A DNA stretch of 64,000 nt, taken from positions 1,184,001-1,248,000 of the forward strand of contig OZ250153.1 of NCBI GenBank assembly GCA_965237805.1. Direction: 5' to 3'. The position numbers were made by a program, and so were the translations under genes. Source of the stretch: Gammaproteobacteria bacterium (GTDB lineage Bacteria > Pseudomonadota > Gammaproteobacteria > JABABF01). Below are positions 1 through 64,000 of this stretch, one piece after another. The notes beneath the pieces are model-generated. The model was not told the DNA's origin and made no database searches. It was given only the letters and a program-made list of their open reading frames with translations. Numbering within the stretch: the stretch's first letter is position 1; every line of letters starts with the position of its first letter.

Positions 1-54
1 GATCAGTGCCGTGCGCAGCGGCCTTGCGTGCAACCATTCCAGCAGGGTGTGCAT
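1..54 (-). CDS. N-terminus of a conserved membrane protein that follows rpsR (runs off the window)
   Basis: ATG at 54 on the minus strand reads MHTLLEWLHARPLRTALI. The position downstream of rpsR matches the usual rpsF-rpsR-(membrane protein)-rplI order. Confidence 0.45.
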   Translation of the reverse strand, partial: MHTLLEWLHARPLRTALI

Positions 55-78
55 CTGCTGGTGCCTATGCCAAACCGC

Positions 79-321
79 TCAGAGGCGGTGGTGATCCGTA
101 TAGGGCAGCAGGGCGAGGAAACGCGCCCGCTTGATGGCCACCGCCAGCTGTCGCTGGTAGCGGGCGCGGGTGCCAGTGACCCGGCTCGGCATGATGGAGG
201 CGATTTCGCTGATGAAGTCGCGCAACACGTCTATGTCTTTGTAATCGATTTCCTTGACACCTTCGGCGGTGAAGCGGCATTTGCGCCGGACGCGGAAGCG
301 ACGTTGTGGGGCTTTGCTCAT
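79..321 (-). CDS. rpsR: 30S ribosomal protein S18
   Basis: [15 protein letters not shown]...[30 protein letters not shown] is the S18 signature. Confidence 0.97.
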
Positions 322-980
322 GACTGTGCCTCCTCGGTCACTTCGTCCGCATTTTCAGGCTGGTCATCGGACGGCGCTTCTGCGGGAGCTGCCTGCTCCT
401 CGTCGTTGCCGGTCGCCGCGTCGTCATTTTTCGCCGGGGTGTCGCCTGCCTCGGCCACTTCGTCCGCATTTTCAGGCTGGTCATCGGACGGCGCTTCTGC
501 GGGAGCTGCCTGTTCCTCGTCGTTGCCAGTCGCCGCGTCGTCATTTTTCGCCGGGGTGTCGCCTGTGTCGGCTGCCTCGGCCTCGTCGCTCTGTGCGGCG
601 CGGAGCGCCTGTTGCTGTGCCCAGCGTTGTGCTCGGGTCGCCTCGCGGTCATCGTCGAGGCGTTTTTTGCGCATGAGCACCGATTCCCCCGTCTCCGCCT
701 CATCGCGTCGCAGCACCAGATGGCGCAACACGGCGTCGTTGTAGCGGAAGATGCGCTCCAATTCGTTCAGTGTGTCCCGCCCGGCTTCAATATTCATCAG
801 CACATAGTGAGCCTTGCCAAGTTTGCCGATTTGATACGCCAGCGGGCGGCGTCCCCAGTCTTCGAGGCGGTGCAATATGCCGCCATCTTTGCCAACCAGT
901 TCCTTGTAGCGCTCGATCATGGCGGGCACCTGTTCGCTTTGGTCCGGATGGACCATGAATACGATTTCGTAATGTCTCAA
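318..980 (-). CDS. rpsF: 30S ribosomal protein S6 with long acidic C-terminal extension
   Basis: [18 protein letters not shown]...[12 protein letters not shown]...[10 protein letters not shown] is typical S6. Start placed at TTG 980 (ORF is open to 1016). Confidence 0.95.
339..565. repeat. 117-bp tandem duplication (39 aa) in the rpsF tail
   Basis: CACTTCGTCCGC... occurs at 339 and 456. Protein shows [36 protein letters not shown] twice. Confidence 0.95.
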
Positions 981-1117
981 AGTTTGCCCCGTGGATCTTG
1001 CCCCAGTGCTCGGCACTTAGAGCGAGGAATCGATGGCCTCAGAAATTTTTGCCGGATGCGAATTATAGTCGCATCCCAGCGCGGTCGGCAAGCCGGGCGG
1101 TGGTAGCGGTGGCATAT

Positions 1118-2281
1118 TCAGTCTCTGGCGGCACCGCGCTTGAAGGGCAACAGCTCCGCTGCGGCTTCGCGGTATTGGCCGACATGCTCCGCTTCGTGGG
1201 CGACGAAATCTGCCACGGCGCGGTGGAAAGCGGCGTCGGCCATCCAGTGACAGGAGCTGGTTTCCACTGGCAGAAAGCCGCGGGTGATCTTGTGCTCGCC
1301 CTGCACGCCCGGATCGAAGCGCTCCAGTCCCTCCCGCAGGCAATAGTCGATGCCTTGGTAGTAGCAGGTCTCGAAATGCAGATGATTCACTGCTCGTAGC
1401 GTACCCCAATAGCGCCCGTAGAGCGCCTTCCCGCCGCGCAGGCACAAGGCCACTGCGATGGCCTCGCCACTCTGCTTGGCGATGAACATCACCAGTGCTT
1501 CGGGCATCGACTGCGCCAAGCCAGCGAAAAATTCCGGTGACAAATAGCCGCCGTGCCCGCTGTGGCGGGCGTAGGTCTGTTGGTAGCAACGATAGAACAA
1601 CGCCCAGTCTGCGCTGCCGATCTCATGGCCGACGCGCGTCTCATGGTCGACACCCTGCTCGCGCACCAGTCGCCGCTCGCGGCGCAGGGTCTTGCGCCGG
1701 CGCGAGGTGCAGCTGGTCAAGTAGTCGTCGAAGTCACGCCAGCCCTCGTTGCGCCAGTGGAAATTGCAAGCGCTGCGGTGCAACATACCTTGGGCTGACA
1801 GCAGGGCGTGGCTGTCTGCGTCGGGGAACAGCACATGCCAAGAGGATATGCCGCGCCGTTGCGCCAGCTCGCGCACGGCATTGCACAGCGCGGCAGCCAC
1901 CGGGGTGGCCTCCACTGCCGGATCAATGGCCAAGCGCGGGCCGGTCACTGGGGTGTACGGAATCGCACTCAGCAGCTTCGGGTAGTAGCGCCTGCCGCTG
2001 CGCTGCCAAGCGTCAGCCCACAGATGGTCAAATACGAATTCGCCGTATGGATGGCTTTTGAGGTATAGCGGCATCAACCCCAGCAGGGTGCCGTCACGCC
2101 GACACAGTGCGTGGTGGGGTTCCCAGCCGCTGTCGGCGGTGGTCGCGCCACTGTGCTCCATGGCAAGCAGGAACTCGTGCCACAACAGGGGGTAGTCACG
2201 ACCAGCCAGCGCATTCCACTCCGCCGCATCCACCTCGGCTATTGAATGGCAGAAGCTCACTGCCATCGCGGCGGGGCTCAT
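1118..2281 (-). CDS. GNAT-family FemAB-like protein (DUF482 type)
   Basis: PLYLKSHPYGEFVFDHLWADA, YYPKLLSAIPYTPVTGPR, LYGRYWG, LHFETCYYQGI and GEHKITRGF are present. True start is ATG 2281, overlapping the ubiA stop; the upstream part of the 778-aa ORF is a shadow of ubiA. Confidence 0.88.
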   Translation of the reverse strand: MSPAAMAVSFCHSIAEVDAAEWNALAGRDYPLLWHEFLLAMEHSGATTADSGWEPHHALCRRDGTLLGLMPLYLKSHPYGEFVFDHLWADAWQRSGRRYYPKLLSAIPYTPVTGPRLAIDPAVEATPVAAALCNAVRELAQRRGISSWHVLFPDADSHALLSAQGMLHRSACNFHWRNEGWRDFDDYLTSCTSRRRKTLRRERRLVREQGVDHETRVGHEIGSADWALFYRCYQQTYARHSGHGGYLSPEFFAGLAQSMPEALVMFIAKQSGEAIAVALCLRGGKALYGRYWGTLRAVNHLHFETCYYQGIDYCLREGLERFDPGVQGEHKITRGFLPVETSSCHWMADAAFHRAVADFVAHEAEHVGQYREAAAELLPFKRGAARD

Positions 2282-3141
2282 GCCATTGCGGTGGCGAGGC
2301 CAGCAAAGACAGCGGCTCCGACCCAGTTGTTGTTGCGAAAGGCGCGGAAACAGCCCTCCCGTTCGCGCCGTCGCGCGAGCCACTGCTGATAGCCGAACAG
2401 CGCCGCTGCCACCGCGATGGCGGCGACATAGGCGACTCCCAGCCCGGCATCGCTCCCGAGCCGCCACAACAGCGCCAGCGCACCCAGCTGTAGTAGTGCC
2501 GTGCACAGCAGATCGGCGCGCCCGAACCACAGCGCCGTCGAACCGATGCCCAGTATGCGATCGTCCTCGCGGTCCACCATGGCATAGAAAGTGTCGTAGC
2601 TGACCACCCACAGCAACACCGCCGCGTACAGCCCCCAAGCCTGTGGTGGTGGCGGCGCGTTGTGCACAGCGGTGTAGGCCATCGGCACAGCCCAGCCGAA
2701 GGCAAGGCCCAACACCAGCTGCGGGGCCTTGAGCCAGCGTTTGGTGAATGGGTAGAGTGCTGCCAGCGCGGCACCGACCACTGCCAGCGCCATGGTCAGG
2801 GGGTTGGTCAGAGCCACCAAGGCGGCGGCTGCCAGCGCCAGCACCAGCGCCGCCACCAAGGCCTCGTGCGGTTGCAGAGCACCGGTGGGTAGCGGACGGT
2901 GTGCGGTGCGCGCCACCAGGCCGTCGATATTGCGGTCGGCGTAGTCGTTGATGGCGCAGCCAGCGGCGCGCATCAGCCATGCACCGGCGATAAAAATGGC
3001 CAGTAGCTGCCCCGACGGCCGCCCCTCGCTTGCCAGCCACAGCGCCCACAGTGTCGGCCACAGCAGCAATAGGAAGCCGATCGGATTCTCGCCGCGTAGC
3101 AGCTGCCAGTACGCCGTGATGCGGCTGGTTGCGGCGCTCAC
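2278..3141 (-). CDS. ubiA: 4-hydroxybenzoate polyprenyltransferase
   Basis: PIGFLLLLWPTLWALW, AGCAINDYADRNID, YPFTKR and YDTFYAMVDREDD motifs. Confidence 0.95.
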   Translation of the reverse strand: MSAATSRITAYWQLLRGENPIGFLLLLWPTLWALWLASEGRPSGQLLAIFIAGAWLMRAAGCAINDYADRNIDGLVARTAHRPLPTGALQPHEALVAALVLALAAAALVALTNPLTMALAVVGAALAALYPFTKRWLKAPQLVLGLAFGWAVPMAYTAVHNAPPPPQAWGLYAAVLLWVVSYDTFYAMVDREDDRILGIGSTALWFGRADLLCTALLQLGALALLWRLGSDAGLGVAYVAAIAVAAALFGYQQWLARRREREGCFRAFRNNNWVGAAVFAGLATAMA

Positions 3142-3767
3142 ATCGTGTTACTGCTGCGCTCGAGCCAGCGTTGGAAGATCGGCATGAAGACCTCGCTGAG
3201 CAGCATCGATTGGCCGTCGAGCAGAAATAGGGAGCGCCGCCCCCAGACACTTTGGGCGCAAGGCAGACCGCTGGACAGGGGCGGTGCGTCGCCACCGAGC
3301 TGTGCCACTTGGAAAGCGCTACGCGCAATGCGTGGGCGCTGTGAGAGCGCTGTTCCCAAGGGGCGCTCGCCGAGAGCTCCGAACCAACGGAAGGGGCCGC
3401 GCAGGGCGCGCCGCAGGGCAACGGTGCGGGCCAGCATCCACAGCTCGGAACCACACAGCAGCTGCACTTCGCGCACCAATGCGGGCTGCGGCTGACGCAG
3501 CCCCAGCGCCCGGGCCTCGGTGCGGCTCAGCGGCATCCAAGCGCAGCGCGTTACGCGCACCCGCATCGGCAGGCCGCTGGCCTCCTGCATCAGGCGACTG
3601 GTAGAGCGGCGGTCGAACAGCCAGCGGGCGACCTGCGGCGGCAGCTGATGGCGGCGGCGCACGCCGTCGCGCCAGCGTGGCTGGCCGGGAATGGGCTTGG
3701 GCGGTGGCAGGCTGCGTGCCGCAACGCGCGGCGCACGGCGGCGGCTGGAAATGATGCGACGGTACAC
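3138..3767 (-). CDS. ubiC: Chorismate pyruvate-lyase
   Basis: LVREVQL, ARTV, LGERPLG, WGRRSLF and LSEVF motifs; directly upstream of ubiA. Confidence 0.85.
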   Translation of the reverse strand: MYRRIISSRRRAPRVAARSLPPPKPIPGQPRWRDGVRRRHQLPPQVARWLFDRRSTSRLMQEASGLPMRVRVTRCAWMPLSRTEARALGLRQPQPALVREVQLLCGSELWMLARTVALRRALRGPFRWFGALGERPLGTALSQRPRIARSAFQVAQLGGDAPPLSSGLPCAQSVWGRRSLFLLDGQSMLLSEVFMPIFQRWLERSSNTM

Positions 3768-3977
3768 AGCAGAAATTATAGAGGGCGGTGGTGGCAGGGG
3801 CGTGCAGACCTGCGTGGCGAGTGCTGGCTGCGGCTTATAATGGCGCTACTGGTGTCTCGACGCACACAAAGCGTAGCGCCCTGGCGGCGCTTTAGGCAGG
3901 GGCGGGCGGCAACGATGCGCGCTATGTCCGCACGTTGCCACCCCCCACAAGCGATCGTGCCATAGTGGATAGAGCAG

Positions 3978-5156
3978 ATGAGCGATCACGACCCCATTCT
4001 TGTCATCGGTACCGGCCTCGCCGGTTGGAACTTCGCCAAGGAGTTCCGCAAACACGACCAAGAGACGCCGCTGACCCTGCTCAGCGAAGATGACGGACGC
4101 TTCTATTCCAAGCCGATGTTGTCCACCGGCTATACCCGCGAGCAGACCCCGGAGGATTTGGTGATGGCCGAGCCAGCCGAAGTGTCTGAGCAGCTGAAGT
4201 TGCAGGTGTTGGCCCCCGAGCGCGTCCTCAGTATCGACACCGCTGCACGCAGCCTACAGGCCGAGCGGGCTGGCAGCCTGTCGTGGAGCAGCTTGGTGCT
4301 GGCGCAGGGCGGCGAGGTCATCACGCCGCCGCTGGAGATCGAGGAAGCCGCGGTCGGGCGGGTGTTTTCGGTCAACAGCCGGGTCGACTATGTGCGCTTC
4401 CGCGAGGCTTTGGAGAGCAGCGGGGCGCGCAAACTGCTGATCATCGGTGCCGGCCTGATCGGCACCGAATTTACCAACGACCTGATCAACGGCGGCTACG
4501 AGGCCGAGGCGGTGGATCCACTGGGCTGGACCCTGCCCACGCTGTTGCCGGAGCAATGCGGCAAGACCGTGCAGGCGGCGCTGGAGCGGCTCGGTGCGCG
4601 CTTCCATTTCGGCACGGTGGTGGATCGCATCACCGTCGGTGCGGGCGGTGCGGGGGTGGTCGGCCATCTCGCCAATGGCGAACAGGTGGCCGCCGACCTA
4701 GTGGTGTCGGCTGTCGGTGTGCGCCCCCGGGTGGGATTGGCCCGCGAGGCTGGCTTGGAGGTGCATCGGGGCATCGTCGTCGACCGCCAGTTGCGCAGTA
4801 GCGCCGAGTATGTCTACGCCCTCGGCGATTGCGCCGAGGTGGCTGGCCATGTGCTGGTCTATGTGTTGCCGTTGATGGCCTGTGCCCGCTCGCTGGGCAA
4901 GACGCTGGCCGGTGAGCCCACCGATGTCATTTATCCGCCGATGCCGGTGATGATCAAGGTGCCAGCCTGTCCGGTGATTGTCTCGCCGCCGCCGCAGGAC
5001 GTGGATGGGGAATGGAGCATCGAGCAGGACGGCGACGACACGGTCGCCAGGTTCAGCGATGCCGACGGTCAGCTGCGCGGCTTCACCCTGACCGGGGCCG
5101 CCGGTGTCAAGCAGAAGATGCGCCTGCAGAAAGAGCTGCCGCCGATACTGGCCTGA
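3978..5156 (+). CDS. Rubredoxin-NAD(+) reductase-like FAD-dependent oxidoreductase
   Basis: IGTGLAG, FYSKPMLS, IGAGLIG, YALGDCAE and YVLPLM motifs. Adjacent to ubiC as for rubB in Pseudomonas. Confidence 0.85.
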   Translation: MSDHDPILVIGTGLAGWNFAKEFRKHDQETPLTLLSEDDGRFYSKPMLSTGYTREQTPEDLVMAEPAEVSEQLKLQVLAPERVLSIDTAARSLQAERAGSLSWSSLVLAQGGEVITPPLEIEEAAVGRVFSVNSRVDYVRFREALESSGARKLLIIGAGLIGTEFTNDLINGGYEAEAVDPLGWTLPTLLPEQCGKTVQAALERLGARFHFGTVVDRITVGAGGAGVVGHLANGEQVAADLVVSAVGVRPRVGLAREAGLEVHRGIVVDRQLRSSAEYVYALGDCAEVAGHVLVYVLPLMACARSLGKTLAGEPTDVIYPPMPVMIKVPACPVIVSPPPQDVDGEWSIEQDGDDTVARFSDADGQLRGFTLTGAAGVKQKMRLQKELPPILA

Positions 5157-5302
5157 ACTCTGCTGGCTCCAGCCGAGCCGCGCTGAGGATGCCTCCAAGC
5201 GCGGGCGCTATGCTTACAATAAGAGCTAGGCGTTGCGGTTTGCATGGCATGACGCGCTTGCGCTGAGCGCCAGCATCCGGTAGCGATCACGGGAGCTCAG
5301 TC

Positions 5303-6667
5303 ATGGCACCAACACTTTCTCTTTGGCGGCAGCTAGCCGAGCGGCTTGGCTCGATCTTTATGTATCCGGCACCCCTGTGGCGCAGGTGGCAGGCATTGGC
5401 CTTGCACTGGCAGATCCTCATCGCCGTGTGCTTGGCCGTGCTGGCGGGGCTCGGCACAGCGTCGGACTCTTCGTGGTTGGGGGTTTACTCCTTCATCGGC
5501 ACCTTGTTCCTGAACGCATTGAAGATGGTGGTGGTGCCGCTGGTCAGCGCCTCCATCATCTGCGGCGTCTCGCGCCTCGGTGGCCGCGATCTCGGTCGCT
5601 TGGGCGGCAAGACCTTGGTGTTCTACTTGGCGACCGGGCTGCTGGCCGTCACGGTAGGCTTGACGGTGATCAACATCGTGCGCCCCGGCTTCATCGACGG
5701 CGCACCGGCCGGGGCGGTGCTGGGAGCCCATGTTGATTCCGCGCAGATCGAGAGCAGCTTGGAGAAAGTCGCCGGCCGCGGCTTGGGCGACTTGGTCGGT
5801 GTCTTCTTGCGCATGGTGCCGACCAATGTGGTGGGGGCGGCTGCTGGCGGGCAGATGCTGGCGCTGATCTTCTTCAGCCTACTGTTCGGATTCTTCCTGT
5901 CGCGCACCGAGAGTTCGGGTGGCGAGACCATGCGCCGCTTCTGGGAGGGATTGCTCGAGGTGATGATGAGCATCACTTGGTGGGTGATGCGTTTCGCCCC
6001 GCTGGGGGTATTCGGTTTGGTGGCGAAGACCGTCACCATCACCGGCTTCGGGGCGTTTGCCTCATTGCTGTGGTTTTTCCTCGGCGTGCTACTGGCGCTG
6101 GCGCTCCACGCCTTCGTCACCCAGCCGTTGATTTTGCATTGGTTCGGCGGTTTTAGCTGGATGCAGGTGCGGCGACACTACCGCGCCGTGTTTCCGGCGC
6201 TGTTGACGGCGTTTTCCACCGCCTCGTCCTCGGCCACACTGCCGGTGACATTGAATTCCGTGCGCCGTCGCGCCGGGGTTTCCGAGCGCACCTCCAGTTT
6301 CATCGTGCCGCTGGGCTCGACGGTGAACATGGACGGCACCGCGCTCTACGAGTGTGCGGCGGTGCTATTCATCGCGCAGGCCTACGGTGTGGATTTATCG
6401 CTGGGCGGGCAGATCATCATCGTGCTGACAGCCTTGCTGACCTCGATCGGCGTGGCGGGCATCCCCTCGGCCAGCTTGGTCGCCATCACGGTGATCCTCA
6501 CGGTCTTGGGTTTACCGCTGGAGGGCATCGGCCTGCTGTTGGTGACCGACCGGGTATTGGACATGTTGCGCACAGCGGTGAATGTCTTCGGCGACACCTG
6601 TGGGGCGGTGGTCATCGCCCGCCTCGAAGGCGAAGAGGGGGTGTTGGAACGGGAGCCGGAGGATTAG
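5303..6667 (+). CDS. Dicarboxylate/amino acid:cation symporter (DAACS, GltP/GltPh family)
   Basis: FLNALKMVVVPL, AFSTASSSATLP, PLGSTVNMDGTALY and DMLRTAVNVFGD motifs. Confidence 0.93.
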   Translation: MAPTLSLWRQLAERLGSIFMYPAPLWRRWQALALHWQILIAVCLAVLAGLGTASDSSWLGVYSFIGTLFLNALKMVVVPLVSASIICGVSRLGGRDLGRLGGKTLVFYLATGLLAVTVGLTVINIVRPGFIDGAPAGAVLGAHVDSAQIESSLEKVAGRGLGDLVGVFLRMVPTNVVGAAAGGQMLALIFFSLLFGFFLSRTESSGGETMRRFWEGLLEVMMSITWWVMRFAPLGVFGLVAKTVTITGFGAFASLLWFFLGVLLALALHAFVTQPLILHWFGGFSWMQVRRHYRAVFPALLTAFSTASSSATLPVTLNSVRRRAGVSERTSSFIVPLGSTVNMDGTALYECAAVLFIAQAYGVDLSLGGQIIIVLTALLTSIGVAGIPSASLVAITVILTVLGLPLEGIGLLLVTDRVLDMLRTAVNVFGDTCGAVVIARLEGEEGVLEREPED

Positions 6668-6736
6668 GAGGTGGTTGGGGGAGGGGTTTAAGAATCATTT
6701 TTGATAGATGTGTCATCACGCAAAAATGGAATAGAT

Positions 6737-7504
6737 ATGGCATCTGAGTTGACTTGGGATAAAGCCATACGAAAAATGCTTGGCGATTCCCCGCGGCCGC
6801 TTCATTCTACCGAGATTGCGGAGCTGATTCAATTGGCAGGGCTTCGTGCCAACTATGGAGCAACACCCAGCGCCACGGTGGCGGCAAGAATTTATACATC
6901 GATTAAAAATAATAGGGAAAAATCCCCGTATATTCAAGTTTCCAAAGGCATATTTAGCCTGCGGGAGCATAGTGTCAGTCAGCCAGTGCAGGAGGCAAGT
7001 GCTGCGGTTCAAGACGAGGGGGTGCAAATTCCCATGGTGTCTTCTTTCGGCATATATTGGAAACAGGATGGTGTGGATTGGTCCAAGAGCTCACCACAGT
7101 TATTGGGTGTACAAGGACTAGGTGCAAAACCTGTTAATTTCTGTGAACAAGTCGGTATCTATATGCTATATGATGTCAGGGAAGTGATTTATGTTGGTCG
7201 CGCTGAAGATTCTATTGGAAAAAGGTTGTACGCACATACCAGAGACCGTCTCTCTGCCAGATGGGACAGATTTTCTTGGTTTGGCATGAAGCCCGTTTCT
7301 GAAGGAGGTAAGCTTGGGAAAACCCCAACTAAATACGCCGCGAAAAACTGTATCCCGACTCTTGAGGCGCTCCTCATCGAGGCCCTCGAACCTCGGCAAA
7401 ACAGAAAAAGAGGTGATGATTTTTCTGCGTTTGAATATTTGCAGAAACTAGATCCTGTTATTGAAAAGAAGAGAGTCCAGAGATTTATCGCTGACAAACT
7501 TTAG
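6737..7504 (+). CDS. HARE-HTH (winged helix) plus GIY-YIG-like nuclease fusion
   Basis: N-terminal PLHSTEIAE...GATPSATVAARIYTSI resembles HARE-HTH. C-terminal GIYMLY...IYVGRA...KRL..H and LEALLIEALEPRQN match GIY-YIG. AT-richer than the flanks. Confidence 0.72.
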   Translation: MASELTWDKAIRKMLGDSPRPLHSTEIAELIQLAGLRANYGATPSATVAARIYTSIKNNREKSPYIQVSKGIFSLREHSVSQPVQEASAAVQDEGVQIPMVSSFGIYWKQDGVDWSKSSPQLLGVQGLGAKPVNFCEQVGIYMLYDVREVIYVGRAEDSIGKRLYAHTRDRLSARWDRFSWFGMKPVSEGGKLGKTPTKYAAKNCIPTLEALLIEALEPRQNRKRGDDFSAFEYLQKLDPVIEKKRVQRFIADKL

Positions 7505-7611
7505 TGCATGAGAAATCTGAGCGAGCCGGGTAATCTCCTGGGCTTTATCTTGGGCGTTGATCGGGCTGTACTCAATATCCTTTTCGACTTATGGGGTTCG
7601 CTCCAGAGAGC

Positions 7612-7881
7612 TTATCCCTTAAAGAGCTCGGAATGTGAGCCAGTGCGCGCCAAGTGTAGCTTGTCTTTTTCAATACGATAAATCACGAGCCAGTCTGGCG
7701 CGAGATGCCCCCGGTAATTCGCCCAATTTCCCTGTAGCCGGTGGTCGCGATAGCGTGCGGGCAACGGCCTTTTCTGCTGAATCAACAACTCCAGAAACAC
7801 TCTGAGCTGATTTGGACCATGGTTGCGTGAGTGGGCTTTTTTCACGTCGCGCTTAAACTGCGCGGATCGTGCGATCTGCAT
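7612..7881 (-). CDS. yafQ: YafQ-family mRNA interferase toxin
   Basis: QFKRDVKK, YRDHRLQGNW, HLAPDWLVIY and LARTGSHSELF motifs. Confidence 0.9.
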   Translation of the reverse strand: MQIARSAQFKRDVKKAHSRNHGPNQLRVFLELLIQQKRPLPARYRDHRLQGNWANYRGHLAPDWLVIYRIEKDKLHLARTGSHSELFKG

Positions 7882-7885
7882 GATC

Positions 7886-8095
7886 TCAGATGCCTAGGTC
7901 GCGGAACATCTCCTCGGCGTTATCGAACTGCTCAGCTTTTCCCGCATCCAGCTCTTTCATGGCTTTAATCGTGGTGGGGTTGGGTGTTGGTGCGGTGTCT
8001 GGCAACCACTTTGCGCCCGCTACCGTAGCCCGCAGTTTTTGCGCTTTGGCTTTGCTCTCAACCTGCTGATGCACCCCTGCCTCTGTACTCATCAC
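7886..8095 (-). CDS. DinJ/RelB-like antitoxin, apparently lacking the N-terminal RHH domain
   Basis: C-terminal PNPTTIKAMKELDAGK..F.NAEEMFRDLGI is typical of DinJ/RelB; lies 4 bp upstream of yafQ. Confidence 0.7.
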   Translation of the reverse strand: MMSTEAGVHQQVESKAKAQKLRATVAGAKWLPDTAPTPNPTTIKAMKELDAGKAEQFDNAEEMFRDLGI

Positions 8096-8161
8096 ATCTG
8101 CTCCTGTATCTGGGAGCTAAATATAGTTGTCAACACCTACCATGTCAAATAAAAGCCCCCC

Positions 8162-10264
8162 TCAAACCGCCCCATACCTTGCCTTCTCCCCTAGCCACCT
8201 GCGCACCAGCGGGGCCACGCTCTCGGGGTGCTCGCGCATCAGCTGCGCGGCGTAGCGGCGCACTTCCGGCTGTAGATCGAGGTCGCGGCGCAGCTCGGCG
8301 ATGCGAAATTGCATGATGCCGGTCTGGCGGGTGCCGAGCACTTCGCCCGGTCCGCGTAGCTCCAGATCGCGCTCGGCGATGACGAAGCCGTCGTGGTGGT
8401 CGCGTATCGCCTCCAGCCGTGTGCGTGCGTTCGCCGATAGCGGCGAGCCGTAGAGCAAGACGCAGTGGCTCTGCTCGGCACCGCGCCCGATGCGCCCGCG
8501 CAACTGATGCAGCTGCGATAGGCCGAGTCGCTCGGGGTTTTCGATCACCATCAGGCTGGCGCTGGGCACATCGACGCCGACTTCCACCACGGTCGTCGCC
8601 ACCAGCAGTGCTGTCTCCCCGGCGCGGAAGGCGCGCATCACCGCCGCTTTTTCGCGCACGCCGTGGCGGCCGTGCACCAAGCCGATCTGCAATTCTGGCA
8701 GCGCTTTGCGCAGCCGTGCGGCGGTCTCCTCGGCCGCTTGGCATTGCAGGTTCTCGGATTCTTCCACCAAGGTGCAGATCCAGTAGGCTTGGCGTCCTGC
8801 GGCGCAGGCGGCGCGCACTCGGCTCATCACCGCATCGCGGCGGCTCTCGCCGATCAATACGGTGCCCACCGGTTGGCGACCCGGCGGCAGCTCGTCGATC
8901 ACCGAGCAATCCAAATCGCTGTAGGCGCTCATCGTCAAGGTGCGCGGGATCGGTGTCGCGGTCATGATCAGCTGGTGTGGCGCCGCGTCGCTGCCCTTGT
9001 CACTCAGCGTCAGGCGCTGGTGGACGCCGAAGCGGTGCTGCTCGTCGATGACGACCAAGCCGAGCTGCGCGAAACGCACATCCTCCTGCAACAGCGCGTG
9101 GGTGCCGACGGCCAGCACGGCGTCGCCGGTCGCCAGCTCGGACAGCAGTTTTTTGCGCCGCTGGCCGCGAGCGCGGCGGGTCAGGCTGATGACGCGCAGC
9201 TGCAATGCACCCAGCCAGCGCTCAAATGACAGCAAGTGCTGCTCGGCCAAGATTTCGGTCGGTGCCATGATGGCGACTTGGCAGCCAGCGGCGATTGCCT
9301 GCACCGCCGCCAGTGCCGCCACCGCGGTTTTTCCGGAACCGACATCGCCCTGTAGCAGGCGTAGCATCGGCACAGCGCGCGACAGGTCGCCTGCGATTTC
9401 GGTCGCCACCCGCTCTTGCGCCGCTGTCAACTCGAAGCCGAATTCGTCGCGTAGGGCGGTCTGCAGCGCGGGCGCTGGCGGCAGTGCTGGCGCGGTGCGG
9501 CTGCGCACGGCGCGGCGCACTTGCAATAGGCTCAGCCGGTGCGCGAGCAGTTCCTCAAAGGCGAGCCGCCGCTGGCAGGGGTGACGCCCAGCTTCCAACT
9601 CCGTCAGCGGTGCGTCGGGCGGTGGGGCGTGTAGGTAGCGCAGCGCAGCGGCCAAATCGCTGCCGCTGCCGCCCAGCTGTGGCGGTGTCGGCAGCCAGTC
9701 CGATAGCCCGCCTGCGGCCAACTCTCGCAGCGCGGCGGCGGTGGCGCGGCGCAGGGCGTATTGGTTGAGGCCGGCGGTGGATGGGTAGACCGGGCTCAGG
9801 CATTGCTCGGCCTCCGGCTCGCCGACGCGCAGCACATGCACTTCCGGATGAGACATCTCGAGGCGGCGGCCCTGGCTGCGCAGCTCGCCGAAGCAGCGCA
9901 CCCGGGCACCGGGCTGCAGCAGGCGGCGCAGCCACGGCTGGTGGTTGAAGAAACGCAGCCGGAGTATCCCGCTGTCGTCGGCCACCTCGCAGCTCAAGCT
10001 GCGGCGTCCTCGGTAGACTTCGTCGCAGCGCAGCACCTGTCCGACGATCACCGCCTTGCCCGCTGCTGTCAGCTCGGCGATGGGGCTGATGCGGGTGCGG
10101 TCCTCATAGCGCATCGGCAGGTGGAACAGCAGATCTTGAACTGTGTCGATGCCCAAGTTCTCGGTCAGCAGGCGGGCTGTCTGCGGATCCATCTTGGGCA
10201 GGGCCGCGACGGAGAGCTGCTCCAAGGGGAGGTTCACGGGGGTGGATCTTGGCGCTGGCGACAT
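8162..10264 (-). CDS. recG: ATP-dependent DNA helicase RecG
   Basis: RLLQGDVGSGKT, MAPTEILAEQH, IDEQHRFG, MTATPIPRTL and QLHQLRGRIGRG motifs. Confidence 0.98.
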   Translation of the reverse strand: MSPAPRSTPVNLPLEQLSVAALPKMDPQTARLLTENLGIDTVQDLLFHLPMRYEDRTRISPIAELTAAGKAVIVGQVLRCDEVYRGRRSLSCEVADDSGILRLRFFNHQPWLRRLLQPGARVRCFGELRSQGRRLEMSHPEVHVLRVGEPEAEQCLSPVYPSTAGLNQYALRRATAAALRELAAGGLSDWLPTPPQLGGSGSDLAAALRYLHAPPPDAPLTELEAGRHPCQRRLAFEELLAHRLSLLQVRRAVRSRTAPALPPAPALQTALRDEFGFELTAAQERVATEIAGDLSRAVPMLRLLQGDVGSGKTAVAALAAVQAIAAGCQVAIMAPTEILAEQHLLSFERWLGALQLRVISLTRRARGQRRKKLLSELATGDAVLAVGTHALLQEDVRFAQLGLVVIDEQHRFGVHQRLTLSDKGSDAAPHQLIMTATPIPRTLTMSAYSDLDCSVIDELPPGRQPVGTVLIGESRRDAVMSRVRAACAAGRQAYWICTLVEESENLQCQAAEETAARLRKALPELQIGLVHGRHGVREKAAVMRAFRAGETALLVATTVVEVGVDVPSASLMVIENPERLGLSQLHQLRGRIGRGAEQSHCVLLYGSPLSANARTRLEAIRDHHDGFVIAERDLELRGPGEVLGTRQTGIMQFRIAELRRDLDLQPEVRRYAAQLMREHPESVAPLVRRWLGEKARYGAV

Positions 10265-10362
10265 GCGGCTATTCTAATTTGTCGCCGGTCGCTCGCAGGC
10301 CGCTGTCGCGGTGTCCTTGTACACTGCCATCCACAACACGGGGCAGCTGGCGGGAGACAGCG

Positions 10363-11214
10363 ATGGCCAATGTTTTGATCGCCGGTTGTGGGGATGTCGG
10401 CAGCCGCGCAGGGCAGCGCTTGGCGGCGGTCGGTCACCGCCTGTGGGGGCTGCGCCGACGGGCGCTGGCGCTGCCCGCGCCGCTGCAGACGCTGGCGGCG
10501 GATCTCGCCGACCCCCGCGCGCTGCAGCGCGCCTTGGATGGCTTGAATTTCGACTATGTGCTCTACAGTGCCGCCGCAGATGAGTTCAGTGAGAGTGCCT
10601 ATCGGCGCATCTATGTGGACGGCCTGCGGCAGCTGCTGGCGGCCTTGGAGCAGCCCCCTCGCCTGTTGTTGTTCTGCTCCAGCACCAGTGTCTACCACCA
10701 AGCCGACGGTGAGTGGGTGGCTGAGGACAGTGTCACCGAGCCGTCCGGCTTCTCCGGTCGCTGCATGCTCGAGGGCGAGGCGCTGCTCGACGGGCGGGCG
10801 GCCTCGGTGCTGCGCCTGTCGGGCATTTACGGGCCGGGGCGCACGGGCCTGCTGCAGCGGGTGCGCGGTGGCGCGCCCTGCCCGCGCCAACCGCCGTTGT
10901 ACAGCAACCGCATCCACAGCGAGGACGCGGCCGGTGCCATCGCCCACCTCGTGGCGCGTGCCGAGGCGGGCACAGCAGCTCCCGCCCGGCTGCTCCTGAG
11001 CGACAGCGAGCCAGCACCGCTGCGCGAGGTGGTGGATTGGCTGGCAGGGGAGCTGGGTGTGGCACCGCCTCCCGACAGCGGCGATGCCGACGCGTCTTCA
11101 TCGCGCCCACGCGGCAGCAAGCGCTGCCGCAACACCGCATTGCTTGCCACTGGCTACCAGCTGCGCTATCCCAGCTTCAGGGAGGGCTATGGGGAGTTGA
11201 TCAGCGGACGCTAG
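10363..11214 (+). CDS. NAD-dependent epimerase/dehydratase (atypical SDR, YeeZ-like)
   Basis: MANVLIAGCGDVG, SSTSVY, RLSGIYGPGR, NRIHSED and YPSFREG motifs. Confidence 0.85.
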   Translation: MANVLIAGCGDVGSRAGQRLAAVGHRLWGLRRRALALPAPLQTLAADLADPRALQRALDGLNFDYVLYSAAADEFSESAYRRIYVDGLRQLLAALEQPPRLLLFCSSTSVYHQADGEWVAEDSVTEPSGFSGRCMLEGEALLDGRAASVLRLSGIYGPGRTGLLQRVRGGAPCPRQPPLYSNRIHSEDAAGAIAHLVARAEAGTAAPARLLLSDSEPAPLREVVDWLAGELGVAPPPDSGDADASSSRPRGSKRCRNTALLATGYQLRYPSFREGYGELISGR

Positions 11215-11231
11215 CGCCGCGCCAGACAGCC

Positions 11232-11633
11232 TCAGCCCTCGTCCAACACCAGCACGGCTTCCACTTCGATGGCCGCGCCCTTGGGCAGGGCGGCGACGCC
11301 GACGCAGGCGCGCGCTGGGTAGGGCTCGCTGAAATACTCAGCCATCAGCTCGTTGACACGGGCAAAATCGCCCAGATCTGTCAGCGAGATGTTCAGTTTG
11401 ACGGCGTTGTCCAAGCCGCCCCCAGCTGCCTCGGCGACGGCTTGCAAGTTGTCGAAGACGCGCCGGGTCTGCGCCGCGATGTCACCTTCGACCAATGTCA
11501 TCGTCTGTGGATCCAAGGGAATCTGTCCCGACAGATAGACGGTGTCGCCGCAACGCACCGCCTGCGAATAAGGGCCGATCGCCTGCGGTGCCCGCGGGTT
11601 GTGAATGATGGTGCGCCCGCTCATCTCGCCCAC
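11232..11633 (-). CDS. ridA: RidA family enamine/imine deaminase
   Basis: [20 protein letters not shown] and [16 protein letters not shown] motifs; follows spoT. Confidence 0.93.
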
Positions 11634-11670
11634 TCATCGCGGTGGCGTTGCGCTGTTGCCAGTGCGGCTG

Positions 11671-13902
11671 TCACTGGTTGGCCTGCCGGTGTACTTGGCT
11701 GACATGCGACATGCGGTGGATGCCGCGCATGATGCTGGCCAAGTGCACGCGGTCGCGCACGCCAACCGTCAGCAAGATGCGCGCCGAGCCAGCTTCTTGA
11801 TCTTCGATGTTGATGCCCTCGATGTCGCTTTCGCACTCCTGCACACGGCTCGCCAACTGCGCTAGGGCACCGCGTCCGTTCTTCATCGCCACCGCCAGCC
11901 TAGCGCTGAACTCGCCGTCCACTTCTTCGGCCCATTGCAGGGGCACCAGCTCCGCCGCCTCGGTGCCGCCAGCGGACAGATTGTGGCAGCCCTGTGCGTG
12001 TACCACCAGCCCGCGTCCGGCACTCAACTGGCCGATGATCTGGTCGCCGGGCACCGGCCCGCAACAGCCGCCGAACTGGACCACCAAGCCCTCACTACCG
12101 TGGATGCTCAGCGGCTGGTGGCGCGATCGGATGCCGAAGTAGCGCGGCAGGTCCCACCAGCTCCGGTCGCTGCCCACATCCGAGGCATGCACCAAGCGGT
12201 GTGCGACGAGCAGTACCGGTAGATCACCGAAACCGATCTCAGCCAGCTGTTGCTCGAAATCCCCCGGCTCGGCTGGGCGGCTTTTGCCACCTGTGCCATC
12301 GTTTCCCGTCGCATCGCGCAACAGTTGCGCGGCTTTGTCCTCACCGCCCAGCGCCGCCAGCGAGGTGCCCAAGCTGATCAAGCGGTTTTCCAGCAGCTGG
12401 CGGCCGAGGGAGATTGCATCCTCGCGTTGCCGCCGCCTGAGCGATTGGCGGATGCGCGCACGCGCCTTGGGAGTGACCACCCAAGCGAGCCATTCCGGTG
12501 ATGGGCGGATCTTGGAGTCGGTCAGGATTTCGACTGTTTGGCCACTGCTCAGCGGTGTCGAGCGTGTGCTGATGCGGCGGTTTACCTTGCAACCAGCGCA
12601 GTGGTCGCCGATATTCGAGTGGATGGCATAGGCGAAATCCAATGGTGTGGCCCCGCATGGTAGCGAGCGAATGGCTCCCTTGGGGGTGATGACGAAGATC
12701 TCGTCCGAATAGAGGTCGGCGCGCAGTTGTTCGAGGAACTCTAGCGAGTCGCCAGCTTGTCGTTGCATCTCCAACAGGCCGCGCACCCACCGGCGCAAGC
12801 GCTGCTGGTCGGCGACCCCGCCCGTCTGGCTGTCGCTACCTTTGTACAGCCAGTGTGCGGCGATGCCGTGGTTTGCCATCTCCTCCATCTCGTGGGTGCG
12901 GATCTGCACTTCCACTCGCACTTGTTGGCGCCCGAACAGAGCGGTGTGCAAGGATTGGTAGCCATTGGGCTTGGGAATGGCGATGTAGTCGTCGAAGCTG
13001 CTGGGCACCGGTTTGTAGAGGCTGTGCACCACGCCCAGCGCGTGGTAGCAAGAGCGCACGTCGTTGACGATGATGCGAAAGCCGAACACATCCATCAGGT
13101 CGGCAAAGGAAGTGCCTCGGCGCACTTTGTCGTAGATTGCGTAGATGCTTTTTTCTCGGCCGTAGACGCGTGCCTCGATGCTCTCTTCCTGCAGACGCTG
13201 TTCGATCTCCCCTTTGATGTCGGCGATCAGCTCGCGATGTCCGCCGCGTGCCCGCTCCACCACCGAGCTGATGAGCCTTGCCCGCATGGGGTAGAGCGCG
13301 CTGAAGGCGCGTTCCTCCAGCTCGACACGCATCTTGTCCATGCCCAGCCGCGCGGCGATTGGGGCGTAGAAGCTCAATGTTTCGCGGGCGATGCGCCGCT
13401 GGCGTGGGCGCGGCAACACGCCGATGGTGCGGATGTTGTGGAGGCGGTCAACCAGTTTCAGTAGGATGACGCGGATATCCCGCGCCATCGCCAGCATCAT
13501 TTTCTGGAAGTTGTCGGCCTGTTGTTCATCGCGGGTTCGGTCTTCGATTTGGTCCAGCTTAGTGACCCCATCGACCAGCATGGCCACGGCATCGCCAAAG
13601 AGTTGCCGCAGCGTTGCTGGCTCGACGCTGCAATCTTCCTGTACATCGTGGAGCAGGCCAGCGGCGATGCACTCGGCATCCATGCGCATATCACCCAGAA
13701 TGCCAGCGACCGCCAGCGGGTGCATGATGAAAGGCTCGCCGCTATCGCGCTGTTGTCCGTCATGGGCTTGTGCCGCATAGCGGGCGGCTCGTGCCACCAA
13801 TTGCGCTTGCGTCGGCGACAGGTAGTCTTGAAGTGCCGCGCTGAGCTGGTCGATCGCCGCGCCCACCGCATCTGCGGGGGCGTTGCCGACCTGCGGCGTC
13901 AA
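11671..13902 (-). CDS. spoT: Bifunctional (p)ppGpp synthetase/hydrolase
   Basis: Intact HD motif (LLHDVQED), NGYQSLHT, EVQIRT, TGS domain (DFAYAIH), CC-P-PGD and ACT domain. Located in gmk-rpoZ-spoT. Start is uncertain (TTG 13902 chosen; ORF is open to 14046). Confidence 0.93.
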   Translation of the reverse strand: MTPQVGNAPADAVGAAIDQLSAALQDYLSPTQAQLVARAARYAAQAHDGQQRDSGEPFIMHPLAVAGILGDMRMDAECIAAGLLHDVQEDCSVEPATLRQLFGDAVAMLVDGVTKLDQIEDRTRDEQQADNFQKMMLAMARDIRVILLKLVDRLHNIRTIGVLPRPRQRRIARETLSFYAPIAARLGMDKMRVELEERAFSALYPMRARLISSVVERARGGHRELIADIKGEIEQRLQEESIEARVYGREKSIYAIYDKVRRGTSFADLMDVFGFRIIVNDVRSCYHALGVVHSLYKPVPSSFDDYIAIPKPNGYQSLHTALFGRQQVRVEVQIRTHEMEEMANHGIAAHWLYKGSDSQTGGVADQQRLRRWVRGLLEMQRQAGDSLEFLEQLRADLYSDEIFVITPKGAIRSLPCGATPLDFAYAIHSNIGDHCAGCKVNRRISTRSTPLSSGQTVEILTDSKIRPSPEWLAWVVTPKARARIRQSLRRRQREDAISLGRQLLENRLISLGTSLAALGGEDKAAQLLRDATGNDGTGGKSRPAEPGDFEQQLAEIGFGDLPVLLVAHRLVHASDVGSDRSWWDLPRYFGIRSRHQPLSIHGSEGLVVQFGGCCGPVPGDQIIGQLSAGRGLVVHAQGCHNLSAGGTEAAELVPLQWAEEVDGEFSARLAVAMKNGRGALAQLASRVQECESDIEGINIEDQEAGSARILLTVGVRDRVHLASIMRGIHRMSHVSQVHRQANQ

Positions 13903-13921
13903 AGGGAGGAGACAGTCAGGC

Positions 13922-14374
13922 TCAGTCGCCAGCTGGGGTGCTTTCGCTTTTTGTCTGGCCCGCTTCGGCACTGTCTGAAGCCTCGTCATCGGTGTCATTT
14001 GCCACGCTGTCGACGGCATCTGCGACGCTGCTGTCTGGTGTAGCATCGCTCAGCGCTTCTGCTGTGTCCGCTTCGACCTCGTCCTCTTCATCGTCAAAAC
14101 CGATCGGGGTGACGGGCGGCTGCTCTTTCAAGCCGCTGAATTGGCTCAGCAGGTCTTGACCGAAGTCGAAGTGTTCTTCGACGCTGTCGGTGGTCACCTG
14201 CCCGGCTTCCACTTCTCGCAGGGCAATCACTGTCGGCTTGTCGTCTTCGACGGCGACGAAGGAATCGCCGCCCCGTACCAATTGCCGAGCCCGTTTTGTC
14301 GCTGTCAGCACCAAGTCGAAAGCATTGCCCATGCCCGGTTGCCGCAGGCATCTTTCTACCGTAATTCGTGCCAT
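13922..14374 (-). CDS. rpoZ: RNA polymerase omega subunit with acidic extension
   Basis: MARITVERC...[14 protein letters not shown]...[10 protein letters not shown]. Confidence 0.93.
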
Positions 14375-14455
14375 TATCAGATCTCAGCTGCGTTAGCTTG
14401 CGGTGGTCTCAGGGTCGGTAATTATAGCACCACCGCCTATCTCGACCTTTCGCAC

Positions 14456-15097
14456 TTAGCTGGCATCGGCTTCCCACAGCTGCTGTAGCAGTGCGTCGTG
14501 GCGGGCTTCTTGGCAGCGGCGCAGCAGTGCACCGCCGCTCAGTGCGCGGCGCAGGTCCGCCAGCGCCTGCTCGAAGTACTCGTTGATGATCAGGTAGTCG
14601 GCGCTGCGGGCGTGGCGCATATCCGCCACGGCGCTCGCCAAGCGGCGGTGGCGCAGCTCGGGCGCTTCGCTGCCGCGCCCGTCGAGGCGTGTGCCCAGCG
14701 CGCCGAGGCTGGGCGGCAAGATGAAGACCCACACCCCTTGGGGCATTGCCTCGCGCACCTGCAGAGCACCTTGCCAATCGATTTCCAGCAACACATCGCG
14801 CTCGTCCGCCAAGGTCTGCTCGACCCATTGGCGAGAGCTGCCGTACTGATGGCCGAAGACCTCGGCGTGCTCAAGGAACTCCCCCGCTGCCACCATATCG
14901 GCGAAGTGTGGCGGGTCGATGAAGTGGTACTCGACCCCTTCGGTCTCGCCATCACGTTTCGGGCGCGTGGTGTAGGACACCGACACGGCGATGCGGTCTT
15001 GGTCACGTGCCAGCGCCGCCACCAAGCTGGATTTGCCGACGCCAGAGGGGCCGGAGATCGTATACAGGGCGTTGCGTGTTGTGGGGGTGGGGGGCAC
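14456..15097 (-). CDS. gmk: Guanylate kinase
   Basis: GPSGVGKS, SYTTRPKR.GE.EGVEYHF, LEIDWQGA and FILPPS motifs. Confidence 0.96.
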   Translation of the reverse strand: MPPTPTTRNALYTISGPSGVGKSSLVAALARDQDRIAVSVSYTTRPKRDGETEGVEYHFIDPPHFADMVAAGEFLEHAEVFGHQYGSSRQWVEQTLADERDVLLEIDWQGALQVREAMPQGVWVFILPPSLGALGTRLDGRGSEAPELRHRRLASAVADMRHARSADYLIINEYFEQALADLRRALSGGALLRRCQEARHDALLQQLWEADAS

Positions 15098-15202
15098 GGC
15101 GGAGTCACAGCCGATGGGTGTTGGCGGTTATTCTAGTGTTTGGCGGTGTACGGTGTGGATCGCTTGTGCCGTCGGTGTGCAGGCTGTGGCAGGAGGTGGA
15201 CG

Positions 15203-15823
15203 ATGTCGGCTGGTGAGCGCTCTGGGAAAGCGTGGCGGGATGCTTTCCTGCACCTTGCGCTGGAGCGCGAAGCGTTGCGGCGCGGTGATTTCACGCTGAA
15301 GTCTGGCCGCCGTAGCGATTTCTTCTTCGATATGGGGCGGCTGTGTCGCGGTGGTGACCTGGCGCTACTCGGTCGCGCCTTTGCCGCCGAGCTGCTGGCG
15401 ATGGAAAGCACCGGTCATGTGAAGGTGGACATACTGTTCGGCCCGGCCTACAAGGGCATCCCATTGGTGGCGGCGACCGCGCAGGCTCTGGCCGTCGAGC
15501 ACGGTCGCGATTTGGCGTGGGCTTATGACCGCAAGCAAGAAAAGGATCACGGTGAGGGCGGGAGCTTGGTCGGCGCTGCCTTGCACGGCCGCCGCGTGGC
15601 GATCATCGACGATGTGTTGACGGCGGGCACCGCCGCCCGTGCTATGGCGGGGCGGCTACGAGATGCCGGTGCCGAAGTGGTGCTATTACTGGTGGCGGTG
15701 GATCGTGAGGAGCCGGGGCCGGGTGGCGGCCTAGCAGCTACAGAACTGGTGGCCGAGGGTTGGGTCGGCGCGGTCGGGCATATCGCCCGCCGCTCGGATT
15801 TTGAGAGCCTCAGCAATTCCTGA
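15203..15823 (+). CDS. pyrE: Orotate phosphoribosyltransferase
   Basis: FTLKSGR, FGPAYKGIP, RKQEKDHGEGG and IIDDVLTAGTA motifs; AGGAGG RBS before ATG 15203. Confidence 0.95.
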   Translation: MSAGERSGKAWRDAFLHLALEREALRRGDFTLKSGRRSDFFFDMGRLCRGGDLALLGRAFAAELLAMESTGHVKVDILFGPAYKGIPLVAATAQALAVEHGRDLAWAYDRKQEKDHGEGGSLVGAALHGRRVAIIDDVLTAGTAARAMAGRLRDAGAEVVLLLVAVDREEPGPGGGLAATELVAEGWVGAVGHIARRSDFESLSNS

Positions 15824-15914
15824 AGGATCCCAGCGCGCTGACTTGTGCGTGCGATTTAGCAGCGACTTGCCAAACGTTGTCCGCGGTGCTCTATAGCCTG
15901 CTTCGCACCACTCC

Positions 15915-16820
15915 CTAGCCCAACTCCTCCGCCTCGACCAGTGTGCCGATACCGTGGTCGGTGAAGATCTCGATCAACGTCGCGTGCGTTGCGCGCGCAT
16001 CGATGATGTGGGCGCGCGGCACGCCGTTGGCGGTGGCTGCCAGAGCGCTCTCCAGCTTGGGCAGCATGCCGCCCGCCACTGCCCCGGCGGCGATCAGCTC
16101 ACGGGCGCGAGCCGATGTCACCGCCGCCAGCAGCGCGCCGTCAGCGTCCCGCACGCCCTCGACATCGGTCAGCAGGATCAGCTTGACGGCCTCCAAGGCG
16201 CTGGCGAGCTGGGCGGCCGCGGTGTCGGCGTTGATATTGAAGAGGCCGCCAGTCGGATCGTCGGCATCCACGCCAAGCGGGGCGATGACCGGAATCTGAT
16301 CAGCGCTCAGCGCTGTGGTGATGGCGTCCGTCGCCACCGAGCGCAGACGCCCGACCCGCCCCAATTCTTCCCGCCCCAGCGATTCGGCTCGTAGCGGGCT
16401 CTCGCTACCGCCGCACCAAGGGCAGGGGGAGGCCCCGGCCTCGGTGAGGGCTGCGACCACCTGCCGATTGACCTCGCCCAAGGCCTCGGCCACAGTTGCC
16501 ATCACTGCGGGTGTCGTCACCCGCAGACCGTCGATGAAGCGGCTCTCTATCCCGCGCTCGCGCAACAGGGCACCGATGTTCTTGCCGCCTCCGTGCACGA
16601 CGACGGGCTGCGCACCGACGGCCTGCAACAGCGCGATGTCGGCGCTGAAACGTCGCAGCAAGCCCTTGCCAGCCAAGGTGCTACCACCCAGTTTGATCAC
16701 CAGCGGTCGGTCGATCAACGGGCGCAGATAGGGCAGGGCTTCATGCAGCACCTCGGCGATGCGGATGCCGCTGTCGCGAGCCTCGTGTCGAGACTGGGCA
16801 GCTGGTTTTTTCTGCTGCAT
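15915..16820 (-). CDS. argB: Acetylglutamate kinase
   Basis: EALPY, IKLGG, VHGGG, GLRVT, NINAD, GGMLPK and GIGT motifs. Start approximate. Confidence 0.95.
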   Translation of the reverse strand: MQQKKPAAQSRHEARDSGIRIAEVLHEALPYLRPLIDRPLVIKLGGSTLAGKGLLRRFSADIALLQAVGAQPVVVHGGGKNIGALLRERGIESRFIDGLRVTTPAVMATVAEALGEVNRQVVAALTEAGASPCPWCGGSESPLRAESLGREELGRVGRLRSVATDAITTALSADQIPVIAPLGVDADDPTGGLFNINADTAAAQLASALEAVKLILLTDVEGVRDADGALLAAVTSARARELIAAGAVAGGMLPKLESALAATANGVPRAHIIDARATHATLIEIFTDHGIGTLVEAEELG

Positions 16821-16949
16821 CACAGTGCCTTGAGCGGTGGGGCATCGCGGTTGACCATTGTATAGGCTACGTCGCGCACCGCTTGATATGGTCGCTGTTG
16901 TGGTAGTATCCACGATGGTTTTTTGCTAGGTGTTTAAGAGCCTTCTGAT

Positions 16950-18671
16950 ATGTCCTACGATCACGAATACGACATCGTCGTCATCGGTAGCGGTAATGGT
17001 GCGCTGACGGCGGCCATCTGCGCTGCCAAGGCGGGTGCACGAACTTTGGTCATCGAAAAGAGCGACCAGTACGGCGGCACCAGCGCCACTTCGGGCGGCG
17101 GTGTTTGGATTCCCAACAACCGCTATGCGGTGGCTGCTGGTGCCGACGATTCGCCCGCGGAGGCCACCACCTATATCCGCCATGTGGCGCGTGAGGAGGT
17201 GCGCGACGAGTTGATTGATGTCTATGTGCGCGAGGGGCCGCGCATGATCGACTATATGCACGAGAACACCGACTGGGTGCGCTACCTGAATTTGGTGCAC
17301 TACCCAGACTACTTCCCCGCCGACCCCGGTGGACGCTCCGGTAACCGCTCGATGGAGCCGGAGCCGCTGGACGGCCTGTTGTTGGGCAAGGATCTGTGGC
17401 AGCTGCGCGAGCAGCATCCGCAGACGCGCCTTCCCGGTGGCATCAATTTCACTCAGGTGGAGGGGCAGGTGTTGCTCGGTGGTTTGCCGGGCTGGAAGCT
17501 GATGATGGCCAAGAGCATCTGGGCTTATTTGTCTGATCTGCGCATGCGAGTGCGCTCTTTACGCGACCGTCGTTTGACCATGGGAAACGCCGGCATCGCA
17601 CGTCTGCGCTTGGCGATGCGCGATCTCGACATCCCGCTGTGGCTCAACTGTTCACTGAGCGAGTTGATCGTCGACGACAGTGGGCGCGTCAGTGGCATCG
17701 TGGCCGAGAAGCAGGGTGAAGGCACGCTGCGCATCGGCACCGCCAAGGGGGTCATCCTCGCTGCCGGTGGCTTTGAGCGCAATGCCGAGCTGCGTGAGAA
17801 ATATTTGCCTGCGCCCACCAACACCCAGTGGAGCGCCGCCAATATGCACAACACAGGCGATGCCATTGTCGCCGCACAGCAGCTCGGTGCCGCCACCTCG
17901 CAGATGGACTGGGGCTGGTGGACAACTACCTGTGTCATCCCCGGTCGCGAGAAGGCGCAGCTGATGATGATCGAGAAATCCATGCCCGGCAATTACACCG
18001 TGAACCAGAAAGGCGAGCGCTTCAGCAATGAGTCGCAGAACTATGTCAGCTTTGTCGAAGACCTTTTCCGGGAGTACAACCAGGGCAATCCCTGTGTGCC
18101 CTGCTACATGATCTTCGATGCCGATTTCCGCAGCGAGCGTCCTTGCGGGCCGGTACCCCAAGGCAAGCTATTCCCAGATTTCATGGTGCCCCGTAGCTGG
18201 TGGGACAAATCTTTTTTCAGCAAGGCGCACACCTTGGAGGCGTTGGCGCGCAAGATCGGCATCGATCCGGTCGGTCTGTTGGAGACCCAGAACAAGGTGA
18301 ATGGCTATGCCGAAGAGGGCGTGGACCTGGACTTTCACCGTGGCGAGGACGACTACGACCGCTACTACGGTGATCCCCGCTTCAAGAATCCTTGCCTCGG
18401 CCCGTTGCGCCGACCGCCTTTCTATGCGATGGCGATGTATCCCGGCGAGATGGGCACCGCTGGCGGTTTGGTCATCGACCCGCATGGTCGGGTGTTGCGC
18501 GACGATGAGAACGAGACGCCCATCCCCGGCCTCTACGCCACTGGCAATTGCACCGCTGCGCTGTTGCCGCGCTATCCGGGCCCCGGCTCGACGCTGGGGC
18601 CGGCGATGGTCTTCGGTTACTTGGCGGCGCGGCACGCTATGGGCGTGACCGAAGCCGTGGCAGCCGCCTGA
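16950..18671 (+). CDS. 3-ketosteroid-delta1-dehydrogenase-like flavoprotein
   Basis: GSGNGA, GGTSATSGGGVWIPNN, YPDY, AAGGFERN, RFSNESQNY and YPGPGSTLGPAM motifs (KstD-type tyrosines present). Confidence 0.82.
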   Translation: MSYDHEYDIVVIGSGNGALTAAICAAKAGARTLVIEKSDQYGGTSATSGGGVWIPNNRYAVAAGADDSPAEATTYIRHVAREEVRDELIDVYVREGPRMIDYMHENTDWVRYLNLVHYPDYFPADPGGRSGNRSMEPEPLDGLLLGKDLWQLREQHPQTRLPGGINFTQVEGQVLLGGLPGWKLMMAKSIWAYLSDLRMRVRSLRDRRLTMGNAGIARLRLAMRDLDIPLWLNCSLSELIVDDSGRVSGIVAEKQGEGTLRIGTAKGVILAAGGFERNAELREKYLPAPTNTQWSAANMHNTGDAIVAAQQLGAATSQMDWGWWTTTCVIPGREKAQLMMIEKSMPGNYTVNQKGERFSNESQNYVSFVEDLFREYNQGNPCVPCYMIFDADFRSERPCGPVPQGKLFPDFMVPRSWWDKSFFSKAHTLEALARKIGIDPVGLLETQNKVNGYAEEGVDLDFHRGEDDYDRYYGDPRFKNPCLGPLRRPPFYAMAMYPGEMGTAGGLVIDPHGRVLRDDENETPIPGLYATGNCTAALLPRYPGPGSTLGPAMVFGYLAARHAMGVTEAVAAA

Positions 18672-18681
18672 TGGCCGTGCG

Positions 18682-19470
18682 GTGACACCACAGCCCCCCA
18701 AACCGGCGGCGCGCCTCGAGAGGCGCCGTGCGCTGGTTACCGGCGGTGGCCAGGGCGTGGGGCGGGGCATCGCGCTGGCGTTGGCGGCGGCTGGGGCGCA
18801 CTTGGTGGTTGCCGGGCGCACCGAGAGCAAGCTGGTCAATTGCTGTGAGGAGATCGCCGAGCGCGGCTATCACCAAGCCATCCCGCTAGTCTGCGATGTC
18901 GGCGACGGCGAGCAGGTGCAGGCCTGCGTGGCCAACACGCTGGCGGCGTTGGGCGGTTTGGACATCTTGGTCAACAACGCCCACAGCGTGCCGCTGGGGC
19001 GTCTGTTGGAGGTGGATGACAAGCTGTGGGACATCGGCATGGGCACAGGCCCGCTGGCGACTTTCCGTTTCATGAAAGCGGCCTATCCGGCACTGTGCGA
19101 GAGCGAGCACGCCGCCATTATCAATCTCGGCTCCTCCTCGGCGCTGCGTTGGGACACCGCCACCTACGGTGTCTACGCCGCCACCAAGGAGGCCGTGCGC
19201 GCGCTGACCCGCGCCGCCGCCAACGAGTGGGGATCAGATGGCATCCGCGCCAATTGTGTGTTGCCGATTGCGATGTCGCCGGGCATGGAGTGGTGGTGCG
19301 CGAACAATCCCGAGGAATCCAAGGCTTTCCTTGCCACAGTGCCGCTGGGCCGCGTCGGCGACTGTGAGACCGATATCGGCCACGCGGTGGCTTTTTTGTG
19401 TAGCGACGACGCCCGCTACATCACCGGCCAATCGCTGCTGCTGGACGGCGGACAGGCGAGGTTGGGGTGA
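18682..19470 (+). CDS. Short-chain dehydrogenase/reductase
   Basis: TGGGQGVG, LVNNA, YAATK and YITGQ motifs. Confidence 0.9.
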   Translation: MTPQPPKPAARLERRRALVTGGGQGVGRGIALALAAAGAHLVVAGRTESKLVNCCEEIAERGYHQAIPLVCDVGDGEQVQACVANTLAALGGLDILVNNAHSVPLGRLLEVDDKLWDIGMGTGPLATFRFMKAAYPALCESEHAAIINLGSSSALRWDTATYGVYAATKEAVRALTRAAANEWGSDGIRANCVLPIAMSPGMEWWCANNPEESKAFLATVPLGRVGDCETDIGHAVAFLCSDDARYITGQSLLLDGGQARLG

Positions 19471-19513
19471 GGGTTGGGGCAATATGCGCCAGCGGCAACA
19501 ACGCGTCGCCTCC

Positions 19514-20569
19514 TTAGGCTGATCCGTAGCGCTTCCTCCAATAGCGCATCAAGCGGTTTAGTAGCCGAATTGGTAGTGTTTTAATTGGTACTATTCCAAG
19601 ATGTACCCACCACCACTTCAGTATCATCATGCGTCCCGCCCATGTTTGGGTGATCGGTGGGGGGGTGCCCCGGTCTATGCGCTCCACGATTTGATCTATG
19701 CGCTCTAATATCGCTTCAGGAGAATGCTCATAAGAAAACAATTTGGAGTCTGGCAATACGGCTGGCTGTTCAGTGTATTGGCGGTAGAGTTCAGGGTTGC
19801 CCTCCACCTCCATGACATGGTCAATCACGGCATCCAGATCGTCGTAGTCATGGCAGTTGATAAAGCGTGCCGGGTTGAAATACTCGCTGATTCGCGTGCT
19901 GCCGTAGTAAATTGGGATACTGCCGGCCATCAATGCTTGCGGCAATTTTTCCGCCATGAAAAAAGGAGCACTTATGGTTTCAAAACATATGCTGAATCGG
20001 TAGTGTTTTAAAAATTCCATTTTGTTATTAAAATCAGGACAATTGGGATCATCTGGTGATGGCATATTGTTCAGTACTTGGCCGGGAGAATCGACATGTT
20101 TTCGCGCCGTCAGCGCACGGAAAAAATTGGCGCGCAATTCGGCTGTGCTAACCCCCTGATTTCTATGAAAGAAATTGCAGAAGCGGTCTTTGGGATGAGC
20201 AGTCAATTCATCGCAATAACTAGACTCTCCGCGCAACCATGCCGGAAAAGGCTCGTCCCACACATATTTCCAGTAGTGGAGGTGTGTAGCATCCGTAGGC
20301 TCGGGGCTAACAGCATAGTCACATAAAAACCCGCGGTTGCGATACCACAGCGGATGTTCAACTCCTAACCAACACTTGATGCAATCGTAGCGCGAATGCT
20401 TCCGTCCCCAGCTATCTGAACAAAACAGCAGTTCAGGTTCTTGGCTATGCTCCAAGTCGTATTTCGTGCTGAGGACATCAAAAAATCCCTTATGTAATAC
20501 CGCTGGCGCATCTTTGGCTTCGTGAGGCCAGAAGTCTGTCAAGGCAATTTTCAGTTTTCGTTTCGTCAT
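19514..20569 (-). CDS. Glycosyltransferase family 10 (alpha-1,3/4-fucosyltransferase-like), copy E
   Basis: K.RFCNF, R..FF, VDSPG..LNN, K.EF.K.YRFSICFE.....EK, AGSIPIYYG and FNP.RFIN.HD match H. pylori FutA-type GT10 motifs. Confidence 0.88.
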   Translation of the reverse strand: MTKRKLKIALTDFWPHEAKDAPAVLHKGFFDVLSTKYDLEHSQEPELLFCSDSWGRKHSRYDCIKCWLGVEHPLWYRNRGFLCDYAVSPEPTDATHLHYWKYVWDEPFPAWLRGESSYCDELTAHPKDRFCNFFHRNQGVSTAELRANFFRALTARKHVDSPGQVLNNMPSPDDPNCPDFNNKMEFLKHYRFSICFETISAPFFMAEKLPQALMAGSIPIYYGSTRISEYFNPARFINCHDYDDLDAVIDHVMEVEGNPELYRQYTEQPAVLPDSKLFSYEHSPEAILERIDQIVERIDRGTPPPITQTWAGRMMILKWWWVHLGIVPIKTLPIRLLNRLMRYWRKRYGSA

Positions 20570-20756
20570 GATATTAGCGATCTTTTTGCCACAGCATTGG
20601 ATGGTTTTGGCAATGATCAGATCTGAGGGGGTTCAATCTCCTGATCCACCCCCACTGGATTTGCACTCTTTGCACTCGTGGCTGAGTACTTGCCAGTATA
20701 CTCAATTAGTGTGATGTTGACAGCAGGATGATTGCTGCTCGCAACGCGTCGCCTCC

Positions 20757-21818
20757 TTAGGCTGATCCGTAGCGCTTCCTCCAATAGCGCATAAAGCGGT
20801 TTAGTAGCCGCATTGGTAGTGTTCTAATTGGTTTTCTTCTAAGATATCCCCACCACCACCTCAGTATCATCATGCGTCCCGCCCATGTTTGGGTGATCGG
20901 TGGGGGGGTACCCCGGTCTATGCGCTCTACGATTTGATCTATGCGCTCTAATATCGCTTCAGGAGAATGCTCATAAGAAAACAATTTGGAATCTGGCAAT
21001 ACGGCTGGCTGTTCAGTGTATTGGCGGTAGAGTTCAGGGTTATCCTCCACCTCCATGACATGGTCAATCACGGCATCTAGATCGTCGTAGTCATGGCAGT
21101 TGATAAAGCGTGCCGGGTTGAAATATTCACTGATTCTCGTACTGCCGTAGTAAATTGGGATACTGCCGACCATCAATGCTTGCGGCAATTTTTCTCCCGT
21201 GTAAAAAGGAGCGCTTATGGTATCAAAACATATGCTGAATCGGTAGTGCTTTATAAATTCCATTTTGTTCTTCCAATGGAAACAATTATGATAATCTAGT
21301 GGTGGCATATTGTTTAGTAATCTGCCGGGAGAATCGACATGTTTTCGCGCCGTCAGCGCACGGAAAAAATTGGCGCGTAATTTGGCTGTGGTAACCCCCG
21401 GCATTTTCTGACAGAAATTGCAGAAGCGGTCTTTGGGATGAGCAGTCAATTCATCGCAATAACTAGACTCCCCGCGCAACCATGCCGGGAAAGGCTCGTC
21501 CCACACATGTTTCCAGTAGTGGAGGTGTGTAGCATCCGTAGGCTCGGGGCTAAAAGCATAGTCACATAAAAAGCCGTGATTTCGGTAAACACCCGGGGAT
21601 TCCCATCCCAACCAACACTTGATGCAATTGTAGTGCTGGTGTTCCATGAGGTATACGGAGTGATCTGAACAAAACAGCAGTTCAGGTTCTTGGCTGCGCT
21701 CCAAGTCGTATTTCGTGCTGAGGACATCAAAAAATCCCTTATGTAATACCGCTGGCGCATCTTGGGCTTCGTGAGGCCAGAAGTCTGTCAAGGCAATTTT
21801 GAGTTTTCTTTTGGCCAT
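20757..21818 (-). CDS. Glycosyltransferase family 10, copy D
   Basis: Paralog with the same GT10 motifs. Confidence 0.88.
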   Translation of the reverse strand: MAKRKLKIALTDFWPHEAQDAPAVLHKGFFDVLSTKYDLERSQEPELLFCSDHSVYLMEHQHYNCIKCWLGWESPGVYRNHGFLCDYAFSPEPTDATHLHYWKHVWDEPFPAWLRGESSYCDELTAHPKDRFCNFCQKMPGVTTAKLRANFFRALTARKHVDSPGRLLNNMPPLDYHNCFHWKNKMEFIKHYRFSICFDTISAPFYTGEKLPQALMVGSIPIYYGSTRISEYFNPARFINCHDYDDLDAVIDHVMEVEDNPELYRQYTEQPAVLPDSKLFSYEHSPEAILERIDQIVERIDRGTPPPITQTWAGRMMILRWWWGYLRRKPIRTLPMRLLNRFMRYWRKRYGSA

Positions 21819-22012
21819 GATATTGGGGATCTTTTCGCCACAGCATTGGGCGGTTTTGGCAATGATCAGATCTGAGGGGGTTCAATCTCCTGATCTACTC
21901 CCACTGGATTTGCACTCTTTGCACTCGTGGCTGAACGCCTGCCAGTGTACTACAATTAGAGTGACGTTGATCAGCAGGATGATCGCTGCCCGCAATGTGT
22001 CACCCCTTAGGC

Positions 22013-23056
22013 TTAGCAGTAGTGCTTCCTCCAATAGCGCATACAGCGGCTTGGTAGTGTTCTAATTGGTTCTCTTCTAAGATATCCCCACCACCACTTC
22101 AGTATCATCATGCGTCCCGCCCATGTTTGGGTGATCGGTGGGGGGGTGCCCCGGTCTATGCGCTCTACGATTTGATCTATGCGATCTAATATCGCTTCAG
22201 GAGAATGCTCATAAGAAAACAATTTGGAATCTGGCAATACGGCTGGCTGTTCAGTGTATTGGCGGTAGAGTTCAGGGTTATCCTCCACCTCCATGACATG
22301 GTCAATCACGGCATCTAGATCGTCGTAGTCATGGCAGTTGATAAAGCGTGCCGGGTTGAAATACTCGCTGATTCGCGTACTGCCGTAGTAAATTGGGATA
22401 CTGCCGACCATCAATGCTTGCGGCAATTTTTCTCCCGTGTAAAAAGGAGCGCTTATGGTATCAAAACATATGCTGAATCGGTAGTGCTTTATAAATTCCA
22501 TTTTGTTCTTCCAATTGACAGAATTATAATTATCTAGTGGTGGCATATTGTTTAGTAATCTGCCGGGAGAATCGACATGTTTTCGCGCCGTCAGCGCACG
22601 GAAAAAATTGGCGCGTAATTTGGCTGTGCTAACCCCCGGCATTTTCTGACAGAAATTGCAGAAGCGGTCTTTGGGATGAGCAGTCAATTCATCGCAATAA
22701 CTAGACTCCCCGCGCAACCATGCCGGGAAAGGCTCGTCCCACACAAATTTCCAGTAGTGGAGGTGTGTAGCATCAGTAGGCTCGGGGCTAACAGCATAGT
22801 CACATAAATATCCGTGATTTCGGTAAACACCCGGAGATTCACAGCCCAACCAACACTTAATGCAATTGTATCTCTTGTGATCCATTTGGTACACGGAGCT
22901 ATCTGAACAAAACAGTAGTTCTGGTTCTTGGCTATGCTCCAAGTCGTATTTCGTGCTGAGGACATCAAAAAATCCCTTGTGGAATACCGCCGGCGCATCT
23001 TGGGCTTCGTGATGCCAGAAGTCTGTCAAGGCAATTTTCAGTTTTCGTTTCGTCAT
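22013..23056 (-). CDS. Glycosyltransferase family 10, copy C
   Basis: Paralog with the same GT10 motifs. Confidence 0.88.
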   Translation of the reverse strand: MTKRKLKIALTDFWHHEAQDAPAVFHKGFFDVLSTKYDLEHSQEPELLFCSDSSVYQMDHKRYNCIKCWLGCESPGVYRNHGYLCDYAVSPEPTDATHLHYWKFVWDEPFPAWLRGESSYCDELTAHPKDRFCNFCQKMPGVSTAKLRANFFRALTARKHVDSPGRLLNNMPPLDNYNSVNWKNKMEFIKHYRFSICFDTISAPFYTGEKLPQALMVGSIPIYYGSTRISEYFNPARFINCHDYDDLDAVIDHVMEVEDNPELYRQYTEQPAVLPDSKLFSYEHSPEAILDRIDQIVERIDRGTPPPITQTWAGRMMILKWWWGYLRREPIRTLPSRCMRYWRKHYC

Positions 23057-23249
23057 GATATTAGCGATCTTTTCGACACAGCATTGGGCGGTTTTGGCAA
23101 TGATCTAATCTGAGGGAGCTCAGTCCCCCGACCCGCCCTCACTGGATTTTCACTTTTTGCATTCGTGGCTGAGTCCTTGCCAGTATACCCAATGAGTGTG
23201 ATGTTGACCAGCAGGATGATTGCTGCTCGCAACGTGTCACCCCTTAGGC

Positions 23250-24284
23250 TTAGCAGTAGCGATTTCTCCAATAGTGTATACAGCGCTTTAGTAGCCGAAT
23301 TGGTAGTGTTTTAAAATATCCCCACCACCACTTCAGTATCATCATGCGTCCCGCCCATGTTTGGGTGATCGGTGGGGGGATGCCCCGGTCTATGCGCTCT
23401 ACGATTTGATCTATGCGCTCTAATATCGCTTCAGGAGAATGCTCATAAGAAAACAATTTAGAGTCTGGCAATACGGCTGGCTGTTCAGTGTATTGGCGGT
23501 AGAGTTCAGGGTTGCCCTCCACCTCCATGACATGGTCAATCACGGCATCTAGATCGTCGTAGTCATGGCAGTTGATAATGCGTGCCGGGTTGAAATATTC
23601 ACTGATTTGCGTACAGCCGTAGTAAATTGGGATACTGCCGGCCATCAATGCTTGCGGCAATTTTTCTGCTATGAAAAAAGGAGCGCTTATGGTTTCAAAA
23701 CATATGCTGAATCGGTAGTGCTTTAAAAATTCCATTTTGTTATTCAAATCGGGACAATTGGGATCATCTGGTGATGGCATATTGTTTAGTATTTTGCCGG
23801 GAGAATCGACATGTTTTCGCGCCGTCAGCGTGCGGAAAAAATTAGCGCGCAGTTTGGGTGTGTAATATCCCACGCTGGACTGAAAGAAATTGCAGAAGCG
23901 GTCTTTGGGATGAGCAGTCAATTCATCGCAATAACTAGACTCTCCGCGCAACCATGCCGGGAAAGGCTCGTCCCACACATATCTCCAGTAGTGGAGGTGT
24001 GTAGCATCAGTAGGCTCGGGGCTAAAAGCATAGTCACATAAAAATCCGTAGTTGCGATACGACAGCGGGGGTTCAGCTCCCAACCAACACTTGATGCAAT
24101 CGTAGCGCCAATGCTTCCGGCGAATGGCATCTGAACAAAATAGCAGTTCAGGTTCTTGGCTATGCTCCAAGTCATATTTCGTGCTGAGGACATCAAAAAA
24201 TCCCTTGTGTAATACCACTGGCGCATCTTTGGCTTCGTGAGGCCAGAAGTCTGTCAAGGCAATTTTGAGTTTTCTTTTAGCCAT
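23250..24284 (-). CDS. Glycosyltransferase family 10, copy B
   Basis: Paralog with the same GT10 motifs. Confidence 0.88.
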   Translation of the reverse strand: MAKRKLKIALTDFWPHEAKDAPVVLHKGFFDVLSTKYDLEHSQEPELLFCSDAIRRKHWRYDCIKCWLGAEPPLSYRNYGFLCDYAFSPEPTDATHLHYWRYVWDEPFPAWLRGESSYCDELTAHPKDRFCNFFQSSVGYYTPKLRANFFRTLTARKHVDSPGKILNNMPSPDDPNCPDLNNKMEFLKHYRFSICFETISAPFFIAEKLPQALMAGSIPIYYGCTQISEYFNPARIINCHDYDDLDAVIDHVMEVEGNPELYRQYTEQPAVLPDSKLFSYEHSPEAILERIDQIVERIDRGIPPPITQTWAGRMMILKWWWGYFKTLPIRLLKRCIHYWRNRYC

Positions 24285-24472
24285 GATATTGGTGATCTTT
24301 TCGCCACAGCATTGGGCGGTTTTGGCAATGATCAGATCTGAGGGGGTTCAATCTCCAGATCTGTCCCCACTGGATTTGCACTCTTTGCACTCGTGGCGAG
24401 TACTTGCCAGTGTACTGCTATTGGTGTGATGTTGACCAGTAGGATGATTGCTGCTCGCAACGTGTCGCCTCC

Positions 24473-25534
24473 TTAGGCTGATCCGTAGCGCTTCCTCCAA
24501 TAGCGCATACAGCGGTTTAGTAGCCGAATTGGTAGTTTTCTAATTGGTTTAAAATATCCCCACCACCACTTCAGTATCATCATGCGTCCCGCCCATGTTT
24601 GGGTGATCGGTGGGGGGGTGCCCCGGTCTATGCGCTCTACGATTTGGTCTATGCGCTCTAATATCGCTTCAGGAGAATGCTCATAAGAAAACAATTTAGA
24701 GTCTGGCAATACGGCTGGCTGTTCAGTGTATTGGCGGTAGAGTTCAGGGTTATCCTCCACCTCCATGACATGGTCAATCACGGCATCTAGATCGTCGTAG
24801 TCATGGCAGTTGATAATGCGTGCCGGGTTGAAATATTGACTGATTTGCGTACAGCCGTAGTAAATTGGGATACTGCCGACCATCAATGCTTGCGGCAATT
24901 TTTCTGCCATGAAAAAAGGAGCGCTTATGGTTTCAAAACATATGCTGAATCGGTAGTGCTTTATAAATTCCATTTTGTTCTTCCAATCAGGACAATTGGG
25001 GTCATCTGGTGATGGCATATTGTTCAGTATTCTGCCGGGCGAATCGACATGTTTTCGCGCTGTCAGCGCACGGAAAAAATTGGCGCGCAATTTGGCTGTG
25101 GTAGACCCCGGATGTCCCTGAAAGAAATTGCAGAAACGGTCTTTGGGATGAGCAGTCAATTCATCGCAATAACTAGACTCCCCGCGCAACCATGCCGGGA
25201 AAGGCTCGTCCCATACATATTTCCAGTAGTGGTAGTGGAGGTGTGTGGCATCCGTAGGCTCGGGGCTAAAAGCATAGTCACATAAAAATCCGTAGTTGAG
25301 ATACGACAGCGGGGGTTCAACTCCCAACCAACACTTGATGCAATTGTAGCTCTGGTGTTCCATGAGTATTACGGAGTGATCTGAACAAAACAGCAGTTCA
25401 GGTTCTTGGCTATGTTCCAAGTCGTATTTTGTGCTAAGGACATCAAAAAATCCCTTATGTAATGCTATCGGCGCATCTTTGGCTTTGTGAGGCCAGAAGT
25501 CTGTCAAGGCAATTTTGAGTTTTCGTTTCGTCAT
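24473..25534 (-). CDS. Glycosyltransferase family 10, copy A
   Basis: Paralog with the same GT10 motifs. Confidence 0.88.
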   Translation of the reverse strand: MTKRKLKIALTDFWPHKAKDAPIALHKGFFDVLSTKYDLEHSQEPELLFCSDHSVILMEHQSYNCIKCWLGVEPPLSYLNYGFLCDYAFSPEPTDATHLHYHYWKYVWDEPFPAWLRGESSYCDELTAHPKDRFCNFFQGHPGSTTAKLRANFFRALTARKHVDSPGRILNNMPSPDDPNCPDWKNKMEFIKHYRFSICFETISAPFFMAEKLPQALMVGSIPIYYGCTQISQYFNPARIINCHDYDDLDAVIDHVMEVEDNPELYRQYTEQPAVLPDSKLFSYEHSPEAILERIDQIVERIDRGTPPPITQTWAGRMMILKWWWGYFKPIRKLPIRLLNRCMRYWRKRYGSA

Positions 25535-25581
25535 GATATTGGTGATCTTTTCGCCACAGCATTGGGCGGTTTTGGCAACGA

Positions 25582-26017
25582 TCAGATCTGAGGGGGTTCA
25601 ATCTCCTGATCTACCCCCACTGGATTTGCACTCTTTGCACTCTTTGCACTCGTGGCGAGTACTTGCCAGTGTACTGCTATTGGTGTGATGTTGCTCAGCA
25701 GGATGATCGCTGCCCGCCACAGGCTCTGCATCGCGTTGCGGCTTTCCAGCTCCAGCGCGACGCGGTAGCTTTGCTCGCGTACGGCGGTAACTTCTTCTTC
25801 AGACATGGCGGCCAGTGCTGCATTGGATTGCTCACCGTAAACTGCTCTGCAGGCGGTGTTGCTCTGATGGCGCTCGTATTGGTAGTCTGGCAAAGAGTCT
25901 ATTCCGGCACGCTCAGCTGGACAAAGTCGTACAGCACAACGCCCAGCGTGATTGACAGGGCGATGACGGCCACAAAACATACTGCTAGTGCATCAATGCC
26001 TACGGGGAGCGTTCCAT
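25582..26017 (-). pseudogene. Disrupted two-TM membrane protein gene
   Basis: ATG 26017 gives MERSP-stop. Another frame reads VGIDALAVCFVAVIALSITLGVVLYDFVQLSVPE then TAG (25899-25901). A third segment reads LPDYQYERHQSN...AAIILL...VHW. Confidence 0.7.
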
Positions 26018-26189
26018 GGCGATGCCTCTATATGGCCTGACGATAGACTTTAGTACGATCTTTTCTGCTGCAGCTGTCATCTGGTTGACCAAGAGCTGGT
26101 GGTGACCATGCGGCGTACTATATGCGGGTGATGTGGGGGCAAGTTGGTCATCTTGAGATGCGGTGCTGCGTTGGTGTCGGAAGCTGCGC

Positions 26190-26828
26190 ATGAGTGGTGT
26201 GCGAGAGCTCGTATTGGCCAGCGGCAACGCTGGCAAGCTGCGTGAGCTGGGTGCTCTGCTCGAACCGTTGGGTTGGCAGCTGGTGCCCCAAGCGGAGCTC
26301 GGGGTGGCACTTGTCGAGGAGACGGGCGTTGATTTCGAAGCCAATGCGCTCATCAAGGCGCGTCACGCGGCGTGTGTCACCGGCCTGCCTGCGCTGGCCG
26401 ACGATTCTGGTCTGGAGGTGGCGGCATTGGATGGTGCGCCGGGGGTGCGTTCGGCGCGCTATGCTGGTGGGTGCGCAGATGCTGCGGCCAATAACCGCAA
26501 ATTGTTGGCTGCGCTAGATGGCCTGCCACCAGCGCGGCGCGGGGCCTGTTTCCGCTGTGCCATCGCCTTGGTGCGCAGCGCCGACGATGCCCAGCCCCTG
26601 CTCGCCCAAGGGCGCTGGGACGGTCGCATCCTAGAGCGGCCACAGGGTGGGGGTGGCTTTGGCTATGATCCGCTGTTCGCGCCCGTCGGTGAGCTGTGCA
26701 GTGCCGCCGAGCTACCCTTTGAGCAAAAACAGCGGCGCAGCCATCGCGGCCAAGCACTGCGTGCGCTGTTGGCGCAGCTCCGCGCCGAGTACGGTGGGCG
26801 CGCCGAGGTGGCGGGTCTCGACACATGA
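26190..26828 (+). CDS. rdgB: dITP/XTP pyrophosphatase
   Basis: LASGNAGK, ADDSGL, GAPGVRSARY, GFGYDPLF and SHRG motifs. Confidence 0.96.
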   Translation: MSGVRELVLASGNAGKLRELGALLEPLGWQLVPQAELGVALVEETGVDFEANALIKARHAACVTGLPALADDSGLEVAALDGAPGVRSARYAGGCADAAANNRKLLAALDGLPPARRGACFRCAIALVRSADDAQPLLAQGRWDGRILERPQGGGGFGYDPLFAPVGELCSAAELPFEQKQRRSHRGQALRALLAQLRAEYGGRAEVAGLDT

Positions 26829-27988
26829 GCGCCACGCTGTTTCCGGCACCACAGCCCATAGCGCCGCCGCCGCTGTCCTTGTATGTCCATATTCCTTGGT
26901 GTGAATCCAAATGTCCGTACTGTGATTTCAACTCCCACACCATGGGCGGTGCGCTACCGGAGGACGACTATGTGGCGGCACTGCTCGCCGACCTAGAGGA
27001 GCAATTGCCCCGTGTGGCCGGGCGTTCACTGTGCTCGGTATTCATCGGTGGCGGTACGCCGAGTCTTTTCTCCGCCCACGCCATTGGTGCCCTGCTTGAG
27101 GGCATTGCACGGTGCCTGCCTTTCGCGCCGGAGTTGGAAATTACGCTGGAGGCCAATCCGGCCAGTGCCGAACAGCGGCGCTTCGCCGACTTCCGCGCAG
27201 CTGGTGTCAACCGCTTGTCCTTAGGTATTCAGAGCTTGGACGATACCGCGCTGGCGGCGTTGGGACGACGCCACGATGCCGCGCAGGCACGTGCGGCGGT
27301 GGCTGCCGCCAGTGCGGCCGGTTTCCAGCGGCTGAACTTGGATCTGATGCACGGCCTGCCGGGCCAGTCAGCCAGCGCTGCCCTCGATTCGCTACGCGAG
27401 GCGTTGGCGATGGCGACCGAGCACCTCTCTTGGTACCAGTTGACGCTGGAGCCCGGCACACCATTCCATCGCCGCCCGCCACCGCTACCCGGTGACGATG
27501 AGATCGCCGCTGTGCAAGAGCGGGGGGAGGCGCTGTTGGTTGCTGCCGGTTTGCTGCGCTACGAGATATCCGCTTTTGCCAGACCCGGTGGCGAAGCGCG
27601 CCATAATCTCAATTATTGGCACTTCGGTGACTACCTCGGTATCGGTGCTGGCGCACACGGCAAGCATTCTGACAGCGGCTTTGTGCGCCGTAGCGAAAGG
27701 CCGCCCCGCCCCGCCGATTATCTGCGCCGCCAAGCGGGTCGCGAGTGGGTGCCGCCCGCCGCCGAGTTGCCGCTGGAATACCTGATGAATGCACTGCGTC
27801 TGAGCGGCGGTGTACCCGCCGCTCAGTTCGCCGAGCGCACTGGCCTGCCCGTGGCCTGCATCGCCTCGTCGCTAGCTCAAGCGCGCGACGATGGCCTACT
27901 CGACCCAGACCCACAGCGCTTGGCTCCCACCGCCTTCGGCCAGAGCCATCTCAACGAGCTGTTGAGTCGCTTCCTACCGCTAGAATAG
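26825..27988 (+). CDS. hemW: Radical SAM heme chaperone HemW
   Basis: [33 protein letters not shown] and [20 protein letters not shown] motifs. Confidence 0.94.
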
Positions 27989-27995
27989 ACAAATT

Positions 27996-28069
27996 GCGCC
28001 CGTAGCTCAGTTGGATAGAGTGTCGGCCTCCGAAGCCGAAGGTCACAGGTTCGAATCCTGTCGGGCGCG
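27996..28069 (+). tRNA. tRNA-Arg(CCG)
   Basis: Cloverleaf: acceptor GCGCCCG/CGGGCGC, D arm GCTC/GAGT, anticodon arm TCGGC-CTCCGAA-GCCGA, T arm ACAGG-TTCGAAT-CCTGT. CCA is not encoded. Confidence 0.96.
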
Positions 28070-28572
28070 TTGGGAGTAGGGAGCGCAGCTCAGTTGGATA
28101 GAGTGTCGGCCTCCGCAGCCGAAGGTCACAGCTTCGAATCCTGTCGGGCGCGTTGGGAGTAGAGAGCGCAGCATCAGTTGGATAGAGTGTCGGCCCCCGC
28201 AGCCGAAGGTCCCAGCTTCGAATCCTGTCGGGCGCGTTGGGAGTAGGGAGCGCAGCATCAGTTGGATAGAGTGTCGGCCTCCGCAGCCGAAGGTCCCAGC
28301 TTCGAATCCTGTCGGGCGCGTTGGGAGTAGAGAGCGCAGCATCAGTTGGATAGAGTGTCGGCCTCCGCAGCCGAAGGTCCCAGCTTCGAATCCTGTCGGG
28401 CGCGTTGGGAGTAGAGAGCGCAGCATCAGTTGGATAGAGTGTTGGCCTCCGCAGCCGAAGGTCCCAGCTTCGAATCCTGTCGGGCGCGTTGGGAGTAGGG
28501 AGCGCAGCATCAGTTGGATAGAGTGTCGGCCTCCGCAGCCGAAGGTCGCAGCTTCGAATCCTGTCGGGCGCG
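28070..28572 (+). repeat. Six tandem tRNA-derived repeats (83, then 5 x 84 bp)
   Basis: Units start at 28070, 28153, 28237, 28321, 28405 and 28489. Each is TTGGGAGTAGRGAGCGC followed by tRNA positions 9-73 with shared substitutions. Confidence 0.96.
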
Positions 28573-28605
28573 TTGGATCGACTAAGCGCAGCTGACAGTA
28601 GGGTC

Positions 28606-29493
28606 TCAGGGGTGCGTCAGTGCTTGGAAGTCCCCGATCATGTGTTTGAGGCCAACCATCAACGGGGTTTGTGCACGCCAATCGAGCAGTTCCAGTGCGC
28701 GCGATGGGTCGCCGTAGAAGTGCGAAGCATCGAAGCTGCGTTGTGGGGCCTCGACGGCCTTTGCCTTGGAATTGGTCAACTCGATTGCCATATCGGCCAA
28801 GTATCCCAGTGTGGTCGGTACGCCGGTCACCAGCTGGATGGGCGGTGGCAGATCGCCACCATCAAGCAAGTCGACCAGCGTGATCAAGCCTTGTGTCACA
28901 TCGTCGATATACACGAAGTCGAAAGTATGGCCTGCACCCTCGATCTGCAAGTTTGCGCCCTGCAATGCTGCGCACACAAAAGCTGGTACCACGCGGTCAG
29001 GGTGATCCGCCACGCTGCCGTAGACATTGGACAGCCGAATCACTGCCGTGCGCAGGCCAGCTGCGCACGCTTCTTGCGCCAAGTGTTCGCCAGCCACTTT
29101 GCTGTGGCCGTAGACATTGATGGGCCGCAAAGGCGTATCCTCGGTGACGGGCATCTTGTCGGGCTGTCCGTAGACTTCTCGGCTACTCGCGATAATCGCC
29201 CAAGAGCAACTGGTCGCCGCCTGCGCCGCCTGCAGCACATTGCGGGTGCCTTCGACATTAGTCGTGTGGCACTCTTCAGGTCGTTGTTCGCCCCATACCA
29301 CCCTTGAGACCGCACCCAAATGCACCACGCCACGGCAAGCTGCGATGGCGTCTGCCACCGCCGCACGATCGCATATATCATCGCCCTCGCTGAGATCAAA
29401 GGCGCGCACTTCCACGTTGCGCTTGCCCAGCTGCTGGCTCAGCGCGGCGCCGATCAGCCCCCTTGCGCCGGTGATGAGAATCGGGTTACTCAA
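28606..29493 (-). CDS. NAD-dependent nucleotide-sugar epimerase/dehydratase
   Basis: [27 protein letters not shown] and RLSNVYG motifs. Confidence 0.9.
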
Positions 29494-29571
29494 AGTGCAG
29501 AGGCCTTGCGCGTACTCGCGCCGTCCATGCGATGCAATTAATCATATCCAAGGAGTTGCTCTGGGGTTTGT

Positions 29572-30768
29572 TCAGAGGCCAAGCGCAACAGCCGACGCGC
29601 TTGCTGCGGCTTCCAGCGCCACTACGCCGGGCAGCTCGCGACCCTCGGCGAATTGCAGAAAAGCGCCGCCGCCAGTAGAGCGATAGGATAGCTGCTCGGC
29701 AATGCCGTACAGCTCGATGGCCGCGAGGGTGTCGCCGCCGCCAGCCAGTGTGAAGCCAGCGCAGTCGGCTGCAGCGCACGCCAGCGCACGGGTGCCAGCG
29801 CTGAAAGCTGGTTTTTCAAACAGTCCCAGCGGGCCATTCCAGATCAAGGTGCCAGCCGTGCCCACCTCGGCTGCCACCTGCGCTGTGCTACTTGCCCCGA
29901 AATCGTAGATGGCCTCTTGGGGTCTGAGCTCGGTGACCTGGCAGCAGCGCGTCTGGGGTGCGTCCTGGCCCTCAGCTACCACCACATCCTTTGGCAGTAG
30001 CAGCTTGTCGCCGAGTGTCCCCGCCAGTGCTTGTGCTTCGTTCACGCAGTCTGGTTCAAACAGCGAGCTGCCGATTTCGTGGCCAGCAGCGGCGAGGAAA
30101 GTGTTGGCGATACCGCCACCGACGATCAGCCGATCCACTTTGGTGGCCAGTCGCCGTAATACCTTCAGCTTGGTCGAGATTTTGGCACCGCCGATCACTG
30201 CCACTATTGGCTTTGCCGGTGCGCTAAAAGCGCGCTCCAAGGCGACCAGCTCGGCCCTCAACAGCGGCCCAGCACAGGCCGCTAGGGCGTGTCCTGCGAT
30301 ACCGCAGGTCGAAGCGTGGGCACGGTGGGCAGTGGCGAAAGCATCCATGACGAAGATGTCCCCCAGCGCCGCGAGGCGGCGTGCCAGCGTTGGATTGTTG
30401 TCGGTTTCCCCGGCCAAGAAGCGCACATTTTCTAACAGGGCGACGCTTCCCGGCGTACAGTGCCATGCGGCCATCTCTGCATGCGGCACCAGTGGCACCT
30501 CCCGTCCCAGCATTTGTCCCAGCCAGCTGGCCACTGGGGCGAGGCTGAAAGCGGCGTTATCCGCTGCCGATGCCTGAGGTCGCGGGCGTCCCAAATGCGA
30601 CATCAACAGCGCGCCTGCACCACCGGCCAAGGCCGTGCGCACCGTTGGCAAAGCTGCCTCGAGGCGCGTTGCGGAGCCTATCGTCCCGTCGCTGTTCAGC
30701 GGCACATTGAAATCCATACGGATCACCAAGCATTTGCCAGCTGTCGGCACTTCGCTCAGATGGAGCAC
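29572..30768 (-). CDS. pgk: Phosphoglycerate kinase
   Basis: RMDFNVP, SHLGRP, LENVRF, AHRAHAS, WNGPLG.FE, GGGDT and STGGGAFL motifs. Confidence 0.97.
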   Translation of the reverse strand: MLHLSEVPTAGKCLVIRMDFNVPLNSDGTIGSATRLEAALPTVRTALAGGAGALLMSHLGRPRPQASAADNAAFSLAPVASWLGQMLGREVPLVPHAEMAAWHCTPGSVALLENVRFLAGETDNNPTLARRLAALGDIFVMDAFATAHRAHASTCGIAGHALAACAGPLLRAELVALERAFSAPAKPIVAVIGGAKISTKLKVLRRLATKVDRLIVGGGIANTFLAAAGHEIGSSLFEPDCVNEAQALAGTLGDKLLLPKDVVVAEGQDAPQTRCCQVTELRPQEAIYDFGASSTAQVAAEVGTAGTLIWNGPLGLFEKPAFSAGTRALACAAADCAGFTLAGGGDTLAAIELYGIAEQLSYRSTGGGAFLQFAEGRELPGVVALEAAASASAVALGL

Positions 30769-30777
30769 GGTGCGTCG

Positions 30778-31824
30778 CTATGCTGATTTATCGGCGGCGG
30801 TCATGACGCGAGCCAATTCCAGTACGCGGTTGGCGTAGCTCCACTCACTATCGAACCACAGTAGCAGTTTCAGCAGGGTGCCGCCGATCACTTGGGTCTG
30901 GGTCGCATCGACGATGGCGGAATGGATGCGGTGGCAGAAGTCGATGGAGACCAGTGGCTCCTCACTGTAATCCAAGCTGCCGGACAGCGCCCCACTGGCC
31001 GCTGTTGCCAGCAGCTGGTTGGCAGCTGCGACATCGGTGTCACGGGCCAGCTGCAAGACCATGTCCATGGCCGATGCGTACAGCATGGGCAAGCGCATGG
31101 CGGTGGCGACGAAGCGCCCGGCCAGCCGTGGCAACACGCGACCGATGCCCTGTGCCAGACCGGTGTACACCGGTGCCAGTGAGCTGCTGGCGCGATTCTT
31201 GCGCAGCTCTTGCCCATCGCGATAGGCATCGAGTACAGCCTGGTCGTTCATCGCCGCGTGCAAGGTGGTGATCAGACCGTGCTCCACGCCCAGCGCCCGG
31301 TCGATCACATCGATCACCGGTGCCACCGCATGGGTGGTGCAGGAGGCGCAGGACACGATGTCGCCAGCAGTCGCCAGCGCCTCGCTGTTGACGCCGAGGA
31401 CGATGGCGGGTAGCTCCGCCACGCCGGGTTGGGACAGCAACAGTCGTTGGCTACCTGCTGTCAGATGACCGCCCAGTATTTCGCGCCCTGCGGCTTGGCC
31501 GCTGCACTCAAGCACCAGCTCGACTTCCAATTCAGCCCACGGCAAGTGCTCTGCCTGCCGCTCGCGGCACAGTTGCACGATGTCGCCATCGATGCACAGG
31601 TGGTTTGGGTCGTCGACTGCCACGGTGGTGTCAAAGCGCCCGTGGACGGAGTCGTGGCGCGTCAACTGCGCCATCGCTGCCGCCGTCGCCGCCGGAGCCG
31701 GTTCGTTGATGGCCACCACTTGCAATGCTTCACGGTGGCCTTGCTCGTAGAGCGCACGCAACACGCAACGCCCGATGCGCCCGTAGCCGCTGATGGCGAT
31801 GCGGGCAGCTGGGTGGGCGCTCAC
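30778..31824 (-). CDS. epd: Erythrose-4-phosphate dehydrogenase (GAPDH family)
   Basis: GYGRIGR.VLRALYE, SCASCTT, HAAMNDQ.VLDAY and WFDSEWSYANR motifs; tkt-epd-pgk order. Confidence 0.85.
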   Translation of the reverse strand: MSAHPAARIAISGYGRIGRCVLRALYEQGHREALQVVAINEPAPAATAAAMAQLTRHDSVHGRFDTTVAVDDPNHLCIDGDIVQLCRERQAEHLPWAELEVELVLECSGQAAGREILGGHLTAGSQRLLLSQPGVAELPAIVLGVNSEALATAGDIVSCASCTTHAVAPVIDVIDRALGVEHGLITTLHAAMNDQAVLDAYRDGQELRKNRASSSLAPVYTGLAQGIGRVLPRLAGRFVATAMRLPMLYASAMDMVLQLARDTDVAAANQLLATAASGALSGSLDYSEEPLVSIDFCHRIHSAIVDATQTQVIGGTLLKLLLWFDSEWSYANRVLELARVMTAADKSA

Positions 31825-31899
31825 GGCTGTCGTAGCAGAATCTGCTCTGCGGTCGTGCCTGCCGGCGATTGACTACTCACGCGGCCCCGGCATCCAGTA

Positions 31900-33990
31900 C
31901 TAAGCCGCCAGCAGCTGGCGCAATTGGGCGGTGACCGCCTTGACGCTGAAGCCGAAATGCTCCAGTACCTCCGCCCCGGGGCCAGAGGCACCAAAGCGGT
32001 CGATGGCAATGATGTGCCCGCTGTTGCCAGCATATTTATGCCAACCGAATGAGCTGCCCGCCTCGACCACCAAGCGGCGGGTGACGGCAGCTGGTAGCAC
32101 CATTTCCCGGTAGTCCTCGCTTTGGCTGTCAAAGACATCGGTCGATGGCATCGAGACGACGCGCACACGCCGCGGTTTTTTGCGCTCCGCCATCGCTTGA
32201 GCGGCGGCGATGGCCAGTGGGACTTCCGAGCCGGTGGCGATGACCAGTGCCTCGGGCAGCCCTTCTCCCGGCGGTTCCCAGAGGGTGTAGCCCCCTTGCG
32301 CCACGGCTTCCACTTGGCTTTTAGTGCGGGCTTGTAACGGCAAGGCCTGCCGTGTCAGCACCAGTGCTGTCGGCCCCTCGTGGCGCTCCACGGTGGCGCG
32401 CCACGCAGCGGCGGTTTCGACCAAATCGCAAGGTCGCCATGTCGAAATATTAGGTGTCGCACGCAACATTGCCAGATGTTCCACTGGCTGGTGGGTTGGA
32501 CCATCCTCGCCCAGCGCGATGGAATCGTGGGTGTAGATCAAAGCACAGCGGCAGCCCATCATCGCCGCCATGCGCACGGCGCTACGGGTGTAGTCCGAGA
32601 ACACGAGGAAAGTGCCGCCGTAGGGCAGGAAGCCGCCGTGGAGTGCAAGCCCGTTGAGAGTGGTCGTCATGCCGAATTCGCGCGCACCAAAATGGATGTA
32701 GTTGCCGCCGTTGCGTTCGCCGTTGGTGACCACGTTGCTACCGGACCAGCGGGTGTTGTTGGAGGAGCTGAGGTCGGCCGAGCCGCCGATCAACTCCGGC
32801 AATAGCGGGCCATAGTGTTCCAAGCACTGTCCCGAGGCTTGGCGAGTGGCGATGGACTCCCCGCTCTGCTGGCATCGGTAGATGAATTCAGCGGCCTCTT
32901 CGGAGAAGCCGATCGGCAGTTCGCCTGTCAGTCGGCGTAGCAATTCGCTGTGCAGATTGGGGTGTTTCTTGCCGTAGAGCGCCAGCATTTTTTCCCACCG
33001 CTCGCGCACCGTGCGTCCTTGGCGCGTTGCCAGCCACGCTTGCTGTATGGCTTTGGGCACCATGAATGGCGGTTCATTCCAACCCAGCGCCTCGCGCGTT
33101 TGCGCCACTTCGCTCTCACCCAGCGGTCCGCCGTGGGTGGAGGCTGAACCCTGCTTGTTGGGTGCGCCGCGACCGATGACAGTCTTGCAACAGATCATGC
33201 TCGGCGTATCGTTTTGTTCGCGCGACTCGCGGATTGCCTCGCGGAGCGCCTGCGGGTCGTGCCCATCCACTTCGTCGATCACATGCCACCCGTAGGCGCG
33301 GAAGCGCATCGGCGTGTCGTCCGAGAACCAGCCGCGCACACAACCGTCGATAGAGATGCCGTTGTCATCGTAGCAAGCGATCAGTTTGCCGAGGCCCAGC
33401 CGTCCTGCCAGCGAGGCGGATTCATGGGAGATTCCCTCCATCAGGCAGCCGTCGCCGAGGAACACATAGGTGTAGTGGTCGATGATCGGGAAGCGGGAGC
33501 GGTTGAACTTTGTTGCCAGCACTTTCTCGGCCAAGGCCATGCCGACGGCATTGGCAAAGCCTTGTCCCAGCGGGCCGGTGGTGGTCTCGACACCGGGTGT
33601 CATTCCGTATTCTGGGTGGCCGGGCGTGCGTTGGTGCAGTTGGCGGAAATTTCGCAGCTCGTCGATGGAAAGATCGTAGCCGCTCAAATGTAACAGCGAG
33701 TAGAGCAGCATCGAGCCGTGGCCATTGGAGAGCACGAAGCGGTCACGGTTCGGCCATTGTGGCCGCGATGGGTCGTGTTGCAGGAATTCGCGCCACAGCA
33801 CTGTGGCGATGTCGGCCATGCCCATCGGCATGCCGGGATGGCCACTGCGTGCCGCCTGCACCGCGTCCATCGACAGGGCACGGATGGCGTTGCTCAGCTC
33901 GAAATGGTGCGGCACTTGTTGGGTATGTGGGCGCGTCACGACGACGCGACCAGATGCTGGAGCGGGGCGCTTGACAGGTTGCGACGACAT
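31900..33990 (-). CDS. tkt: Transketolase
   Basis: SGHPGMPMG, RDRFVLSNGHGS, GDGCLMEG and THDSIALGEDGPTHQP motifs. Confidence 0.98.
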   Translation of the reverse strand: MSSQPVKRPAPASGRVVVTRPHTQQVPHHFELSNAIRALSMDAVQAARSGHPGMPMGMADIATVLWREFLQHDPSRPQWPNRDRFVLSNGHGSMLLYSLLHLSGYDLSIDELRNFRQLHQRTPGHPEYGMTPGVETTTGPLGQGFANAVGMALAEKVLATKFNRSRFPIIDHYTYVFLGDGCLMEGISHESASLAGRLGLGKLIACYDDNGISIDGCVRGWFSDDTPMRFRAYGWHVIDEVDGHDPQALREAIRESREQNDTPSMICCKTVIGRGAPNKQGSASTHGGPLGESEVAQTREALGWNEPPFMVPKAIQQAWLATRQGRTVRERWEKMLALYGKKHPNLHSELLRRLTGELPIGFSEEAAEFIYRCQQSGESIATRQASGQCLEHYGPLLPELIGGSADLSSSNNTRWSGSNVVTNGERNGGNYIHFGAREFGMTTTLNGLALHGGFLPYGGTFLVFSDYTRSAVRMAAMMGCRCALIYTHDSIALGEDGPTHQPVEHLAMLRATPNISTWRPCDLVETAAAWRATVERHEGPTALVLTRQALPLQARTKSQVEAVAQGGYTLWEPPGEGLPEALVIATGSEVPLAIAAAQAMAERKKPRRVRVVSMPSTDVFDSQSEDYREMVLPAAVTRRLVVEAGSSFGWHKYAGNSGHIIAIDRFGASGPGAEVLEHFGFSVKAVTAQLRQLLAA

Positions 33991-34038
33991 CTGATTTGGC
34001 GCTTGACAGCCCTGCGTTGGGGTGGGCGTTGAAAATGA

Positions 34039-34044
34039 TATACT
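34039..34044 (+). promoter_or_regulatory. Candidate -10 element (TATACT) for the metK-ahcY-metF operon
   Basis: TATACT in an AT-rich patch about 137 bp upstream of metK. No well-spaced -35 is seen. Confidence 0.4.
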
Positions 34045-34180
34045 AAAATCTCAATGCGCAATCATGGTGGCCGCTTAGTCACGCATTGCAAGAGCGGTGC
34101 AACTGTGGTTGCCATTCCGTGATTCTGGGCGATATCGACTGTCGGCAGGGCACCATAAACCTACCGCAGACCCAAGTGTT

Positions 34181-35371
34181 ATGTCGAACAGCAGTTTGTT
34201 CACCTCGGAATCGGTTGCTGAGGGACATCCCGACAAAGTCGCCGATCAAGTTTCAGATGCCTTGTTGGATCATCTGCTGGCAGGCGACCCGGATTCACGC
34301 GTCGCGCTAGAAACCTTGGTCAAATCGGATATCGTGGTCATCGCCGGTGAGGTGCGGAGCGGGGCCGACCTGAGCGACGAGGTGTTGGAAGCGGTGGTGC
34401 GCGATACGGTGACGGGCATCGGCTATGACAACGAGGCGGTGGGACTGGATGGTCGCCATTGCCGCATTCTGAACTTCATCGGTGCGCAGTCGGTGGATAT
34501 TGCCGCAGGTGTCGATGCCGACGCAGAGCGGGGCAAGGACCAAGGGGCTGGCGATCAGGGCATGATGTATGGCTATGCCAGCGATGAGACCGAATCGCTC
34601 ATGCCAGCACCGATCCATTATGCCCATGCCTTGGTGCGCCGCCAAGCCGAGTGTCGTCACAGTGGAGTGTTGGGCTGGTTGCGGCCAGATGCCAAAAGCC
34701 AAGTCAGCGTGCGCTACGAGCAGGGTTGTCCGGTGGCGATCGATACCGTGGTGCTGTCGACGCAACACGATCCCGATGTCGACATAGCGACCGTGCGCGA
34801 GGCCGTGCGCGAGGAGATCATCGCCCCGATATTGCCAGCCGAGTGGCTCGGTGCCGACACCCGCTATCACATTAATCCAACCGGTCGCTTTGTCGTCGGC
34901 GGGCCGGTGGGGGACTGCGGGCTGACCGGTCGCAAAATCATCGTCGACAGCTATGGCGGCATGGCGCGCCACGGCGGCGGCGCATTCTCCGGTAAGGATC
35001 CGTCCAAGGTCGATCGCTCGGCTGCCTATATGGCACGCTATGTGGCCTGCAATGTGGTGCGCGCCGGTTTGGCTCGTCGCTGCGAGCTGCAATTGTCCTA
35101 TGCCATCGGCATCGCCGAGCCGGTGTCGGTGGTGGTGGACAGTTTTGGCACCGGCGTGTTGTCGGACACGCGCTTGGCTGACTTGGTGCGCGAGCATTTC
35201 CCGTTGCGTCCGGCAGCGTTGACGCGGGCGTTGGATTTGACGCGGCAACGCTATCTGCCAGTGGCCGCCTACGGCCATTTCGGTCGACCGGAATTGGCAT
35301 TGCCGTGGGAGGACACGCGACCGGCTGCCGCACTGGCTGAGGCGGCAGGGGGTGTCGCCCCCGGACCATGA
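34181..35371 (+). CDS. metK: S-adenosylmethionine synthetase
   Basis: [29 protein letters not shown] and [16 protein letters not shown] motifs. Confidence 0.98.
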
Positions 35372-36735
35372 GCGGCACCGGAGATTATCGCGTCGCCGAT
35401 CTGTCTTTGGCCGACTGGGGGCGGCGTGAAATCGAGCTGGCCGAGACCGAGATGCCAGCACTGATGTCGTTGCGCGCACGCTATCGCGCCGAGCAGCCAT
35501 TGGCTGGTGCCCGCATTATGGGTTGCATTCACATGACAGTGCAGACCGCTGTTTTGGTCGAGAGCTTGCAGGACTTGGGTGCCGAGCTGCGCTGGTCCTC
35601 TTGCAATATCTTCTCGACCCAAGATCACGCCGCTGCCGCGCTGGCCGCCAACGGTGTGCCGGTCTTCGCCTGGAAGGGCGAGACCGAAGAGGAGTACCTG
35701 TGGTGCATAGAGCAGACCATCCTGCATGATGGTGAGCCGTGGGGTGCCAACATGGTGCTGGATGATGGCGGCGACTTGAGCGAGCTGCTCCACACTCGCT
35801 TCCCCGAGCTGCTGGCAAGTGTGCATGGCATCAGCGAAGAAACCACGACTGGGGTGCGCCGCTTGGAGCAGATGCTGGCGCGGGGCGAGCTGCGGGTGCC
35901 GGTGATCAATGTCAACGATGCCGTCACCAAGTCCAAGAACGACAACCGCTATGGCTGTCGGCACGGCCTCAGCGATGCCATCAAGCGAGCTACCGACCAT
36001 CTGCTAGCTAGCAAGCGTGCGCTGGTGATGGGTTACGGCGATGTCGGCAAAGGCGCGGCTCAATCTCTGCGCCAAGAAGGCGCGGTGGTGCGTGTTAGCG
36101 AGGTGGATCCGATCTGCGCGATGCAGGCTTGCATGGATGGCTACGAAGTGGTTTCGCCCTATGTCGGCGGTGTCAACACCGGTAACGATGACTGCGTCAA
36201 CCGAGCTTTGCTCGGTGCCACCGACTTGCTGGTGACGGCGACTGGCAATGTCAATGTCTGCGACCGGCTCGTGCTGTCGGCACTCAAACTCTATGCCGTG
36301 GTCTGCAACATCGGCCATTTCGACCACGAGATCGATGTCGCCTTCATGCGCAAGCAATGGCGCTGGGAAGAGATCAAGCCGCAGGTGCACCGCATCTATC
36401 GTGCGGACAACGATTTTCTGCTGCTGTTGTCCGAGGGGAGGCTGGCCAATTTGGGCAATGCCACAGGGCATCCCTCACGCATCATGGACGGCTCTTTTGC
36501 CAATCAATTGCTGGCGCAGATGCATTTGTTCGCGCAGGGTTATGCCGATTGCCCACCTGAGGAGCAGCGGCGGCTGTTGCGGGTCGAGGTATTGCCGCGC
36601 ACACTGGACGAAGAGGTCGCACGTCATATGGTGGCCGGCTTTGGTGGCATGATGACCCAGCTCAGCGCTGAGCAGAGCGACTACTTGGATATCCAAGTAG
36701 AGGGTCCGTTCAAGGGCGATGCCTACAAATATTGA
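35368..36735 (+). CDS. ahcY: Adenosylhomocysteinase
   Basis: [38 protein letters not shown] and [10 protein letters not shown] motifs. Confidence 0.98.
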
Positions 36736-37606
36736 GGGTGGCGAGCGCACGGGGGATGCACGCTCTCGCCCACCGCTGAGCTTTGAGTTCTTCCCGCCGC
36801 GCAGCGAGGCGGGTAGCCGCGACTTGGACGCTACACGTCGCAGCTTGGCCGCCTTTGAGCCGGAGCTGTTTTCGGTCACCTACGGTGCTGGCGGGAGCAC
36901 TTTTGATGGCACCCGGGATACCGTGCGGGCGATACGCAATGATGGGCACCGCGTGGCACCTCATCTGTCGCTCAGCACCGGATCGGTGGATGGCGAGCGC
37001 ATCGGGGAGTTGCTGGACGACTACCGCGACCTAGGGGTACGTGATCTGGTGGCGTTGCGCGGCGATGCGCCAGCGGCCGGGCGCGGACCGGTGCAGCACT
37101 ATGCCGAAGAACTGGTGCGCTTCATTCGCGAGCGCACCGGGGATCATTTCCGCATCGCTGTCGCGGCCTATCCCGAGTGCCATCCGGACAGCGCTGACAT
37201 GGCGACGGAGTTGCGCTTTTTGCGAAGCAAATTGGAGGCCGGTGCCGATCTGATGATCACCCAATTTTTCTTCAATAGCGATGCGTATTTCTATTTCCGC
37301 GATGCGCTGTGCCGTCTCGGTATCGAGCAACCGATACGCCCGGGCATCATGCCGCTGAGCAATCCTGAGCAGCTGTACCGCTTTGCCGCACGCTGTGGAG
37401 CCGATGTGCCGCATTGGTTGCGCGCCCAGTTGGACCACCGCGCCAGCGACGCTGCGGGGTGCGCTGAATTCGGCACCGAATTCATCACCGGAATGTGTCG
37501 TCGCCTGCTCGATGGCGGGGCACCGGGATTGCATTTCTACACCCTGAATCGGGCCGACGCGAGCGCCGAGATTTGCCGCCGCTTGGCCTGCTGGGGCGCT
37601 GGTTGA
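36719..37606 (+). CDS. metF: 5,10-methylenetetrahydrofolate reductase
   Basis: [33 protein letters not shown] and GLHFYTLN motifs. Confidence 0.96.
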
Positions 37607-37650
37607 GCTGCGGGTTGCGCGGCGCGAGCTGAAACCGGAAAATTTGGACA

Positions 37651-38361
37651 GTGCGCCACCCACGGATCTACACCGATCAGGCGCTGGCCAGCGGTGAGTG
37701 CCTGCGCTTGGAAGAGGGCGCATCGCGTCATCTGAGCCTCGTATTGCGCCAGCGCGTCGGCGACACCCTGATCTTGTTCAATGGCAGGGGTGGCGAATAC
37801 AGCGCTCGTGTACTCGATGTCGATGACAAGAATGCGATGGTCGAGGTGGAGCTCGGCAGCTTCGACGATGTCAGCCGCGAGTCGTCGCACCATGTGCATG
37901 TGGGCGCTCCAGTGCTGCGCGGTGCGCGCATGGATTTCCTGATCCAAAAGGCGGTGGAGTTGGGTGTCGCGGAATTGAGTTTGTTGCACTGTGAGCACGG
38001 CGGGACGGCGAGCCCGCGCCGGTCGCGCTGGTTGCAACAGATCGTCCATGCCTGTGAGCAGAGTGGCCGCACGCGGCTACCCATCTTGCACGCTCCGGTG
38101 CTGTTGGCGGATTGGTTGGCAGGGGTGGAGGCAGAGCGGCGGTTGTTGCTGTGTCCTCTGGGAGAGCCGCAACTGCTGCCGTTGCCGCCGCAGCGCGTCG
38201 CGTTGTTGTCCGGTCCCGAGGGAGGCTGGTCGACAGCCGAGCGCGAGGCGGCGTTGGCAGCGGGTTTTATCGCCTGGCGCTTGGGGCGGCGTGTGTTGCG
38301 TGCGGAGACAGCGCCGCTGGCGGCACTGGCGGCACTGGAGCAGCTGTCGGTTGCGGTCTGA
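37651..38361 (+). CDS. rsmE: 16S rRNA m3U1498 methyltransferase
   Basis: HL..VLR, IQKAVELGV, ACEQSGR, GPEGG and LG.RVLRAETA motifs. Confidence 0.95.
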   Translation: MRHPRIYTDQALASGECLRLEEGASRHLSLVLRQRVGDTLILFNGRGGEYSARVLDVDDKNAMVEVELGSFDDVSRESSHHVHVGAPVLRGARMDFLIQKAVELGVAELSLLHCEHGGTASPRRSRWLQQIVHACEQSGRTRLPILHAPVLLADWLAGVEAERRLLLCPLGEPQLLPLPPQRVALLSGPEGGWSTAEREAALAAGFIAWRLGRRVLRAETAPLAALAALEQLSVAV

Positions 38362-38391
38362 AGCCGTCTGCCGCTGCGTTCGCGCCTGCTT

Positions 38392-39606
38392 TCAGCCTTT
38401 GGTGGCGCTACTTTTTGCCTCTGCTAGCAGCTGGTGGCTGTTAGCAAATTCTCCCTGTGCGGCGGCGACCCGCGACAGCTCGGCGAGGATGTCGGCATCC
38501 ATGGCTCGCAGCTGCGCCGCTCGTTGCAGCTGTTCGGTGGCCTTGCTCAACACGCCTTGGCGCAGATATAGCCGCCCCAAGCACAGAGCCAAGTCGGGAT
38601 CGTCTTGATGTTGCTCCAGCCATGCGCTGGCCGCTTCGATTTGGGCTTCCACTCGTTCCCCGGCGACCAGCCCGTAGAGGCGCACCAGTTGTGGGTGCCA
38701 CATCTTCTTTAGCTGCGCTTCGATCTCCCGCGCCGCCATCTCAGCTCCGCTCTGGTTTGTCTGCAAGCCTGTCAACTCAAGGTAATGGGCGATGCAGTCG
38801 ATGGAGTCTTTGATGCGGCCCGGCGCTTTGTCCCAACTGTGCTGCAACGATTGCAGGCGCATGGCTTGGTCTGCTGTGGCCGCTTGGTCCAGTCGGTGCA
38901 TCCAGATTTGCTGTTGCCATGCCACATCGCTCGCGTTGCCGTCGCGGGGAGCTTGGTCGAACAACTGTTCCAGCTGCTCCGTCTGCCCCGACTCTTGGTA
39001 CACCAATGCCAAGTGATGCCGCGCACCATGGTGCCGTGGATATTCTTCGAGAAAATCTGTCAGCCGTGTCGCCCGCTGCTCCGGTGTGGCATGCGCCGCT
39101 TTGCCGGGAGCGATGGCGCGGAGATAGGCGAGCGTCTGCTGTGATTCCTTGTCCAGCTCCATATCTTTGGCTTGGAGCAGGTAGTGGGCAAGCACATCCG
39201 CATCGCCCTGTGCCATGGCGGCTTGTGCAGCCAGCAGTATGAACATGGGGGCGTGCCGACCTTGGCTACGAGCGCCTTGCGACAAGCTGCGGTGGGCCAA
39301 GGGCCAATCTTCGGAGATGAAGGCGGCGAGGCCGGTACTCATGTGCTCGGCGTGGCTGTCGACGCGCTTGGCACGCCATAAGTTGCCGAGTGCACCGGGC
39401 AAGGAGAATAGGCCGATCAATACCCTGAGTAGCAGATAGCTGAAGAAGACGATGGCGACGAATAGGAACAGGCCAGTCAGCAAGGGAGTGCGGTACTCCG
39501 AGCCGTGCCACCGGATTTCCACATGACCGGGTACATTGCTGAACACGGCGGCGCTGATCATGACCAAGCCAGTCACGATCAGCGTGCCCCATAGATATGC
39601 TCTCAT
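38392..39606 (-). CDS. hemY: HemY-type membrane/TPR protein
   Basis: Two N-terminal TM segments flanking PGHVEI, then TPR-like helices (LCLGRLY); position after hemX. Confidence 0.75.
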   Translation of the reverse strand: MRAYLWGTLIVTGLVMISAAVFSNVPGHVEIRWHGSEYRTPLLTGLFLFVAIVFFSYLLLRVLIGLFSLPGALGNLWRAKRVDSHAEHMSTGLAAFISEDWPLAHRSLSQGARSQGRHAPMFILLAAQAAMAQGDADVLAHYLLQAKDMELDKESQQTLAYLRAIAPGKAAHATPEQRATRLTDFLEEYPRHHGARHHLALVYQESGQTEQLEQLFDQAPRDGNASDVAWQQQIWMHRLDQAATADQAMRLQSLQHSWDKAPGRIKDSIDCIAHYLELTGLQTNQSGAEMAAREIEAQLKKMWHPQLVRLYGLVAGERVEAQIEAASAWLEQHQDDPDLALCLGRLYLRQGVLSKATEQLQRAAQLRAMDADILAELSRVAAAQGEFANSHQLLAEAKSSATKG

Positions 39607-40811
39607 GGCATGGCGGCCTTGCTTGTGGTGGGGTTGAACGGTGCGGGATTGCTGGCTGCGATCAGCTGATCCAAGGCACGCAACGATGGTGGCTCTCGGA
39701 ACGGCGGTGCCACGATTTGCAGCTTGCCCAACTGCTCGAGCAAAGAGCGCATTTGTGTTACTGGTTGTCCGTTGGGGTCAAAGTGTAGCGCAAGCCACTC
39801 GGCGGCTCGGTCGGCGTTCCCGTGTACCCCCTGCTTGTCATGTAGTGCCAGCGCCAGCTGCAGCTGCGTCAAATACAGCCGCAATCGTGCGCGTGGTCGC
39901 TTGGCCGCCTCCGCATCTGTCTCTCCTGTCGCGATAGCTACCGCCTCCACGGCGTGTACTTCCACCAGCGAGCCAAGCCGTTGCGCGATGTCATCCAGCC
40001 AGACGCCGACAGAGCCCAAGCGCGTCAGCAGCGGTGCCAAGCCACCGTCCCATGTCACTGGCGGGAGAGTGGTGGTTCGCAATGGCAAGCTGTCGACGGC
40101 GATGATGTGGTCGCCCAGCTGGTAGCGGTAGCGTCGCAGATCCGGCTGCTGCATGGCGCTTAGCGTGGTCTGTTCGGCCGCTATGGCGCGCCGCACATCG
40201 ATCAGGCGGGCATCTGGCAATGTTGCCAGCATACTCAGGGCACCGCCGAGCAAGCGGCACGCCGCTGCCGTGTCATGGTGCATTTCCAACTGTGTGCTGA
40301 CGCCGCTGAGCAGCATGCGAGCCGTTTCCACGCGCCACTGTGTCATCAGGGCGCGTCCCGGCTCGCGAAATTTCTGTTCCAGCGTGGCCAGTGCCGTTTG
40401 CTGGTGCTGCAGGCGTGCTGTCAGCGCATCGTGTCGGCGCAGTTGCTGTTGCCGCTCTTCGCGTAGCTGCCGCTGTGCCAGTTCCATGGCATCGTGCTGT
40501 CGCTGTCGCTCGTGATTTTGTTGGCTCAGCTGTTGCGCAAAGGCGCGCCGTTCTTGGCGCGCCTGTTGCAATTGCCCAAAAGCCCAGTAACCGCTGATGG
40601 TGGTGGCTGCGAATAGCACACCGATCAAAAATAGCGAGACGGCGAGACCCCAAGTGCGCGTTGGCGATGCGAACGCACGCTCAGCTTTGGTGGCCGCTGG
40701 CGTTGTGGTTTGGGCATTGCCAGCCTCACCGCGCCCCTCAGGGTGATCGGTGGGCGTGGCAACGGCATTTTTCATCAGCGCAAAATCCTGTTTTCTGGCA
40801 GGCGACCGCAC
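39603..40811 (-). CDS. hemX: HemX-like membrane-anchored coiled-coil protein
   Basis: TM segment, Gln-rich coiled coil, VRRAIA.E...L and WL..HFD; located in hemCDXY. Confidence 0.72.
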   Translation of the reverse strand: MRSPARKQDFALMKNAVATPTDHPEGRGEAGNAQTTTPAATKAERAFASPTRTWGLAVSLFLIGVLFAATTISGYWAFGQLQQARQERRAFAQQLSQQNHERQRQHDAMELAQRQLREERQQQLRRHDALTARLQHQQTALATLEQKFREPGRALMTQWRVETARMLLSGVSTQLEMHHDTAAACRLLGGALSMLATLPDARLIDVRRAIAAEQTTLSAMQQPDLRRYRYQLGDHIIAVDSLPLRTTTLPPVTWDGGLAPLLTRLGSVGVWLDDIAQRLGSLVEVHAVEAVAIATGETDAEAAKRPRARLRLYLTQLQLALALHDKQGVHGNADRAAEWLALHFDPNGQPVTQMRSLLEQLGKLQIVAPPFREPPSLRALDQLIAASNPAPFNPTTSKAAMP

Positions 40812-40875
40812 TCAAAATATGACGCTGGCGATTATAGCAAAGCAGTGCTCGTGCTCCGCTCGAAACGCTTGGCTG

Positions 40876-41652
40876 TCATTGGGCAAAGGCTTGGGCCAAC
40901 GCCCTGGCCAGCGGCTTGGCGGCGGCTGTCGGAGCGACGGCGATGCGTTGGAAGTTTGCTGCGCACGAGTGATCGTGCAGCCGTTGGCCGGGCACGCACA
41001 GCGGCAAGCTGCGCAGCGCCGCCACTTCGTCGCCTGCCAGCTGCACTAGGTTGTCGAGCATGGCAGCGCTGGTGGCGATGGTGGCATCGAGCTGTCCGTT
41101 GCTCAGGCAGTGTTGCAACGGTGCAGCGCTGGCCTCAGGGCAACCCCGTCGGTAGACTTCACAGTAGCTCAGCTCGGCACCGCGGGCGCTCAGGGTCTTG
41201 CCGAGCCACCGTCGCCCGCCGCAGCCGCGGACGATCATCACCGTCTGGCCGTCGAGCTGTTGCAATTTCGGGCGCTGGACTAGGGCTTGGCCACCGGCCC
41301 CGTCGGTCGCTTCGAGGACGCTGAGTCCCGCGGCGCTGAGCGCGGCGGCGGTGGCGGGGCCGATGGCGTGGCAGGGCGGCCAGTGCGAGATGCCATCGCC
41401 TAGCTCGTGGGCCAGTGCGACGGCGTAGCGCACCGCGTTGGCACTGACAAAAATGATGTGCTGACAGTTGTCGAAGCGCGCCAGCTGCGCCAGTGCCCGT
41501 TGTCGTGCGCGACCAGACAGCGCATCGATGCTCAGCGCCGGGATCGTTTCGCTCTCGGCACCGAAGTCGGCCAGCGCGGCGCACAGTGTGCGCTCTTGCC
41601 CGACCGGCCGCGGCACCAACACACGCCAGCCAGAGAGCGCGCCGCCGCTCAT
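40876..41652 (-). CDS. hemD: Uroporphyrinogen-III synthase
   Basis: VLVPRP, IFVSANAV, AIGPATA, RG.GGR.WL..TL and EVYRR motifs; ATGA overlap with hemC. Confidence 0.9.
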   Translation of the reverse strand: MSGGALSGWRVLVPRPVGQERTLCAALADFGAESETIPALSIDALSGRARQRALAQLARFDNCQHIIFVSANAVRYAVALAHELGDGISHWPPCHAIGPATAAALSAAGLSVLEATDGAGGQALVQRPKLQQLDGQTVMIVRGCGGRRWLGKTLSARGAELSYCEVYRRGCPEASAAPLQHCLSNGQLDATIATSAAMLDNLVQLAGDEVAALRSLPLCVPGQRLHDHSCAANFQRIAVAPTAAAKPLARALAQAFAQ

Positions 41653-42650
41653 GGTGCCGCCCCCAACAGCTGGGCGACACCGCCCTGTTGCAAGGTGTCG
41701 GCCACAGCCTGTCCCAAGGCCGCCGGCACATGTCCCCGGGCTTCGGCGCGCAACAGGCGGCTGCCGTCGGCATTGCCGATGATGCCGCGCAGCCATAGCT
41801 CGCCGTCCTGCGCCGTTCCACCTGCGCCCCGCGGCACTGGGGCAGGATCTCCAGCAACCGTTGCCGCCATTTGCTTGACTGGTATGGCATAGGCACCGAG
41901 CGGGAGCTGACACAGTGGCAGCGCCATATCCAAGGCCGCTTCCAAGGCCACGCACAGAGCACGCTCCGCCGCCACGCAGGCACTGGTGAGTGGATCGCTC
42001 AGATGCTCGAGCCACGGTGCCCACTCGTCGCGGTCACTCTGACGGAATTCCACTGCCAGCGCACCTTGGCCACAGGCGGGAAGGCATAGTGACGGCGGCA
42101 GATATTCCGCGATGCGGTGCTTTAAACCTAGGCGCGCAAGCCCTGCGGCAGCCAAGACCAAGGCATCGACATCGCCCTGTTCGAGTCGCTCAAGCCGCGT
42201 GTGCATATTGCCGCGCAATGCGACCCATTGCAGCTCGGGATATGCTCCTCGCAGCTGGCTTTGGCGGCGCGGGCTGGACGTGCCGACCCGCGCCCCGGGC
42301 ATCAGCGCGTCCAAGCTGCCAGCAGGGCTGACGAGGGCATCTGCCGCCGATGCTCGGGTTCCCACCACCGCCACGCTGAGCCCGGCTGGCAACACGGTGG
42401 GGACATCTTTCATGGAATGTACGGCGACATCGGCATCACCCGACAATAGGGCTTGCTCCAATTCTTTGACGAATCCGCGCTTGCCGCTTTCCTCGCCGCG
42501 ATCCCCTGCGGTGCTGAGTGGTTGCAACACCGGTTGCCGTGTTGCTCCGGCAGTGCTGAGAGCCGTGCTAAACCACTTTGCTTGCCACATTGCCAACGGG
42601 CTTTTGCGGGTTGCGATACGCAACTGTGCCATGCCTTTGGTCATTCGCAC
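41649..42650 (-). CDS. hemC: Hydroxymethylbilane synthase
   Basis: IATRKSPLAMWQ, FVKELE, AVHSMKDVP, GTSSPRR, LRGN..TRL and CQLPLG motifs. Confidence 0.95.
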   Translation of the reverse strand: MRMTKGMAQLRIATRKSPLAMWQAKWFSTALSTAGATRQPVLQPLSTAGDRGEESGKRGFVKELEQALLSGDADVAVHSMKDVPTVLPAGLSVAVVGTRASAADALVSPAGSLDALMPGARVGTSSPRRQSQLRGAYPELQWVALRGNMHTRLERLEQGDVDALVLAAAGLARLGLKHRIAEYLPPSLCLPACGQGALAVEFRQSDRDEWAPWLEHLSDPLTSACVAAERALCVALEAALDMALPLCQLPLGAYAIPVKQMAATVAGDPAPVPRGAGGTAQDGELWLRGIIGNADGSRLLRAEARGHVPAALGQAVADTLQQGGVAQLLGAAP

Positions 42651-42747
42651 GGTGTCCCTATGCGCGCTGGCATGATGATAACCTGTGGGGCGAGCATCGG
42701 TCTGGATGGGCTATAATTGCGCAGCAATTTGCGCCATGCTGGGGGGC

Positions 42748-43947
42748 ATGACCAGCAAAACAAAACCCCTAGTTGTTGGATGTTCAAATATGGCCACCGA
42801 CCCAGCCATCTCAAACGAAGCGATTGGATGTTGGGATCCCGAGCAGCTCATTGCCCATTTGCAGCGGACCTTGCACCACGATGGTGCCCCCGATCCTGTG
42901 GAGGACATGCAGCCTTTGGCCTTGTCGCCACACCGAGGTTTTTTTGCCGACTGGCTAAATGCCCATGCCAATCATGAAGAAGGCGGCTTGGCACCGGGGC
43001 AGGTGGTGCTGTTGAGCGCGGGTGCAGTGGCGCACGAGTTCTGTGCACTCTATACCAGTGATGCGCTCTATGCTGGCCACCCGACCTTACTGGTGACGCC
43101 GCGCATCAATCCCTCGCGCGTCTGTCGCAGCATCACTTCCCAGCAGCTGCCGGCAGAGCGCCCCGACAATTGGATGGGCAGCTGGCCACTGGACAGCGAG
43201 GAGTTCCCCGAGCACAGTCTCAAAGAATGGTTGCTGGCCAGCAGTGCCAACGAGCGCTTGAGACTGAATTGGCCCTATGTTACGGATGTGTTGCGCAGCC
43301 GCTTGTTGCAGATTGCTCCGACGGCTGGTGCCTCGGTGCTCTCACCGATCGGGCTCACCCGCTTGGCGCAGGAATTTGTTACTGAAGTGGCCAACAATGC
43401 GGCGTTGAAAAACCGCATCAGTCTATTGGTGATCAACCAGTTGGAGGGGGTGTCCCGTGCCAATCATCTGTCGGGCAATGAGGCGCGCCTAGAAGCGGTG
43501 GCATTGCTTTCCCGCCTTGCCTACAACGGGAATATGGTGCTGTTAGTAGTGGTGGATCAAATCGATTCAGAGCTGCATTCCTTGGCCGATTTCTCGATGC
43601 ATGTGCAGCCAGTCAACAAAGCTGGCGGCGGTCGAGAATTTGGGGGGGCGGTCTACACTGTGGCCAAGCCAGCGCAGGTGGGCGGGGTATCGGTCGATGA
43701 ATTGGCTGATATTATGCGCAACAATAGCATGGATAGTAGCGAACGCATGGTTACTAGCGAGAGCGATACAGGCTCTGCTCCCGTAGGCTCTGCTCCCGCA
43801 GGCTCTGCTCCCGTAGCGGAGCAGACCTATCGCCTCAGCTATCGACGCCATTATGAAGACAACCCCGAGCATATCTTGATCAGGTCTCACAACGGCGGCT
43901 TCAACATGCCGGTGCAGGAAATCGTGAAATGGCAGGATCGCGACTAG
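42748..43947 (+). CDS. Hypothetical protein with a degenerate DnaB-like (RecA-fold) ATPase domain
   Basis: Long ORF; DnaB C-terminal motif spacing is recognisable but Walker A/B are altered. TATAAT at 42712. Start uncertain. Confidence 0.55.
   Translation: MTSKTKPLVVGCSNMATDPAISNEAIGCWDPEQLIAHLQRTLHHDGAPDPVEDMQPLALSPHRGFFADWLNAHANHEEGGLAPGQVVLLSAGAVAHEFCALYTSDALYAGHPTLLVTPRINPSRVCRSITSQQLPAERPDNWMGSWPLDSEEFPEHSLKEWLLASSANERLRLNWPYVTDVLRSRLLQIAPTAGASVLSPIGLTRLAQEFVTEVANNAALKNRISLLVINQLEGVSRANHLSGNEARLEAVALLSRLAYNGNMVLLVVVDQIDSELHSLADFSMHVQPVNKAGGGREFGGAVYTVAKPAQVGGVSVDELADIMRNNSMDSSERMVTSESDTGSAPVGSAPAGSAPVAEQTYRLSYRRHYEDNPEHILIRSHNGGFNMPVQEIVKWQDRD
43770..43814. repeat. 3 x 15-bp in-frame repeat (GSAPV/GSAPA)
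   Basis: AGGCTCTGCTCCCGY three times. Confidence 0.9.
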
Positions 43948-44056
43948 GTCTTTTGATTGTTGCGCCCGCCCAAATCCCAGCTACCATAGCCGTTTGCCAC
44001 TGTCTTGGGCGGTTCTACGCTTGTGCTGTTGCCGGAGGCGGGGTTAGCGAATCGCT

Positions 44057-45445
44057 ATGAGTCCATCTAAGAAGCCTTGGAGCGGGCGTTTCACCGAGGC
44101 CACCGATGCCGCCGTCGAGGCATTTACCGCTTCGGTGCATGTCGACAAACGCCTATATCGCCATGATATTGAGGGTTCTTTGGCGCATGCCGCCGCATTG
44201 CGTCAAGCCGAGGTGCTCGACAACGGCGAGCTGCGGCAGATCGAGCAGGCTTTGCGCGCTATCTTGGGCGATATTGAGGACGGGCATTTCAAGTGGCGCC
44301 TCGAGTTAGAGGATGTCCACATGAACATCGAAATGGCACTGATCGAACGCATTGGTGAGGTGGCCAAGAAATTGCACACCGGGCGCTCGCGCAACGACCA
44401 AGTAGCCACCGATCTGCGGCTCTATGCACGCGATGCCATCGATGGTCTGCGCGCTGCCATCGACGGTCTGCGCGATGTCCTGTTGCAGCGAGCCGATGCG
44501 GAGGCCGCCACGCCGATGCCCGGCTTCACGCATCTGCAGACGGCGCAGCCAGTGACCTTGGGGCATCATTTCATGGCTTGGGATGCCATGCTGGAACGCG
44601 ATGCGGAACGCTTGGCGGATTGTAGGCGGCGGGTCAATATCTCGCCGCTGGGTGCGGGAGCGCTGGCTGGCAATGGTGTTGGCATCGACCCGGCTGTGGC
44701 AGCCGCGCAGCTGGGCTTCGACGGAGTGTTCGCCAATTCGCTGGATGCTGTCAGCGACCGCGATTTTGCCATCGAACTGGTGTCGGCGACGGCCTTGCTG
44801 ATGGTGCATCTTTCGCGCCTGGCCGAGGAGCTGGTGCTGTGGTGTTCACCATTGGTCAACTTCTGTTCCCTGCCCGACCGCTTTTGTACGGGATCCTCGA
44901 TCATGCCGCAGAAAAAGAACCCCGATGTGCCGGAGCTGGTGCGCGGGCGTTGCGCCCGGACACAGGGTCACCTGATGGCCTTGCTGACGCTGATGAAGGG
45001 GCAGCCACTGGCATATAACCGCGACAATCAAGAAGACAAGGAGCCGCTGTTCGACACGGTGGACACAGCGCTCTCTTGCTTGCAGATGCTCGCGCCGTTG
45101 ATTGCCGCTTTGGAGCCACAGCGTGAGGTGATGGCGCGGGCAGCGGCTGGCGCTTTTGCCACTGCCACCGACTTGGCGGACTATTTGGCGCAGCGCGGCG
45201 TCCCCTTCCGCGATGCGCATGCCATCACGGGTCGCGCCGTCGCCCTCGCTGCCGACAGCGGTGTCGCATTGGAGGATTTGCCGCTGGAGCAGCTCCAAGC
45301 TTTGGCTCCGCAGATCGATGATACGGTGTACGAGCGGTTGACAGTGGCCGGCTCACTGGCCGCTCGCAGCCATGTCGGCGGCACGGCACCAGCGACGGTG
45401 CGCGTCGCCGCCCGTGCTGCCCGGGCACGGCTGCAGCGCGGCTAG
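44057..45445 (+). CDS. argH: Argininosuccinate lyase
   Basis: WSGRF, EDVHMNIE, HTGRSRNDQ, PGFTHLQ and GSSIMPQKKNPD motifs. Confidence 0.98.
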   Translation: MSPSKKPWSGRFTEATDAAVEAFTASVHVDKRLYRHDIEGSLAHAAALRQAEVLDNGELRQIEQALRAILGDIEDGHFKWRLELEDVHMNIEMALIERIGEVAKKLHTGRSRNDQVATDLRLYARDAIDGLRAAIDGLRDVLLQRADAEAATPMPGFTHLQTAQPVTLGHHFMAWDAMLERDAERLADCRRRVNISPLGAGALAGNGVGIDPAVAAAQLGFDGVFANSLDAVSDRDFAIELVSATALLMVHLSRLAEELVLWCSPLVNFCSLPDRFCTGSSIMPQKKNPDVPELVRGRCARTQGHLMALLTLMKGQPLAYNRDNQEDKEPLFDTVDTALSCLQMLAPLIAALEPQREVMARAAAGAFATATDLADYLAQRGVPFRDAHAITGRAVALAADSGVALEDLPLEQLQALAPQIDDTVYERLTVAGSLAARSHVGGTAPATVRVAARAARARLQRG

Positions 45446-45456
45446 TCGGCCCCACT

Positions 45457-46434
45457 GTGGCCAAGCAATCGAGCCCCCACCTCGGCGTTGTCGTCGAGCC
45501 ATTGGCCAGTCTACAGCCCGCGAAGGACAGCACCATCGCTATGTTGCGCGCCGCTGTCGGGCGGGGCTGGCAGCTGTGGGCGATGGAGTGCCGTGATTTG
45601 GCGTGGGGGGATGACGGTGTCTATGCCAGTATGTCGGCATTGCAGCTGGTAGAGGATGCCGATAGTGGCGGCTCTTGGTATGAGGCGCAGCCACCGGCTC
45701 GACGCTCGCTGGCCACGCTCGATGCCCTGCTGATGCGTGCCGATCCGCCAGTAGACACACGCTATCTGCACGCGACCCAGCTGCTGTCGGAGGCGGAGCG
45801 CCACGGTTTGGTGGTGTTCAACCGACCGCAGAGTTTGCGCGACTGCAACGAGAAGTTGTTGGCGCTGGAGTTTCCGGAGGATTGCCCGCCGACGCTGGTC
45901 AGTGCCGATGTGCGGGCACTGGCTGAATTCCGAGCCGAATTTGGCGCTGTGGTACTCAAGCCTTTGGACGGCATGGGTGGCCGCGGTGTCTTGGTCATGC
46001 AGCCGGGCGACCCCAATTTCAATTCTGCTGTCGCGTTGCTGAGCGATAGTGGGTGCTCGCCGATCATCGCGCAGCGTTTTCTCCCAGAAGTGCGTGAGAC
46101 GGGAGACCGGCGGGTTCTGTTGGTGGATGGCGAGGTGCCTTCGCACGCGTTAGCACGGCTGCCGTCGGTCGACGATATCCGTGGCAATTTGGTGGCCGGG
46201 GCGCGAGCCGAGCTGCACCAGATCGGTGCCGACGAGCGCGCCTTGTGCCGCCGTGTGGGAGCGGTGTTGATCGAGCGTGGCATCACCTTCGCCGGGCTCG
46301 ATGTGATCGGCGGCCGGCTCACAGAAGTCAATATCACCAGTCCCACTGGCTTGTGCGAATTGCAGCGCTTGGGTGCCCCCGACTTGGCCTCGTCCTTGCT
46401 CGATGCCTTGGAGCGTCGCTGGGCAGCGCGCTGA
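45457..46434 (+). CDS. gshB: Glutathione synthetase
   Basis: KDST, MR.DPP, NEKL, KPLDGMGG, RGNL and EVNITSPT motifs. Confidence 0.95.
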   Translation: MAKQSSPHLGVVVEPLASLQPAKDSTIAMLRAAVGRGWQLWAMECRDLAWGDDGVYASMSALQLVEDADSGGSWYEAQPPARRSLATLDALLMRADPPVDTRYLHATQLLSEAERHGLVVFNRPQSLRDCNEKLLALEFPEDCPPTLVSADVRALAEFRAEFGAVVLKPLDGMGGRGVLVMQPGDPNFNSAVALLSDSGCSPIIAQRFLPEVRETGDRRVLLVDGEVPSHALARLPSVDDIRGNLVAGARAELHQIGADERALCRRVGAVLIERGITFAGLDVIGGRLTEVNITSPTGLCELQRLGAPDLASSLLDALERRWAAR

Positions 46435-46468
46435 GTCGCTTTGGTCGTCTGCCGCTGCCCGGTTTGTC

Positions 46469-46927
46469 ATGACTGAGCTCGCTGCGGGAGCCGCAGCAGG
46501 TGCTGCTATGGTGCTGTGTTTTGACTTTGGCACTACCGCCATCGGTGTGGCGGCGGGCTCGGGCGGGGCAGCGGGACAGCGGCCCGAGGAATTGCCCGCG
46601 TTGGCGGCGCGCGATGGTCGTCCCGAGTGGCGGGTGGTGGACGCGCTGGTGGCCGCATGGCAGCCGCGGTTGCTGGTGGTGGGACTGCCCTTGCATGCCG
46701 ATGGCAGTGACAGCCCTATCGCTGCGCGGGCGCGTCGCTTTGCACGGCAGTTGGGAGGTCGTCTGCAGCTGCCGTGGCGGATGATGGACGAGCGGCTCAG
46801 CACGGTGGCGGCGCGCGAGGAGCTGGCGGTGGTTGGCACTGCTGGTCGCGCCCGTTCGGTACACAGTGTCGCGGCGCGCTTGGTGCTGGAGGCATATTTC
46901 CGCTCGCCGGAGTCGGCAGGGCAGTAG
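46469..46927 (+). CDS. yqgF: Pre-16S rRNA nuclease YqgF/RuvX
   Basis: CFDFG...IGVA, W.P..LVVGLP...DG and DERLST motifs. Confidence 0.9.
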   Translation: MTELAAGAAAGAAMVLCFDFGTTAIGVAAGSGGAAGQRPEELPALAARDGRPEWRVVDALVAAWQPRLLVVGLPLHADGSDSPIAARARRFARQLGGRLQLPWRMMDERLSTVAAREELAVVGTAGRARSVHSVAARLVLEAYFRSPESAGQ

Positions 46928-46930
46928 CAG

Positions 46931-47644
46931 ATGGCCAGTCGGCCTCAGCTCGGTGACGCGTCGTTGGCGGGATGCAAAATGTCGGTGGAGGCGCGGCTGA
47001 GGCAGGCGGCGCGGGCCGCTGGACGTCGGCATGGCGATATTCTGTTGCTCGCGGCCACCAAGGGGCGCGATGCCGCCACACTGCGTCGCGCCCATGCTCT
47101 GGGGTTGCGCCACTTTGGCGAAAACTACCTGCAGGAGGCGCTACCCAAGATCGAAGCGCTGGCCGAGCTGGCTCCCTGCTGGCACTTCATCGGTGCTTTG
47201 CAATCCAACAAGACCGCTGCGGTAGCACGGAATTTTCTGTGGGTGCACAGCATCGACCGTCTGCGCATTGCTGAGCGCCTCAGCGCCCAGCGCCCGCCCG
47301 AACTGCCACCGCTCGAAGTCTGCCTGCAGCTGCGGCTCGATGACGAGACGGCCAAGTCCGGTGTCTCGCCAGCGCAGCTGCCAGCGCTGGCGGCAGCGGT
47401 GGAGACCCTGCCGCGTCTGCGTTTGCGCGGTCTGATGGTGTTGCCAGCTCCGCGCAGTGGTTTCGGCGCGCAACGTCGTTCGTTGTCGCGGGCCGGGGCT
47501 CTGTTGCGGCAGCTGCGGGAGCAGTTGCCAGCACTGGACACGCTGTCGATGGGCACCTCGGAGGACATGGAGGCGGCCGTGGCGGAGGGGGCGACGCTGT
47601 TGCGCATCGGCTCAGCCCTGTTCGGGGCGCGTCGGCAGCCCTGA
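46931..47644 (+). CDS. yggS: PLP homeostasis protein YggS
   Basis: FGENYLQE, WHFIG.LQSNK, LRGLM, LSMG and RIGSALFG motifs. Confidence 0.95.
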   Translation: MASRPQLGDASLAGCKMSVEARLRQAARAAGRRHGDILLLAATKGRDAATLRRAHALGLRHFGENYLQEALPKIEALAELAPCWHFIGALQSNKTAAVARNFLWVHSIDRLRIAERLSAQRPPELPPLEVCLQLRLDDETAKSGVSPAQLPALAAAVETLPRLRLRGLMVLPAPRSGFGAQRRSLSRAGALLRQLREQLPALDTLSMGTSEDMEAAVAEGATLLRIGSALFGARRQP

Positions 47645-47722
47645 GCGGCATCGTTTTGAGCACGGATGATGTCGGTATAATTGCACTGTAGGAATGGCAG
47701 GCAATTTCAGGGAGTGGGCAAT

Positions 47723-48286
47723 ATGGCTCGGACACCGTCCACCATGCCGCCGTTGGGCTTCCTCGCCCCCGATTTCCAGTTACCGGAACCGGTCGCCGAC
47801 GGTCGCTTGCGCAGCCGCGATGACTGTTGTGGCGAGCGCGGTTTGCTGGTGATGTTCATCTGCAACCACTGTCCCTTCGTTTTGCATATTGAAGCGGGGC
47901 TCTTGGCTTTCGGGCGCGACTATATACCGCACGGTCTCGGCGTGGTCGCCATCAATGCCAACGATGCTGACAGCCATCCTGAGGATGCCCCCGAGTTGAT
48001 GGCCGAGCGTTGCCGCGAGCGTGGCTACCCTTTCCCCTATCTCTATGATGAGAGCCAGCAGGTGGCGCACGCCTACCAAGCAGCTTGCACGCCGGATTTC
48101 TTTCTCTGCGACAGTGATCTGCGCTGCGTGTACCGGGGTCGTTTCGATGCGGCGAGGCCGGGCAATGATGAAGTGTCGAGTGGTGCCGACCTGCGCTGTG
48201 CTGCCGACCAGCTGCTGGCTGGCGAGCCGGTGACGACGGCGCAGCACCCGAGCTTGGGGTGCAATATCAAGTGGAAGGCAGCTTAG
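47723..48286 (+). CDS. Thioredoxin-like AhpC/TSA family protein
   Basis: APDF.LP, MFICNHCPFV, FPYLYDE, AACTPDFF and SLGCNIKWK motifs. Confidence 0.9.
   Translation: MARTPSTMPPLGFLAPDFQLPEPVADGRLRSRDDCCGERGLLVMFICNHCPFVLHIEAGLLAFGRDYIPHGLGVVAINANDADSHPEDAPELMAERCRERGYPFPYLYDESQQVAHAYQAACTPDFFLCDSDLRCVYRGRFDAARPGNDEVSSGADLRCAADQLLAGEPVTTAQHPSLGCNIKWKAA

Positions 48287-64000: not shown

Follow-up and report, generated by a model that had tools for sequence, protein, structure and literature searches.

A tandem array of six truncated tRNA-Arg(CCG) copies in a gammaproteobacterial genome and its probable origin by microhomology-mediated duplication

The tRNA-Arg(CCG) locus and its repeat units

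We analyzed a window of 64,000 nucleotides, the whole stretch of DNA considered here (G000:C1:1184001-1248000), from a gammaproteobacterial genome that is 97.4% complete and consists of a single contig of 1,725,584 bp with 61.6% G+C, 41 tRNA genes and one tmRNA. The window contains the gene for tRNA-Arg(CCG), the sole gene with a CCG anticodon among the 41 (Table 1). The absence of an encoded CCA was also found in a number of the other tRNAs of the genome by a crude check of their tails. The stop codon of hemW is located 7 nt upstream of the tRNA. At the other side, the stop codon of a convergent epimerase gene is found 33 nt past the last full unit of the array described below, and beyond the epimerase, on the opposite strand, there are genes for phosphoglycerate kinase, GAPDH and transketolase. 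The neighbours that we scanned were all housekeeping genes.

Directly behind the tRNA gene, units of 83-84 bp follow one another head to tail six times (28070-28572), and the series closes with a partial unit of 21 nt. TRF described the region as a single array at 28007-28576 with a period of 84, 6.8 copies, 97% matches, no indels and a score of 1063. This result and our unit-by-unit alignment bear out the initial annotation of this DNA, which had proposed a tandem array of six tRNA-Arg copies. Each unit is made up of a 13-nt spacer (TTGGGAGTAGGGA or TTGGGAGTAGAGA), the tetranucleotide GCGC and the tRNA positions 9 to 73, and keeps 65 of the 74 nucleotides of the tRNA, including the D, anticodon and T arms. 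The place of GCGC can be read in two ways. If it is counted as spacer, the "17-nt spacer" and the change "U8>C" of the initial annotation are both right. They do not stand in the Infernal alignment, where GCGC takes up positions 1-4 and positions 5-8 are deleted in all six units. The 5' acceptor strand is incomplete under either alignment, with at most 4 pairs.

The other changes that had been listed at first sight (A37C, G53C, the extra A in the D stem, A49C/G, U33C and C28U) were all recovered in the alignment. A37C and G53C are common to the six units, and the extra A, located after C11, to units 2-6. Position 49 is altered in five of the six, as A49C in units 2-5 and as A49G in unit 6. Two further changes are found in single units, U33C in unit 2 and C28U in unit 5, the latter with a U-G pair kept. 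Unit 1, the one adjoining the gene, is in this way intermediate between the tRNA and units 2-6. On the other hand, tRNA positions 54-73 are unchanged in all units, and so are the CCG anticodon and the full pairing of the anticodon stem. A reading of the spacer as a dispersed repeat was rejected: its matches in the genome are the array itself and one site with 3 mismatches at 648716.

Table 1. Features of the tRNA-Arg(CCG) locus (positions are those of the window).
Feature	Position	Strand	Description	Basis
rdgB-like Ham1	26163-26828		neighbour gene	
hemW/yggW-type HemN-like radical-SAM protein	26825-27988	+		Pfam Radical_SAM 4.3e-22, HemN_C 3.1e-09
TAGAAT, -10-like box	27981-27986	+	9 nt before the tRNA 5' end	sequence inspection
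tRNA-Arg(CCG)	27996-28069	+	functional, 74 nt, without encoded CCA	ARAGORN (27995-28070), Rfam RF00005 73.2 bits
Unit 1	28070-28152	+	83 nt, spacer TTGGGAGTAGGGA, A37C, G53C; most tRNA-like copy	alignment
Unit 2	28153-28236	+	84 nt, spacer variant GAG, extra A after C11, U33C, A37C, A49C, G53C	alignment
Unit 3	28237-28320	+	84 nt, extra A, A37C, A49C, G53C	alignment
Unit 4	28321-28404	+	84 nt, spacer variant GAG, extra A, A37C, A49C, G53C	alignment
Unit 5	28405-28488	+	84 nt, spacer variant GAG, extra A, C28U, A37C, A49C, G53C	alignment
Unit 6	28489-28572	+	84 nt, extra A, A37C, A49G, G53C	alignment
Terminal partial unit	28573-28593	+	TTGGATCGACTAAGCGCAGCT: TTGG, a differing 9-nt block, GCGCAGCT	sequence inspection
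NAD-dependent epimerase/dehydratase	28606-29493	-	convergent	Pfam Epimerase 1.8e-42

Repeats of this kind could be an error of the assembler, either in the number of copies or in the entire array. We compared the locus with the Logan contigs of two short-read runs (X1 and X2), which come from one sample of one study, possibly the source sample of the genome. These contigs stop at 28032 and resume at 28549, a break of the sort that a repeat should give. No single contig runs through the array, some segments of which are uncovered, and two other runs (X3 and X4) gave no contig at the locus; besides, the sequence is present in one sample only. These are the points that would favour an artefact. 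However, a 105-nt contig of X1 bridges the junction between the tRNA and unit 1 (28012-28116) with 0 mismatches, although it is not independent support because X1 may be the sample behind the assembly. Other short contigs fit the variants found inside the units, the units bear distinct and consistent single differences, and the genome was recovered as one contig of 1.73 Mb. We consider an assembly artefact highly improbable.

tRNA character and transcription of the array

ARAGORN called one tRNA in the whole window, the tRNA-Arg(CCG) gene, and none of the six units. With the Rfam tRNA model the gene scored 73.2 bits, unit 1 35.5, unit 6 21.2 and units 3 and 4 13.8 each, and there was no match to units 2 and 5 at E<=10. 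The gathering score of the family is 29 bits, and unit 1 alone among the six exceeds it. Unit 1 is in this sense an annotation trap, scoring as a tRNA though it has no acceptor positions 5-8.

The acceptor stem is where the units depart most clearly from a functional tRNA, which has a complete stem of 7 bp. None of the units has it, and in the Infernal alignment only 3 acceptor pairs are left, marked as non-standard. Some positions are near-invariant in tRNAs, among them the G53-C61 pair and purine 37. Both are lost in the six units by G53C and A37C; the former, together with A49C/G, makes for a weaker T stem. In five of the units the D stem is interrupted by the extra A, which forms a bulge. 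The folding of the sequences goes in the same direction. The tRNA-Arg folds as a cloverleaf of -30.5 kcal/mol with a z-score of -2.35 against shuffled sequences, whereas units 1 and 2, the two that we folded, gave z-scores of +1.61 and +1.39, no better than shuffled sequence, and the anticodon hairpin was the sole element recurring in the folds of both. Judging from these features, the units cannot be normal, chargeable tRNAs. They would be unable to mature into tRNA because they lack the 5' acceptor strand and their D and T arms are weakened. The proposal that the copies cannot be charged is therefore backed by the acceptor loss, the lesions of the T and D stems and the ARAGORN and Rfam results alike.

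We also searched for other identities. A YrlA or Y RNA-like element (RF02553) was rejected, with 24.5 bits over the junction between the tRNA and unit 1 against a threshold of 69; TROVE/Ro60 proteins (PF05731) had 0 matches in the 97.4% complete genome. Families of Rfam other than tRNA gave no match at the gathering score in 27500-29100. A protein-coding reading was rejected as well, the open reading frames at 28043-28681 (minus strand) and 28573-29307 (plus strand) having no Pfam family.

In 27400-29000 we found 0 consensus promoters and 0 intrinsic terminators. The TAGAAT box in front of the tRNA is a possible promoter, and CTAGAAT is present at the matching place before the tRNA in two other genomes (locus L004 of G001 and locus L005 of G031). 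This suggests that the tRNA may have its own promoter and that transcription could run into the array. Since the scan detected no terminator separating the tRNA from the array, the latter is probably transcribed as the 3' trailer of pre-tRNA-Arg. Among the sequencing runs listed as containing this stretch there was none of RNA.

Such a trailer might have a function. It could be cut to unchargeable CCG stem-loop RNAs of ~84 nt acting as decoys or sponges or as a newborn regulator similar to the rttR RNA of Escherichia coli, a proposal that we find quite unlikely. If it were true, an array of tRNA mimics would have been caught at birth, in a 1.7-Mb genome with one gene for this tRNA. As decoys, the expressed stem-loops would soak up an anticodon-loop nuclease or an enzyme that modifies or binds tRNA-Arg. 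The intact anticodon stem and the CCG kept in all six units, together with the pairing retained by C28U, are in favour of this, and protection could matter for a tRNA that has one gene copy only. But the loop that such enzymes read is itself altered, by A37C throughout and by U33C in unit 2, and the units are too alike for their conservation to be informative. Moreover, there is no toxin or defence gene among the scanned neighbours, all of which are housekeeping, and the array is missing from the sister species and from all the collections searched (see next section). Anticodon-arm decoys appear to us very unlikely. Overall, we found no positive support for decoys, for small RNAs or for attB sites at this array.

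Distribution in relatives and origin of the array

Only one other genome of the same genus is available (G001). The locus is syntenic there, with identities of 74% (amino acids) for hemW, 99% for the tRNA and 58% for the epimerase. Its tRNA and epimerase are separated by ~55 nt, with neither an array nor any remnant of the spacer or of further tRNA copies, and the downstream flank of our array gave no convincing alignment with this intergenic region. We extended the search to 60 relatives, a tally that includes one unpublished genome (G043). Among the matches listed (there are 70 weaker ones beyond them) none extends into an array. Two candidate arrays, in G036 and G010, with matches reaching query position 108, were rejected, being ordinary Pro-Arg(UCU)-His operons. 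We also used exact patterns to scan two public collections, from which the records of the window's own genome were possibly left out. The pattern of the 3' end of this tRNA with its D-loop following within 8-38 nt had 0 exact matches in genome_contigs and 0 in metagenome_contigs, and the genus-level pattern of the hemW-tRNA junction had 0 exact matches in metagenome_contigs. In the phage and plasmid collections there were ordinary tRNA-Arg genes only, with at most 88% identity to the unit. Finally, starting from hemW, we fetched 80 loci, the best of which had 59% identity; tRNA-Arg(CCG) was located within 2.5 kb in one of the 80, and no closer relatives came up. A similar architecture in relatives, which the initial annotation had named as a check, thus found no counterpart in G001, in the matches listed for the 60 relatives or in the collections. 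On present data the array seems confined to one species, with a single genome sampled from it and another from its sister species. Nor did full-text searches of the literature yield any account of bacterial tRNA genes followed by tandem pseudo-tRNA copies of nearly full length.

The boundaries of the repeat point to how it may have been formed. The repeated block opens within the tRNA, at A9-G10-C11-U12, and GCGCAGCT closes the array, with AGCT at both bounds. AGCT on both sides is therefore what we would take as the signature of a duplication through microhomology. We consider it likely that the array arose by a recent, lineage-specific tandem duplication of this type, expanded to six decaying copies that are probably a passive 3' trailer, and that it is no purpose-built set of RNA genes; the array is probably neutral. 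We infer the order of events, and equally the neutrality, the co-transcription and the degradation, from the sequence of the units, and the history would be as follows. A block of 83 bp, from tRNA position 9 to 17 nt beyond the tRNA 3' end, would have been duplicated between AGCT direct repeats, one at tRNA positions 9-12 and the other in the downstream flank, by slippage or illegitimate recombination. The first copy would have gained A37C and G53C, and a further copy the extra A and A49C. This last variant would then have been amplified to six units via unequal crossing-over or replication slippage, with single changes arising later in individual units. Transcribed with pre-tRNA-Arg as its 3' trailer, the array RNA would then be degraded.

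The terminal partial unit requires an additional step. Its TTGG and GCGCAGCT are in exact register with the spacers, but the 9 nt in the middle differ at seven of the nine positions. A simple duplication of the present flank is thus insufficient and a separate replacement event must be assumed; we take the mismatching middle block to be a small templated replacement. Just past the array, at 28595-28601, there is another copy of AGTAGGG, a 7-mer found in its spacers.

The same genome contains a second case of this kind. At tRNA-Thr(UGU) (1370821-1370893, minus strand) there is a duplication of 144 bp x2.0 with 98% matches. It covers tRNA positions ~23 to 73 and lies between two occurrences of GGCAGA, one within the tRNA and the other in the flanking DNA. 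The final codons (3' end) of a convergent open reading frame are included in it. The tRNA-Thr with its flank has a single match in G001, indicating that this duplication is missing there too. In total, the genome has 23 tandem-repeat loci with a period of at least 40. Two of them overlap tRNAs versus 0.88 expected (P 0.22, with a crude model whose expectation is inflated by one 20-kb repeat). This is not significant and therefore no "tRNA hot spot" is demonstrated.

We asked how the substitutions are distributed over the 65 tRNA-derived positions. Three of the six events affect near-invariant positions (33, 37 and 53), which gives a binomial P of ~0.10, with 13 positions counted as near-invariant and the units so alike that the power is low. 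Some of the pattern is at odds with neutrality: the two oldest substitutions are at purine 37 and G53, the anticodon stem is always paired and C28U is wobble-compensated. Such a pattern is also what one would see in a selected mimic of the anticodon arm. On the other hand, selection for making the copies harmless is unneeded because without the 5' acceptor strand they are already dead. Neutral slippage, the last of the four options offered by the initial annotation, is the only one to have gained ground with these data: there is no array in G001 and no counterpart elsewhere, the bounds are AGCT, and the substitutions cannot be distinguished from random.

If the duplication reading is true, the array is an ordinary mutational product in which nearly the whole body of a tRNA was duplicated via a microhomology of 4 nt and the copies then decay. 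It would also be a clean, young example of how repeats of the tyrT/rttR type may start. In practical terms, the array is likely to be a copy-number-variable strain marker for an uncultured, small-genome gammaproteobacterial lineage. For the cell, six near-identical recombination partners beside the sole tRNA-Arg(CCG) gene would represent a standing hazard for this gene.

Relation to other tRNA-linked repeats

The closest known case is the tyrT/tyrV-rttR repeat of E. coli. In strain K-12 we found a repeat of 178 bp x3.1 with 95% matches after tyrV. The last 19 nt of tRNA-Tyr end each of its three units, and one more such segment is found between tyrT and tyrV. This agrees with the earlier remark that the E. 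coli repeats keep a short 3' piece of the tRNA. The first unit is annotated there as the ncRNA rttR plus the small open reading frame tpr, and a regulatory role has reportedly been proposed for rttR behind tyrT/tyrV. Both arrays consist of same-strand tandem direct repeats that start from the 3' end of a tRNA, and their units end in the 3' segment of that tRNA. Both have few copies of high identity (84 bp x6.8 at 97% in our case). Here the repeats overlap the tRNA on the same strand and the 3' terminal segment is present in all six units. The differences are however substantial. In E. coli 19 of the 85 nucleotides of the tRNA are kept, including CCA, versus 65 of 74 here, where the spacer has just 13-17 nt. 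There is no sequence similarity between the two repeats, and only that of E. coli has an annotated processed RNA. The RtT family of Rfam had no match in 27500-29100 up to E=10.

Given this parallel, the array could be a nascent small RNA of the rttR kind, co-transcribed with the tRNA and cut at the 3' acceptor/discriminator segments into unit-length regulatory RNAs. The architecture, with its resemblance to the tyrV repeat and its annotated ncRNA, and the lack of a detected terminator between tRNA and array are compatible with it. At five of 29 tRNA-Arg(CCG) loci of relatives there were also repeats close by that include one end of the tRNA (the 3' end in four, the 5' end in one). Against these stand the absence of RtT and of any other non-tRNA Rfam family at the gathering score, the folds of units 1 and 2, which do not improve on shuffled sequence, and the absence of the array in the sister species. 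In addition, RNase P and RNase Z would be expected to act poorly on an acceptor stem of at most 4 pairs. We regard an rttR-like RNA as unlikely.

Partial tRNA genes are also left by integrating elements. According to PMC9897764, the scar typically left by integration into a tRNA gene is a partial 3' copy in direct orientation, attR-type fragments can be mistaken by software for tRNA genes, and partial tRNA genes of prokaryotes are otherwise ascribed to element integration or to CRISPR spacers. Neither of these two sources fits here. The units resemble attR fragments in being a non-functional 3' part of a tRNA, in direct orientation and near the intact gene, and one could imagine them as attR-type leftovers in tRNA-Arg or as reserve attB sites. 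Nevertheless, in the array there is no room for an element: the units abut one another in a strict tandem of 83-84 bp (84 bp by TRF) with identical spacers, with no element between the copies and no integrase nearby. Tyrosine recombinases (PF00589) had two matches only in the genome, at 327300-327809 and 1483894-1484400, that is, at 327 kb and 1484 kb, with the array at 1212 kb. The distance of both genes weakens the suggestion of spare attB sites made in the initial annotation. The neighbours rdgB, hemW, epimerase, pgk and gap are housekeeping genes, and no close copy of the unit was found on any phage or plasmid of the collections searched. Integrases usually use two loops of the tRNA, as Williams (2002) is reported to have found, and A37C and G53C fall in these two. 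We would give very little credence to an origin or a use of the copies in integration.

Two other types of repeated tRNA sequence can be compared with the array. Animal mitogenomes commonly have tandem repeats that contain truncated tRNA copies, reportedly explained by slipped-strand mispairing. As in our case, their head-to-tail units are described as part of a tRNA gene plus adjacent sequence; they are however organellar, subject to another mode of replication and usually located beside the control region. The tRNA array units of bacteria, as presented in PMC4758250 and PMC8421152, are likewise dense runs of tRNA-like sequence, but they comprise at least 20 different complete genes, unlike the one gene and six truncated copies found here. 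The likely microhomology-mediated duplication described above would make our array a variant of the tRNA-linked repeats, plausibly at their youngest stage.

The relatives of the class provided a separate observation. The 3' side of tRNA-Arg(CCG) often gathers tyrT-like repeats in these genomes. Same-strand partial copies of the tRNA were found within 1.5 kb at six of the 29 tRNA-Arg(CCG) loci; one of the six (L009, an internal match of 13 nt located 1.2 kb away) was dropped, leaving five of 29. We examined 41 tRNAs in 109 loci, and every match to a partial copy was at tRNA-Arg(CCG). The 3' terminal 16-22 nt are repeated in four genomes: G038, with a repeat of 121 bp x3.1 that includes the tRNA 3' end, G055, with three extra copies of the last 20-22 nt, G014, with two copies, and G019, with one. 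In the fifth, G029, a repeat of 201 bp x2.1 contains the 5' 19 nt of the tRNA. The units of these relatives combine 16-22 nt of tRNA with 100-250 nt of other sequence, unlike those of our array. The repeat unit of G038 (121 bp) had no match in any Rfam family and none in the genome studied here, and it is therefore independent of our array. Homologues of this unit were found directly behind tRNA-Arg(CCG) in G248, which belongs to the same genus as G038, and in G204, G192 and G014, from three other families. Among 300 genomes of the class, nine matched the unit at E<=1e-5, G038 itself counted.

Repeats carrying an end of tRNA-Arg(CCG) in relatives

Repeats that carry an end of tRNA-Arg(CCG) were found in other families of the class, at five of the 29 loci, a count that leaves out one 13-nt match. 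At four of these loci (in G038, G055, G014 and G019) each unit closes with the final 16-22 nt of the tRNA, CCA included wherever the tRNA gene encodes it, while the genome G029 carries its repeats on the 5' side.

The unit of G038, of about 121 bp, sits 3' of the tRNA gene. DNA homologues were detected directly 3' of tRNA-Arg(CCG) in G248, of the same genus, and in three genomes of three other families (G204, G192 and G014). Overall, matches with E<=1e-5 were present in 9 of the 300 class genomes, G038 itself included, and no Rfam family matched this unit. It may be an undescribed small element, conserved or mobile, linked to tRNA-Arg(CCG).

We have also looked at the tyrV-linked repeats of E. 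coli. The T-arm of tRNA-Tyr (AGGTTCGA region) has an exact match of 8-9 nt inside every 178-bp repeat, by itself not significant (E 1.0-3.6). This match hints that the repeats may be the decayed remains of longer tRNA copies.

Surroundings of the tRNA gene

The motif CTAGAAT, which overlaps the stop codon of hemW, the gene directly upstream, appears at the equivalent spot before the tRNA in the only genome of the same genus as G000 (G001, L004) and in G031 (L005). We regard this motif as the probable -10 box in the promoter of tRNA-Arg(CCG). Just upstream of the tRNA locus there is a tandem gene family, in which all five ORFs matched glycosyltransferase family 10 (fucosyltransferase) and four of them matched additionally the FucT N-terminal domain.

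Other tandem repeats in the same genome

After tRNA-Thr(UGU) we found a tandem duplication of 144 bp (2.0 copies, 98% matches). In the unit, tRNA-Thr positions ~23 to 73 are joined to 94 nt of flanking sequence that takes in the final codons of a convergent ORF, and GGCAGA is found at both borders of the duplication. A search of G001 for this tRNA and its flank gave one match only. For its size of 1.73 Mb, the genome is abundant in long tandem repeats, of which the table includes examples.

Location of the features (G000, the genome of the window; L, fetched loci)
Feature	Genome	Position or locus	Strand
CTAGAAT, 9 nt before tRNA-Arg(CCG) 5' end	G000	window 27981-27988	
Five paralogous ORFs in a row, 344-353 aa	G000	window 19514-25534	minus
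tRNA-Thr(UGU) and duplication	G000	C1:1370583-1370893 (L126), outside the window	minus
Repeat, 141 bp x9.5	G000	319705-321038	
Repeat, 282 bp x74, ~20 kb	G000	1598132-1618917	
Repeat, 26 bp x16.3	G000	1669957-1670379	
Repeat, 126 bp x15.4	G000	1695563-1697506	
Repeat, 126 bp x12	G000	1698522-1700027	
Repeats 3' of tRNA-Arg(CCG), tRNA 3' end in each	G038	L024/L114	
Same	G055	L026	
Same	G014	L013/L119	
Same	G019	L028	
Repeats 5' of tRNA-Arg(CCG), first 19 nt of tRNA in each	G029	L006	
~121-bp unit or its DNA homologue	G038	L114	
Same	G248	L115	
Same	G204	L116/L123	
Same	G192	L117/L124	
Same	G014	L119	
Same set, adjoining tRNA-Pro(CGG)	G038	L125	
tyrV-linked repeats	E. coli K-12	NC_000913.3 1285500-1288500 (L113)
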